From contig OZ024741.1 of NCBI GenBank assembly GCA_964016885.1, positions 333,188,001 to 333,252,000 on the forward strand: 64,000 bases of DNA, written 5' to 3'. Source of the stretch: Eledone cirrhosa. Taxonomy: Eukaryota. Position 1 is the stretch's first letter. Every line of letters begins with the position of its first letter. The translations under genes were made by a program, and so were the position numbers. Of the stretch, positions 1 to 64,000 are shown piece after piece. Under the pieces are notes generated by a model. It searched no databases, was not told the DNA's origin, and saw nothing but the letters and a program-made list of their open reading frames with translations.

Positions 1-98
1 TACATCCATGTAGGATAACCCCTACCGAAGCGCTGAACGAGTGTGACTTTTTAGTCCAGCCAGCGACTTGAAACCTCTGGTACAAACACTACACCTGT
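1..98 (-). mobile_element. Fragment of the 3' part of the RTE-derived element at 35488-36095 (C2H2-encoding end)
   Basis: Reverse complement closely matches ~35958-36053 (aagtgtagtgtttgtaccagag...ttcagcgc.tcggtagggg). Confidence 0.8.
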
Positions 99-631
99 AT
101 AGATATATAGATATATATAGATATAGATATATATATATATATAGATAGATATAGATATAGATATATAGATAGATAGATATAGATATAGATATATATATAT
201 ATATAGATAGATATAGATATAGATATATAGATAGATATAGATAGATATAGATATTGATAGATATAGATAGATATATATATTGATAGATATAGATAGATAT
301 ATATATTGATAGATATAGATATATATATATAGATAGATATATATATTGATAGATATAGATATAGATATATCTATATATATATATCTATATCTATCTATCT
401 AAGGCGGGTAAAATTTCCGAGATCCATGGACGACTTCTCTCCAGCGGCCTCAGTCCCTCATTATCGCTGCCATGTCCTGTATATAGATATATATAGATAT
501 AGATATATAGATATAGATATATAGATATAGATATATAGATATAGATATATATAGATATATATAGATATAGATATATAGATATATATAGATATAGATATAT
601 ATAGATATAGATATATATAGATATATATAGA

Positions 632-719
632 TATATTGTTATATTTGGGGAGGGTCATATTTGCGTAATATTGCCAGAATTAATAACAGAACACACTCAC
701 TGTTTGGTTGGTTTTCGCT

Positions 720-720
<1 letters not shown>
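632..720 (-). repeat. 3' fragment of hammerhead-bearing repeat family A
   Basis: Reverse complement matches ~36466-36558 (ccaaccaaacagtg...atgaccctccccaaatataacaatat). Confidence 0.7.
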
Positions 721-758
<38 letters not shown>

Positions 759-763
759 GAAAT

Positions 764-3700
764 ATGAATCTGCGAGCTACCAAGCACCCACGTGAAGCGC
801 CAACCCAGAGACCCTCCCCTACGAGTGTCGACAAATGCCCAAAACTCCGAGTTGGTACCATCAATGTAGGCTCAATGAAAGGAAGAGCAGGAGAAATCGT
901 AGAAATGCTAGAGCGAAAGGAAGTTGATGTATGCTGTGTGCAAGAGACTAGATGGAGAGGAGGGTCTGCTAGAGTCCTTGTAGGAAAAAGCCAGTGCTAC
1001 AAATTTTTCTGGGTGGGAAATGACGATGGGATGGGTGGTGTAGGTATACTATTAGCTGACAAGTGGGTAGATAAAGTAATCTCAGTGTACAGGGTAAATG
1101 CAAGAATCATTAAACTTAGACTAGTCCTGAATAAGACAATTACCACAATAATATCAGCTTACGCACCCCAATCGGGGCTGCCAGACGAACTTAAGGATAG
1201 GTTTTACGAGTCCCTAATACACACTACTGCTCTAACAGACGACAAGGACTTCCTAATCATTGCAGGAGATTTTAACGGACACGTAGGTAAACACTGCGAC
1301 GGCTTCAATAGAGTACATGGAGGCCATGGAGTTGGCACAAGGAATGAGGAAGGATTCAGACTTCTAGAATTCTGCGACGCCAATGACATGTCGATATGTA
1401 ACACAAACTTTAAAAAACCCGACAACCACCTGATCACCTATAGATCAGGGGAGCACTCTAGTCAGTTAGATTTTATCCTCATCAGAGGACGTGACAGATG
1501 GACGGTCGTAAACACAAAAGCCTTCCCTAGTGAGGAATGTACATCCCAACATAGCTTAGTTGTCAGCGACCTCACGGTCAGAACTAGACGAGCCCTGAAA
1601 CAGAGGCCAACCTGGAGAAGAAAGATCTGGAAGCTGAAAGTCCCCTCAACCAGTAACAGATTTAAAGATATTTTACTCAACGCCTACAACAGTAAAGAAG
1701 AACAGATAAAGACATTTAACGTAGAAGAGAACTGGGAGTTCCTAAAAAATAACTTACTAGAGGCGACGGATGAGGTTTGTGGCTGGAGTAAGACCTCAAG
1801 CAGGAGGAGAGTGACTTGGTGGTGGAACAATAAGGTAGATGAAGCAGTCAAGGCCAAGAGACAGGCATGGAAAGAATGGAAGAACGGGGGGAGCAGGGTA
1901 CATTACATAGAGACCAAGAGGGAAGCTAGGCGACAAGTATACTTAGCTAGGAGGGAAGCAGAGGATAGAAAATTCAAGCATGTTTTACAACGTGAGGACC
2001 AGAAACAGGAGGTATTCAAGATTGCAAGGCAGTGTGTCAGAGATAGTTGTGATGTCATTGGAGAGAAGTGTATCCGGAATGATAAAGGTGAGCTTGCCCT
2101 CACAAGTGCTGAGAAGAAAGATGCATGGAAGAGTCATTATGATAGATTACTAAATGAGGAGAATGCATGGGAAGAAGAGACCCTACCCCACGTAGACCCT
2201 ATAGAGGGACCAGCAGTACAAGTCAGCGGCAGCGTAGTAAGTAGGGCAATCAGAGATATGAAGATAGGGAAGGTAACCGGTCCATCGGGTATAGCTGCCG
2301 AGATGCTGAAGGCATCTGGGTCTGTAGGTCACACTATAACCACACGTATCGTTAACCAGGTAATACTAGAGGGGGCCATACCAAAAGATTGGTGCAGTAG
2401 CATCATTGTCAACTGCTACAAAGGTAAAGGCGATGCACTAGATAGAGGAAACTATAGAGGTATAAAGTTGATGGACCAGGTCATGAAAGTAACAGAAAGA
2501 GTTATAGCACAGCTGATTAGGGACCGGGTGAATATAGACGAGATGCAATTTGGGTTTGTACCAGGGAAAGGCACCACTGATGCCCTCTTCCTTGTGAGGC
2601 AATTACAGGAAAAGTACCTAGCTAAAAGTAAGCCACTCTACTTGGCATTTGTCGACCTTGAGAAAGCCTTTGACAGAGTTCCACGTGCAGTAATCTGGTG
2701 GGCTCTTAGAAAACTAGGAGTAGATGAATGGCTTGTGAAAGCGGTACAAGCCATGTATAGGGGAGCAGTCAGCAAAGTTAGGATTGGCAATGAGTATAGC
2801 GAGGAATTTAGCGTACAGGTTGGGGTCCACCAGGGCTCTGTTCTTAGCCCTCTCCTGTTCATCATAGTCCTGCAGGCAATAACGGAGGAGTTTAAGACCG
2901 GATGCCCATGGGAACTCCTGTATGCTGATGACCTCGCACTCATAGCTGAATCTATGGTAGAACTAGAGAATAAATTCCAAACCTGGAAGCAGGGACTAGA
3001 GAGAAAGGGCCTCAAAGTCAACATGACAAAGACTAAGGTCCTTGTAAGTAGACGAGAAAACAGAACCCAGATCCCCTCAGGGAAATGGCCTTGCTCAGTA
3101 TGTAGGAAAGGTGTAGGTAGAAACTCCATTCTCTGCCCCAAATGCAAACAATGGGTACACAAGAGATGTAGCGGGATCTCAGGAAGCTTAATTAAGAATG
3201 TAGGATTCACATGCAGCAGCTGTGCTGAAACAGCAAGCAAACAGCCACAGGAAACAAGTACCACCAATCTCTGGGAGGGCCCTGTAGAAACAGTAGACAG
3301 CTTCTGCTACCTAGGTGACCGAATTAGCAACGGAGGTGGGTGCTCAGAAAGTACAATAACTAGGGTAAGAACGGGATGGAAGAAGTTTAGGGAACTACTA
3401 CCACTGCTAGCTGCAAAAGGCTTCTCCCTCAGAATGAAAGGCAGACTGTATGATGCGTGTATCCGAACAGCGATGTTGCATGGTAGTGAGACCTGGGCGC
3501 TGAAGGTGGAAGACTTACGTAGATTAGAGAGAAACGAAGCCTGCATGCTCCGATGGATGTGTAACAGTAATATACGTGAACGACAAAGCATAAAGGAATT
3601 GAGAGAGAGACTGAGCATAAGAGGAATCAAATGCTGCGTGCAGGAGAGGCGGTTACGCTGGTATGGACATGTGATGCGTATGAAGGATGACAGCTGCATA

Positions 3701-3883
3701 AAAAGGTGCAGAGCACTAGAAGTTGATGGAAACCGCGGAGTGGGGAGACCCAAGATGACTTGGGATGAGGTGATAAAAGCCGACCTTACCCAACTACACC
3801 TCTCAAAGTCAATGACACACGACCGTGACTTCTGGCGTCACGCAGTAATACAGGGTACCCGACCTCCCATGGGTACATGCTGA
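764..3883 (+). CDS. RTE-clade LINE ORF: APE endonuclease, reverse transcriptase, inserted PHD-type finger
   Basis: Uninterrupted 1039 aa. APE motifs GTINV, CVQETRW, YAPQ, GDFNGHVG, LDFIL. RT motifs QFGF, FVDLEKAFD, VHQGSVLSP, YADD. CxxC-CxxC-HxxC-CxxC insert. RTE-type C-terminus RLRWYGHV...GRPKMTW. Confidence 0.95.
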   Translation: MNLRATKHPREAPTQRPSPTSVDKCPKLRVGTINVGSMKGRAGEIVEMLERKEVDVCCVQETRWRGGSARVLVGKSQCYKFFWVGNDDGMGGVGILLADKWVDKVISVYRVNARIIKLRLVLNKTITTIISAYAPQSGLPDELKDRFYESLIHTTALTDDKDFLIIAGDFNGHVGKHCDGFNRVHGGHGVGTRNEEGFRLLEFCDANDMSICNTNFKKPDNHLITYRSGEHSSQLDFILIRGRDRWTVVNTKAFPSEECTSQHSLVVSDLTVRTRRALKQRPTWRRKIWKLKVPSTSNRFKDILLNAYNSKEEQIKTFNVEENWEFLKNNLLEATDEVCGWSKTSSRRRVTWWWNNKVDEAVKAKRQAWKEWKNGGSRVHYIETKREARRQVYLARREAEDRKFKHVLQREDQKQEVFKIARQCVRDSCDVIGEKCIRNDKGELALTSAEKKDAWKSHYDRLLNEENAWEEETLPHVDPIEGPAVQVSGSVVSRAIRDMKIGKVTGPSGIAAEMLKASGSVGHTITTRIVNQVILEGAIPKDWCSSIIVNCYKGKGDALDRGNYRGIKLMDQVMKVTERVIAQLIRDRVNIDEMQFGFVPGKGTTDALFLVRQLQEKYLAKSKPLYLAFVDLEKAFDRVPRAVIWWALRKLGVDEWLVKAVQAMYRGAVSKVRIGNEYSEEFSVQVGVHQGSVLSPLLFIIVLQAITEEFKTGCPWELLYADDLALIAESMVELENKFQTWKQGLERKGLKVNMTKTKVLVSRRENRTQIPSGKWPCSVCRKGVGRNSILCPKCKQWVHKRCSGISGSLIKNVGFTCSSCAETASKQPQETSTTNLWEGPVETVDSFCYLGDRISNGGGCSESTITRVRTGWKKFRELLPLLAAKGFSLRMKGRLYDACIRTAMLHGSETWALKVEDLRRLERNEACMLRWMCNSNIRERQSIKELRERLSIRGIKCCVQERRLRWYGHVMRMKDDSCIKRCRALEVDGNRGVGRPKMTWDEVIKADLTQLHLSKSMTHDRDFWRHAVIQGTRPPMGTC

Positions 3884-4196
3884 AGCATATAAACAATATT
3901 CCCCCCCCCCCCCTCCACCGCAAGGTGGCCGTGGAGGTGCCACGGCAAAAAAGCACCCAGCCCACACTGTAAAGTGGACGTGTAGGCGCCACGAAAAAGC
4001 ACCCAGCACTCACTGTAAATGAGGTTGGTGTTAGGAAGGGCATCCAGCTGTAGAAATCAAGCCAGATCAGTTCCTGTATGAGCAAGGCATGGTCAGCCGA
4101 CCAGACACTGCCCACAACAGGACAACCCGTCTAACCCATGCTAGCGTGGAAGAACGGACGTAAAACGGTGATGATGATGATGATGATGATGATGAT
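764..4196 (+). mobile_element. RTE LINE family 1, near full length, 5' UTR apparently absent
   Basis: ORF followed by a 3' UTR with an internal ~40-bp duplication and a (GAT)n tail ending ~4196; (TA)n on both flanks. Confidence 0.9.
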
Positions 4197-4784
4197 ATAT
4201 ATCTATATCTATATATATATATATATCTATATAGATATAGATATATATATATATATAGATATCTATATATATATATAGATATATATAGCATAATTAACCA
4301 TATAAAAAATCGATTAGACCAAGCTATAAGAATAAAGGCATCTATGAAGAAATCTCCGACAAATAACCGAAAGCAGCCCTTCGCGCCGGCTGCGACGGAA
4401 TATTTATTGAATATTTCGACAGCGTGTATGAATCGCCCAGATATACAGTCAATTAAATAGAATTAGGTGTAAAATAAACTAGGAGAAAAGTGAACATATT
4501 TAGTTACATCGTCCATGGTTTTGTCTGCATTTTAAGATATCTGATAACATCGGACATCTAGAGCACCGGACTCTTCAGGAAGTTAGCTCAAATTTAGACA
4601 ATAAATTTTCCAAAGTGATCGCGCCAAGAATACATTAAAAAATGGCTAAGAATCGTGACGTAGCAGCGGTCAGGTTAGAAGGAATGTGGTTAGTTGCTTA
4701 CGGCTGGTGGCTTTTTGCTAGAAAGCGCAGCACAATACAGCCAAAGTTGTATCTCAACCTAACGGGAGATTATTACATATAAAG

Positions 4785-4834
<50 letters not shown>

Positions 4835-5197
4835 TTTGCAACGGGTCACTTTGTGGCTAAATGAAAAGTTAATAAATTAAATAATCAGAGCTATATATCA
4901 TAAAACATGTCTATAGAATCACCAGATAAAATATATACCATTTCCTCTCCCAATTAGCAAAATTAACCATATAAAAAATCGAATAGACCAAGCTATAAGA
5001 ATATGTAATAATCTCCCGTAAGGTTAAGATAAAATTTCTGCTGTATAACCTCCTCCTTTGCTTACGCCTGAGCCAGTTCACAACTGTAAAGAAACTCTTC
5101 CAGCTATCTGAAAAGCGCGTCAAAGCTGGCTGCCAAATAAATTTCCTGTCAGCATGACTTGGCAAGCTATTTAGAACACTGGTTTAACCACTTTACT

Positions 5198-5241
5198 TCC
5201 CTCCGAAGAAGAGATATTATCTCGAAAACGAAAATTAAGGA
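5198..5241 (+). ncRNA. Degenerate type I hammerhead-like motif (group E)
   Basis: ccct-CCGAAGA-a-gagat(att)atctc-GAAA-acgaaaat-TA-agg; U4C change and imperfect stems. Confidence 0.4.
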
Positions 5242-5377
5242 CATTTAAATAAATCTAAGGTAAAAGACTAATTGTCAACAATATCTTTTGCATTTGCATT
5301 CTTTATTCTATGTCCATACCTGCATTGTTTTGGCTTTATTATACATATACAAGCGTTTATATAAATATATATATAGG

Positions 5378-5409
<32 letters not shown>

Positions 5410-5737
5410 AATATATATATAACTGCTTTTACAGTTATAGTTTGCCTGTCTATCTACCACTCTACCTACCCACCTTTCTATCTATCTATTTATCTATATA
5501 CATTCCATTTATCTGACTTGGAAAGGAGATGGGCTCCACAGGTTTAATAGAAATTGCCCTAGAAATGCTGCTTGTTAATATGGTGCCCCTGTGTCCCCTC
5601 CAAGAGTTACGGGCAATGCATGCATATCATTTATCTACCTATCTATCTATATACCTGCCTATCTCATTATTTATCTATATACCTGCCTATCTATCTATCT
5701 ATCTCTATCTCTCTCTATGTATATATATATATAATGC

Positions 5738-6735
5738 TCTAAATAGAGTGAATGACAATCATTAAAATTAGACTAGTACTAAACAGAACAACCTTGTCAA
5801 TTATATCTGTTTATCCATTCCAATCTGGTTTGCCGGATGTACTAAAAGACAGGTCATATGACTCCCTAATGCTCACTACTTCTCAAATAAGTGAATTTTT
5901 AAATCTTATCATCATTGCAAGCGACTTTAATGGGCATGTTGGGAAACACTGTAATAGCTTTGATGGGATCGACAGGCATTATGGGTTTGGTGCTAGAAAT
6001 GAGGTAGGTTTCAGTCTCCTGAAATTCTGTGATGCCAATGATCTATCTATCTGTAACACAAACTTAAAAAATGAGAAATCACTTGATCATCTATAGATCA
6101 GGGAGCCTACCAGCCATATATTTTATCTTTACAAGAAGTCGACACAGTGACAATTGAAAATACAAAGTCCCTTCCAGGTGAAGTATGCAACTCCCAACAT
6201 AACCTAATAGTTAGCGACCTTATAATTAGAGCTAGACAAACTTGACAGCAGAGAACAACCTAGAGCAGAAGAACGACCCCCACAGCCATTAACAAATTTA
6301 GAGGTATGTTGATGATGCTTTTGACTGTAAGGAAGAACAAATAGAGACATACAATATAGAGGAGCAGTGGGATTTCATGAAAGATAACTTACTGAAGGGG
6401 GCAAATGAAATGTGGTTGGAGCAGATCTCTAGGGAGAAGGAGAGTGATTTGGTAGAGAAACAGTATAGTGGAGGAAACAATTAGGGCCAAAAGCCAGGCA
6501 TGGAAAGAATGAAAGAATGGCGGAATGGAGGATGTAGAGAACACTACCAGCAGGCTATGAGAGAAGCTAGATGACAAGTATACTCTGCAAGAAGGGAAGC
6601 AGCAAATAAAAATTCTAAGCATTTTCTGCAGCATGAAGACCAAAGGCAGGAGGTTTTCAGGATTGCTAGGCAGTGTGTCAGGGAAAATTATGATACCATT
6701 AGGGAGAAGTGTGTCCATGATGATAATGGACATTA
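5738..6735 (+). pseudogene. Decayed RTE LINE fragment (APE domain and linker)
   Basis: ORF 5752-6096 IIKIRLVLNRTT...DFNGHVGKHC resembles the intact RTE ORFs; frameshifts and stops downstream. Confidence 0.85.
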
Positions 6736-6927
6736 AATGATTATGATGATGTGGCTATCACATCCTCTATCTCTACCTATATATCGATCTCTGTCATTAC
6801 CTACTAATATCTCTCTCTCACTCTGTATATATATATATCTGTGTGTGTGTCTGTCTATCACATCCTGTAATCACTATCTATATATATCAGTCACTATCAT
6901 TACCTTCTAATCTCTCTCTCTGTATAT

Positions 6928-7840
6928 CATCATCATCATCATCATCTTCGTTTAACGTCCATCTTCCACGCTAGCATGGGTTAGACGGGAGTTGTCCCAC
7001 TTGAGGCAAGGTTGGTCGGGTGAGTGTCTCACTCATATAGGACTATCTGGCAGGTTTTCTCCGGCTGGATGCCCTTCCTAACACTAACCACATTTACAGT
7101 GTGGAACTGGGAACTTTTTACCGTGTTACCTACACGACCACATTACAGCGTGGACTGTGTGTTTTTTTGTTGTGACACCTACACGATCTCGATCTCATTA
7201 TCTCATTTATTTGGACTGGATGTTGTGGTACCAACTTTACAGAGAGAGGGTGGTGTTAGTGGGAGGATAGGGTAGGGGTAGTAGATTGGGGTGTATATTT
7301 GGTTAAGAGGTGCCTACTGACTGCAGGTTTCACTTTGTACTTAGGCAAAGCAGGTCTTCTGTATTACTGTGTAGCGCCAAAGATCTCGGTCCAGTGACAT
7401 TGTCTTGGGGAGTTGTAAGTGTGTAAGGTCAGAATTTATCAAATCGTCCCAGGTATTTCTGGGTCTACCTACTCCATAACTACCATCAATTTTGATTGCC
7501 CTGCACTTTTTTATACAGCTGTCGTCTTTCATGCACATCACGTGACCATACCAACGTAGTCTTCTCTCAAGTAAACAGCATCTGATACCTCTTATTCCTA
7601 ATTTCTCACTTAGTTCATTTATGCTTTGCCGTTCACGTATATTACTATTACACATCCAACGGAGCATGCAAGCTTCATTCCTCTCCAGTCTGCGTAGATC
7701 CTCTGCACACAATGCCCATGTCTCACTGCCATGTAGCATTGCTGTTCGTATGCAGGCATCATAGAGTCTGCCTTTCATTTTTAGAGAGAAACCTTTTGTG
7801 GCCAACAGCGGTATAAACTCTCTGAACATTTTCCATCCCG
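6928..7840 (-). mobile_element. 5'-truncated RTE LINE family 2
   Basis: ORF 7341-7829 is nearly identical to the C-terminus of 55697-58867; (CAT)n tail at 6928; 5' end abuts (TA)n. Confidence 0.9.
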
Positions 7841-10800
7841 TATATATATATATATATATACACGTGTGTGTCTGTCTATTACATCCTCTATCTCTACCTA
7901 TATATCGGTCACTATCATTACCTACTCATCTATCTATCTATATATCTATATGTATCCCTATCTATCTACATAGTTAAGTATTAAAACCTCAATATCTGTT
8001 ATATTACTTTGTTATATTGCTTTTATTATTATTATTATTTGGTTTATATAATTTTCCCCACATTCCTATAAACCACATAACTAACTTGTACTAGATTAAT
8101 TTCACCCTACACGTGTGTATATATATATATATATATAGTGAAAAATGGAACGGGAACAAATCAGAGAGGCAGTACGAACAAAGGTTTATTAGTTTCACGC
8201 TCTTGAGAGTGGGGTGGTAGTGGGGAACATATGTATATATATATGCACACAAACACACACGCACACAAACACACACGCACACATATACATACATACACAT
8301 GTCTCTGTATGTATATGAATATATATATATATATATATGCACATACACACACACATATATAATATATACACACACCTACACACACACATATGTGTAAGTG
8401 TGTATGTAAACATGATGAAGAGAAATCATTAACTTTTAGCATGCTTAGTCATTTTCGACAGAGTTTTTCATTCATAACAGACTGTGTTCTGTTGGCCTTC
8501 CTTTATATTAGATGCTTAATTAAACATCAAAGACGCCGGATATAATTATTGGTGTGAAACTTCGGAGTCACATCTATCAGTTATTAAGGATCTATCTTAT
8601 TATTATTGTTATTGTTATCATTATTGGCTTGAAACTTCGAGTGACATCCATCAGTTATTTACCATATATCTCATTATTGTCATTGTTATTATTACTTTTT
8701 ATTATCATTATTATTATTATTATTATTTTTATTATCAATATTATTATTACTATCCTCCTTCATGTTTCGGCCCTTGTGGCCAATAAAAAAATAATTATTA
8801 TTTTTATTATTGTTTTTATTGGTATGAATCTTTGAGTGCCATCTATAGATTATTAATGATATATTTTATTATTCTTATTATTATTATCAATATTATTGTT
8901 ATTATCATTAATATTGTCATTATTGTTATTATTTCTTTTAATTATGTAAGTAGTTTAGTTGGCAAACTGTTATTTGATGTATGATATATATACATATATA
9001 AATGTATGATATATATATACATATATAAACGTACAAATATATGTGTGTGTGTGTATGTATATGTATATAAATATATATACATACAAATATGAGTATGTAT
9101 GTTTATATATATATATATAAACATACAATATATATGTGTATGTATATGTGTGATTGTGTGTACAAATATGTGTATGTATGTGTGTGTGTGTGTGTGTATA
9201 TATATACATACAAATATATGTGTATGTATGTATATATGAGATATATTTGTAATCTATTTCATATGTTGATAGGTTGCTGACTGCTCATTTCCATCACATG
9301 GTCACATGATTTATTCATCTCTACAGATTTCTGATATTGTTAGAATATCCTATATTAGTTACTACACAAGTAGTGACTCTTTTCGTTTTGCTTTGTTTTT
9401 TGTTTTATTCTATTTTTTTCCCCGCCCACCCCACCCCTTGTTCATGACTTTTGTCAAGAACTAAGGAACAGGAACTCTCATGACACATTTCAGGGCTTTC
9501 CTCTCTCTCTCAGCATCATCTTTTTCTCTAAATCTTTTGTTCTCTCTCTCTCTATCTTTTGTTATTTCTCTCTCACTCCATCTCCATCTTGCTCTTTTTT
9601 TCTCTTTCTCCATCTTTCCCACTTTCTCTTTCTATCTTGCTCCATCTCTCTCTCTCTTTCTCTCTCATTGGTGATTTGATTATCATCATCAATGGTTAAT
9701 GAGGTTGTATCAATTTGAAATACAGAAGATCTCTTCCACCTCCTCCTCTTCCTCTGGTTTACTCAGATACAGCACCAAACAGATAAAACAAATCATAAGA
9801 CAGCAAAAGTTGGCAGCATTCACAACATTTTTCAGAGCCTGTGTATGAGGGATGGGGGAATATATGAGGTGGGTTCAGTCAGTACATCAGCCCCTACACC
9901 TTATCTACTACTCCTACAAAAAGACACAATGAAGAGCCAATTAATGATCTGATGCTCCCCACCTAAAATAAAATAAAAAAACCTCAACAACACCTCTCAG
10001 TCCCTTTGAAATTTGAAAAGCCCCCACAAAAAATAAAATAAAAGAAAAGTTCTCTTGGATTGCTTACCTATGTGCATGGAAGAACAAAGGGGGGATTTTA
10101 TTTTCACCAGATTGGAGATGAGTTTTGACATTCTTTTAAAGAGAGAGAGTGGCCTCTGATTCTGTGAAGCAAAACCAATCCATTTAACTCTTGTTTTAAA
10201 TACCAGCTTATCAATGAGAAAATTAGTTATGTTACTAATTCCTTCCAAATTCTTGATTATTTTCAAAAATTATTTTTTAAATATAGATGTCTTTCATTTG
10301 AAGTATGGTATCAAATATGTTCATAGTAAGAATGTTAGTTATATCAAAAAATTCCTCCAAATTCCTGATTATTTTCAAAAGTTTGAAAATCATATGCAGT
10401 GTCTTTCATTGGAAATATGGTAATGAAGAGGTTAACATATAGATTGTATGTTGTTATATAAATAATACAGGTTTCTGATAGAGTGGATCTATACACATTT
10501 CTGCAGCTTGCATAGGGATACATACACAAATACACACTTATGCACACATACAAACATACAAGCATATACCCACTCTTATATACACAAATAGACATATATA
10601 CACATTTACTAAATATACATACACTGCTACACAATCACAGATATATATATACACACACACACATAAATACACATTTATGCATGCAAACATAAACACACAC
10701 ACATACAAACACACTACAGAATGTGTAGTAGATTTTTGAGACTTACTTTAGGAAAAAAAAGTAGCGTCTTCGGGGCCGGAAAATACGGTACTTATACTGT

Positions 10801-11029
10801 TACACACAATCACACACACATATGCACAAGCAAACACACACATTCTAACACACACATTCACTAAACATGCATACAGATGTGGCCATCTTACATGTCTGGC
10901 TGTATAATATGACAACTCAACTCATGCCAGCATGGAAAATAAACATTAAACAATGAGGAAGATAATGTATATTCACAAATGTAGGCAAGTTTATATATCA
11001 TTAAGTATATAAAATAAAACCTTTTGATA

Positions 11030-11190
11030 AGGTGGTAAATTGGCAGAGTTGTTAGAACGTTGGATACAATGCTTTATGGTATTAGACCCAGCTCTCTGCT
11101 CTTGGAGTTCAAATCCTGCTGAGGTCAACTTTGCCTTTCAACCTTTCGAGGTCGATTAAAAAAGTACCAGTTTAGTACTGGGTGTCAATT
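11030..11190 (+). mobile_element. tRNA-derived SINE type 1
   Basis: A-box-like tggcagagttg, B-box gagttcaaatcc, core gcctttca.cctttcg.ggtcgat..aa...agtaccag shared with many copies in the window. Confidence 0.75.
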
Positions 11191-12792
11191 CTTCCGCTAT
11201 ATCTCTTTCTCATTTCTTCTCTCTCATTTTATATCTTTCTATAGAAGGAATCTACTGTACTCAGGTTTGGAGAAGGACAGGCTCCGCAAGGCTTAAAATG
11301 TAAACAAAAAATGCAATGTGAATAAGGCGCTCATACGATTCTATCAGGAGTTACGGAATCATACATATACATATAAAATGACATATTTCATTTTGTAGGA
11401 ACATATTATTTAGAATTTGATAATTTTGTGTTTACTCCCTTCCCTCACTCTTGTATAAATACAACAAACACATATAATACTTGTAACAACTTAAGCTTCA
11501 TTAAGAATCTTGTCTTAATATGTGGCATATATTTCTTAAATTTGACAGCAATATAATATATTGTATTATATTATAATATTCCTGTCACCTACTTAACTAT
11601 TAACATCCAGTACTCTATGAAAACACACTAGTAAGTTATTTTGGAAGAGTACAAATCACCATTATGACTGCATTACATTAAAAATTAAAGTCTTTACTCT
11701 AATACTATAAATTTTAATAAAGATATGTACAATAGTAAAAATTAAAGTTTTTACTCTAATACTGTAAACATTTATAACAGTTGTAAAATTTAAAAATTAA
11801 AGCCTTTACCATAATGCAAATTTTTATAATAATCTGTCCAGTAGTAAAAATGCTATAAACATTTCAATTAACAAATGCATTTTTAGATATTTTCTGTTAA
11901 ATTATTACAGGATTTTAAATGTTATAAAATAAGTTATTGTTTTTCCAATGAATTTACAAACATTCTTAATAAATATTCTGAGTGTTTATTGCTTCAATTA
12001 GTGAAACAGTGCCATAAAAAATGATAAAAGTGTTTAATTTTTGAGTTCATAATTTGTATGCCATGAATACCAAGATTGCTGGATGTATGAACAATATAGA
12101 AACTGGTAAATTTGCGTTTTGTTAAATTAATGGTTTGCATATGAGAAATCCTAAAGTTTGCAATGAATACTGACATATGAAAGTGGCTAAAGATAAGAAT
12201 ATTTTAATAAAATATTTCTAGGATATAGTTACATAAATATTCAGGATATATGTACAAATTACATATACGATTAAATATTTGAGTAACTTTGGAGAAATAA
12301 CTATTTACAAAGACAAAAGCAGGGTTAGAAACCAGGACTTTGTGATTGGAAAGTGAAATTTTGCAAGGAGGTAAAAAACCCTTTTGGGGCCGAAAGCAAG
12401 CAAAGATTTTTCTCAAAATGGATGTTGCATGGTTGCTGTGGTGCCTTCTTAGCTCTTGGGAACCAGAACAATGTACCGGCTGGACCCCCCACTCGTAGGC
12501 CCTGATTGTAGCAAGATAAATGATATAATATTTGTACTGTGTTGGGTATGTTTGTACAAGTAAATTTTAAATAACTACAGATGGATATATGTGTATGTAT
12601 GTGAAATAACTTGATAAGTCAGACATATATTACTTGGTGTCTTTATTAATATCCAACATGGTTCCCAAACTCTGGCCTTTTATAGTAAAATAAGGAGTCC
12701 TGTTAAGGGGAAGCAAGTAAAATGTTCTGTGATTGGTCGATTTTACTGGCCGATAATATTACATCATTATTTTGTTTATGTACAGTGGATTA

Positions 12793-12978
12793 AGGGCAGT
12801 GGATTGGCAGTATTGGTAGAGGGTCGGACGCCATGCTTTGACGCATAGATTTACGGCCCTTGCCATTCTGAGTTCAAATCCCGCCGAGGTTAACTTTGCC
12901 TTTCATCCTTACGGGGTCGATAAAATAAAGTACCAGTAATACAGTAATTGCTGGCCTTGTGCCAAAAGTAGAAACAAT
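12793..12978 (+). mobile_element. tRNA-derived SINE type 1 nested in the Gypsy element
   Basis: High similarity to copies at 32803 and 33965; flanked by the direct repeat attattttgtttatgtac (~12766 and ~12978). Confidence 0.8.
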
Positions 12979-15327
12979 TATTTTGTTTATGTACCATACA
13001 ATCAAAATTTAAATTATATTAACAACTGCAGCAAATAAAACAATACAATAAATGATGTATAAAATGAAAATACACATGAAATATAATTGTTACCAAATTA
13101 TACTTTAGATTTAAATAAGCATCAGTGTTAAATATTCTTAAATACTTCCAAAATAATAAATCAGACAGGTTTGATATAACAGTAGTATGCAAACATGGCA
13201 TCACATCCAGATGTTATACAGAATATTAATTATTTTTGATATATTTTTTATAGAACTTTAAGGTTTTATTCCTCAAAATATAGATAGTAACAAATACATA
13301 AGAGATAACGAGATCTATATAGGTTTTTTTTATTAAAAATTATTTGGATGTGGGTCATTATAATTTAATCTATCAGAGTCTTTGACAATTCTCACGAGAG
13401 TGTTTTGCCAGATGGTATTTGGACAACCTGCTTATCAACATCTTTAGTACTCCCTAAGATTGATTTTGAAGATGGAGTACTGGTAACAGGGTTTCCATTC
13501 TTTCATGCTTGTCAGCATGTTCATGATGGCTGATATGTCTCTCACTTGAATCATTCATTGTCTTGGGGGTGAACAATACTTGGGTTGGATGGAGGTATTT
13601 TCTGTTTCAGGTATAGTTGTTCCTTACTCTCTCTGAACTAAATATGAACTATCCTTTGTAGCAATTAGTTTTGCAGATGACCATTGTTCATCCTTATTGT
13701 CTTCTTCACTATAGGTCATAACAGTCTGCCCTTTTGTCAACCTGGTTCTTGCATGTGTCTGCCTGTTATAATAATTAGCAGATTTTTTTTGCATGATTGG
13801 ACAGATGTTCACTGTAGTTCTCATTAATTTTCACCTGTACAGATCTGCATTTTCGTCCAAATTGTAGTGGTAACACATTGCCTGCAGCACCTGTGTCTAG
13901 CTTACACCATAATTTAACATGATTCCCACACTTGTTTGATACCTCTAAGTTTGCTAAAATTCTAGTTTTACCTGACTGAGAAATTTCATCAAATATAGTA
14001 TTGCTGGAATCTGTCTTTGCTCAAGTGTCAACTATGAACTGTACCTTTCTGATTATTTTAACCATGTCAAGATATACATCTCAACATCTTTTCCATCAAA
14101 GTATTCACAATCAGAGCCACAGTCATCACACTCAACTGAACTGATATTTTCCCCATACTTCACATATGATTTACAAACAAATTTAGCTCTTTGCCTACCA
14201 AATTGTGACCTGCTTCTACATTTACACATGAAATAATTTCGCTTCTTGCATTTATAACATGTTTTCCCATATCCTGGGTACTGTTCAGGCAAGTGTTGAG
14301 CATCACAGTTTCCCCATTGTTTGCCTGTGATTGTTACCACTGACATGCCTCTTATTTGTTTTCTTTTTGGTTTGCACTTTGTGGCCACTTTCGTTGTGTA
14401 CAGTATCAATGTTTTTCTTAGCCCTGAATCTTCCTGAAAACTGATTGCGAGCTTCTCAGATTTAATCTTTAACTTCACAAGGTGTGCAATAGCAAGTGCA
14501 CGAGGCCAGTCCTTGGAAGGATCCATTTCCTTTAATAACTGTTCACACATGTCAGTGTTGATTGTGGACCAAGAAAATAAATAGGATCACTTTATCCTTG
14601 TTGTTGAATTCACATTCCTCCACAAAGCATCTGATAGTATGCATGAAATCTGTTTGATCCTTACAATTAGATCTGATCTCATTTTATACCATCAATGTAT
14701 GAAGCCTTATGTAGTCCAGAATTTATCCTTGAACAGGGTAATCATATCCAAATTTTCTTTGCTTTTATCTGGAGGTGCTTCTAAATCATTATAGGGGTCT
14801 GCAGCCTGATAGCCCACTCGATGAAATTTCCCACACATTCATCTTGGGGCAGTCATTTGTATGGTTCATGTGCAAGTATCATGCTAGCATCTTTGCAAAA
14901 ATTACAAAATGCTTCACATCTATTTGAACTTTCCCAGTCATAAATGGTCTGTCTCAGAGATACCAGACAATGAAAATATGGCTTGGGATATGCCAGGATT
15001 AATTCCTTGGTGCTCATTCATGATCAGGCTAGGTAAATAAATCTCCAACGATGTGCAGGATGTGAAGAAAATCACACAGATTACTGATAAAATACTCCAG
15101 TAAACGTCACTGGAACACAAGGCTCACTTACTGGCCAATCCAACTAGGATATCACATATCATGTTACATGGAGTGTGGGTCAAAAGGCACATTTTGTCAG
15201 GTTTGCTTCAGTGTTCTGTAAAATGTTGTGGCTGTTGGGTCAAAACTAAAGCCCAGATCCATGTTCTAGTATAAACACCAAACTCTTGATACTGAAAACA
15301 TGAAGTAGATATCTTGGAGCACATGGT

Positions 15328-15345
15328 CCAGCACTTTTGACACCA
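15328..15345 (-). promoter_or_regulatory. Primer-binding site of the Gypsy element
   Basis: Minus strand reads TGGTGTCAAAAGTGCTGG immediately after the LTR end ...TTTCA; TGG complements tRNA CCA. Confidence 0.75.
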
Positions 15346-15564
15346 TGAAATAACTTGATAAGTCAAAGATACATTACTATAATATCTAACATGGCTCCCA
15401 GACTCTTGGCTTTACATAGTAGATTGTGTTGTGATTGGCTGATTTTACTGGCCATTCAAATAAAGTTACAGTATGTATGCAAAGATTAAACAGAAATAAC
15501 AAAGTAAATGACATAGTACAATGAAGAAATATATTTGTTTAACACTTGATATAGTAGGAAAAGA

Positions 15565-15602
15565 ATCTTAACTTTTCGAACACTAGTCTTTCATCAGAAG
15601 AT
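15565..15602 (-). ncRNA. Degenerate type I hammerhead motif (family C)
   Basis: atctt-CTGATGA-aagactagtgttc-GAAA-ag-TT-aagat; 5-bp stem I; inside a repeat (15471-15680) also present at 26520-26770. Confidence 0.55.
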
Positions 15603-16130
15603 AGAATGAGAAATAAAAGATGAAATAGAAAGATAGAGAGTGAAAAAAGCACAAGTGTATTCAGCCAGGCATGTAGAAAAAGGTGTACACTCACACACAC
15701 ACACACACACATGTGTGTGTATATTCACACATGTATGTAAAAAGTAAACAGTAATAACAGAGCAAATGACACAGTAAAATGAATATATGTATATATATAT
15801 ATATATTTAAATCCACATGGCGTGTTATTATTATGGTGTATATGTAAATAGATAATTGTGAAAGTAGAAGAGTTGCTAGATATGATAAATTTGTGGTGGT
15901 ATGAATTGTTTATTAGGAAATATAACTAGAAGGATTGCATTTTGATAAGTTGATAAGCGTTTTTAAAGATGTTGGTTTAGCTTTAACTGTTTGGAAACCA
16001 GCTTGAGACAGAACTTCAGATTAAGAATCTTGCAAACCATAATGTTTTATAGTTACATTGAAACTTTGCTTCAACAAGGTTTGCATCAATAACTTCTCCC
16101 TTGAATTATCTTGTTTGAATCTGGTTGTGG

Positions 16131-16410
16131 TAGGGTTGGTGGTGGTGCTGAAGATGGTGGCAGTGCTGATGATGGTGGTGATGCTAATGGTGGTAGTGAT
16201 GATGGGGGTGGTAGTGGTGCTAGTGGTGGTGATAGTGATAGTGATGGTGAGGATGGACGATGGCAATGCTAATGGTGGCTGTGGTGATGTGGTAATGGTG
16301 ATGGTGATGATTGGTGCTAGTAGTGCAGACGATGATGATGATGGTGGTAGTGGCAGTGCTGTTGATGGTGATAAAGGTGGTAGTGATAGCAACAGTGGTG
16401 ACAATGAAAG
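16131..16410. repeat. (GGT/GAT)n low-complexity trinucleotide tract
   Basis: Degenerate ggt/gat/ggc repeats account for the V/M/D/T-rich ORFs. Confidence 0.85.
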
Positions 16411-16911
16411 TGATGAAAAGCAGAATGAGAAGGAAGTAAGAAACAGAACTACAGAAATATAGGAATATATAAATATATATATATGAAGTCAATAAACTTT
16501 TTTTTATTCATTTTTAAGACTGTGCAGCAGGGATTAGAGTGAAAAATTGCTTCTCTTCTTGTGGGTTTTTCATATGAATTTATAATGAATAGATTAATAG
16601 CCTCGGCCAGTAGTTTGTAAGTAGATGGATTAACTTCTATAAATGACGTTAGTGTGCTTGTCTAGTTAGAGCACCCATAAATGGAAAAAAAGGAGAAGAA
16701 AAATCTACTGATGTAGTATATCATCCAGTAGCATGTGTATACATATACACATATATCTCTATGTATAGAGATATATGTGTATATGTATACATATGTGTGT
16801 GTGTGAGTGTATGTATGTATATATGTATGTATATCTATATGTATGTATGTATGTATATATGTATATATATATATATATGTATATATAAATATATATAAAC
16901 ACCTATATATA

Positions 16912-16968
<57 letters not shown>

Positions 16969-17449
16969 GGGGAGGGGGTATAGCGATAATTTCATTAAGA
17001 TATTTTGCCATGCAATTAGGCAGAGTGTTATCCAGGGAAATCATTGCTTTTATTGAATACTTATCTTCTCATGTTTTTATTGCAAAGAATACATAAGATT
17101 GGTTGTGTGTGTGTGTATGAGAGAGAGAAACAGAGAGATAGAGAAGAGCAATTCAGTGCTGGCTTTACGGCCAATAAAATCTCACTTATCCCCTCCACCA
17201 CAAAAAAGAAAAACAAATATAAATGAAATAAGATAGAATAAAATCATTTTTACTACATCTACAACAAGATGGCTAAGATCAAGGATATTTCAAAACATTG
17301 TCTATTTTAATATCTCTGGGGGTCATAAGGGCTCTTTTATGTGTGTGTGTATGTGTATGTTTGTGTGTGTATGTATATATATATATATATATATACATAG
17401 GAGAGGAAATGGTATATATTTTATCTAATAATTCTAAAGACATGATTTA

Positions 17450-17524
<75 letters not shown>

Positions 17525-17629
17525 ATGATGATGATGATAATTTATACACACACACAAATATATGTATTTATTATGTATGCATACCTATACATACTTAAAT
17601 TCATATATAATTAGAGATTTACCCATGGG

Positions 17630-17704
17630 TATATAAACATATATATATATATATATGATATATATATTTATATATATATATATATATATATTTATCTCTC
17701 TCTC

Positions 17705-17735
<31 letters not shown>

Positions 17736-17738
17736 ATT

Positions 17739-17769
<31 letters not shown>

Positions 17770-18029
17770 ATATTTATATATATTTATATATATACATATA
17801 TGTATATAATATATACACATATGTATATAATATATACACATATGTATATATATAAATATGTATATATATATACATATGTATATATATATATATATATATA
17901 TACACATACATATGTATATATATATACATATGTATATATATATATATATATATACACATATATATATATATATATACACATATGTATATATATATATATA
18001 TATACACATATATATATATATATATACAC

Positions 18030-18083
<54 letters not shown>

Positions 18084-18337
18084 GTATAAATATATATATA
18101 TACACATATGTATATATATATATATGTATATATATATACATATGTATAAATATATATATATACACATATGTATATATATATATATGTATATATATATACA
18201 TATGTATATATATATATATATATATACACATATATATATATATATATACACATATGTATATATATATATATATATATACACACATGTATATATATATATT
18301 TATATATATATATTTATATATATATATATATATGCAC

Positions 18338-18403
<66 letters not shown>

Positions 18404-18406
18404 TTG

Positions 18407-18439
<33 letters not shown>

Positions 18440-18548
18440 GTATATATATATATATATATATACACATATGTATATATATATATTTATATATATATATATA
18501 CACATATGTATATATATATATTAATATATATATATATATGCACATATG

Positions 18549-18609
<61 letters not shown>

Positions 18610-18667
18610 GTATATATATATATATTTATATATATACACATATGTATATATATATATATATATACAC

Positions 18668-18720
<53 letters not shown>

Positions 18721-18755
18721 TATATACACATATGTACATATATATATATATACAC

Positions 18756-18794
<39 letters not shown>

Positions 18795-18872
18795 CAAATA
18801 TGTATATATATATATATATATATATACATATACACATATGTACATATATATATATATATACATATACACATA

Positions 18873-18915
<43 letters not shown>

Positions 18916-18916
18916 G

Positions 18917-18985
<69 letters not shown>

Positions 18986-19024
18986 GTATATATATATATA
19001 TATATATACATATACACATATGTA

Positions 19025-19108
<84 letters not shown>

Positions 19109-19114
19109 CACATA

Positions 19115-19157
<43 letters not shown>

Positions 19158-19179
19158 GTACATATATATATACAAATAC

Positions 19180-19221
<42 letters not shown>

Positions 19222-19303
19222 GTATATATATATATATACAAATACACATATGTACATATATATATATATACACATATGTATATATATATATATACAAATA
19301 CAC

Positions 19304-19348
<45 letters not shown>
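17630..19348. repeat. ~1.7-kb compound (TA)n microsatellite punctuated by CACATATGTA
   Basis: Seen directly; source of the YI-repeat ORFs. Confidence 0.95.
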
Positions 19349-20908
19349 AAAACGTAATGTACATTAATAGAGAAGTCAGAAGAGATTTTTCCTTTGCCTT
19401 TCCAAAACTCAAAGGAAGGAGGGAGCCACAAAATGAGACATAAAACATTGATTCTATCCTATATTTTATGAACAACTTCAAATGAAAAGATGAGAAAAGA
19501 TAGTTTGCCATCTTATACGAAATAAAATTTTGAAATTTCATGTAAGTCTCTTCCTCTGCACTGAGGTTTGAGACAAAGGATTAGCTGACTGTGTAGCGAA
19601 TCCGATAAAATTATTTACTCTGGTTGCTTACATTATAGGTTCAATCCCTTCCAAGATCAACTTTCCCTTTCATCCTAATGGGGGTTGATAAAATAGAGTA
19701 CCAGGCATGTACTAGGGTTAATTCAAACAACTTTGCTTCTCTTCCTTGAAATTTTCTGGCCTAAATTAGATATTTACATATCCAGGAGGGTGGTAGATTG
19801 GCACAACTGGTAGAGAATTGGATAAAATGCTAGTGTGGTATTTGTTCTGACTCTTTACATTCTGAGTTCAAATCTCGCTCAGGCCAACTTTGCCTTTCAT
19901 CCTGCCAGGGTCATGAAATGTGGTTGATTTAATGCAACTTTGCTGGCCTTATGCCTAAATTAGAAATCAATTTTTACGGAGTCTTTCACAGAATAAATGA
20001 AAGAGTGTTTAAATGCATAAAATGTTGATTTTATTACATGTCTGTTGACTCTTAATGTCCTGCACTGCATGAAACTGCATTAGTAAAACAAAAATGTTTG
20101 ATATGTATAAAACAGCTTTATGACTGCATCATATTAAAAATCAAAATCTTTATTCTAATACTGTAAATTCTCCCAATGATCTGTCCTCTATTAAACGCAC
20201 TATAAACATTTTAATTAACAAACCTGTAAATCAATGCAGGATGAACCTGTGCGTAAGTCAGATGCAGATCCCTGGCCTGTCTGGGAGATCAATAGTCCTG
20301 CTTCAGTACTAATTTGGTCTATGTAAACCTGTCCAACCCTTGCTAGCAAGGAAAGTGAACGTTATGATGATGTTCAAAGATAAGAATCGTGAGAATATAC
20401 ATAGAACAAAATGTGCCTGAATTCATATCTTCTTTCAAAGTTTGACCACAGTCAATTTATTTGAGAGAGAGAGGATAAGGATAGAGAGAGAGAGAGGAAT
20501 CAACCCCCCCTTCCTCCTGGACTAGACAGGTAGGTAAAATATCTATTGACCAACCCCCAACCCACCCAAAAAGATGAAAGGAAGAGTAGCCTCAAAGGGA
20601 TTTGAACTCAGTGAACAGAGAACCAGAGTAACAACTCTTTCCAAATCGATGTGGTTCAGAGTTAGAATTCAGAATATCACACTAACTATAATATTGATCC
20701 AAATTGACAAGATCCCATATGTCATTCATTTATTAAATCAAACAACTTCAACAATGTTTTCATTGCTGAGACTACCAGTTGCAACTCCTGATGTCAAGTT
20801 TATCTTTCAACCTGTTATAGTTGATAAAATAAAATACTTGTCTAGTGCAGTTAATTATCAGACTTGATGGAGCATTTGACAAGATATCTTATGATATTAA
20901 TTCAAGTT

Positions 20909-21157
20909 CTAGGTGTTCTGAGTTCAAATATTGCTATGGCCTATTTTTGTATTTGGCATATTCTGTCACTCGCTAGTTGTTGAATTCAAATATTGTCATG
21001 GCCTATTTGAGTTGTCGACATATTCTATCACATGCTAGGTGTTGAGTTCAAATATAACTATGGCCTATTTGAGAGTTGGCATATTCTGTTCCTCACTAGG
21101 TGTTGAGTTCAAATATTGCCATAGCCTATTTCAGTGGTTGACATATTCTGTCACCTA
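20909..21157 (+). repeat. ~60-bp minisatellite (about 4 units) containing a SINE B-box
   Basis: Units ctaggtgttgagttcaaatattgc.atggcctattt....ttggcatattctgtcac. Confidence 0.8.
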
Positions 21158-21519
21158 ATTTGACACCAATGTTTCAATTTCTGTGCCCACACTACAATTT
21201 TCTTTCCAACATTACTGACAGGGCAGAGAATGAGGAGGCTAGGAGAGGGCCAGTGTGAAAGGAGTGAGAGGGTGATTGAGGTGAGAGAGAGAGAGTGGGG
21301 GTGATAGAGGTGCAAGAGAGAGAGAGAGCAGTGAGATGGAGACATATAGACACAGATGGTCAGGCAGATAGATAGAGACAAACAGATATGGACAGACAGA
21401 TACAGAGATGTATAGACAAAGATGGACAAACAAGCAGATAGATAGATAGATAGATAGAGAGATACAGACAGACACAGGTAGAGACAGATATAGACAAAGA
21501 TGGACAGACAGACAGATAT

Positions 21520-24500
21520 GTTTCTTTATTAGCCACAGGGGCACAAAAGAAGGGGACAAATACAAAGGGGGAAGTTTACATACAATAAAAACATGTAAAA
21601 TATTATCACAAATGTAATTTAAAAGTTAATCGAGTTTCCCCAATAGGGGGAGACATTACATATGGGTAACACATACCCCCGAAAAAAATGTGCAACCCTC
21701 ATCTCCAGGAGTATGAAGAGTTTGTACCCCTTTCCTCTCTTCCTCCTTTTCCTCAACCTACAGGCTGATATAGAGAGAAGGCCCATTCACTCGGGTCATT
21801 CTTGCCACTTTCACCCACCTTTCATAAAACTTGCTGGGGTACAACACCTCTCTCTCCATCCTGATTCTTTTTCCAAAGTGGTATTTGAAAAAAGAATCAG
21901 TTGTTGGCTGGAGAGAAAGGTGTCTGACCTCAGCCCTTTTAACCTTGTCCACCATACAACTTCTTTCGCCATTGCTATCACACAAAGGGAAACCGCCTCT
22001 CTTTCTTTTTTGAAGGAAGGTGGCGGTTTGATCATGACAATGGACTCGGTGGTCAACTGGATTGGTTCCACCCGCGACAATAGTCGATCCACATAGCCCC
22101 ACAGGTCGGTAATGCCTGGGCAGTGTACAAATGCGTGCGCGACGGTTTCCTCGTCGCGCACGCATCTCGGATAGATCTTTTTCGAAGGGTCCCTGCCCGG
22201 GCGCCCGTGTCTGTAGAGCTTGTCTCGAACTGGTAGAGCTCCTCGGTAGCACTGCCAGGCCAGGGACTTTTGGAAGTTGTCCATCGGTCCCGGGCGGAAG
22301 GTTCTACCGAACAGACTGGCCAGTTCGTCTTCCTCTATGCCTAGAGTTTCTCCGAGCGCGTCGTCGCACTTGTTGCGGACCAACCCTCTATAGAATGCCG
22401 ATGTGGAGTCTCCATTGATCGCCGGGTCTGCTTGCCAGAGAGCTGTGAGCACCTGAGCACATTAAATGTGTCAGTCGCCTATTTTCCTCGGTCTTTGCTT
22501 GACACAGGACTGCAGTTCGGTCAGCGAGACGAGTCGTGGGAATGCTCGCCCCATGAACGGGGCCCACAGCAGTTGTCCAGTGAGGAATACGTGGAGGTTC
22601 CGCAGCCTGAGCGCATGTTTGCGCGTTGTCAGCCACGGCATCCCCAGCCCTCCGTTTGAAGGGTGTTGGCAGCAGATGGATCTTCTCACCAAAGGAACCC
22701 GCTTCTTCGAAAGGAATTGGTAGAGCGCGCACTCCATTTTGGTGAGCATTTTGGCTGGACAAGACATGACGGTCAAGCGGTAGTAGATGACAACGCTACG
22801 AAAGTGTTCGCCACCTCCGCTCAACCTTTCAAGGATAGTTTGCACTCGGCCCACTTTTGGGTGAGTGCAAACACCTTGGCCATCACCTCGTTCCAGTTCT
22901 TCTCCACCTGGAGGTCCGGACCAAACCAGACCCCGAGCAGCTTTACCGGTCCTTCCGTCCAGCGTCCGACGACGCCATTGGTTTGCCTCTCCACGATCCG
23001 AGTTGCAAACCGATGGACTTGTCCCAGTTCAGTTTCGCTCCTGTGAACCTTTCATATTCCTTCAGTAAGGTGCCAATTTCCTCGATTTGCGAGGTGCTCG
23101 ACACCATTACTGTTAGGTCGTCGGCGTAGGCCAACGCCGTTTTCCTCAGTCCTGGTTCCAGAGGAATGCCCTGCAATAGCTCCAACTTCCGCAGTAGTGG
23201 CTAGAGAGTCAGTACGTACAGAAGGGAGGAGAGAGGGCATCCCTGTCGAATGGATCGCGGGATATGGAACGGCTCTGAGAGGTAGCCATTAACTTTGACC
23301 CTTGAGCAGATGTTGCTGTTGTGCATTGCAGCAATCCAGCCCCTGAACATGGGTCCGAAGCCTGCCGCCTCAAGCACCACATCCAGGTAACGATAGTCAA
23401 CCCTATCAAAAGCCTTAGACTGATCCAAGTTGATCAGAGCCACACCGAAGCCGGGTTTTTAAACCATACCCTCTCTATGATGTATCGTATGAGGTGGAGG
23501 TTGTCATGTATGGACCTGGTTGGGATTGCGCATGTCTGCGCTTCTCCCACCAGGTTTTCAACGACAAGCGCCAGCATCTTTTCCAACACCTTGGCCAAAA
23601 TCTGTAAGTCTGTGTTTAGCAGAGTTATGGGCCGGAAGTTGCCTATGTCATCCCCCTTATTCTCGTCCTTCCTGACTAGTGTGACTACGCCCTTGGTCAC
23701 AGAACTGGGAATTCTCCCATTCTGCTGCCAGTTGCAGGAGACCAGAGAACAAGTCCGGCATTGCTACGTAAAATTCGTAGGGTAGACCGTCGAGACCTGG
23801 AGTTTGTGTTTGCCGCATTGGCTCAGCGCGTCCCCTATCTCAGCGGCTGAAATCAGCTTTTTGCAGAACTTCGCCTCGCTGTCCGAGAGTCGCAGTAGGC
23901 TGTCGAGGTATGGACCGAAATCCATAGCGCCGCCCTGCCCGAACAGCTGAGCAAAAGGCCGCTGAAAGGCTGCGTACATCTGCTTCAGCTCACGTATCAC
24001 GCGTCCGTCTTGGTCCTTCAAAGACCGAATCGTGGACTTGTTGCCACTTTTCGCCTCCATCACCCGGGCCCAGCTAACAGCTTTGGCTCCCTCGTTACCC
24101 AGAGCATGTATTTTGCTTCTGACAATGCAGCCCTCCAAAGCCGTTCTCGTTGGTAGCACGCTGGCTACATTGCCACTTCTAATTGTCTCTTCTACTTTAT
24201 CTACCAATTCCTTCTCGATCCTATTTCTATCTAACGCTAATTCTTTACTAAAAACTAATGAGTCTAATCTAACTGCCCTCTTGAGAGAGTACCACCATCT
24301 GTTGTTGACAATGGCCTCTGTCAAGTGCTGTTTAACTAAAGTGCTAATCCATCTACTGTAGGCTTTGCATGTCGGTAATGACAAGTTCAGCTTCCAGTAG
24401 TCGGGTCCTTGTCTATGGGTTCTATCAAGGTTGACCACGCAGGTCACTAGTTTGTGATCTGAATAGGCAACCATGAACATTTGTGGACAGCTTAACATGT

Positions 24501-24552
24501 CCCTATCCTTATTTCTAACTAGAACCCTATCTAGGTATGATCTAGATGTTCC
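21520..24552 (-). mobile_element. 5'-truncated, frameshifted Tx1/L1-type LINE (ORF2)
   Basis: Minus-strand fragments YSDHKLV...YWKLN, NFRPITLLNTD, LDQSKAFDRVD, RQGCPLS, AYADD, PRC...ETVAHAFVHCP; 3' end gtggctaataaagaa. Confidence 0.9.
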
Positions 24553-25109
24553 GAGATAGATAGAGAGACACAGACAGACAGGTAGACAGAGAGAGAGAGA
24601 CAGGGGTCAGTCAGATAGATAGAAACAAACAAACAGACAGAGACAGATCAACACAATCAGAGACATACTGATAGAGACAGACAAATAGAGAGAAAGCCAA
24701 ATACAGAGGCTGATAGTTCTATGAAGAATGTTGTTAAGGAGATTTAATAGAAGCAACATGATCAGAACAGTGATAGAAAGAGGAGTGGTGGAAGAGAACC
24801 AGAGTAAAAGGTGATTGAGAATAGAGAGAGTGGATGGGAGGAGGAAAAAGATGGAAAGAAACAGAGATAGAAGAGAGGGAGAGGGAAATAGATTGATATA
24901 CAGCCACATTGTCATTGTTGCTAAAGAAAATTTAAGTGTAAATATTAAACATCTCCAAGAAATGTGTACTTGTGTGTGTATATGTGTGTGTGTTCTTGAA
25001 CTATATATATATATATAGTTCAAAAATAGACAAGATAAACTTAGAGATGTAAAGAAACAAGTCTTAGTAATAGCATATATATATATTTTTGTGTGCATGT
25101 ATCATCATT

Positions 25110-25441
25110 AATCATCATCATTTCATTTTATGTCTGCTTTTTCCCTGCTTGCAAGGGTGGGATGGGAACTGATTCTGGCTTGATTTCTACAGCTGGATGC
25201 CCTGCCTAACACCAACCTCATTTACAGTGTGGGCTGGGTGCTTTTTTGCCATGGCACCTCCATGACCACTTTACAGTGGAATGATAGGGACCCCAGTCCC
25301 TATCATCTCATTTCTACAGCTGAGTAAACTGGAGCAATGTGAAATAAAGTGTCTTTCTCAAGGAAACAACACATCACCTGGTCTCAGAATTGAACTCACA
25401 ACCTTTCGATTGCAAGGCCAATGCTCTAACCACTAAGCCAT
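25110..25441 (-). mobile_element. tRNA-head SINE type 2 with RTE-derived 3' tail
   Basis: Head tggcttagtggttagagc...gagttcaattc; tail matches the RTE family 1 3' UTR (~3930-4075); ends in (GAT)n. Second copy at 62098-62371. Confidence 0.8.
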
Positions 25442-25599
25442 ATATATATATATAATGATACAGAAGACTTGAACATAGGCTGAAGCATACATCTTGTATG
25501 GACCACCTTGCCACCATCTACCCTTCCATACACTTTCCACATCCTAACACATCACCTCTATTCCTACCTCCCCAATCCCCACACACCTCCCCCACCAAA

Positions 25600-25918
25600 G
25601 TCCATAGCCCACATTGTAAAGTAATCATTTTGGTGCCATGAAAAAAAGTACCCAGCCTACGTTGTAAAGTGGTTGTGTTGGTATTACAACAAAAAGCACC
25701 CAGTCAACACTGTGAAGTGGTTGAGTAGTCACAACAAAAAGCACTCAGTCAACATTGTAAATGTGGTTGGTGTTAGGAAGGGCATCGAGCCATAAACACC
25801 AAACCAGAAACAGTTCTGTATGAGTAATTCATGGTCACCTGACCTGATTCGCATCAAATGGGACAACCTGTCTAACCCATGCTAGTGTGGAAAATAGATG
25901 TTAAACAATGATGGTGAT
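25600..25918 (+). mobile_element. RTE 3' UTR-only fragment with expanded ~40-bp internal repeat
   Basis: Three aaaaagcacccag...ctgtaaagtggttg units, then gttaggaagggcatc...ctaacccatgctag...atgatg. Confidence 0.75.
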
Positions 25919-26622
25919 ATATATAAACATATCCATATAATTATATTATATATATAAATACATACAAATATATATGTTATATACACACACACACACACAC
26001 ACACATACACTTATATATACACACACACATATATAGCAAGCTTTCCTACATGTATGCCTGCACACCCACCTTCACCGTTATTCATATATTCATTCATATG
26101 TTAAGTACCAAACTTCATTCATAATTTGTTCTCACAAAAATTCTTCACAGTTCATTCATTAAACATTCCAAACAGATTCACAACATATTTATTACTCCAC
26201 TCATATAATTTCATTACACTTCAATTTCACTTGTGTAAATATAATATATTCACAAAATATTTGTCATTCACAGTATGTTCAATACACTGCTAAACATTCT
26301 ATGAATGCATCAATCTTTTACACAAAGATGTATTCATGCATAAATCTATATAAATGCATAAATGAATATATGCATCCGCATACAAATACACGCCCCATAC
26401 CTCATAAAGAAAAATACGACTACTAAATGCATTGTGTAGAATATATGTGAGTGTATATATATATATTATATTAAATTATATTATATAAATATATATTATA
26501 TATATATATATGTATGTGTGTGAGTGTGTATGTATGCAAAAAGTAAACAGAAATAACAAAGCAAATGACACAGTACAATGAAGAAATATATTAGTTTAAC
26601 GCTTGATATAGTAAGAAAAGAG

Positions 26623-26659
26623 TCTTTATGTTTCGGACACTAGTTCTTCATCAAAAGAT
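26623..26659 (-). ncRNA. Degenerate type I hammerhead motif (family C, second copy)
   Basis: atctt-TTGATGA-agaactagtgtcc-GAAA-ca-TA-aagac; its mutations differ from those of the 15565 copy. Confidence 0.5.
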
Positions 26660-26788
26660 AGAATGAGAAATAAAAGATGAAATAAAAAGATAGTGAGAAG
26701 AGGAAGAAACAGAATTTTTTTTGAGAAACAAAACACAACTGTATTCAGAGCCATTTTGGAGAAATGCATAGTAATCAATATATATATA

Positions 26789-26886
26789 CAGCGCGTCTCC
26801 AAAAAATGTATACATACCTTGATTACCTGTACAAGCAATATTTATCAAGATGCTGTTGAAATGTGTATATATTTTTTGGGAACACC

Positions 26887-26889
<3 letters not shown>
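26789..26889. mobile_element. Tc1/mariner-type MITE
   Basis: ta|cagcgcgtctccaaaaaatgtatacat...atgtgtatattttttgggaacaccctg|ta: imperfect ~27-bp TIRs and TA flanks. Confidence 0.7.
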
Positions 26890-26936
<47 letters not shown>

Positions 26937-27279
26937 ATTATAATGCAGTAATGGATAAATATTGATTCTTTTCAATGACTTTTGGTTTCCTACTAAAGAA
27001 TCAAGAATTTGTTAGTTGGAGGTGTAATAAAGTGAATGCTCTCTTTTTCTCTATCATCATCACCAGCATTTAACATTTATTTATACAGGTCAGGTGATCA
27101 TATCTTGCTCATATTCTCAGTTTTTGGTTTGCTTTTCTATAGTTGGATGCCTTCTTAATGCCTACCACCTTACACAGTGGACTGGGTGCTTTTAGTTGTG
27201 GGACCAACATGATCACCTCACAGGATAATATCTTATCTATATATTTCTCTATCTATCTCTTTATCTCTCTTTCTGTCTG

Positions 27280-30200
27280 ACGCATGAAACATCGCCGGTA
27301 AGATTTTTTGTAAATTTATATACAAAAAACAGAACAAATTGTTTGAAAAAACATATTATTTTGTAGATTAACCCCTAAGCTGAATTGTCAAATTTTACAA
27401 ACTATAAAACTTGAACAATACAAGAACGCTGGAGAACGTCAATAGAGAAAAGAGAAAGAAAGAGGCAGATATTAACGTTATATCTGCTTCTGCTACTATG
27501 GGCGTCGTCATAGATACGACTGTCAGCAAAGAGGAAAAAATGTTACCACTCGAAAATTGTACAATTTCTACCGTCGAAGCGGAGAAAAATAACACTAACA
27601 CACATGAAAACACAGAAATTAAACCTATTAACATACATACACATGAAAAAGACATCAACAGCTCCACAGATACATTTACACATAATGTTTCACCTCACAA
27701 GGAACTGAGATTTTCAACACTGAGGCTAACAACGATAACAACAACAACAACAACAACAACAACAGCAACACCACACAAAAAAAGAAAATGTCTTTCGCTG
27801 AAACAGTGAACAAAAAACAAGATTTTATAAATCTTGATATCTCCAATGCAAGAGATATGCTCCAGCAAGGGAGAAAATTTGTAACTTTCGAAGAAAAAGG
27901 TGGGTTTAAAATTAACTCACCCCTTGAAATAAAGGAAGACACAATTCGCAGATCAGTCACCTTTAGGACTGTGTCAAATCCCACAAGAAAGCCAAGCAGA
28001 TATAGAAGCTACTTTCAAGGAAATTTTAGCAAATATCGATTTTCTCCAGCGAGGAAAACAGTACTGTTTAAAAGGAAGGCACTCACCCAAAAACATTCTG
28101 TGACACCAATGGTCTCAAAAGCATTCACCTTTTTCCCTACATACATGGGGAAAAGGACACAAAAAATAAAAATAAAAAATATACCCCCAAACATTAACAT
28201 CTGGTGGATCTTGGCTGGCTTCGTAGAGCCAGAAACTGATATGATTCTTTCGATACAAAAATCTATTCGACAAAGGGGGGCGGGTACTGATTTGGAGATT
28301 CTGTTGCAAATGAAGCCGGAGAGAATCTTCAAAATACCCGAAAGAGTCGTCATCGATGATGACAAAAAAATAAACATTTCGGTAGAAGGACGAACATTTC
28401 ATTGCTTTCACTGTGGTAGCACTGCACACCTAAAAGCCTCTTGTCCACAAACACACAACAACAACATCATTAAAAAAACACTATTGCCAACATCAACACC
28501 AAAACAACCACCACCACCACCACAAGTACAATGACAGACGAAACGAGCAACCACACCAAAACAAACACACTCAACCAACCACAACAGAAAAAAACAGAGA
28601 CAACACCCCTGAAGAACACAGCCCCACCCCATCCCACTCCATCAAACACTACTACAAATACACACACCGAAACACCACCACCACACAACATACCCCTACC
28701 CCACACACCTGACGATGATTATTTATCGACGAATGAAGCTGCTTCTCCTTCTTTAAGAAGAGGGAGAGCCGCGGAAATCTAAAAAACAAAAAAAGAGACA
28801 CCAAAAAACCCCCAAAACTCCAATCACCAACACCAAAACACAACCACAGACACAAACAACAACACAAACAACACCACAGTCAAACATCCCCCTATCAGCA
28901 AAACCAACACCAACACCACCCCAAACACAAGCACCCACCATAAAAAGAAAACTCCCGGTCGAACAACAAACTAAAACAACACAACAAAAACACAAACAAC
29001 AATAAGCATACATCAACACAAACAACAAGAATTTGATGGAGGTCATCTCCCAAAACCCCAAGGTGGAGACGGAGGGCAAAACTTTCGTCAAGGCAGAATC
29101 GTCTCCACACCTTAAACTTATAAGGGTGTCTATGGAAACCTATAATGACCTAAAAAATAAATTTTCACAGGACGTGGGCAACCCCTGCCAGAAACCCATC
29201 AACCGCGTCCTGTTAAAATGTTTCCCCACCCCACCCAACACCCCATCCAGCACCCAAATGGAGATTGAACAACCCGATCTCCAGGAAACGAAAAGTAAAT
29301 GCACCTTTCGTCCTTTTTCTCCAACTCTTCTTCACCAACATGGCTGGTTTATGAGTTGGAACCGTGAATGTGCGTGGCCTAGGGATGCCCTGGAAACAGG
29401 GCCAACTTTTAAACGACCTTAGGTCACACGGTATGGATATGATAGCCATCACCGAGTCCAGGATCCACAACAGGCAGCAACTAACCTCATCTTCGACGAA
29501 TCTGAGATCTACGCATCTCTCTGTCAGCCAGGAGGTGGGGGTGGAGTGGCTGTCATGTTTCGGAAGAACCTGGATGTCGAAGTACAGCAAGTACACTTGG
29601 ACCCAGAGGGTAGACTGGTAGCCCTAGATGTGAACAGACTGGCGGCCGTTTATGCCCCGACCGGGCAATCGCAATCACGGCCAGACATCTTTAAGTGTCT
29701 AGAGTCTTTTCTGGGAACGTCTCGCTCCTTACTTTTAGTGGGGGACTGGAATGGTATCCTACATGCACGATGGCACTATGTGGGAGCATGTCCCAGTAGA
29801 GTGGGGTGCAACAGCCTCAAAACTTTAATCGGCCAATTCCAACTGGCCAATAGGTATCGACTGGATTTCCTGACTGCACCACAGTTGACATGGGCAAGCC
29901 ACAGCGGGACATCTAGATCGTATTTAGATAGGTTCTTCATTAGAGAAAGGGACAAGGTGATGTTAAGCTGTCCACGAATGTACATGGTTGCCTATTCAGA
30001 TCACAAATTAGTCGTCTGCTTAGTCAACCATGATAGAACACATAGACAGGGAGCTGGATACTGGAAGCTGAACGTGTCGTTGCCAGCACGTAAATCTTAC
30101 AGTGAACGGATAAGTAGACTAGTCAAGCAACAGTTAACGGGAGCCATCGTCAACAATAGATGGTGGTACTCTCTCAAGAAAACAATTAGAATAGAATCGA

Positions 30201-32709
30201 TAGGGTATAGCAGAGAGTTAGCCTTAGAGGAAAAACAGAATAGAAAGAGAACTAGTAGCCAAGGTAGAGGGGGCACTTAGAAGTGGCAACGCGGCTAGAG
30301 TATTAGTGTCGAGAACGGCACTGGACCAGTTCTTTGATGCGAAACACGAAGGCTGCGTGGTCAGAAGCAAAACACGTGCTCTAGGAAACGAAGGAGCAAA
30401 AGCTGTCAGCTGGGCCCAAGGGGGGGTGGCAACAAGTCTACGATTCGGTCTTTGAAAGACCAAAACGAACGCATGCTACTTGACCCCAAGCAAATTTGTG
30501 CGGCCTTTCAGCAGCACTTTGCGCGACTGTTTGAACAGAACGACGGTGAGCCAAACGGTGCAATGGACTTTAGTTCATACCTCGACGGCCTGCCGCGTCT
30601 CTCGAACACGGACGCCGAGTTCTGCGAAAGCCCGATCACGGACACTGAGATACGGGACGCTCTGGGCCACTGCGGGAAATGCAAGTCACCCGATCTAGAT
30701 GGTCTACCCTATGAGTTTTACATAGGCATGCCGGACTTGTTCTCTGGCATCCTCGAAGCTGTCTACTGCAATTGGCAGCAGAATGGGAGAATTCCCAGTT
30801 CTGCAGGCAAGGGCGTAGTAACGCTGATCAGGAAAGACGAGAACAAGGGGGACGAAATTAACAACTTCAAGCTCATAACTCTGCTCAACACAGAGTTAAA
30901 GATTTTGGCCAAGGTGCTAGCGACGAGGTTGGCGTTTGTTGTCGAGAACCTGGTAGGGAAAGCGCAAACGTGTGCAATCCCGACCAGGTCCATACACGAC
31001 AACCTCCACCTCATGCGATACATCATAGAGAGGGTGGGTAGTAAACTGGGCTTCGGTGGGGCTCTGATCAATTTGGATCAGTCTAAGGCATTCGATAGGG
31101 TCGACCATCGATACTTGGAAGCGGTTCTCAAGGCGGCCGGTTTCGGTCCCGTGTTCAGAGGCTGGATTGAGGCGATGCACACCAGCATCTCCTCGAGGTT
31201 CAAGGTGAATGGCTACCTATCGGAGCCATTCACAATCCCGCGTTTCATTCGACAGGGGTGCCCTCTCTCCTCCATTCTGTATGTATTGACTCTAGAGCCA
31301 CTACTGCGGAAATTGGAGCTGTTGCAGGGCATCCCTCTAGAACCGGGACTGCGCAAAGCGGCGTCGGCTTATGCCGACGACATGACGGTAATGGTGTCGA
31401 GCACCTTGGAAATCAGGGTGATCTGCAACTTACTGAAAGAATACGAAACACTGACGGGAGCAAAACTAAACCCGGACTGTCGGTTTGCAACTCGGTACGT
31501 GGAGAGGCAAACCGATGATGTCCGACAGCGTCGTTGGACACTGGACGGATGGACCGGTGAAATTGCTCAGCGTCTGCTGTCAGCACCCTTCCAACGGAGG
31601 GCTGGGAATGCCGTGGCTGATGATGCGCAAACATGCGCTAAGGCTGCGGCATCTCCAGGTATTCCTTACCGACCCCCAACCGGTGTGGGCACCTTTTGTG
31701 AGACAGGCTTTCCCACAGCTTGTCTCGCTGACGGAGCTGGAGTCTCGGGTCAAAGAAAGACCGAAAACGATGGGTGCCTGGCACATTGAATGCGCTCAGG
31801 CGCTCACAGTCCTCTGGCAAGCAGACGCAGCAATCAGTGGAGACTCCACTTCGACATTCTATAGAGGGACTGTACGTTACAAGGGCGACGACATGCTTGG
31901 AGAGACTCTGAGTGTCGAAGACGATGAGCTCACCAGTCTGTTTGGTAGGACAACTTCCAGAGGTCCCTGGCCTGGCAGTGCTACCGAGAAGCTCTACCGG
32001 TTTGTGACAAGATTTACAGACGCGGACGCCCTGGCAGGGATCCTTCCAAGAGGACCTGTCCAAGATGCGCGCAGGACATTGAAACAGTCCTGCATGCAAT
32101 TGTACACTGCCCGGGCGTAACTGACCTGTGGAACTATGCAGAACAACTGCTGACGCATATGGAACAAATCCAGTTGACTGCCGAGTCCATAGTAAGGATC
32201 AAACCGCCAGCCTCTTTCAAAAACAAAAGAGAGGCGGTTTTCCTCTGTACGGTGGCTATTGTGAAAGAGTTTATATGGTGGACGAGATTGAGAGGACTGA
32301 GGACAGATGCCTTTCTCTCCGGACAACAATTGATTACCCTTCTTTAAGTATCAGTTTAGAAGGAGACTCAGAGTGGAGAGAGAGGCACTGCACCCCAGTA
32401 AATTTACTGAAAGGTGGGTGAATGAAGCGAAAATGGTCCGAGTGATTGGGCCTTCTCTGTTTATAAGCCTGTAGTTTGAAGAGGAGAGCAAAAGGAAGAA
32501 AGGAGCACTTGCACAACACGCTCCTGGAGTTGAGGGTTGTTCTATCGACGGGATATTAAACAATCAATTTGTGGCGCCTCCCACCTATTGGGGATTTCGA
32601 TTGTTGTAATTGTTTGTTTTTATATTTTTGACACGACTGTATGTAAAATCTCCGGCATATCTTTGTATTGTCCCCTTTTCTTGTGCACCCTTGTGGCAAA
32701 TAAAGAAAT
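27280..32709 (+). mobile_element. Near full-length decayed Tx1/L1-type LINE (ORF1 with CCHC knuckle, ORF2 APE-RT)
   Basis: ORF1 remnant with CFHCGSTAHLKASC (27788-28534). ORF2 fragments NVRGL, YAP, GDWN, YLDR, SDHK, LDQSKAFDRVDH, RQGCPLS, AYADD. 3' end gtggcaaataaagaaa. Several frameshifts. Confidence 0.9.
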
Positions 32710-32720
32710 ATATCTATCTA

Positions 32721-33451
32721 TCTATCCAAACATGTCTATTTATAGAGTGATAGAATAACAAAACTTATTACATGCCATAATAAAGATTATTATTAAACTC
32801 TAAGGTGGTGGATTGGCAGTATCCGTAGAGGGTCGGACGCCATGCTTTCCAGCATAGTTACACCCCTTAACAATCTGAGTTCAAATCCCGCCGAGGTTGA
32901 CTTTGCCTTTCATCCTTACAGTCGATAAAATAAAGTACCAGTAATGCACTGGGTAATTGCTAGCCTTGTGCCAAAAGTAGAAACAATTATTAAACTCTAC
33001 CTCGATATTAAGAACTCATTCTTGCATCCATCAACCTAACATGGAGATGAATTTTACCCAGGATGATTTTACTCTATATGATTGTTGATTGTAATAACAC
33101 ATTGAACTTTACATCTTGTCATTTCGTAATAAAGTAGATCTCTCTGTTTGTTAAACATATCTCTCTCTCTCTCTCTCTCTCTCCCTCTCTCTCTCTCTCT
33201 CTAGAGAGAGAGATGTTTAACAAACAGAGAGATCTACTTTATTACGAAATGACAAGATGTAAAGTTCAATGTGTTATTACAATCAACAATCATATAGAGT
33301 AAAATCATCCTGGGTAAAATTCATCTCCATGTGAGGTTGATGGATGCAAGAATGAGTTCTTAATATCGAGGTAGAGTTTAATAATAATCTTTATTATGGC
33401 ATGTAATAAGTCTTGTTATTCTATCACTCTATAAATAGATATGTTTGGATA
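32721..33451. repeat. Long foldback palindrome (~240-bp arms) centred on (CT)n, left arm interrupted by a SINE
   Basis: 32721-32802 plus 33000-33158 is the reverse complement of ~33213-33451. Confidence 0.9.
32803..32985 (+). mobile_element. tRNA-derived SINE type 1 with 14-bp TSD
   Basis: TSD attattaaactcta at 32789-32802 and 32986-32999; the opposite palindrome arm shows the empty site. Confidence 0.9.
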
Positions 33452-33794
33452 AACTTAGGAAAATCAACAAAGAGAGGCCAAGATAATGAATGAAAATGAG
33501 GCAAAACGAAAAACAATTTTTAAGGGAAAACCTTAAAAAATTATTTTTTCAAAATTAAAATACAAACAAAAGACACAGAACTCCAAGGTCATCGGCTGCT
33601 GAAATGGACTTTCGTAGTTTTGACCTCTACCAATGGTACTGCTGGTTCACCCGGGCTCACAGCGTTTGACATAAATCAAAACGCTGTCCTATGGAGTAAG
33701 AGATGAGACAAAACAGCAACTTTAGCAATTAAGCTATACATATATATATAATAAATGTAATCAGAGTTTTTCGAATATTAATAATAACACTTGA

Positions 33795-33963
33795 TTCATT
33801 TGCAATTATGCAAACAAGCCTCAATTTTATTGCCATGTCAGTAGAATGAACACTTCATTCTTGTTCTTGTGTTGGCATGTGAACAGAACAAAAGCAAGAA
33901 TAAAGTGTTCATTCTACTGACATGGCTATAACATTGAGGGTTGTTTGCATAATTACAAACGAA
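33795..33963. repeat. Inverted repeat / MITE-like hairpin (~70-bp arms)
   Basis: aattatgcaaacaa..ctcaat...gccatgtcagtagaatgaacact versus agtgttcattctactgacatggc...attgag..ttgtttgcataatt. Confidence 0.8.
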
Positions 33964-33964
33964 G

Positions 33965-34148
33965 CAGTGGATTGGCAGTATCGGTAGAGAGTCGGACGCC
34001 ATGATTTGATGCATAGAGTTACGGCCCTTGCCATTCTGAGTTCAAATCCCGCCGGGGTTAACTTTGCCTTTCATCCTTTCGGGGTCAATAAAATAAAGTA
34101 CCAGTAATGCACTGGTTAATTGCTGGCCTTGTGCCAAAAGTAGAAACA
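33965..34148 (+). mobile_element. tRNA-derived SINE type 1
   Basis: Near-identical to 12793-12978. Confidence 0.85.
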
Positions 34149-34687
34149 ATAATTAATATTAAAAAAACTCAGATTACATTTATTGTATTCAGTCATGTAG
34201 AGCGAAATTTCTTTTATATATATATATATATATATATTATGAAATACTGTAGGCTTCACGCTCACAATAATTTCTATACTTTAATTTATATATATATGTA
34301 TGAATATATTATAAAGTAGAGAGACGGTTTTAAACATACATCCTCTAGGATTATACAATAAATAGAGGATATACATTTAAAACCATCTTTCTTCTTGATA
34401 ATATTGACACTGTTTGATACCTTATTGATAATACTCAAAGGAACACCAGTCGTAGAGTGCTTTATGTCTCTTTACAACTAAAGTTGGTAGATTATTAAAT
34501 TCAATATTATAAAAAAAACATACCACAGAGAAATGTGTAGTATTGAATTTAATAATATATAAAACTAACCCCTGGGACTACATGCTCTACACCTTGGATA
34601 TCATTACAAAACTATTACTACACTATATGTATATATGTATATATATATATATATATATATAAATAAAATATTATTACTACACTATAT

Positions 34688-35327
34688 CATCATCATCATC
34701 ATCATCACCGTTTTACGTCCGTTCTTCCACGCTAGCATGGGTTAGACGGGTTGTCCTGTTGTGTGCAGTGTCTGGTCGGCTGACCATGCCTTGCTCATAC
34801 AGGAACTGATCTGGCTTGATTTCTACAGCTGGATGCCCTTCCTAACACCAACCTCATTTACAGTGAGTGCTGGGTGCTTTTTCGTGGCGCCTACATGTCC
34901 ACTTTACAGTGTGGGCTGGGTGCTTTTTTGCCGTGGCACCTCCACGACCACCTTGCGGTGGGGGGTGTGGGGGCATATTGTTTATATGCTTCAGCATGTA
35001 CCCATGGGAGGTCGGGTACTCTGTATTACTGCGTGACGCCAGAAGTCACGGTCGTGTGTCATTGTCTTTGAGAGGTGTAATTGGGTAAGGTCGGCTTTTA
35101 TCACCTCATCCCAGGTCATCTTGGGTCTCCCCACTCCGCGGTTTCCATCAACTTCTAGTGCTCTGCACCTTTTTATGCAGCTGTCATCCTTCATACGCAT
35201 CACATGTCCATACCAGCGCAACCGCCTCTCCTGCACACAGCATTTGATTCCTCTTATGCTCAGTCTCTCTCTCAATTCCTTTATGCTTTGTCGTTCATGT
35301 ATATTACTGTTGCACATCCATCGGATG
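34688..35327 (-). mobile_element. 5'-truncated RTE LINE family 1
   Basis: ORF 34991-35317 matches the C-terminus of 764-3883; (CAT)n tail at 34688. Confidence 0.92.
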
Positions 35328-35352
35328 TATATATATATATATATATATATAA

Positions 35353-35429
<77 letters not shown>

Positions 35430-35450
35430 ATATTATTACTACACTATATG

Positions 35451-35487
<37 letters not shown>

Positions 35488-35489
<2 letters not shown>

Positions 35490-36095
35490 GTCAGGTCACC
35501 AGTTGGTGCTACTGGTAACATGTATCCCAGTACAACCTGTCTCATGGTCGGGTCGTTGGCGACTAAACTGGCAACCCCACCAAGGTTTCTTGGTGAGGAG
35601 GGTGACTTTGGACATCCTGCAGGACTAAAAACAAAACCTGTCAAAGGGCAAAGGAGCTCTTAAGAGTCAATGGCCATCCAAAATCACCGGGAGAGATGAC
35701 CCCTTAGCCTTTGCCAAGGCAGAATTCTAGGAGAAGGAAAACTCTGATATAACACCTGCAACCCTGATGGTATCCAATGATGTTGACTTGTTCTTCTTTT
35801 TGGTAAATATCATCTTGGTTAAGAGAGTGGGACTGGCTTTGTGCAGTGCCTTTGCTCACTATAAAAGCTTCACGGCACAGGCATTGCTTTATATCTGGAG
35901 ATCTCTGCACTTGTCGTCACAGGGTACCATGGGCCCAGCACTATGTGTCAATAATTGTCACAAGTGTAGTGTTTGTACCAGAGTTTTCAAGTCGCTGGCT
36001 GGAATAAAAAGTCACATTCGTTCAGCGCATCGGTAGGGGTTCTCCTACATGTATATAAAGTAGTGGCCGTACTCGAAAACGAGTTGGCAGCCACC
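35488..36095 (+). mobile_element. Bipartite non-autonomous RTE derivative (5' UTR fused to 3' end)
   Basis: RTE 5' UTR-like motif ctaggagaaggaaaactctga (35727-35747); C-terminal C2H2 CSVCTRVFKSLAGIKSHIRSAH*; terminal hairpin actcg-aaaa-cgagt; (TA)n flanks. Confidence 0.65.
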
Positions 36096-36318
36096 ATATA
36101 TATATATATATAAATAAAATATTATTACTACACTATATGTATGTATATATATATATATATATAAATAAAATATTATTACTACACTATATGTATGTATATA
36201 TATATATATAAATGAAATATTATTACTACACTATATGTATGTATATATATATATATATATAAATAAAATAAAAATGGTGTAAACATTACAATACAATAGG
36301 AGGGGAACATGATAATAG

Positions 36319-36362
36319 TACCACCGATGATGTTGCAGGTGTGCAACGAAAGAACTTTGTTA
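36319..36362 (+). ncRNA. Type I hammerhead motif (family A)
   Basis: tacca-CCGATGA-t-gttgca(ggtg)tgcaac-GAAA-gaac-TT-tgtta; stem II covaries with family B. Confidence 0.6.
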
Positions 36363-36566
36363 GACTATATATATATATAATTATATCCGTATTTTTAACT
36401 GTTGGTCAGTCAATGATAAACATTGATTGCCAAATAAATTAACTATGGAGATATAAAAGATACAGAAGCAAAAACCAACCAAACAGTGTGTGTGTTCTAT
36501 TATTATTTCTGGCAATATTATTACAACAATATGACCCTCCCCAAATATAACAATATATTAACCTAT

Positions 36567-37781
36567 CTAAGACTAAAGTTCTAGTTTTAGGAAGGAAAGT
36601 AGGGCACTGGTCCCATCTGGGAAATGGCCATGCTCAGTGTGTAGGAAAGGAGTAGGCAGAAACTCCATTTTATGTCCCAAATACAAAGTATGGGTGCATA
36701 AAAGATGTAGTGGGATCACAGGTAAGCTAACTAAGAATATAGATTTTATATGTGGCCGGTGCTCAGGTGCAATAAGTAGCAGCAAGTGCCCACAGAATAC
36801 TAGCTCATTCCATTGCACAGATGGTTCTATAGAAATAGTGGACACCTTCCGTTACCTGAGTGATAAAATCAGCAGTGGTGGAGGGTGCTCTGAAAGTACA
36901 GCAGCTAGAATCAGAACAGGATGGAAAAAGTTCAGAGAGCTTATACCACTATTGGCCGCTAAAGGGTTCTCTCTAAAAATGAAAGGCAGGCTGTATGATG
37001 CCTGCATACGAACAGCAATGTTACATGGCAGTGAGACTTGGGCATTGTGTGCAGAGGATATACGCAGACTGGAGAGGAACGAAGCTTGCATGCTCCGTTG
37101 GATGTGTAATAGTAATATATGTGAACGGCAAAGCATAAATGAACTAAGGGAGAAATTAGGAATAAGAGGGATCAAATGTTGTTTACTCAAGAGAAGACTA
37201 CGTTGGTATGGTCACGTGATGCGCATGAAAGACGACAGCTGTATAAAAAAGTGCAGGGCGATGAAAATAGACGGTAGCCACGGAGTAGGCAGACCCAGAA
37301 AAACCTGGGACGACTTGATAAATTCCGACCTCACACACTTACACCTCTCCAAGACAATGTCGCTGGACCGAGATCTTTGGCGCTACACAGTAATACAGAA
37401 GACCCGCCTTGCCTAAGTACAAAGCATAACCTACAGTCAGGTGGCACCTCTTAACCAAAATACACACCCCATCCACACCACCCCTTTCGATGTAAAGCTA
37501 TGTTGGTACCACAACATCCAGTCCTAAATAAATGAGGTCGTGTAGGTGTCACAACGAAAAATCACACAGTCCACGCTGTAATGTGGCCGTGTAGGTAACA
37601 CAGTAAAAACCTCCCAGTCCACACTGTAAACGTGGTTGGTGTTAGGAAGGGCATGCAGCCATAGAAAACCCGCCAGGCAGTCCTATGCAAGCAAGACAAC
37701 CAATCTTGCCTCAAGTGGGAAAATTCCCGTCCAAACTCATACAAGCGTGGAAGATGGACGTTAAACGATGATGATGATGAT
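36567..37781 (+). mobile_element. 5'-truncated RTE LINE family 2
   Basis: ORF 36637-37416 is nearly identical to the C-terminus of 55697-58867; (GAT)n tail. Confidence 0.92.
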
Positions 37782-37802
37782 GTATATATATATATATAGA
37801 TA

Positions 37803-37835
<33 letters not shown>

Positions 37836-38734
37836 GGCCTGGGCTAATACTGGCTGAAAGTTATCAAAGTATATATATATATATATTTAGAGAGAGAGAG
37901 AAAGGAGACAGATAAAATTGATTCAGTGATTCAGACTCTCAAAGAAGAAAGTAGCAGACAGAGTCAGACAAAGAGAGAAAGAGAAACCTTCTATTTTTAG
38001 ATATCTCCTGTATCAATATATCGAAACATGCACAAATACAATTTAGCTAAATGACCATATAATGTGGTGTCTTGAATCAGAAAAACCGAAACAACAAGAA
38101 CATCTATCTCCCTTGCTATCCTCTGGGATAATGTCTTTACAATTCTGTCTGTGGGGACCAGAGATTCTTCATGTCAAAGTGGCAGAAATGAGTGAATGAA
38201 AAAACATGACAATATTTCATTGGCTGGTTAGTGCTGTTGCCATTGGCTACTACATACACACATAAATACATACATATACACACACATTCCTCCATACATC
38301 CACACTCATACATATGAATACATAGATAGATACACAGATGCATACACATATACATACACACAGACAAAGAAACATAATACACACATACATAATACATACA
38401 TAAATACATACATATGTTCAGTGTACATCACAACTCAATGAAGAATCTCAAACACCAAAATCTGAAAAACAAAGACAGAAGTTGGAAAATCTTGGCTAGG
38501 TTCTGGCCAGACGGATTGACTTATATTTGAGTGTATATGGTGTCTATATATATAGAGAGAATTACTGCCCAATACCTAAACTCTACTTTCTTAAGTATCG
38601 AGTCCTAAGCTAGTAACTCCCATTTAATATGTTTGAAACATCAGTGACCCACAGATGACAGCCGATGAGCGGGAATTATCCTTGTGTTTACGTTTGTTTC
38701 TCTTACGTTTTCAAAATAATATGTATATATATAT

Positions 38735-39071
38735 TTCGTTTCTGAATTTGTTTAGCAAGATTCTTTATCTGAAAATGTGTGTAGAAACCGATATTGTTAT
38801 ACTTTGGGAAGGTCATGTTGCCAATAAGAAACACACGCACCAGTTGCTTTCACTCCAATTTATTATAAATTAATTATAAATTTGATGAGGTCACAGAATG
38901 TGTGACGAAAGAACTTTGACAATATATGAACAACCGTCCGGTTGTGGAACCAACCAACCAACCGGAAATTTATAAATTTTTTAAATTTATAATTTAATTT
39001 ATAATAAATTGGAGTGAAAGAAACTGGTGCATGTGTTTCTTATTGGCAACATGACCCTCCCAAAGTATAAC

Positions 39072-39075
<4 letters not shown>
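38735..39075. mobile_element. Hammerhead repeat family B: plus-strand copy starting at the ribozyme core, preceded by an inverted 3' segment
   Basis: 38735-38868 is the reverse complement of ~63045-63185; 38882-39070 matches 62945-63117, beginning TTGATGA-g-gtcaca(gaatg)tgtgac-GAAA-gaac-TT-tgac. Confidence 0.75.
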
Positions 39076-39102
<27 letters not shown>

Positions 39103-40080
39103 GGGTGAAGAAATGCCAGGAAATCCCAGTGTTAGGAAGCCACAGTAGAGGTAGACCAAGATCTGGGCAGAGGTTGTGAGAGCTGAACTCAAATCACTGA
39201 GACTTGCAGGGGGGATAATTCAAAAATGCAATAAGTGGAGAGATGCTGTGCTGAGAAGGGCCTGTCCAACCCATGCAAGTGTGGAAAAACGGACGTAAAA
39301 AGGATACAGTACCCACACATAGACATTCTCTTACTTAGTATTGTATGTGTACACTCTGAGTAATGGGTTTGTAATTCTAACGAGCGAACCTTATTATATC
39401 ATTGAGTAAAAGACGGACGGATCTGTACCAACTCTTTTTGACTAGATTTGTAAATCAAAATTCATATATATATATAATCTGGAATTAGCTGTCGAAACAG
39501 CAAGAGCTCAGCTGTTGGGCCCCAATTCTTTCTAATATATAGATATATATATATATTTTTCATACTCATCAGCATGATCATTTATAATCTGTTCCCCTGG
39601 CTAGCAAGGTCTGTGCACACACATATATATATATATGCAAGCAAAAGTTTTATATATATGTATATATATATACTAGGAAGGGTTGTATATATATCTGTGA
39701 GTGTGTGTAGATGTATTTATCCCTATCAGTGTTTACATTTGTGTTTGAGGTGTGTGTGTATGTCCCATAACTTAGTGGTTCATCAAAAAAGAGATCGATG
39801 AAGTAAATACCAGGGTTGATATGATCAGTTATAACAGGGTGGTGCCACAGCATGGCCACATCCTTAAAAGGAAAATGAAAAATATATGCTGAGAAAGAAA
39901 GGAAGAATGAATGAAAGATGGTGAATAATGTCAATATTATATTAATGACAAGAGAGGGGGAGGGGGAGGGAAGGAGAGAATATAAAGGGGGGAAACTAGG
40001 AGACGAAGGGAGAGAATGTGACAGAAAGAGTAGAGAGGGAGAGAGAGAGAATAAATTGTTAACTCATTCATTTGTCCTGT

Positions 40081-40126
<46 letters not shown>

Positions 40127-41362
40127 GAGGCGTGTGTGTATGTGTAAGTGTGTGTGTGTATATATATATATATATAGTACTTGGCTGTCTCTTTCCACTG
40201 CACACACACACGTGCACACACATACACATACCTTGTGTCTGTATATACAAGTGTATGTATGTATGTAAGTATGTATGTATGTGTGTATATATATGTGTGT
40301 GTGCATATATATATGTATGTATATATATGTGTGTGTGCATATATATATGTATGTATATATGTGTGTGTGTGCATATATATATATGTATATGTTTATGTGT
40401 ATATATATATATAAATATATATCATCATTATCATCTTTGTGTATATATATATATATGTATGTATGTGTGTGTGTGTATATATGTATATGTGTGTGTATAG
40501 ATATGTGTGTGTCTTTTGTTTCCCTCATTCCTTGTCTCTGGTGATTTATGACAAACACTGTGAAAGGTCTGCCTAGTGTTGTTCAAAGAACAACATTGCA
40601 GAATTTGGCTGCCTCTTTCCACTGCATACACACACATATACACACATACACACACACTTACACACATACCCCCCCCATACACACACATCCTCACACGTGT
40701 CTGTATGTATGTGTGTGAGTATGTGTGTATGTATTATGTATATATGTATGTATTATGTATATATATGCATGTATCGGCTTATCTGTGTGTGTGTTGTGTG
40801 TTGTGTGTGTTGTGTGTGTTGTGTGTGTGTGTTGTGTGTGATTGTGTATGTTTGTGTGTGTCTTCATTTGTGATTGTGTAAATGTGTGCAAATATATGTA
40901 TATATATATGTGTGTGTGTCTATGATTGTGAATGTGTGTGTATAATCTGTGATTGTGTGTGTGTCTTCATCTGTATTTGTACATGCTTGTACAGTTGTTT
41001 TTACTATTTCTGTGAAATAAATATTCTAGAACTGTTCATCTCATCTTCTTAAGGCAATGTATCACTACATTATTTAGTGTGTCCTTCCTTTTTCAATATG
41101 ATAGGGTATGATTTGAAGGAAATTTAGCTGCTATGTTTAGCAATTTGAGCGACCACGTAGAGGTTATCTCACTGGTTTGGTCGTATATATGTGTTTATTA
41201 CTGGTAACATGGTGGCAGTGAACAGACGTATTCAGTGTTTACCACTATAAGTGTTTAACACAACATATGTTGTTTACCACTGCATGTGTTTACCACCAGT
41301 GAAAAATTATATAGTTTATCCTTTTTATTTCCCTTTTTTTTTTCTCGATCTTTTCTCCACAG

Positions 41363-41504
41363 AGGTATATTCCTCGACTAACTGAGATCCCTAACAAAAG
41401 ACTTAATCAAATGTCTTCCCATCATGACAACCCTATGCCCCCTCATATGCACTGTGGACCAGTCTGGAGTGGTAAGGATGGTGATCAGTATGAAGAAATA
41501 ACAG
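41363..41504 (+). CDS. Candidate internal exon of an unidentified host gene
   Basis: Long polypyrimidine tract and CAG acceptor, CAG|GTATGT donor, open frame RYIPRLTEIPNKRLNQMSSHHDNPMPPHMHCGPVWSGKDGDQYEEIT; not repeated in the window. Confidence 0.55.
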
Positions 41505-41848
41505 GTATGTGTTACAGAGAACATCCCTGATGGAATACTCTACATAGCTTTGAATTATTAAAAATCCACCCAAGATTTGTTTATGTAAATTGTTATTTTA
41601 GATAAACAAATTGAAAGTGGTAAATTGGCAGAGTTTATTTAGTTTGCTGGAACAAATAGTTGTGTGGTATTGTTCCAACTCTCTATGTTGAAATACTGCT
41701 GAGGTAAACTTTGCCTTTCACCCTCTTGTTGGGTGTTGATAAAGTACCAGTGCAAGGGCTACAAATGACCAATGTGATTTAGCAACTCGATTGTAAAATT
41801 GATTACAAGTTTATTAGAGCTATTGTATCTTTAGCAAGTATGGTCACA

Positions 41849-41890
41849 ACTTCTGACATGTTTCAGTCTTTTCGACCTCCTCAGTGAAAT
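41849..41890 (-). ncRNA. Type I hammerhead motif (group D)
   Basis: atttca-CTGAGGA-ggtc(gaaaa)gact-GAAA-catg-TC-agaagt; intact core, GUC triplet, palindromic ACATGT stem III; first stem I pair mismatched. Confidence 0.65.
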
Positions 41891-42149
41891 ATAGTCTTTA
41901 CCAGAACTATGATGACTGAGAAACACAAAGTAAATAAACACTAAACAAATATAGTTGCCTCCTTTATCAGTAAGCTTTTTGGGTTTTCTTCTCACTATAA
42001 TTTTAATTATTTAAACATTTTAACCTCATTAGATTAAGTATGTTAACACTGACCTAATTATTAATAATGTAAACATTGAAGTCTTTCTTGAGCCTAGATG
42101 TCCATCAGGCTGGAGGCTATTCTAGTTTCATGTGATGTTAATTCCCTAA

Positions 42150-42385
42150 GTGGAGGCATATGGCCTAGTGGTCAGGGTGTTGGACTTACAATCATAATGT
42201 TGTGGGTTCAATTCCTGGACTGGGTTTTGTGTTGTGTTCTGGAGCCAAACACTTCATTTCATGTTTCTCCAGTATACTCAACTGAAAATGAACACCAGCA
42301 ATAACTGGGGGTTTAACCCTGCGACGGACTGACATCCTGTCCATAGGAGAGTCTTGAAATCTGTCACTTAATGCACCAGTAAGTA
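42150..42385 (+). mobile_element. tRNA-derived SINE type 2
   Basis: tggcctagtggtcagggtg A-box, gggttcaattcc B-box, gtgttctggagccaaacacttcatttca core; related copies at 42635-42838 (+) and 44872-45018 (-). Confidence 0.75.
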
Positions 42386-42989
42386 CCATGCTCAACACAA
42401 TGCACCACCTAGTACAGGGATTAAATCCACAGCCTTAAGAACAACACCCTAGCCACTAGGCTATCCCACTTCACATAATTGATGATAATAAACATTCTAA
42501 ATTGTTCTATTCATAGGTATTAATTGGTAAAAACAACAAAATGCTTGTAACAGAACAACAATAAGTTTCCATAATTAATAGTGTAATGCTTTTATAGTAT
42601 GTATATATTGCAATTTCAGGTGTAGTATATATATGGAAGCACATGGCCTGTGGTAAGTGTTTTGGTGAACGATCATAATGTCATGGGTTCGATTCCTTGA
42701 CTGAATTGTGTGCTGTGTTTTTGAACAAAACACTTAATTTTATATTGTTCCAGTATATTCAGTTGAAATACCCTGTGATGGATTGGTGCCATGGAAACTG
42801 GGATAAGCACTGGCTTGATAAGCCTCCGGGCTCAAGACAGAGTACTATTAAATGGAATAGGTCTTAAATGACACACACACATTAGAAAAAAGACCAAATT
42901 CTACCTAAAAATTTGTAAATATCTGTTATATAATAACTGAAACAATTGATATATGAGTGGAGTTTGTTTTTCTAAGCTTCAGTTTCTAT

Positions 42990-44066
42990 ATCAGGGATCT
43001 GTTCTTGGTCCCCTTTTGTTTGTTGCATACATTAATGACATAGATGCCAACTTAAAGAATGCCACAGTACTGAAATATGCAGATGACATCAAGCTGTATC
43101 TTGAAATCAAAAGGACAGATCCTGAAATCTATAACTCTTCCCTACAATCAGATCTGGAGACAATGCAGCAATGGATCACAGACTGGCAACTGAAGCTGGC
43201 TGTGGACAGGTGTACCACCATGCATTTTGGGAGGAAAAATCCAGCGTCCACATACTCCCTCCACAACACTGATATCAAGAAGTCCTCTTGTGAATGTGAC
43301 CTGGGCATTACGGTCAGCAGCGATTTGCGTTGGACAAAGCACATCTCTAAAATTGTCAAGAACGCCGAGGGTGTCTTGGCATCACTCAGCAAGACCTTTG
43401 TTAGCCGCTCTCCAGCCATCTATTTAAAGCTGTATACAGCTATGGTACGACCACACTTGGAATTCGCATCATCAGTCTGGAACCCCTATCTTGCTCAGAA
43501 CATTGACGTCCTGGAAACTGTTCAGAGACGTGCAACCAAGCTCATACCCTCCATCAGACACCTACCATACTCTGAACGCCTTGCTTCCCTGGGCATGGAT
43601 TCATTGAAGCTCTGACGTCTGGCAATGGACTTGCTAAACACCCATAAATTTATTAACCATCTCTCCAGCAACAACCCTGAGCACCTTTTTGATCTCCATG
43701 TGTCTAACACACGTGAACATGCCTACAAAATCAGAAAACAGCACAGCTCCCATGACTTTCGGAAACATTTTTTCACGCTTAGAGTTGCTGAAGCATGGAA
43801 GAAACTACCTGCGTCAGTTGTTAGCTGCCAAGACACTGCATCCTTTAAAACCCTCATGCTTCCCAAAATTTGCCAAAACTACACCTGATGTCCTGCTTCC
43901 ATACACATGCACACATGTGTATATCATAACTCGTGCACTGTTAATTTTTCTGACGTTTGTACATTACCCTATTTACTATACATACACTTTTGATGAGTTG
44001 TAGTGCACCTGAGCACTGTACACAATATTTTCATTATTATTTCATTATTATTATTTCATTATTATT
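42990..44066 (+). mobile_element. 5'-truncated CR1-clade LINE
   Basis: QGSVLGPLLFVAYINDI, YADDIKL, LYTAMVRPHLEFASSVWNP, VQRRATK, FFTLRV..AW; one in-frame stop at 43613-43615; ATT-rich tail. Confidence 0.9.
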
Positions 44067-45559
44067 AAATAAATGGGGAAAGGTACAGGTTAGGAATCAT
44101 TGTTAAGTAAGAAAACAAAAGTAAAAGTATGAGATATTATAAAACAAGAGAAAATGGAGGTGGGTGAAATGTGGAGGTCTTGTAGGATGAACAAATGACA
44201 ACAGATGGGCAAAGCTATGTACTGAATCAATTGAGACAGTAAACGAGATTTAGAGATGAGACTGATAATGGAGGTAGCCATGAACAAATGACAATTGGTG
44301 GGGAGAACTATATAGAGTGGTAAATGAGGAAGGCAGATTTGCATAGTTGAGGAAGACTGAAGATGAGATGTAGAGATGAGGTCAATAATGGAAGTGGGAA
44401 GGACAATTGGCATAAAGAAATAACAACAGATTGACAATGCTGTGAACAGAATAGAAACTGGGAGGGTTGGGATATGTTCATATAGACAAGGAAGACAGAG
44501 GACAAGATGGAGAGATGAGATCGATATGTTTATGAGTTGCACAGGGTTAGAATCATTGGGACCCAGCTGGAGGAGGCCTTTACCTTGCAGTGGGGCAGAT
44601 GATAGCTGAGAATGATAATGATGATGATAAGATATGAGAGATATAATATATAATTCAGGGACATTAACTATGTTCTATGATGATAAATATAAATAAGGGA
44701 CTAGTGACAATTGTTTTAAAAATGAAACAAAGATTTAGTGACATGAGTACACAACATGCAATGTTTATATTCGTAAAACAAAACAAAAAATATTAATTAC
44801 TGTTAAGATTTATACAGGTGTAGCTGGCCTCCTAGGAGGTTACATCTCATAGGTTTCTGGGTTGTGTTATTAATGATAGGATCCCCAATCCTGTCATGAA
44901 AAGCAACATGAAATGAAATGTTTTTCCTAAGTATGCACACTACACCATCTGGTCCAAGAAACAAAATCATCATCTTATGATTGCGCGTCCAACACCCTAA
45001 CCCTAACCTCTCAGCCATCCTATACTTTCACTTCTTTATTCATATGCAGCTCCTCATTCATTTGTGAAACCAGAATATTGTATAATCCATGTTCTTCTCC
45101 TCCTCACCTCCCTTTAATCTTATACATATCCAATAAATCAATGGATACTAGAGACAAATAGTTTATTAGATTTATATTTTCATCATGAACCATTGTGGAA
45201 GAACACTTTCAGTGTCAATAGCTTTATTCATGAATTACTAAAGCTTGATTTACTTTCTGGTAAGATTATGTTTTATGCTTGCACTAAGCTTTTTCCAAAT
45301 TCATATGTGAAATACATGCAGCTTTGATTGAAAATCTTGAGTATACGTGTTTGCAATTAGTATGGCAATAAATATGTTGTTTTTCATTGAATATAGAAAA
45401 GATAATCTAGTTACATACTAAAGTAATTGCTATTTCTTGTTGCTAGATAATGTCCTTTTTTAAAAAACAAGCTATAGGTATTATCCATTTTGATATCAAA
45501 CTATCTGAAACCACTCCTGGTTTTATGACAGAATACTGTTTGTTTTAACCCTTTTGATA

Positions 45560-46090
45560 CCAAGTTGCCTGAAGAAACTGACATAAAAATTCACAAAATT
45601 CTAGGAGCCAAACCCGTGTCCCACATGGTCTCTGTAGAAGCTGTCACAGTGTTTTTTCAATGTGTCTATTAAAGTCTCCAGCGATGATTAGGAAGTTACT
45701 GTCATTTGTTAGCATAGTAGTGTGCATTAGGGATTCATAAAACCTATCTTTGAATTCATCTTACAACCCAGATTGGGGTGTGTATGTAGATATAATTGTA
45801 GCCCTCATTCTATTTAGGACTAGTCTGAGTTTAAGGATTCTTGCATTCACTCTATTTAAAGAAATTGCCTGATCTACCCATTTCTCAGCTAATAAGATAC
45901 CTATCTCCCCCCTCGCAGCCCGTTGTCAAAATTTGTAGCACTGTTTTTGCTAGCTGACTCTCCCCTCGATCTAGACTCATCCACACAGCATACATCAATT
46001 TTCTTCCACTCTAGAATCTCTAGAATCTCTCTTGTTCTTCCTTTCATTGTGCTCATATTGATGGTGCCAATTCAGAAATTTGGGCCTTTG
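45560..46090 (-). pseudogene. Decayed RTE endonuclease-domain fragment
   Basis: Reverse complement resembles ~850-1400 (ttggcaccatcaat...gtgaatgcaagaatccttaaactcagactagtcct). Confidence 0.7.
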
Positions 46091-47150
46091 CTGTAATGTT
46101 ACAGGAGGAAAATGAGGGTGGATATTTGAGAGGGTTGGGATGGATGTATGCTTTCTGTATCTGAATTACTAATACTGTATTTTTATGCACAAACATTAAC
46201 TGCATATATTTATGTGTAAGTTACACCTTTTCCCAGTAAAATATGATGTAAAAACCTAGCATGTAACTTGTATACAGGACCTAGAAAATTTAAATTCAAA
46301 ATACATCATACATTTTAAATGTAAAATGTAAAATGGTACAGATGGAGCAAATGGTACAGATGGAGCACAGAACTGAATGGTTAATCATAAGGTCTCACGT
46401 TCAATCCCACTGCATGGCTCTTTAGGTGTCATTTACCATACATTTAGGTTGACCCATGTCTTAGAAGTAAAATTTGGTAGGCAGAAACTGTTTGAAAGCC
46501 TGTCAGATGGAATGCACACCTGTAATATAAAGGATGCAGCTTTGTGACACATTGTGTAATGTTGAATCTCCCTGAGAATATTATTGGGTAGACCTTCCTA
46601 TAGAATACTTGGCCACTTTTGTGTCAGTTTAATAAATTGACTGTTCTATTGATCAAATAACTGTTGAAGCTGACAGAGAACTGTTCCAGACAAAAGAGAT
46701 ACGTGATTTATCTACCTATGCAACCTATACAGAAGTATACACACTTGTGTGTACAGTATTTATTGGTATAGCTGTTATCATTTATTTAATAAGGTCTTTC
46801 TTTTTAAACAAGTGGTGGGGGGTTAAGTATACTAGACACTTGTTATAAATGATAAATGCATCCTATGTATATATATATATATACACACACAGATATATAC
46901 ATACATATATATGGATATATATATACACTTATATATATACATATATATATGCATATATATATATATCTATATATACATACATATATATATGCATATATAT
47001 ATATATATATCTATATATACACACACACATATATACATACATATATATGCATATATATATATATATATATACACATATATATACATACATATATATGCAT
47101 ATATATATATATATATACACACATATATATATATACATACATATATTTGC

Positions 47151-47181
<31 letters not shown>

Positions 47182-47271
47182 TATATACATACATATATAT
47201 GCATATATATATATATATATCAATATATGATAAAGAACACAAGAGCGTCTACAACATCAAAAGATTTTTAT

Positions 47272-47320
47272 TGGCTTACAATGTTTCTTCCTTACGTAAC
47301 CATAGGATTCTTCAGAGCTA
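47272..47320 (-). ncRNA. Type I hammerhead motif (group F)
   Basis: tagct-CTGAAGA-atcc-tatg(gtta)cgta-aggaa-GAAA-cattg-TA-agcca followed by AATAAA. Confidence 0.6.
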
Positions 47321-47783
47321 TAAAAGGGGTTTGATTGGTGTTATGGACTCTACCAACCAAACATTCAAGAACAAAGAGTAAAGAGAGTAAAGAGCAAAAG
47401 TAGGGGACGATAAGTCTAATTTTGGTGCGGGAGGGTGGGGTGTGGGTCCTTGTTTACTAGCTGCGGTCATATTCATTCCCGGGAGTCGAGTGGTTAGCTG
47501 AACCATAGATGGGGTGGCGTCGATAGTAGGGTGCAGAGGGTGTGCAGAGGCTACACACACACAAAGGGCATACAATATATATATAACGAAGGAGAAAGTA
47601 CATGAGGTAATTAGAAATGGAAAAAGAGTAATAATAATAATCTATAATTAGTAATGTATAATAAGGCATGGGGAAGATTACACTATAATAAGGTATAAAA
47701 GTAAGAATAAGGTAAAATATAAAGGAGGATAAAAGTGAAAATAAGAATAAAGATAAAAAATATATATAAAAAAAATATATAGA

Positions 47784-47826
<43 letters not shown>

Positions 47827-47907
47827 TATATACATACATATATATGCATATATATGTATATCAATATATATATATATTCAAGCATATATATATATCAATA
47901 TATATAT

Positions 47908-50059
47908 AAATTCAAGCATGTTTTGCAACGTGAGGACCAGAAACAGGAAGTGTTCAAGATTGCGAGGCAGTGTGTCAGAGAGAATTGTGATGTCATTGGA
48001 GAGAAGTGTATCTGGAATGATAAAGGTGAGCTAGCCCTCACAAATGCTGAGAAGAAAGATGCATGGAAGAGTCATTATGATAGATTACTAAATGAGGAGA
48101 ATGCATGGGAAGAAGAGACCCTACCCCAAGTAGACCCTATAGAGGGGCCAGCAGTACAAGTCAGCAGCAGCATAGTAGGTAAGGCAATCAAAGATATGAA
48201 GATGGGGAAGGAAACCGGTCCATCGGGTATAGCTGCCGAGATGCTGAAGGCATCTGGGTCTGTAGGTCACACTATAACCACACGTATTGTTAACCAGGTA
48301 ATACTAGAAGGTGTCATACGAAAAGATTGGTGCAGTAGCATCATTGTCAACTGCTACAAAGGTGATGCACTAGATAGAGGAAACTATAGAGGTATAAAGC
48401 TGATGGACCAGGTCATGAAAGTAACAGAAAGAGTTATAGCACAGTTGATTAGGGACCGGGTGAAAATAGACGAGATGCAATTTGGGTTTGTACCAGGAAG
48501 GGGCACCACTGATGCCCTCTTCCTTGTGAGGCAGTTACAGGAAAAGTACCTAGCTAAAAGTAAGCCACTCTACTTGGCATTTGTCGACCTTGAGAAAGCC
48601 TTTGACAGAGTTCCACGTGCTGTAATCTGGTGGACTCTTAGAAAACTAGGAGTAGATGAATGGCTTGTGAGAGCGGTACAAGCAATGTATAGGGGAGCAG
48701 TCAGCAAAGTTAGGATTAGCAATGAGTATAGCGAGGAATTTAGCGTACAGGTTGGGGTCCACCAGGGCTCTGTTCTTAGTCCCCTCCTGTTCATCATAGT
48801 CCTGCAGGCAATAACGGAGGAGTTTAAGACCGGATGCCCATGGAAGCTCCTGTATGCTGATGACCTTGCACTTATAGCTGAATCTATGGTAGAACTAGAG
48901 AAGAAATTCCAAACTTGGAAGCAGGGACTAGAGAGAAAGGGTCTGAAAGTCAACATGACAAAGACTAAGGTCCTTGTAAGTAGACGAGAAGACAGAACCC
49001 AGATACCCTCAGGGAAATGGCCTTGCTCAGTATGTAGGAAAGGTGTAGGTAGGAACTCCATTCTCTGCCCCAAATGCAAACAATGGGTACACAAGACATG
49101 TAGCGGGATCTCAGGAAGCTTAATTAAGAATGTAGGCTTCAAATGCAGCAGCTGTGCTGGGACAGCAAGCAGCAAACAGCCACAGGAAACAAGTACCACC
49201 AATCTCTGGAAGGGTTCTGTAGAAACAGTAGACAGCTTCTGCTACCTAGGTGACTGAATTAGCAGCACAGGTGGGTGTTCAGAAAGTACAATAACTAGGG
49301 TAAGAACGGAATGGAAGAAGTTTAGGGAACTACTACCACTGCTAGCTGCAAAAGGCTTCTCCCTCAAAATAAAAGGCAGACTGTATGATGCGTGTATCCG
49401 AACAGCGATGTTGCATGGTAGTGAGACCTGGGCGCCGAAGGTGGAAGACTTACGTAGATTAGAGAGAAATGAAGCCTGCATGCTCCGATGGATGTGTAAT
49501 AGTAATATACGCGAACGACAAATGCTGTGTGCAGGAGAGGCGGTTGCGTTGGTATGGACATGTGATGCGTATGAAGGATGACAGCTGCATAAAAAGGTGC
49601 AGAGCACTAGAAGTCAGTGGGGAGACCCAAGATGACCTGGGATGAGGTGATAAAAGCCGACCTTACCCAATTACACCTCTCAAAGGCGATGACACACGAC
49701 CGTGACCTCTGGCGTCACACAGTAATACAGAGTACCTGACCTCCCATGGGTACAAGCTGAAGCGTATAGACAATATGCCCCCACACCCCCCACTGCAAGG
49801 TGGTCGTGGAGGTGCTACAGCAAAAAAGCACCCAGCCCACACTGTAAAGTGGACGTGTAGGCGTCACGAAAAAGCACCCAGTACTCACTGTAAATGAGGT
49901 TGGTGTTAGGAAGGGCATCCAGCTGTAGAAATCAAGCCAAATCAGTTCCTGTAGGAGCAAGGCATGGTCAGCCGACCAAACACTGCCCACAACAGGACAA
50001 CTCGTCTAACCCATGCTAGCGTGGAAGAACGGACGTAAAATAGTGATGATGATGATGAT
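47908..50059 (+). mobile_element. 5'-truncated RTE LINE family 1 with stop codon and internal deletions
   Basis: Highly similar to 1970-4196; TGA at 49255-49257; deletion near 49521; (GAT)n tail; TA-rich flanks. Confidence 0.93.
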
Positions 50060-50155
50060 ATATACATATATATAACAAAGGAATTGTGGTAAGGAACCAG
50101 ATGGACCATAACGCACCAGAGTACTCAATACTTAGGGAAGTAGAGTGGGTAATAT

Positions 50156-50265
50156 GAAAAGGTATGACCCCGACGGCAGATCTCAAGCCGTTTCGACGGC
50201 TATTTCTGGACTCAGAAATAGCCGTCGAAACGGCTTGAGCTCTGCCGTCGGGGTCATACCTTTTC
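50156..50265. repeat. Near-perfect palindrome, 53-bp arms, 4-nt loop
   Basis: gaaaaggtatgaccccgacggcagatctcaagccgtttcgacggctatttctg-gact-reverse complement, with one mismatch. Confidence 0.92.
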
Positions 50266-50904
50266 CTATATATATATATATATATATACACATATATACA
50301 TACATGCACACACACACATACTTATATATATATATATATATATATATGGATATATATATATATATATATCCATACACACACGCACATCTATATCTCTTTA
50401 ATAACGCCATATTCATATTCACAAACATTTACTTTGTCAGCATATGTAAAGATCCTTTTCATCGGCAACAGCAACAACAACCCCTTTCACTATTTCAACA
50501 ATTCATCAACTTACACTACTCTCTTGCCCTGAACTATTCATTTGCTCACATAATCCATAGTTTATGTTTTGTTTTTTCCATACCCCCTCTACTGTTTCCC
50601 ATCAATCATGAATCGAGACAAAATGTTCACTTTATTCTCATTATCCATTCTCACCACATGTTCTTAATACCAAATTCTTAACTGTCACAAACAAAACCCA
50701 ACATCTCTGAATTCAGTCACTTCTTCGTTTCCCATTCTATGTCCTACATTGTTATACATTCTGCTCTCTCACTCTGTCTGTTGTCCACCATATTTTTCTG
50801 TCTAATGTGCACTGCTACAGTTTCTATTGCATGCAACACAGATGCTCATACCTTTTGTGTAAAGACAGAATGTATTTAGTATCAGAAAGAAAATGAAAAC
50901 AATA

Positions 50905-52730
50905 ATAATGGTTTCTTATATAGGTACAAGACCAGCAATTTTGGGAGAGGGGCAAGTCAATTAAATCGACACCAGTGCATGACTGGTACTTTATTTTATC
51001 GACCCCGTAAGGATGAAAGGCAAAGTTAACCTTGGCGGGATTTGAACTCAGAATGAAAATAATAATAATATCGGCTTCTGCTTTAGGCACAAGGCCAACA
51101 ATTTTTGGGGAAGGGAAAACCAATTGAACTGATCCCAGTGCATTACTGGTACTTTATTTTATCGACTCCAAAAGGATGACAGGCAAAGTTAACCTCGGTG
51201 AGATTTGAACTCAGAACATATAGGGACATGACTTCATTGCCACAAAGTATAATATTAATAATAATGGTTTCCAATTTAGGCATAAGGCCAACAATTATTT
51301 TTTTGTGTGTGTGTGTGTGTGGGCGGGGGGGGGGGAGTCAATTAAATCAACCTTAATGTGTTACTGGTACTTATTTTATCGACCTTGAAAGGATTGAAGG
51401 CAAAGCTAACCTCAGCAGGATTTGAACTCAGTATGGAAAATAACTATATACCATAAAGCATATTGTCCAATGCTCTACCAATACTACCAATCCACCACCC
51501 CTATAATAATGGTTTCTTATATAGACACAAGGCCATCAATTTTGGGGGAGGGAAAAGTTGATTAAATCGACCCCAGTGCGTGACTGGTGCTTTATTTTGT
51601 CGACCCTGTAAGGATGAAAGGCAAAGTTAACCTAGGCAGGATTTGAACTCAGAATATAAAGGGCCGTAACTATATACAGCAAAGCATATTGTCCAACACT
51701 CTTCCAATATTCCCAATCCACTAGCCTTATAATAATAACCTTAATATTTTCTAAACTATCTTCATAGCTAGGAAAACTTTCTGAAAGATTTGTTATATTC
51801 TTCCATAACAAATCGTTGATACTACTTAAGACAATTTACGCTGTAGAAAAGAAAATGATATATGAGAGTAACAGCTGAAGATAATTCTATGAGTCATTTA
51901 ATTCTTTCTTTATTATGGAATTTCTGTAGTAAATCATTTCAGATAAGTTCTGTCATTTTACTATTGACGGTTCTACTTCTCTTCAATCCATAGCTTGCCG
52001 CTTGAAAATGACGCTTGGAATGAAAGAAAGTTGTGAAGCAGGAGAAATCTAAGATCGGAATGATTCTTCACATTGGTAAGAATACCTCCTAATTAACTTA
52101 TAAATGTTTGTATTTAATTAGTTTCATATTAAATATTAGTTTCTGATTTAGGCACAAGGCCAACAATTTTGCAGGGAGGGGAAAGTTAATTAAATCAACC
52201 CCAGTGCATTACTGGTACTTTATTTTATCGATCCCATTAGGATGAAAGGCAAAGCTAACATTGGCAGGATTTGAACTCAGTAGGTAAAGGGCCATAACTA
52301 TATGCTGCAAAGCATGTTGTCCATCGCTCTACTGATACTGCCAATCCACTGCCCTGGTTTAATATGAAATAATGAATTCTGATTGAGGCACAAAAGAAGG
52401 GATAAGTTGTGTAAATAGATACCATTGGGGGTGGGAGTGGTACAGGAGCTGTAATGAGATACAGTGTGTCTTGATCATTTTAAACTTGGTGGAGCCTACC
52501 CCTCTCCAAGTTGGAACACGGACAATTTGTTCCAAAGAGAGTAAGTGAGAAAGAGATAGAGAGGAAGAATCAACCCCAGTACTGGACTGATGGACGGGCA
52601 CACTTTTTATTGGCCTTTAAAGGATAAAAGGCAAAGTTGACCTTGGCAAGATTTGAACTCAGAATGCAAAGAACTGTAATGAATACTTCAAAATCTATCT
52701 GATGTTCTAATGATACTGCCAATTCACTGC
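50905..52730 (-). mobile_element. Cluster of about six type 1 SINEs, four head-to-tail in 50905-51728
   Basis: Repeated actggtactttattttatcgacc...ggatgaaaggcaaagttaacct...gatttgaactcag. Confidence 0.85.
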
Positions 52731-53786
52731 TATCTACAACTCACCATCTCTAAATCTAAACATACCTTCATCTCGTCACACCTACACTAATACCTGACAT
52801 GTAGTTACAGCAAACCCAGTCCACACTGTAATGTGGTTATTTTGGTGCCACGATAAAGGCACCGAGTCCACACTGTAAATGTGGTTTGCATTAGGAAAGG
52901 CATCCAAGCCAGAAATGGTTCTGTGTGAGGAAGACACTGTCATCTGATCCGATATGCCTCACAACAGAACAACCCATCTAACCCATGGTAGAGTGGAAAG
53001 TGGATGTTAAATGATGATGATGATGATGATGACCTACATGTAAATATACCTAACTCTAATCATACTTACATCTCGTCAAATCTACACCAATATCTAACCA
53101 TTCCTACCTCCAACCAAACCTACATCTAACCATCTGTTTGAATAGTTGGAATAATTCTAAGCCAGCCTATAAAGGGTGAAATACAACCAGCACTTATTTT
53201 AAATTAGTTAGACTAATTTAATTTGAGTGCTTTCACATAGTTGCCTTGGAACACAATATAGGCAAGATTAAATTCACGTTGTTTTGATCAGTTGTTCAGA
53301 ACATTAACAATACAAATGTTCAACCTCGTATATTTACTTTAACAAAATACAGAAAATTCTATTACACAGAATGCAAATTTCGAAGCTTTCATTCTAATTA
53401 ATAGATACCTTTACTGTCTGAATACATTATTTCCAAACCATTTTCTATCCTCATTTTAATATAAGTTTCGAGTCTCGTTGAAACCAATCTAAACACAGCC
53501 ACATTTCATATGAGAATGAAATTCTGTAAAAATGAAACAAATTTCTAATATTGAATATCTATACAATTAACTTTCTCATTGTTACCAAAATCTTTTGTTC
53601 TTTTACTGGTTTCAGTCATTAGAGTGAAGCCATGCTGGAGCGCCTCTTTGATTTAGTTGATCATACTGACCCCATTTACATGTTTTTTCAAACATGGTAT
53701 TTAATTCATCTAAATATTGTCTTTTTTTTTGTTTTTCATGTAGAGCCACTAAGTGATAGGGGACATAAACACACACATACACACAC

Positions 53787-54100
53787 ATCATCATCATCAT
53801 CATCATCGTTTAACGTCTATCTTCCATGCTAGCATGGGCTTAGATGGGAATTGTCCCACTTGAGGCAAATTTGGTCATCTCGCTCAATATGGGACTGTCT
53901 GGCAGGTTTTCTCGGCTGGATTCCCTTCCTAACACCAACCACATTTACTGTGTGGACTGGGAGGTTTTTACCATGTTACCTACATGGCCACATTACAGCG
54001 TGGACTGTGTTTTTTTTGTCGTGACACCTACTCGAGCTCATTTATTTAGGACTGGATGTTGTGGTACCAACATAACTTTACAGAGAAAGGGGTGGTGTTG
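53787..54100 (-). mobile_element. RTE family 2 3' UTR-only fragment
   Basis: Matches 6928-7256 and 55266-55615; (CAT)n tail. Confidence 0.85.
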
Positions 54101-54427
54101 ACATCTGTGTATTATTGATGGACATGAGTACTCAATACTGAAGTAGAGTTTAAATATTTCCTTTCTCTGCTAGCAAGTGTTTGATGTGTCTATATAGACC
54201 ACGTCAATATTGAAGTGGTTCTACTGACCTCCTAGACAGGCCAAGGGGTCAGCATCTCGCTTACATACAGTGATATCTTCTATCAAGTGCACAGGAGAAG
54301 TTGTCATGTCTTTTAACACAAACTGAAAGGTCCTCCCAACCCTTGTTTGGCTAGCTGTCTATGGTTGGATGCCCTTCTTAACACCAACCACTTTACAACA
54401 TGTACTAGGAGCTTTTATCATGTAGAT

Positions 54428-54637
54428 CAGGCATGTTAAACATGCGGCGTGCGGGCTGCATACAGCCCTTTACAAGCACACCTGTGACCTGCACAAAGGT
54501 TTTTACAACATGAACATATTTCATCTTTGTAATATAAAATTTTAAAAAATAGTTGTAATGTGCGCAATTAGTTGTCATGTGTGGCCCTCAGACAACACAT
54601 ATGTGGCCCTCTGGGGACCCTCAGTTTGACATACCTG
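54428..54637. mobile_element. hAT (Charlie-like) MITE
   Basis: Ends caggcatgttaaac and gtttgacatacctg; 8-bp TSD atgtagat/gtgtagat; tgtggccc subterminal motifs. Confidence 0.8.
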
Positions 54638-54841
54638 GTGTAGATGACCAGCACTAAGGAGGTTGTTGTCATATCCTTGGCCCAACTAAAGGGTCCTTCC
54701 AACCCTTCATCCTTATATTAAAACATTCCATCATAATCGTATGTTAGTAATATTTGTTAAGTTATGATACAAACATTAATTAACTCATGAAAAAGTTACA
54801 ATTGCTAATTAATTCTTCCAGATTTATTAATTTCAAAATTG

Positions 54842-55047
54842 CCGTATATACTCAAATATAACCCAAGGAATATGTGACCCAAAATTCGATGGTAGAGAAG
54901 TGGGGGTGGGAGCAGGGGTCGTCATACATTCGGGGTCAATATTTTGTTGATTTCCACCAACTTCAAATTCTACATAAATAAGGTTTGGATCTTTGGCTGT
55001 TTTTCAGACGTAAAATAGTGGGGTCGGCTTATTTTCAAGTATATACA
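54842..55047. mobile_element. Tc2/pogo-like non-autonomous DNA transposon
   Basis: Imperfect TIRs ccgtatatactcaaatataa and cttattttcaagtatatac. Confidence 0.55.
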
Positions 55048-55265
55048 ATAATTGTTTCTACTCTTGGTACAAGGCCAGCAAAAAGCAATCACCCAGTATA
55101 TTACTGGTACTTTAGTTTATCGACCCCGTAAGGATAAAAGGCAAAGATAACCTCAACAGGATTTGAACTCAGTCCATAAAGGGACATAACTATGCTGCAT
55201 CCGACCCTTCACCGATACTGCATATTCACCCCCTTATATATACAATAATATATACAAACACTGAG

Positions 55266-58200
55266 TCATCATCATCATCATCATCAACGTTTAACGTCCG
55301 TGTTCCACGCTTGCATGGGTTTGGACGGGGGTAGTCCCACTTGAGGCAAGAGTGATTGTCTTGCTCGCATAGGACTGTCTGGCGGGTTTTCTACAGTTGG
55401 ATGCCCTTCCTAACACCAACCACATTTACAGTGTGGGTCTGGGAGACACCAACCACATTTACAGTGTGGGTCTGGGAGGTTTTTACCGTGTTGCCTACAC
55501 GGCCACATTACAGCGTGGACTGTGTGTTTTTTTGTCGTGACACCTACACGATCTCATTTGTTTTGGCCTCGATGGCGCGGCACCAACATAACTTTACATA
55601 GAACGGGGTGGTGTGGATCGGGTGGGGGTGGTGGTGGTGGGACGGGGTGTATTTTGTTAGAGATGCCTACTGGCTGGAGTAGGTTTTACTATATATTTAG
55701 GTAAGGCGGGTCTTCTCTGTTACTGAGTACCGCCAAAGGTCTCGGTCCAGTGACATTGTCTTGGAGAGGTGTAAGTGTGTGATGTCGGAGTTTATCAGCT
55801 CGTCCCAGGTTTTTCTAGGTCTGCCTATTCCGTGACTACCGTCTATCTTTATTGCCCTGCACTTTGTTATACAGCTATCGACTTTCATGCGCATCACGTG
55901 TCCATACCAACGTAGCCTTCTCTCGAGTAAACAACATCTGATCCCTCTTATCTCTAATTTTTTCCTTAGTTCGTTTATGCTTTGCCGTTCACGTATATTA
56001 CTGTTACACATCCAGCGGAGCATGCAAGCTTCGTTCCTCTCTAGTCTGCGTATATCCTCTGCACACAATGCCCAGGTCTCACTGCCATGCAGCATTGCTG
56101 TTCGTATGCAGGCATCGTACAACCTGCCTTTCATTTTTAGTGAGAACCCTTTAGCAGCTAATAGTGGTATAAGCTCTCTGAACTTTTTCCAACCAGTTCT
56201 GACTCTAGCTACAGTACTTTCAGAGCACCCTCCCCCACTGCTGATTTTATCGCCCAGGTAACGGAAGCTGTCCACTATTTCTATAGAACCCTCTGCGCAA
56301 TTGAAAGAGCTAGTAGTTTGTGGGCACTTGCTGCTACTTATTGCACCAGAGCACCGGCCACATGTAAAATCTATGTTCTTAGTTAGCTTACCTGTGATCC
56401 CACTACATCTTTTATGCACCCATACTTTGCATTTAGGACATAAAATGGAGTTTCTACCTACGCCTTTCCTACACACCGAGCACGACCATTTCCCAGAAGG
56501 GACCGCCGCCTTGTTTTCTTTCCTACAAACTAGTACTTTGGTCTTAGCCAGGTTAATTTTAAGTCCTTTTGACTCTAGGCCGTGCTTCCATGTTTGGAAT
56601 TTCTTCTCTAGCTCGGCCATTGATTCCGCTATGAGTGTCAGGTCGTCTGCGTATAGGAGTTCCCATGGGCAGCCTGTCTTGAACTCCTCTGTTATAGCCT
56701 GAAGGGCAATAATAAATAGTAGTGGGCTGAGAACAGAGCCCTGATGGACGCCAACTTTTACGCTAAACTCTTCACTATATTCGTTGTTAATTCTAACCTT
56801 GCTGACTGTTTCTTTATACATGGTTTGTATAGCCCTCACAAGCCATTCGTCAACGCCTAGTTTTCTAAGAGCCCACCAGATAATGGAGCGGGGGACTCTG
56901 TCGAAGGCTTTCTCCAAGTCGACAAAAGCTAAGTAGAGGGGTTTACCTTTAGCTAGGTACTTCTCCTGTAGTTGTCGTACTATGAAAAGAGCGTCTGTGG
57001 TACTTTTGCCTGACACAAACCCGAACTGCATTTCATCTAGGTCAATTCTCTCTCTGATTAGTTGCGCTATTACTTTTTCCGTGACCTTCATGACCTGGTC
57101 GATTAATTTAATGCCTCTATAGTTACTCCTATCTAGGGCGTCTCCTTTACCCTTATAACAGTTAACGATGATGCTGCTATGCCAGTCCTTCGGAACAACC
57201 CCATTCTGTATGACTTGGTTAACTATGCGGGTGACCATGGTGTGTCCCACCGTGCCAGATGCCTTCAGCATCTCAGCAACTATTTCCGAAGGCCCAGCCG
57301 CCTTACCCGTCTTCATATCCTTGATTGCCTTACTTATTATACTCCCCTCGACTAACACTGCTGGTCCCTCTATTGGGTCGATATGGGGGAGACTGCCTTT
57401 CTCCCAATTATTCTCCTCATTTAGTAGCCTTTCATAGTGACACTTCCAAGCTACCTTCTTATCAGCGTCGGTGATGGCAAGTGTGCCATCGTCGTTTAGT
57501 ACACACTTCTCCCCGACAATATCACGGTTTTCCTTGACGCATTGCCTAGCAATCCTGAACACCTCACGTTTTTGGTCATCGCGTTGTAGAACATGCTTGA
57601 ACTTTCTTTCCTCAGCTTCCCTTTTTGCTAAGTACACTTGTCTCCTAGCTTCCCTCCTGGCCACTTGATAGTCCTCTCTACTTCCCCCATCCCGCCATAC
57701 TTTCCAAGCCTGCTTTTTGGCCTTAATTGACCCCTCCACCTTACTGTTCCACCACCATGTTACTCTCCTCCTGCCTACAGGCCTGCTCCAGCCACAGACT
57801 TCGTCTGTCGCCAACAGCAGGTTTGCTTTCAGAAATTCCCACTCTCCCTCTATATTGTCCGACTCTAAATGTTCTTCCTTACTGTCGAAAGCATCAAGTA
57901 ATATGCTTTGAAATTTATTCCTGGCTGTGGGGTCCTTTAGCTTCCATATTTTCCTCCTGAGGATAGTCCTCTTCTGTTGTCGAGTACGTCTCGTCCTGAC
58001 TATGAGGTCGCTAATTATCAGTCTATGTTGGGAGGTGCATTCTTCATGGGGGAGGGATTTAGTGTTTACAACAGACACTCTGTCACGTCTTCTGGTAAGG
58101 ATATAATCTACCTGGCTTGTGTGTTCCCCGGATCTATAGGTGATCAGGTGATTGTCACGTTTTTTGAAGTTAGTGTTACAGATAGTTAGGTTATTTGCAT

Positions 58201-59382
58201 CACAGAATTCCAGGATTCTGGAGCCTTCCTCATTTCTAGTACCAAACCCATAGCCTCCATGGATTTCGTCGTAGCCGTCACAATGTTGTCCAACGTGACC
58301 ATTTAGGTCGCCTGCGATAATTATATAGTCACTGTCGGATATTTTGGAGGTAGTTAGCATCAGTGTCTCATAGAATCTGTCTTTTATAGTGCCGGGCAGT
58401 CCGGATTGGGGTGCGTACGCAGATATTACTGTCACCGTAGTTCTATTGAGGACAAGTCGTATTTTAATTATTCTGTCGTTCACTCTATTTACGTCTATTA
58501 TCTTATCTGCCCACTTTTCTGCTACCATGATTCCTACTCCACCCAGCCCATCGTCGTTTCCCACCCAGAAAAGCTTATAACATCGTTTTTTACCCTCAAT
58601 GAACCTAGCAGACCCACCCCTCCACCTGGTCTCTTGAATACAACAAACATCGACCTCCTTACATTCAAGCATTTCTACAACCTCGTTAGCGCGACCCTTT
58701 AGGGTGCCTACATTTATGGTACCAACTCTGAAGTTTTGGATTGCGTTTGGGGGTTGGGGGCGGTGGGGGGCGTGGGGCGATGGGGTTATGTTAGCCGTCC
58801 GCGGTCGAAACAATGAGGAGTGCTCGCATTCTCGTCCAAGAGGTGAATTTGTCTTTATCTTTGGCATTGTCGCTGAGCGTCCAGATTTTTCTCTCTCTCA
58901 CCTCCACTCTCCAGGATTCCGCAGTCCATCCATCCATCATATATCGAAAGGCAACCAGGCAAGCGATAGTATAGACCTCTGGTTTCTGATTGGTCCGCGT
59001 AATAATACTGGTGATGCGTGGGGGCTCTGTTTTATGATTGGTCCACGTAATAGCAATGGTGGGAGGGAGGGGGTGTTGGGTAGCTAGCAAGAAGGTAATG
59101 ATTGAATGGGGTCTTTGCGTTTAACAAGCGATTAACAAAAATACAAAATTTGTTCTGTTAAATACGCCCAAAAACTTTCGTATTTAACAATTAATAGAAA
59201 CAGAAAATGTAGTTTGTTTTAGCGATAGATTGGCTATTTGGACTTGATACGAAATATGGATTGTTTTGAAAATACGCTAGAATTAAGATTTGTGGAGGGA
59301 GAGAAATGAAATCCGTACATTACGTTACATGAATATCGTGGGTAGAGACAGCAAGCAATGAAATTTGGCGAAGTGAATTCCT

Positions 59383-59385
<3 letters not shown>
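55266..59385 (-). mobile_element. Full-length RTE LINE family 2 with ~500-bp 5' UTR
   Basis: Intact ORF, 3' UTR, (CAT)n tail at 55266 and 5' UTR up to (TA)n; duplicated UTR pieces continue to ~59699. Confidence 0.9.
55697..58867 (-). CDS. RTE-clade LINE ORF: APE endonuclease, reverse transcriptase, inserted PHD-type finger
   Basis: Uninterrupted 1056 aa; GTINV, CIQETRW, YAPQ, GDLNGHVG, VDYIL, QFGF, DLEKAFD, HQGSVLSP, YADD; CSVC..CPKC..HKRC..CGRC. Confidence 0.95.
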   Translation of the reverse strand: MPKIKTNSPLGRECEHSSLFRPRTANITPSPHAPHRPQPPNAIQNFRVGTINVGTLKGRANEVVEMLECKEVDVCCIQETRWRGGSARFIEGKKRCYKLFWVGNDDGLGGVGIMVAEKWADKIIDVNRVNDRIIKIRLVLNRTTVTVISAYAPQSGLPGTIKDRFYETLMLTTSKISDSDYIIIAGDLNGHVGQHCDGYDEIHGGYGFGTRNEEGSRILEFCDANNLTICNTNFKKRDNHLITYRSGEHTSQVDYILTRRRDRVSVVNTKSLPHEECTSQHRLIISDLIVRTRRTRQQKRTILRRKIWKLKDPTARNKFQSILLDAFDSKEEHLESDNIEGEWEFLKANLLLATDEVCGWSRPVGRRRVTWWWNSKVEGSIKAKKQAWKVWRDGGSREDYQVARREARRQVYLAKREAEERKFKHVLQRDDQKREVFRIARQCVKENRDIVGEKCVLNDDGTLAITDADKKVAWKCHYERLLNEENNWEKGSLPHIDPIEGPAVLVEGSIISKAIKDMKTGKAAGPSEIVAEMLKASGTVGHTMVTRIVNQVIQNGVVPKDWHSSIIVNCYKGKGDALDRSNYRGIKLIDQVMKVTEKVIAQLIRERIDLDEMQFGFVSGKSTTDALFIVRQLQEKYLAKGKPLYLAFVDLEKAFDRVPRSIIWWALRKLGVDEWLVRAIQTMYKETVSKVRINNEYSEEFSVKVGVHQGSVLSPLLFIIALQAITEEFKTGCPWELLYADDLTLIAESMAELEKKFQTWKHGLESKGLKINLAKTKVLVCRKENKAAVPSGKWSCSVCRKGVGRNSILCPKCKVWVHKRCSGITGKLTKNIDFTCGRCSGAISSSKCPQTTSSFNCAEGSIEIVDSFRYLGDKISSGGGCSESTVARVRTGWKKFRELIPLLAAKGFSLKMKGRLYDACIRTAMLHGSETWALCAEDIRRLERNEACMLRWMCNSNIRERQSINELRKKLEIRGIRCCLLERRLRWYGHVMRMKVDSCITKCRAIKIDGSHGIGRPRKTWDELINSDITHLHLSKTMSLDRDLWRYSVTEKTRLT

Positions 59386-59460
<75 letters not shown>

Positions 59461-59712
59461 TGGCCACATGATGGCTGTGTGTGTTAGGCGTTTGACCGCC
59501 CCATGCCTTCGAAGAAGGAAGAAGGAAAGGATTTTGTTTTTTTGTTTTGAAGATACGCTAGAATTAGGGATTGAGGTTTGAAAATACGTTAGGAATTAAG
59601 GTTTGAAAATAGCTAGCAAGAAGGTAATGATTGAATGGGGTCCTTGCATTTAGGCGTTTGACCGCCCCATGCCTTCGAAGAAGGAAGAAGGAAAGGATTA
59701 TATATATACAAT

Positions 59713-59895
59713 AATTGTTTCTACTTTTGGCACAAGGCCAGCATTTATCCAGTATATTACTGGTACTTTATTTTATCGACCCCATAAGGATGAATGGCAA
59801 AGTTAACCTCGGCAGGATTTGAACTCAGATCATAAAGGGCCGTAACTCTTTGCTGCAAAGCATGGCGTCCGACCCTCTACTGATACTGCCAACAC
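59713..59895 (-). mobile_element. tRNA-derived SINE type 1 (sister copy at 55052-55233)
   Basis: Reverse complement of the SINE at 12793 and 33965. Confidence 0.85.
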
Positions 59896-60998
59896 AATAG
59901 TAAAGAAGGTATTTAAATAGAAATGTGATAACAAAAAGGTTAATGTATAAATTGTAACAAATTTGTTTAGAAATTTTATATGTTAATATATTAACCATGC
60001 ACTCAACATTTTGTTTGAAATTAATAATTCACACATGGTTTATATTTTATCTTGCGTTTATAAAAATTATTTTATTCTGATCTGTTAATATTTACTAACA
60101 GTGTGTTTGTTCTTCGGTTAACTATATAATAATAATATAAGATATAATATTCCGATATGCTAACACGAGCAAATCTAGTTTAGACTTGTTAAAACATATA
60201 ATATCATGATATGCTAACACTAGCGAAGTTTACTTTGCAGTGTTAACCAAATCTAGTTTTGACTTGTTAAGAAGCAATTTCTCTTGGATTGATTAAGATA
60301 AAGAACCAGTCACACTTTGAACTGTCAAGTATAAGAAGCAGGCACACATTCTAAGTGTGAGATGGTGGCCTTATTTTTGAAAATTCCAAATATTGCATCA
60401 GTAGCTTAGCTATTTTTCAAATGTTCAATAAACTTAATGGAATTTCAATCGTAATTTTTATCTAGCTTGCAGCAGATAAAAGGAAAGTGTATGAAAAGTA
60501 ATATAGAAATTAAATTCGGTAGCAGCATAAGCAAATCAATACACAGCACAATCTTACAATTGATTCAAGAAATATAAATCATTGACTTTATTAGTTCTCT
60601 TTTGAATATTTTTCCTCCCAAAATATGATGTTAAATATTTTTCTATTTTATTGATACATTCACTTGCGAAGAAGGCCTTTCTTTTCCCTTGCATTATTTA
60701 ATTACCTTATTCATAATCTCATTTTTATGTCAAGAAATATATTTCTTGAACACCTGAATCTAACACAATTCCACTAAATGATTACTACTCTCAATGTGTT
60801 CTTATGTATTGACAACAAAAACAAACAAAACGACCAAAATAATAATAACAACTACAGCAGCAACAACAACAGTAGCAGAGCCAATTAAGTTTATCCCCTT
60901 TTCAAAGTAATCTCATGAGTTCACTGTTACAGAACAGTTGCATTCCATCTCATACAGAACAAAAGATACTCACACACATATATAAATGTATATATAAG

Positions 60999-61051
<53 letters not shown>

Positions 61052-61818
61052 ATGTAAGTGTATATATATTTATTATAAGTGTGTGTGTGTCCATATGTAT
61101 ATATGTACACACATATATATATATATATAATACACATATATGTATATATATAATATACATATATATATATATATAATATACATATGTATATATGTACACA
61201 TATATATATATATATACGTATGTATATATGTACACATATATATATATATATAATATACATATGTATATATGTACACATATATATATATATATAATATACA
61301 TATGTATATATGTGCACACCTATATATATATATAATATACATATGTCTATATGTACATATATATATATATAATATACATATGTATATATGTACACATATA
61401 TATATATAATATTCATATATATATGTGCACACAAATGCATACACACACATATATATATATCATATTCTTGTGCTTGTGTTTTCACATAAATTTTTAGTTG
61501 ACACTTTCTAAAATGTTCTACTTGTTTGTAGTTAGTTGCTTCCATTTTCGAAATAGGAAAGGAAGAGAGGAGGAGGGGGTTAAAAAATTGGTTCTCAATA
61601 ATGTAAGGAAAGTGTATTAACATTTTATTGTATTTGGTGAGGAATGTTTACCAAATACAATCCATATATACACCATCCTTTTTACACCTCCCCTTCCTCA
61701 ACACTGTCCATGTTCTTCTCCTTGTCTTTTTCTTAGGAAATGGTAGAGATTTCAGTGAACTTTACTATAGAATAATATCAAGGTTGTTATTAACATATAA
61801 TGCAGAGTGAGGTGTATA

Positions 61819-61962
<144 letters not shown>

Positions 61963-62097
61963 TGTCTAGTAGCATGGAAAAATGGACGTTACAGGGTGAT
62001 GATGATGATGTGTGTGTACATACATCTAGCTGTCGAAACAGCTGGAGCTCAGCCGTCGGGATCCTGACTCTTTTCTTATACATACATATATCATTCA

Positions 62098-62371
62098 TCA
62101 TCATAATCATTTCATTTTACGTCCGCTTTTTCCCTGCTTGCAAGGGTGGGACGGGAACTGATTCTGGCTTGATTTCTACAGCTGGATGCCCTTCCTAACA
62201 CCAACCTCATTTACAGTGAGTGCTGGGTGCTTTTTTGCCGTGGCGCCTCCATGACCACTTTGCAGTGGAATGATATGGACCTCAGTCCCTATCACTTCAT
62301 TTCTACAGCTGAGTAAACTGGAGCAATGTGAAATAAAGTGTCTTGCTCAAGGAAACAACACATCACCCGGT
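62098..62371 (-). mobile_element. SINE type 2 with RTE tail, head missing
   Basis: Matches 25110-25382. Confidence 0.8.
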
Positions 62372-63185
62372 TTGCCAATAAGAAACACACGCACCAGTTG
62401 CTTTCACTTCAATTTATTATAATAAATTTATAAATTTAGGAATTTATAAATTTCCGGTTGGTTGGTTCAACAACCAGATGGTTGTTTATATATTGTCAAA
62501 GTTCTTTCGTCACACATTCTGTGACCTATTCAGTGACTGGGGATTCTTTTCTTTGTTTTTTGTGCCTCTCCTTTGTTTTGTCCTATGCTATCTTGTTTGT
62601 GTGTGTGTGTTGTGTGCTTAGTTTGCGCATGTGTTACATCCGGGTAAACATAAATGAATTACAACCAAAATTAAAATTAAATTAAATTAAATTAAATAGA
62701 AAATATGAGTGGAACAGCAACATCACAACTTACAATTAAGGACAAAATGAAAACACACACGCATATAGAACAAACAACCAACCAGTAACATGTAAATAAA
62801 CAAATAAATAAACGAATATAAACACACAGACACCCGGATGTAACACATGCGCAAACTAAGCACACAACACACACACAAAAACAAGATGGCGTAGGACAGA
62901 ACAAAGGAGAGGCACAAAAAAACAAAGAAAAGAATCCCCAGTTACTGAAGAGGTCACAGAATGTGTGACGAAAGAACTTTGACAATATATAAACAACCAT
63001 CTGGTTGTGGAACCAACCAACCAACCGGAAATTTATAAATTCATTATAATAAATTGAAGTGAAAGCAACTGGTGCGTGTGTTTCTTATTGGCAACATGAC
63101 CCTCCCAAAGTATAACAATATCGGTTTCAACACACGTTTTCAGATAAAGATTCTTGCTAAACAAATTCAGAAACGAAATATATAT
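62372..63185. mobile_element. Penelope-like/retrozyme-like non-coding element family B with inverted partial duplicate and two hammerhead motifs
   Basis: 62372-62645 is the reverse complement of ~62832-63094; hammerhead motifs at 62495-62537 (-) and 62941-62983 (+). Confidence 0.75.
62941..62983 (+). ncRNA. Type I hammerhead ribozyme motif with intact core (family B)
   Basis: gtta-CTGAAGA-g-gtcaca(gaatg)tgtgac-GAAA-g-aa-c-TT-tgac: 4-bp stem I, 6-bp stem II, 2-bp stem III, predicted cut after 62979. Confidence 0.75.
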
Positions 63186-64000
63186 ATATATATTGTTAGT
63201 TCTATCGTTACTTTGGTATAGTATTGTATGTTAGATTTGGCTACCACAATGTTCGATTTGTCAAGCTATTTAAACGTATGTTATTACTCTAAGGACCTAA
63301 CTTATCGAGTGCTTTGCTAACTCATCATTTCATATAAGTAGGCCGAATTTACTTGCAAACCACCAAATTCGATTTTACTAAATTTCCAATTATATATATA
63401 TCTCATGCTACCATGGTAAAACAGACGTTACACAGTGATGGATTTATACATATGTATATACATATACATACAGTATTAAACATTTTTTAGCAAAAACCTC
63501 CATTAAGAACAAAGCTCTAGAAACATTGATAATTTTGTCCTTAATTACTAAATTATATCAGCTATATTATTACTACTCAATTCATTTTTGAGCTTAATCA
63601 AATTAGAACCACTTAGCAAAGAACATTCATCCATGCACCTGTTTTCTAGAAATTACCTCCATGACTCAAACCTTGTTGTCTCTTTGTTTAAGTGATTTTT
63701 TTTTTTTTTAATATTATATCTCAACAATATTGGATTGGCAGTGTCTTTACAGTGTTGGAAAAACGCTGCACTTATGCTTAAATTATCATTATTATTATTA
63801 TTATTGTTATTACTCTTTGAGTCTCAGTCATTGATGTTAGTTAACTGGAAAGTTTGTTGAGATGAATATCAAGCCACTACCTGCAGCCTCAGATATTCAG
63901 GACGTATCGGAGGGTTCTTGCTGTTCCCAGCAAGCATGCCTTTTGAAGCATTCCAAAAAGCGTGAAGGGGCCAATTTTCTTTAACCATCCCTGGAAACTT

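What the first reader, a model, noticed from the sequence alone, without database searches (positions are those of the whole stretch)
62372..63185. Family B element: intact-core hammerhead with an inverted 5' duplicate
Seen: a ~540-bp plus-strand unit (62646-63185) with an intact-core hammerhead is preceded by a ~270-bp inverted copy whose core is mutated (CUGAAUA). The same inverted geometry recurs at 38735-39075, where the plus copy starts at the ribozyme core. Known: inverted partial pLTR duplicates are characteristic of Penelope-like insertions. Inference: two independent insertions of a non-autonomous PLE family. Read-through transcripts would form long dsRNA.
Basis: partly seen in the sequence, partly recalled or inferred. 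Interest (0 to 1): 0.75.

Follow-up and report, generated by a model that had tools for sequence, protein, structure and literature searches.

The report
Truncated Penelope insertion, likely unclassified clade
This is a pair of cut-down tail ends of a protein-coding Penelope-type jumping gene joined back to back, an ordinary layout; the unusual part is that the parent's copying enzyme carries an extra piece of about 70 amino acids that likely marks a branch of these elements not yet named.

Summary
The geometry is real: a 274-bp inverted arm (62372-62645, core CUGAAUA) joined head to head to a 536-bp direct arm (core CUGAAGA), and again at 38735-39076. It is not a non-autonomous family. Copies elsewhere run on into a ~4.0-4.1-kb Penelope-like element with one reverse transcriptase (RT) + C-terminal GIY-YIG reading frame; the window arm holds its last codons, the hammerhead and the first 29 codons of the next unit. 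Outer ends fall at two AAUAU sites (ORF bases 26 and 86) next to (AT)n; 47 of 51 head-to-head pairs have one of each. Only 1 of 167 inner ends lies at the ribozyme cut. The hammerhead is the known minimal PLE type, predicted not to cut alone. Less ordinary: the parent RT has ~128 residues between motifs A and B' (canonical relatives 55-62), yet a C-terminal endonuclease, a combination absent from the eight-clade scheme I read; the insert-bearing proteins form one long branch (100/100) against Neptune-, Nematis- and Poseidon-like controls.

The parts
62372..62645 (-). inverted arm: 3' UTR/pLTR copy from 277 to 2 bases before the ORF start codon; outer end clipped short of the usual base-26 end
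62495..62537 (-). minimal hammerhead of the inverted arm, core CUGAAUA (G8 lost)
62646..63181 (+). direct arm: 5'-truncated 3' end of the ~4-kb element
62647..62739 (+). last ~30 codons of the GIY-YIG domain (NINELQPK...NSNITTYN*), interrupted by an AATTA repeat expansion with a stop
62941..62983 (+). minimal type I hammerhead, intact core CUGAAGA, extra G before stem II, predicted cut after 62979
   Evidence: features as in PMC4209133
63096..63181 (+). start of the ORF of the next tandem unit (MTLPKYNN...), ATG at 63096
63122..63181 (+). 60-base 'tail' between the two end sites (63121 and 63181, both AATAT|CG in tandem copies)
63178..63193 (.). (AT)n target remnant
   Evidence: 85 of 93 ends have such a flank
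38727..38883 (-). second insertion, inverted arm with the long (tailed) end, next to (AT)n
38883..39076 (+). second insertion, direct arm from U4 of the hammerhead core to the short end, next to (AT)n

Best explanation
The locus is two 5'-truncated 3' ends of an RT-plus-GIY-YIG Penelope-like retrotransposon joined head to head, likely written by the element's own protein into an (AT)n target. Shown: parent of ~4.0-4.1 kb with one (now broken) ORF, pLTR with a minimal hammerhead, two fixed outer ends at ORF bases 26 and 86, (AT)n flanks, one short and one long end per pair, ragged inner ends. Inferred: the endonuclease opens both strands of (AT)n; each 3' end pairs with one of two AUAU sites in a sense RNA that runs from the pLTR into the next ORF start and primes cDNA there; the two cDNAs stop at different points and are joined by microhomology or filler. 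The hammerhead rides along and is predicted not to set either end. The parent RT carries a folded ~70-residue insert between motifs A and B' and likely belongs to a PLE branch outside the eight named clades.
For: Parent: (ATG-to-ATG 4018-4093 in L099, L101, L105, L109). Ends: 107 long, 68 short, 8 other of 183 in 114 loci; 66 of 114 loci show a head-to-head joint; 47 of 51 pairs short+long, no short+short; 13 of 13 in the subset chosen without regard to the tail, p about 8e-5 if ends were independent. Joints: 27 overlaps of 1-10 bases, 6 blunt, 16 fillers of 1-10, 20 other of 69. Arms of one locus share subfamily variants (17% discordant sites against 39% shuffled, 44 pairs); in L141 both arms share 23 sense-strand A>G changes (7.4 expected). 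Two metagenome relatives (L112, L114) also end in (AT)n about 8 codons after a matching ATG. Two internal start sites and cutting of both strands are shown in vitro for the anole element (PMC11167929, parts 1-2 read). Fold: telomerase RTs rank first, GIY-YIG matches I-TevI (Z 10.7, rmsd 2.0, 89 aligned). Insert: motif A to B' spacing 117-153, mode 128-129, in 89 measurable of 175 proteins against 55-62 in 114 of 121 controls; tree without the insert 100/100.
Against: No activity was measured. All 13 full-length copies fetched are broken (longest open stretch 881 codons), so an active source was not seen. Loci were the best matches to probes, so they lean to young, similar copies. A fold-back mechanism explains the shared variants equally well, and a few pairs start at nearly the same point (L134, L147, L156, L165). 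Some pairs have arms of different subfamilies (L023, L025, L086). The anole study reports start sites without homology to the cut DNA, unlike the AUAU pairing inferred here. The window's own left arm lacks the short end (clipped at -2, abutting a cut SINE-like repeat), which needs a later deletion (inferred). The tree lacks Naiad, Chlamys, Hydra, Coprina, Athena and TERT, is unrooted, its control groups are labelled by motif only, and the insert group was collected by similarity to the query.
Confidence: 0.8

Rival explanations
1. Same element, but the inverted arm arises by self-priming or fold-back: one cDNA is started, snaps back or switches template and copies itself, and the second end is set by endonuclease cleavage at the short site (proposed for rotifer PLEs, possibly on an antisense RNA).
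For: PMC3846280 (passages) argues for self-priming from palindromic joints; shared variants and shared A>G marks between arms; a few near-symmetric pairs.
Against: Most joints are asymmetric by tens to hundreds of bases with short overlaps or fillers; L141 arms also hold private edits (13 and 4) and the marks are A>G on the sense strand, against an antisense template there; in vitro RT starts at both tail ends in the anole element.
Confidence: 0.25
2. A non-autonomous, retrozyme-like family of ~540 bases whose ends are set by hammerhead cleavage.
For: Many copies are short (99 of 167 inner ends lie within 280 bases of the ATG); the core is well kept (69 of 87 parsed copies CUGAAGA); 5 inner ends fall at the core start.
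Against: No fixed 5' end; copies grade continuously into the ORF; no arrays of hammerhead units; 1 of 167 inner ends at the cut.
Confidence: 0.03
3. The insert-bearing RTs are only a sub-lineage of a named clade (most plausibly Nematis, by the short zinc-finger linker) or are already catalogued in Repbase/Dfam under a generic Penelope name.
For: Linker C-x4-C-x2-C ... C is of Nematis length (against Fig. S2 text); octopus annotation lists 30 recently active 'Penelope' families without clade (PMC13282606, passages); Repbase and Dfam could not be searched.
Against: Long separating branch (about 0.9 changes per column, 100/100) from Nematis-like controls with the insert left out; different diagnostic motifs (PPKF/Y, DKS, GG.IG) and spacing; no such spacing among the C-terminal-EN rows of Fig. 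S1.
Confidence: 0.35

Closest known systems
C-terminal EN+ Penelope-like elements with zinc-finger linker (Nematis, Neptune; PMC8557442)
   Same: Single RT + C-terminal GIY-YIG ORF, CX2-5CxxC linker and CCHH motif, pLTR partial tandems, inverted truncated 5' copy, tail at one end, (TA)n targets, hammerhead in the pLTR.
   Different: ~70 extra residues between RT motifs A and B'; PPKF/Y for GxKF/Y, DKS for DKG; tail of 60 bases rather than 30-40; separate branch in my tree.
Naiad/Chlamys PLEs (PMC8557442)
   Same: Insert at the IFD position; Naiad-type zinc fingers in the endonuclease; (TA)n targets.
   Different: Endonuclease is C-terminal, not N-terminal; insert longer (spacing ~128 against about 81 for Naiad-Amil and 102-119 for two Chlamys, counted by hand from Fig. 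S1 text); a recognisable hammerhead is present.
Hydra PLEs (PMC8557442)
   Same: C-terminal EN, (TA)n targets, hammerhead with an extra base before stem II and often U at the cut, RW and KDHK motifs.
   Different: Hydra has no IFD, lacks CCHH, has DKT and is under 3 kb; this family has CCHH, DKS, the insert and ~4 kb.
Minimal hammerheads of metazoan PLEs (PMC4209133)
   Same: Long stem II, short stem I, unpaired base between 9 and 10.1, almost no stem III.
   Different: Stem III region AGAACU is not palindromic, so even the dimer helix is predicted weak (+1.4 kcal/mol); relative L114 has palindromic AUUAAU.
Telomerase RT IFD
   Same: Position and rough length of the insert (human spacing about 115 from Fig. 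S1 text).
   Different: Human TERT aligns to about as many residues of the RT-core model (164-171) as the beetle TERT with its much shorter span (163), so the insert does not appear to superpose on the IFD.

Membership tests
EN+ Penelope-like elements | one ORF with telomerase-like RT and GIY-YIG endonuclease | tested here: met
   (pieces in genomic copies); intact 889-1175-aa relatives; fold matches TERT and I-TevI
EN+ Penelope-like elements | pLTRs from partial tandems; pLTR overlaps the ORF start | tested here: met
   13 of 30 loci
EN+ Penelope-like elements | inverted 5'-truncated copy and a tail at one end only | tested here: met
   66 of 114 loci head to head; 47 of 51 pairs short+long; tail 60 bases
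EN+ Penelope-like elements | hammerhead motif in the pLTR | tested here: met
   position 17 is U in 81 and A in 6 of 87 parsed copies, never G
EN+ Penelope-like elements | self-cleavage, target-primed reverse transcription | not testable with these tools
   no assay
EN+ Penelope-like elements | target-site duplication | tested here: inconclusive
   ends lie in (AT)n, where a duplication cannot be told apart
Nematis | C-terminal EN with short CX2-5CxxC linker and CCHH | tested here: met
   CIDKKCIIC...C, C..C inside GIY-YIG, two H after it
Nematis | no insert between RT3(A) and RT4(B); GxKF/Y and DKG motifs | tested here: not met
   spacing 128; PPKY and DKS
Nematis | RT groups with the clade | tested here: inconclusive
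   separate from motif-labelled Nematis-like controls, but no named reference was in the tree
Neptune | long zinc-finger linker, DKG, no IFD | tested here: not met
   Neptune-type families of the same genome (L223, L225, L226, L231) have spacing 59, a long linker and their own branch
Naiad/Chlamys | N-terminal GIY-YIG | tested here: not met
   EN is C-terminal in genomic copies and in the aligned relatives
Naiad/Chlamys | insert at the IFD position | tested here: met
   present and longer
Naiad/Chlamys | RT groups with the clade | not tested
   no Naiad or Chlamys sequence could be obtained
Hydra | CCHH absent, no IFD, DKT | tested here: not met
   CCHH present, insert present, DKS
Non-LTR retrozymes | non-coding tandem units each with a hammerhead | tested here: not met
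   coding parent; tandem joints rare (4 of 40 and 4 of 36 joints)
DNA transposon / MITE | fixed terminal inverted repeats at both ends | tested here: not met
   inner ends ragged, arm lengths differ from locus to locus

The most novel reading that the evidence does not exclude
The parent belongs to a large, unnamed ninth clade of Penelope-like elements: C-terminal CCHH endonuclease and pLTR hammerhead like canonical PLEs, but with a conserved, independently gained ~70-residue folded domain at the telomerase IFD position, and with two AUAU priming sites that pair with the (AT)n target so that each insertion gets one short and one long end.
Probability: 0.55. Interest if true: 0.6.

Novelty: new variant of a known kind. 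Interest (0 to 1): 0.42.

Why it matters
The flagged locus itself is a textbook dead PLE stump. If the clade reading holds, the published rule that only N-terminal-EN PLEs carry an IFD-position insert fails, a widespread group (up to 2197 clusters at E<=1e-30, an upper bound that may include canonical PLEs) is missing from the classification, and the fingers position of telomerase-like RTs has gained inserts more than once. The strict short+long pairing with two AAUAU sites gives a simple in vitro test of how head-to-head PLE insertions form.

Tried and rejected
Rfam: no hammerhead hit in the region. No RNA holder listed, so expression and cleavage ends were not examined. Ribozyme cut as an end-former: rejected. 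The cluster of 5 inner ends at the core start (of 99 within 280 bases) and the cluster in the AC-rich stretch at -222 to -251 were noticed after the fact and are not claimed. First tree with LINE outgroups (quick method, insert columns kept, two rows mis-trimmed) was distorted by the long outgroup branch and was not used; five rows were skipped by the motif finder and one (P0031) was mis-trimmed. Attempts to bring in Naiad or Hydra references found nothing. The protein atlas gave no answer. PDB sequence search found only two weak bacterial RT hits. Literature searches for a described clade with this insert returned only PMC8557442 as relevant; subscription journals, Repbase and Dfam are not covered, and long lines in that paper's supplement are cut, so its zero counts for RPVCG, MVWWD, PPKF and PPKY are weak. 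One search found no paper on twin priming in PLEs. Of six metagenome loci only L112, L113, L114 kept a 3' UTR: L114 has a clear minimal hammerhead, L112 a variant core read by eye, L113 none recognised.

Full report
Observation. The arms are as described: 62372-62645 on the minus strand matches 62832-63094 at 91%; the plus arm has an intact core CUGAAGA with a predicted cut after 62979, the minus arm CUGAAUA. The second site has the same head-to-head join, 38727-38883 minus against 38883-39076 plus, the latter starting at U4 of the core. The genome is a 3.0-Gb animal assembly with at least 1034 candidate places for the 540-base probe; the label 'octopod-like' comes from earlier scan notes, not from a test of mine.

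The parent. In the first 30 loci the match continues upstream; 8 run past the 1.5-kb flank and encode RT and GIY-YIG pieces, up to 504 open codons. A probe from the 5' part gave 30 loci, 13 of which have the pLTR directly before the ORF start. Thirteen of these fetched whole give a unit of about 4.0-4.1 kb; all 13 have frameshifts or stops. The window arm therefore holds the last ~30 codons, the 3' UTR with the hammerhead, and the first 29 codons of the next unit (ATG at 63096). This is the arrangement described for PLEs in PMC8557442 (parts of the main text and supplement parts 1, 2, 53, 54, 59 read) and PMC3846280 (passages). 'Non-autonomous family' is refuted.

Ends. Across 114 loci (best matches to four probes, duplicates dropped), 107 outer ends are long (ORF base 86), 68 short (base 26) and 8 other; 66 loci show a head-to-head join; 47 of 51 pairs with both ends in view have one short and one long end, and the four others include the window locus, whose left arm is clipped two bases before the ATG. 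In one batch 85 of 93 ends were flanked by (AT)n. Both end sites read AATAT|CG in tandem copies, which could pair with an (AT)n primer (inference). Relatives L112 and L114 end in (AT)n about eight codons after a matching ATG. Inner ends are ragged; 1 of 167 is at the ribozyme cut. The two arms of a locus usually share subfamily variants (17% against 39% discordance; divergence 4.9% against 6.6% shuffled), with exceptions. L141 has 23 shared sense A>G changes in both arms, plus private ones. Together with the in vitro work on the anole element (PMC11167929, parts 1-2 read), the best reading is priming from both cut strands at two internal sites; fold-back remains a rival.

Hammerhead. 104 stretches were collected, 87 parsed, 69 with CUGAAGA; the cut base is U or A, never G. 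It fits the minimal PLE hammerhead of PMC4209133 (parts 1-2 read), where single motifs did not cleave. The monomer would need a 2-base loop, which the folding program cannot form, and the dimer helix is unfavourable. In an inverted insertion a read-through RNA pairs the motif with its antisense copy. So the motif is real but predicted idle here.

The unusual protein. The distance from the motif A aspartate to the motif B' glutamine is 128 in genomic copies and 126-131 in 22 of 24 full-length relatives, and 117-153 in 89 measurable of 175 proteins. Controls from a second PLE family of this genome and its homologues give 55-62 in 114 of 121; Neptune-type families give 59. Counted by hand from Fig. 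S1 text: Penelope 58, Neptune 57, Naiad-Amil 81, two Chlamys 102 and 119, human TERT 115. PMC8557442 states that canonical C-terminal-EN PLEs lack this insert, and a 2026 preprint (10.64898/2026.07.22.740005, part 1 and passages) still lists eight clades. AlphaFold models are confident (pLDDT 91.8 and 93.8), with the insert folded as short helices; telomerases rank first, but aligned lengths suggest the insert does not overlay the TERT IFD (no residue-level alignment was available). With the insert left out, 17 insert-bearing rows form one side of a long branch (100/100) against 22 control rows; the tree is unrooted, lacks Naiad, Chlamys, Hydra, Coprina, Athena and TERT, and its labels come from motifs.

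Verdict. The flagged structure is an ordinary truncated PLE insertion (already known kind). The parent is a new variant, probably an unnamed clade. Interest 0.42. Supplements of the bioRxiv preprint were closed and Repbase/Dfam not available; either could hold a prior name.

Noticed in passing
L141:828-1637; L121:1437-2189; L011:1384-1463: One-directional A>G bursts in copies of this family: L141 both arms on the element's sense strand (43 of 55 and 47 of 62 changes), L121 A>G in one arm and T>C in the other (one genomic strand, as from an edited read-through hairpin), L011 short arm 8 of 9 T>C. ADAR-like marks written back into DNA (inferred); 5 of 273 arms flagged; the window arms show none.
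   Followed up: partly
L037:3560-4150: The family's ORF has a ~180-residue Asn/Thr/His-rich in-frame insert after the K.RW motif, absent from the aligned relatives; resembles the N-rich inserts reported for rotifer Penelope elements (PMC3846280).
   Followed up: no
L190:645-3215: A second, far more abundant PLE family (11,410 candidate places) with canonical spacing, a Nematis-like linker and open frames up to 856 codons.
   Followed up: partly
L223, L225, L226, L231: At least four Neptune-type PLE families in the genome, with open frames up to 1096 codons.
   Followed up: partly
window:61970-62371: A SINE-like repeat is cut at 62371 where the inverted arm begins; its twin at 25240-25440 runs on to an (AT)n end, suggesting a later deletion removed the SINE end and the arm's short end.
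   Followed up: partly
window:761-3883, 47770-49257, 55697-58897: LINE-type ORFs (endonuclease + RT), two of them over 1000 codons and open.
   Followed up: no
L117:333-2690: A divergent PLE-like ORF with an even longer, low-complexity insert between motifs A and B' (spacing 181) that does not group with this clade.
   Followed up: partly
L112:2480-2560: Hammerhead-like motif with a variant core (UUGAAAC) in the 3' UTR of a relative, read by eye.
   Followed up: no
P0021: A member of this clade is deposited as a bacterial hypothetical protein from a metagenome-assembled genome, probably eukaryotic contamination.
   Followed up: no
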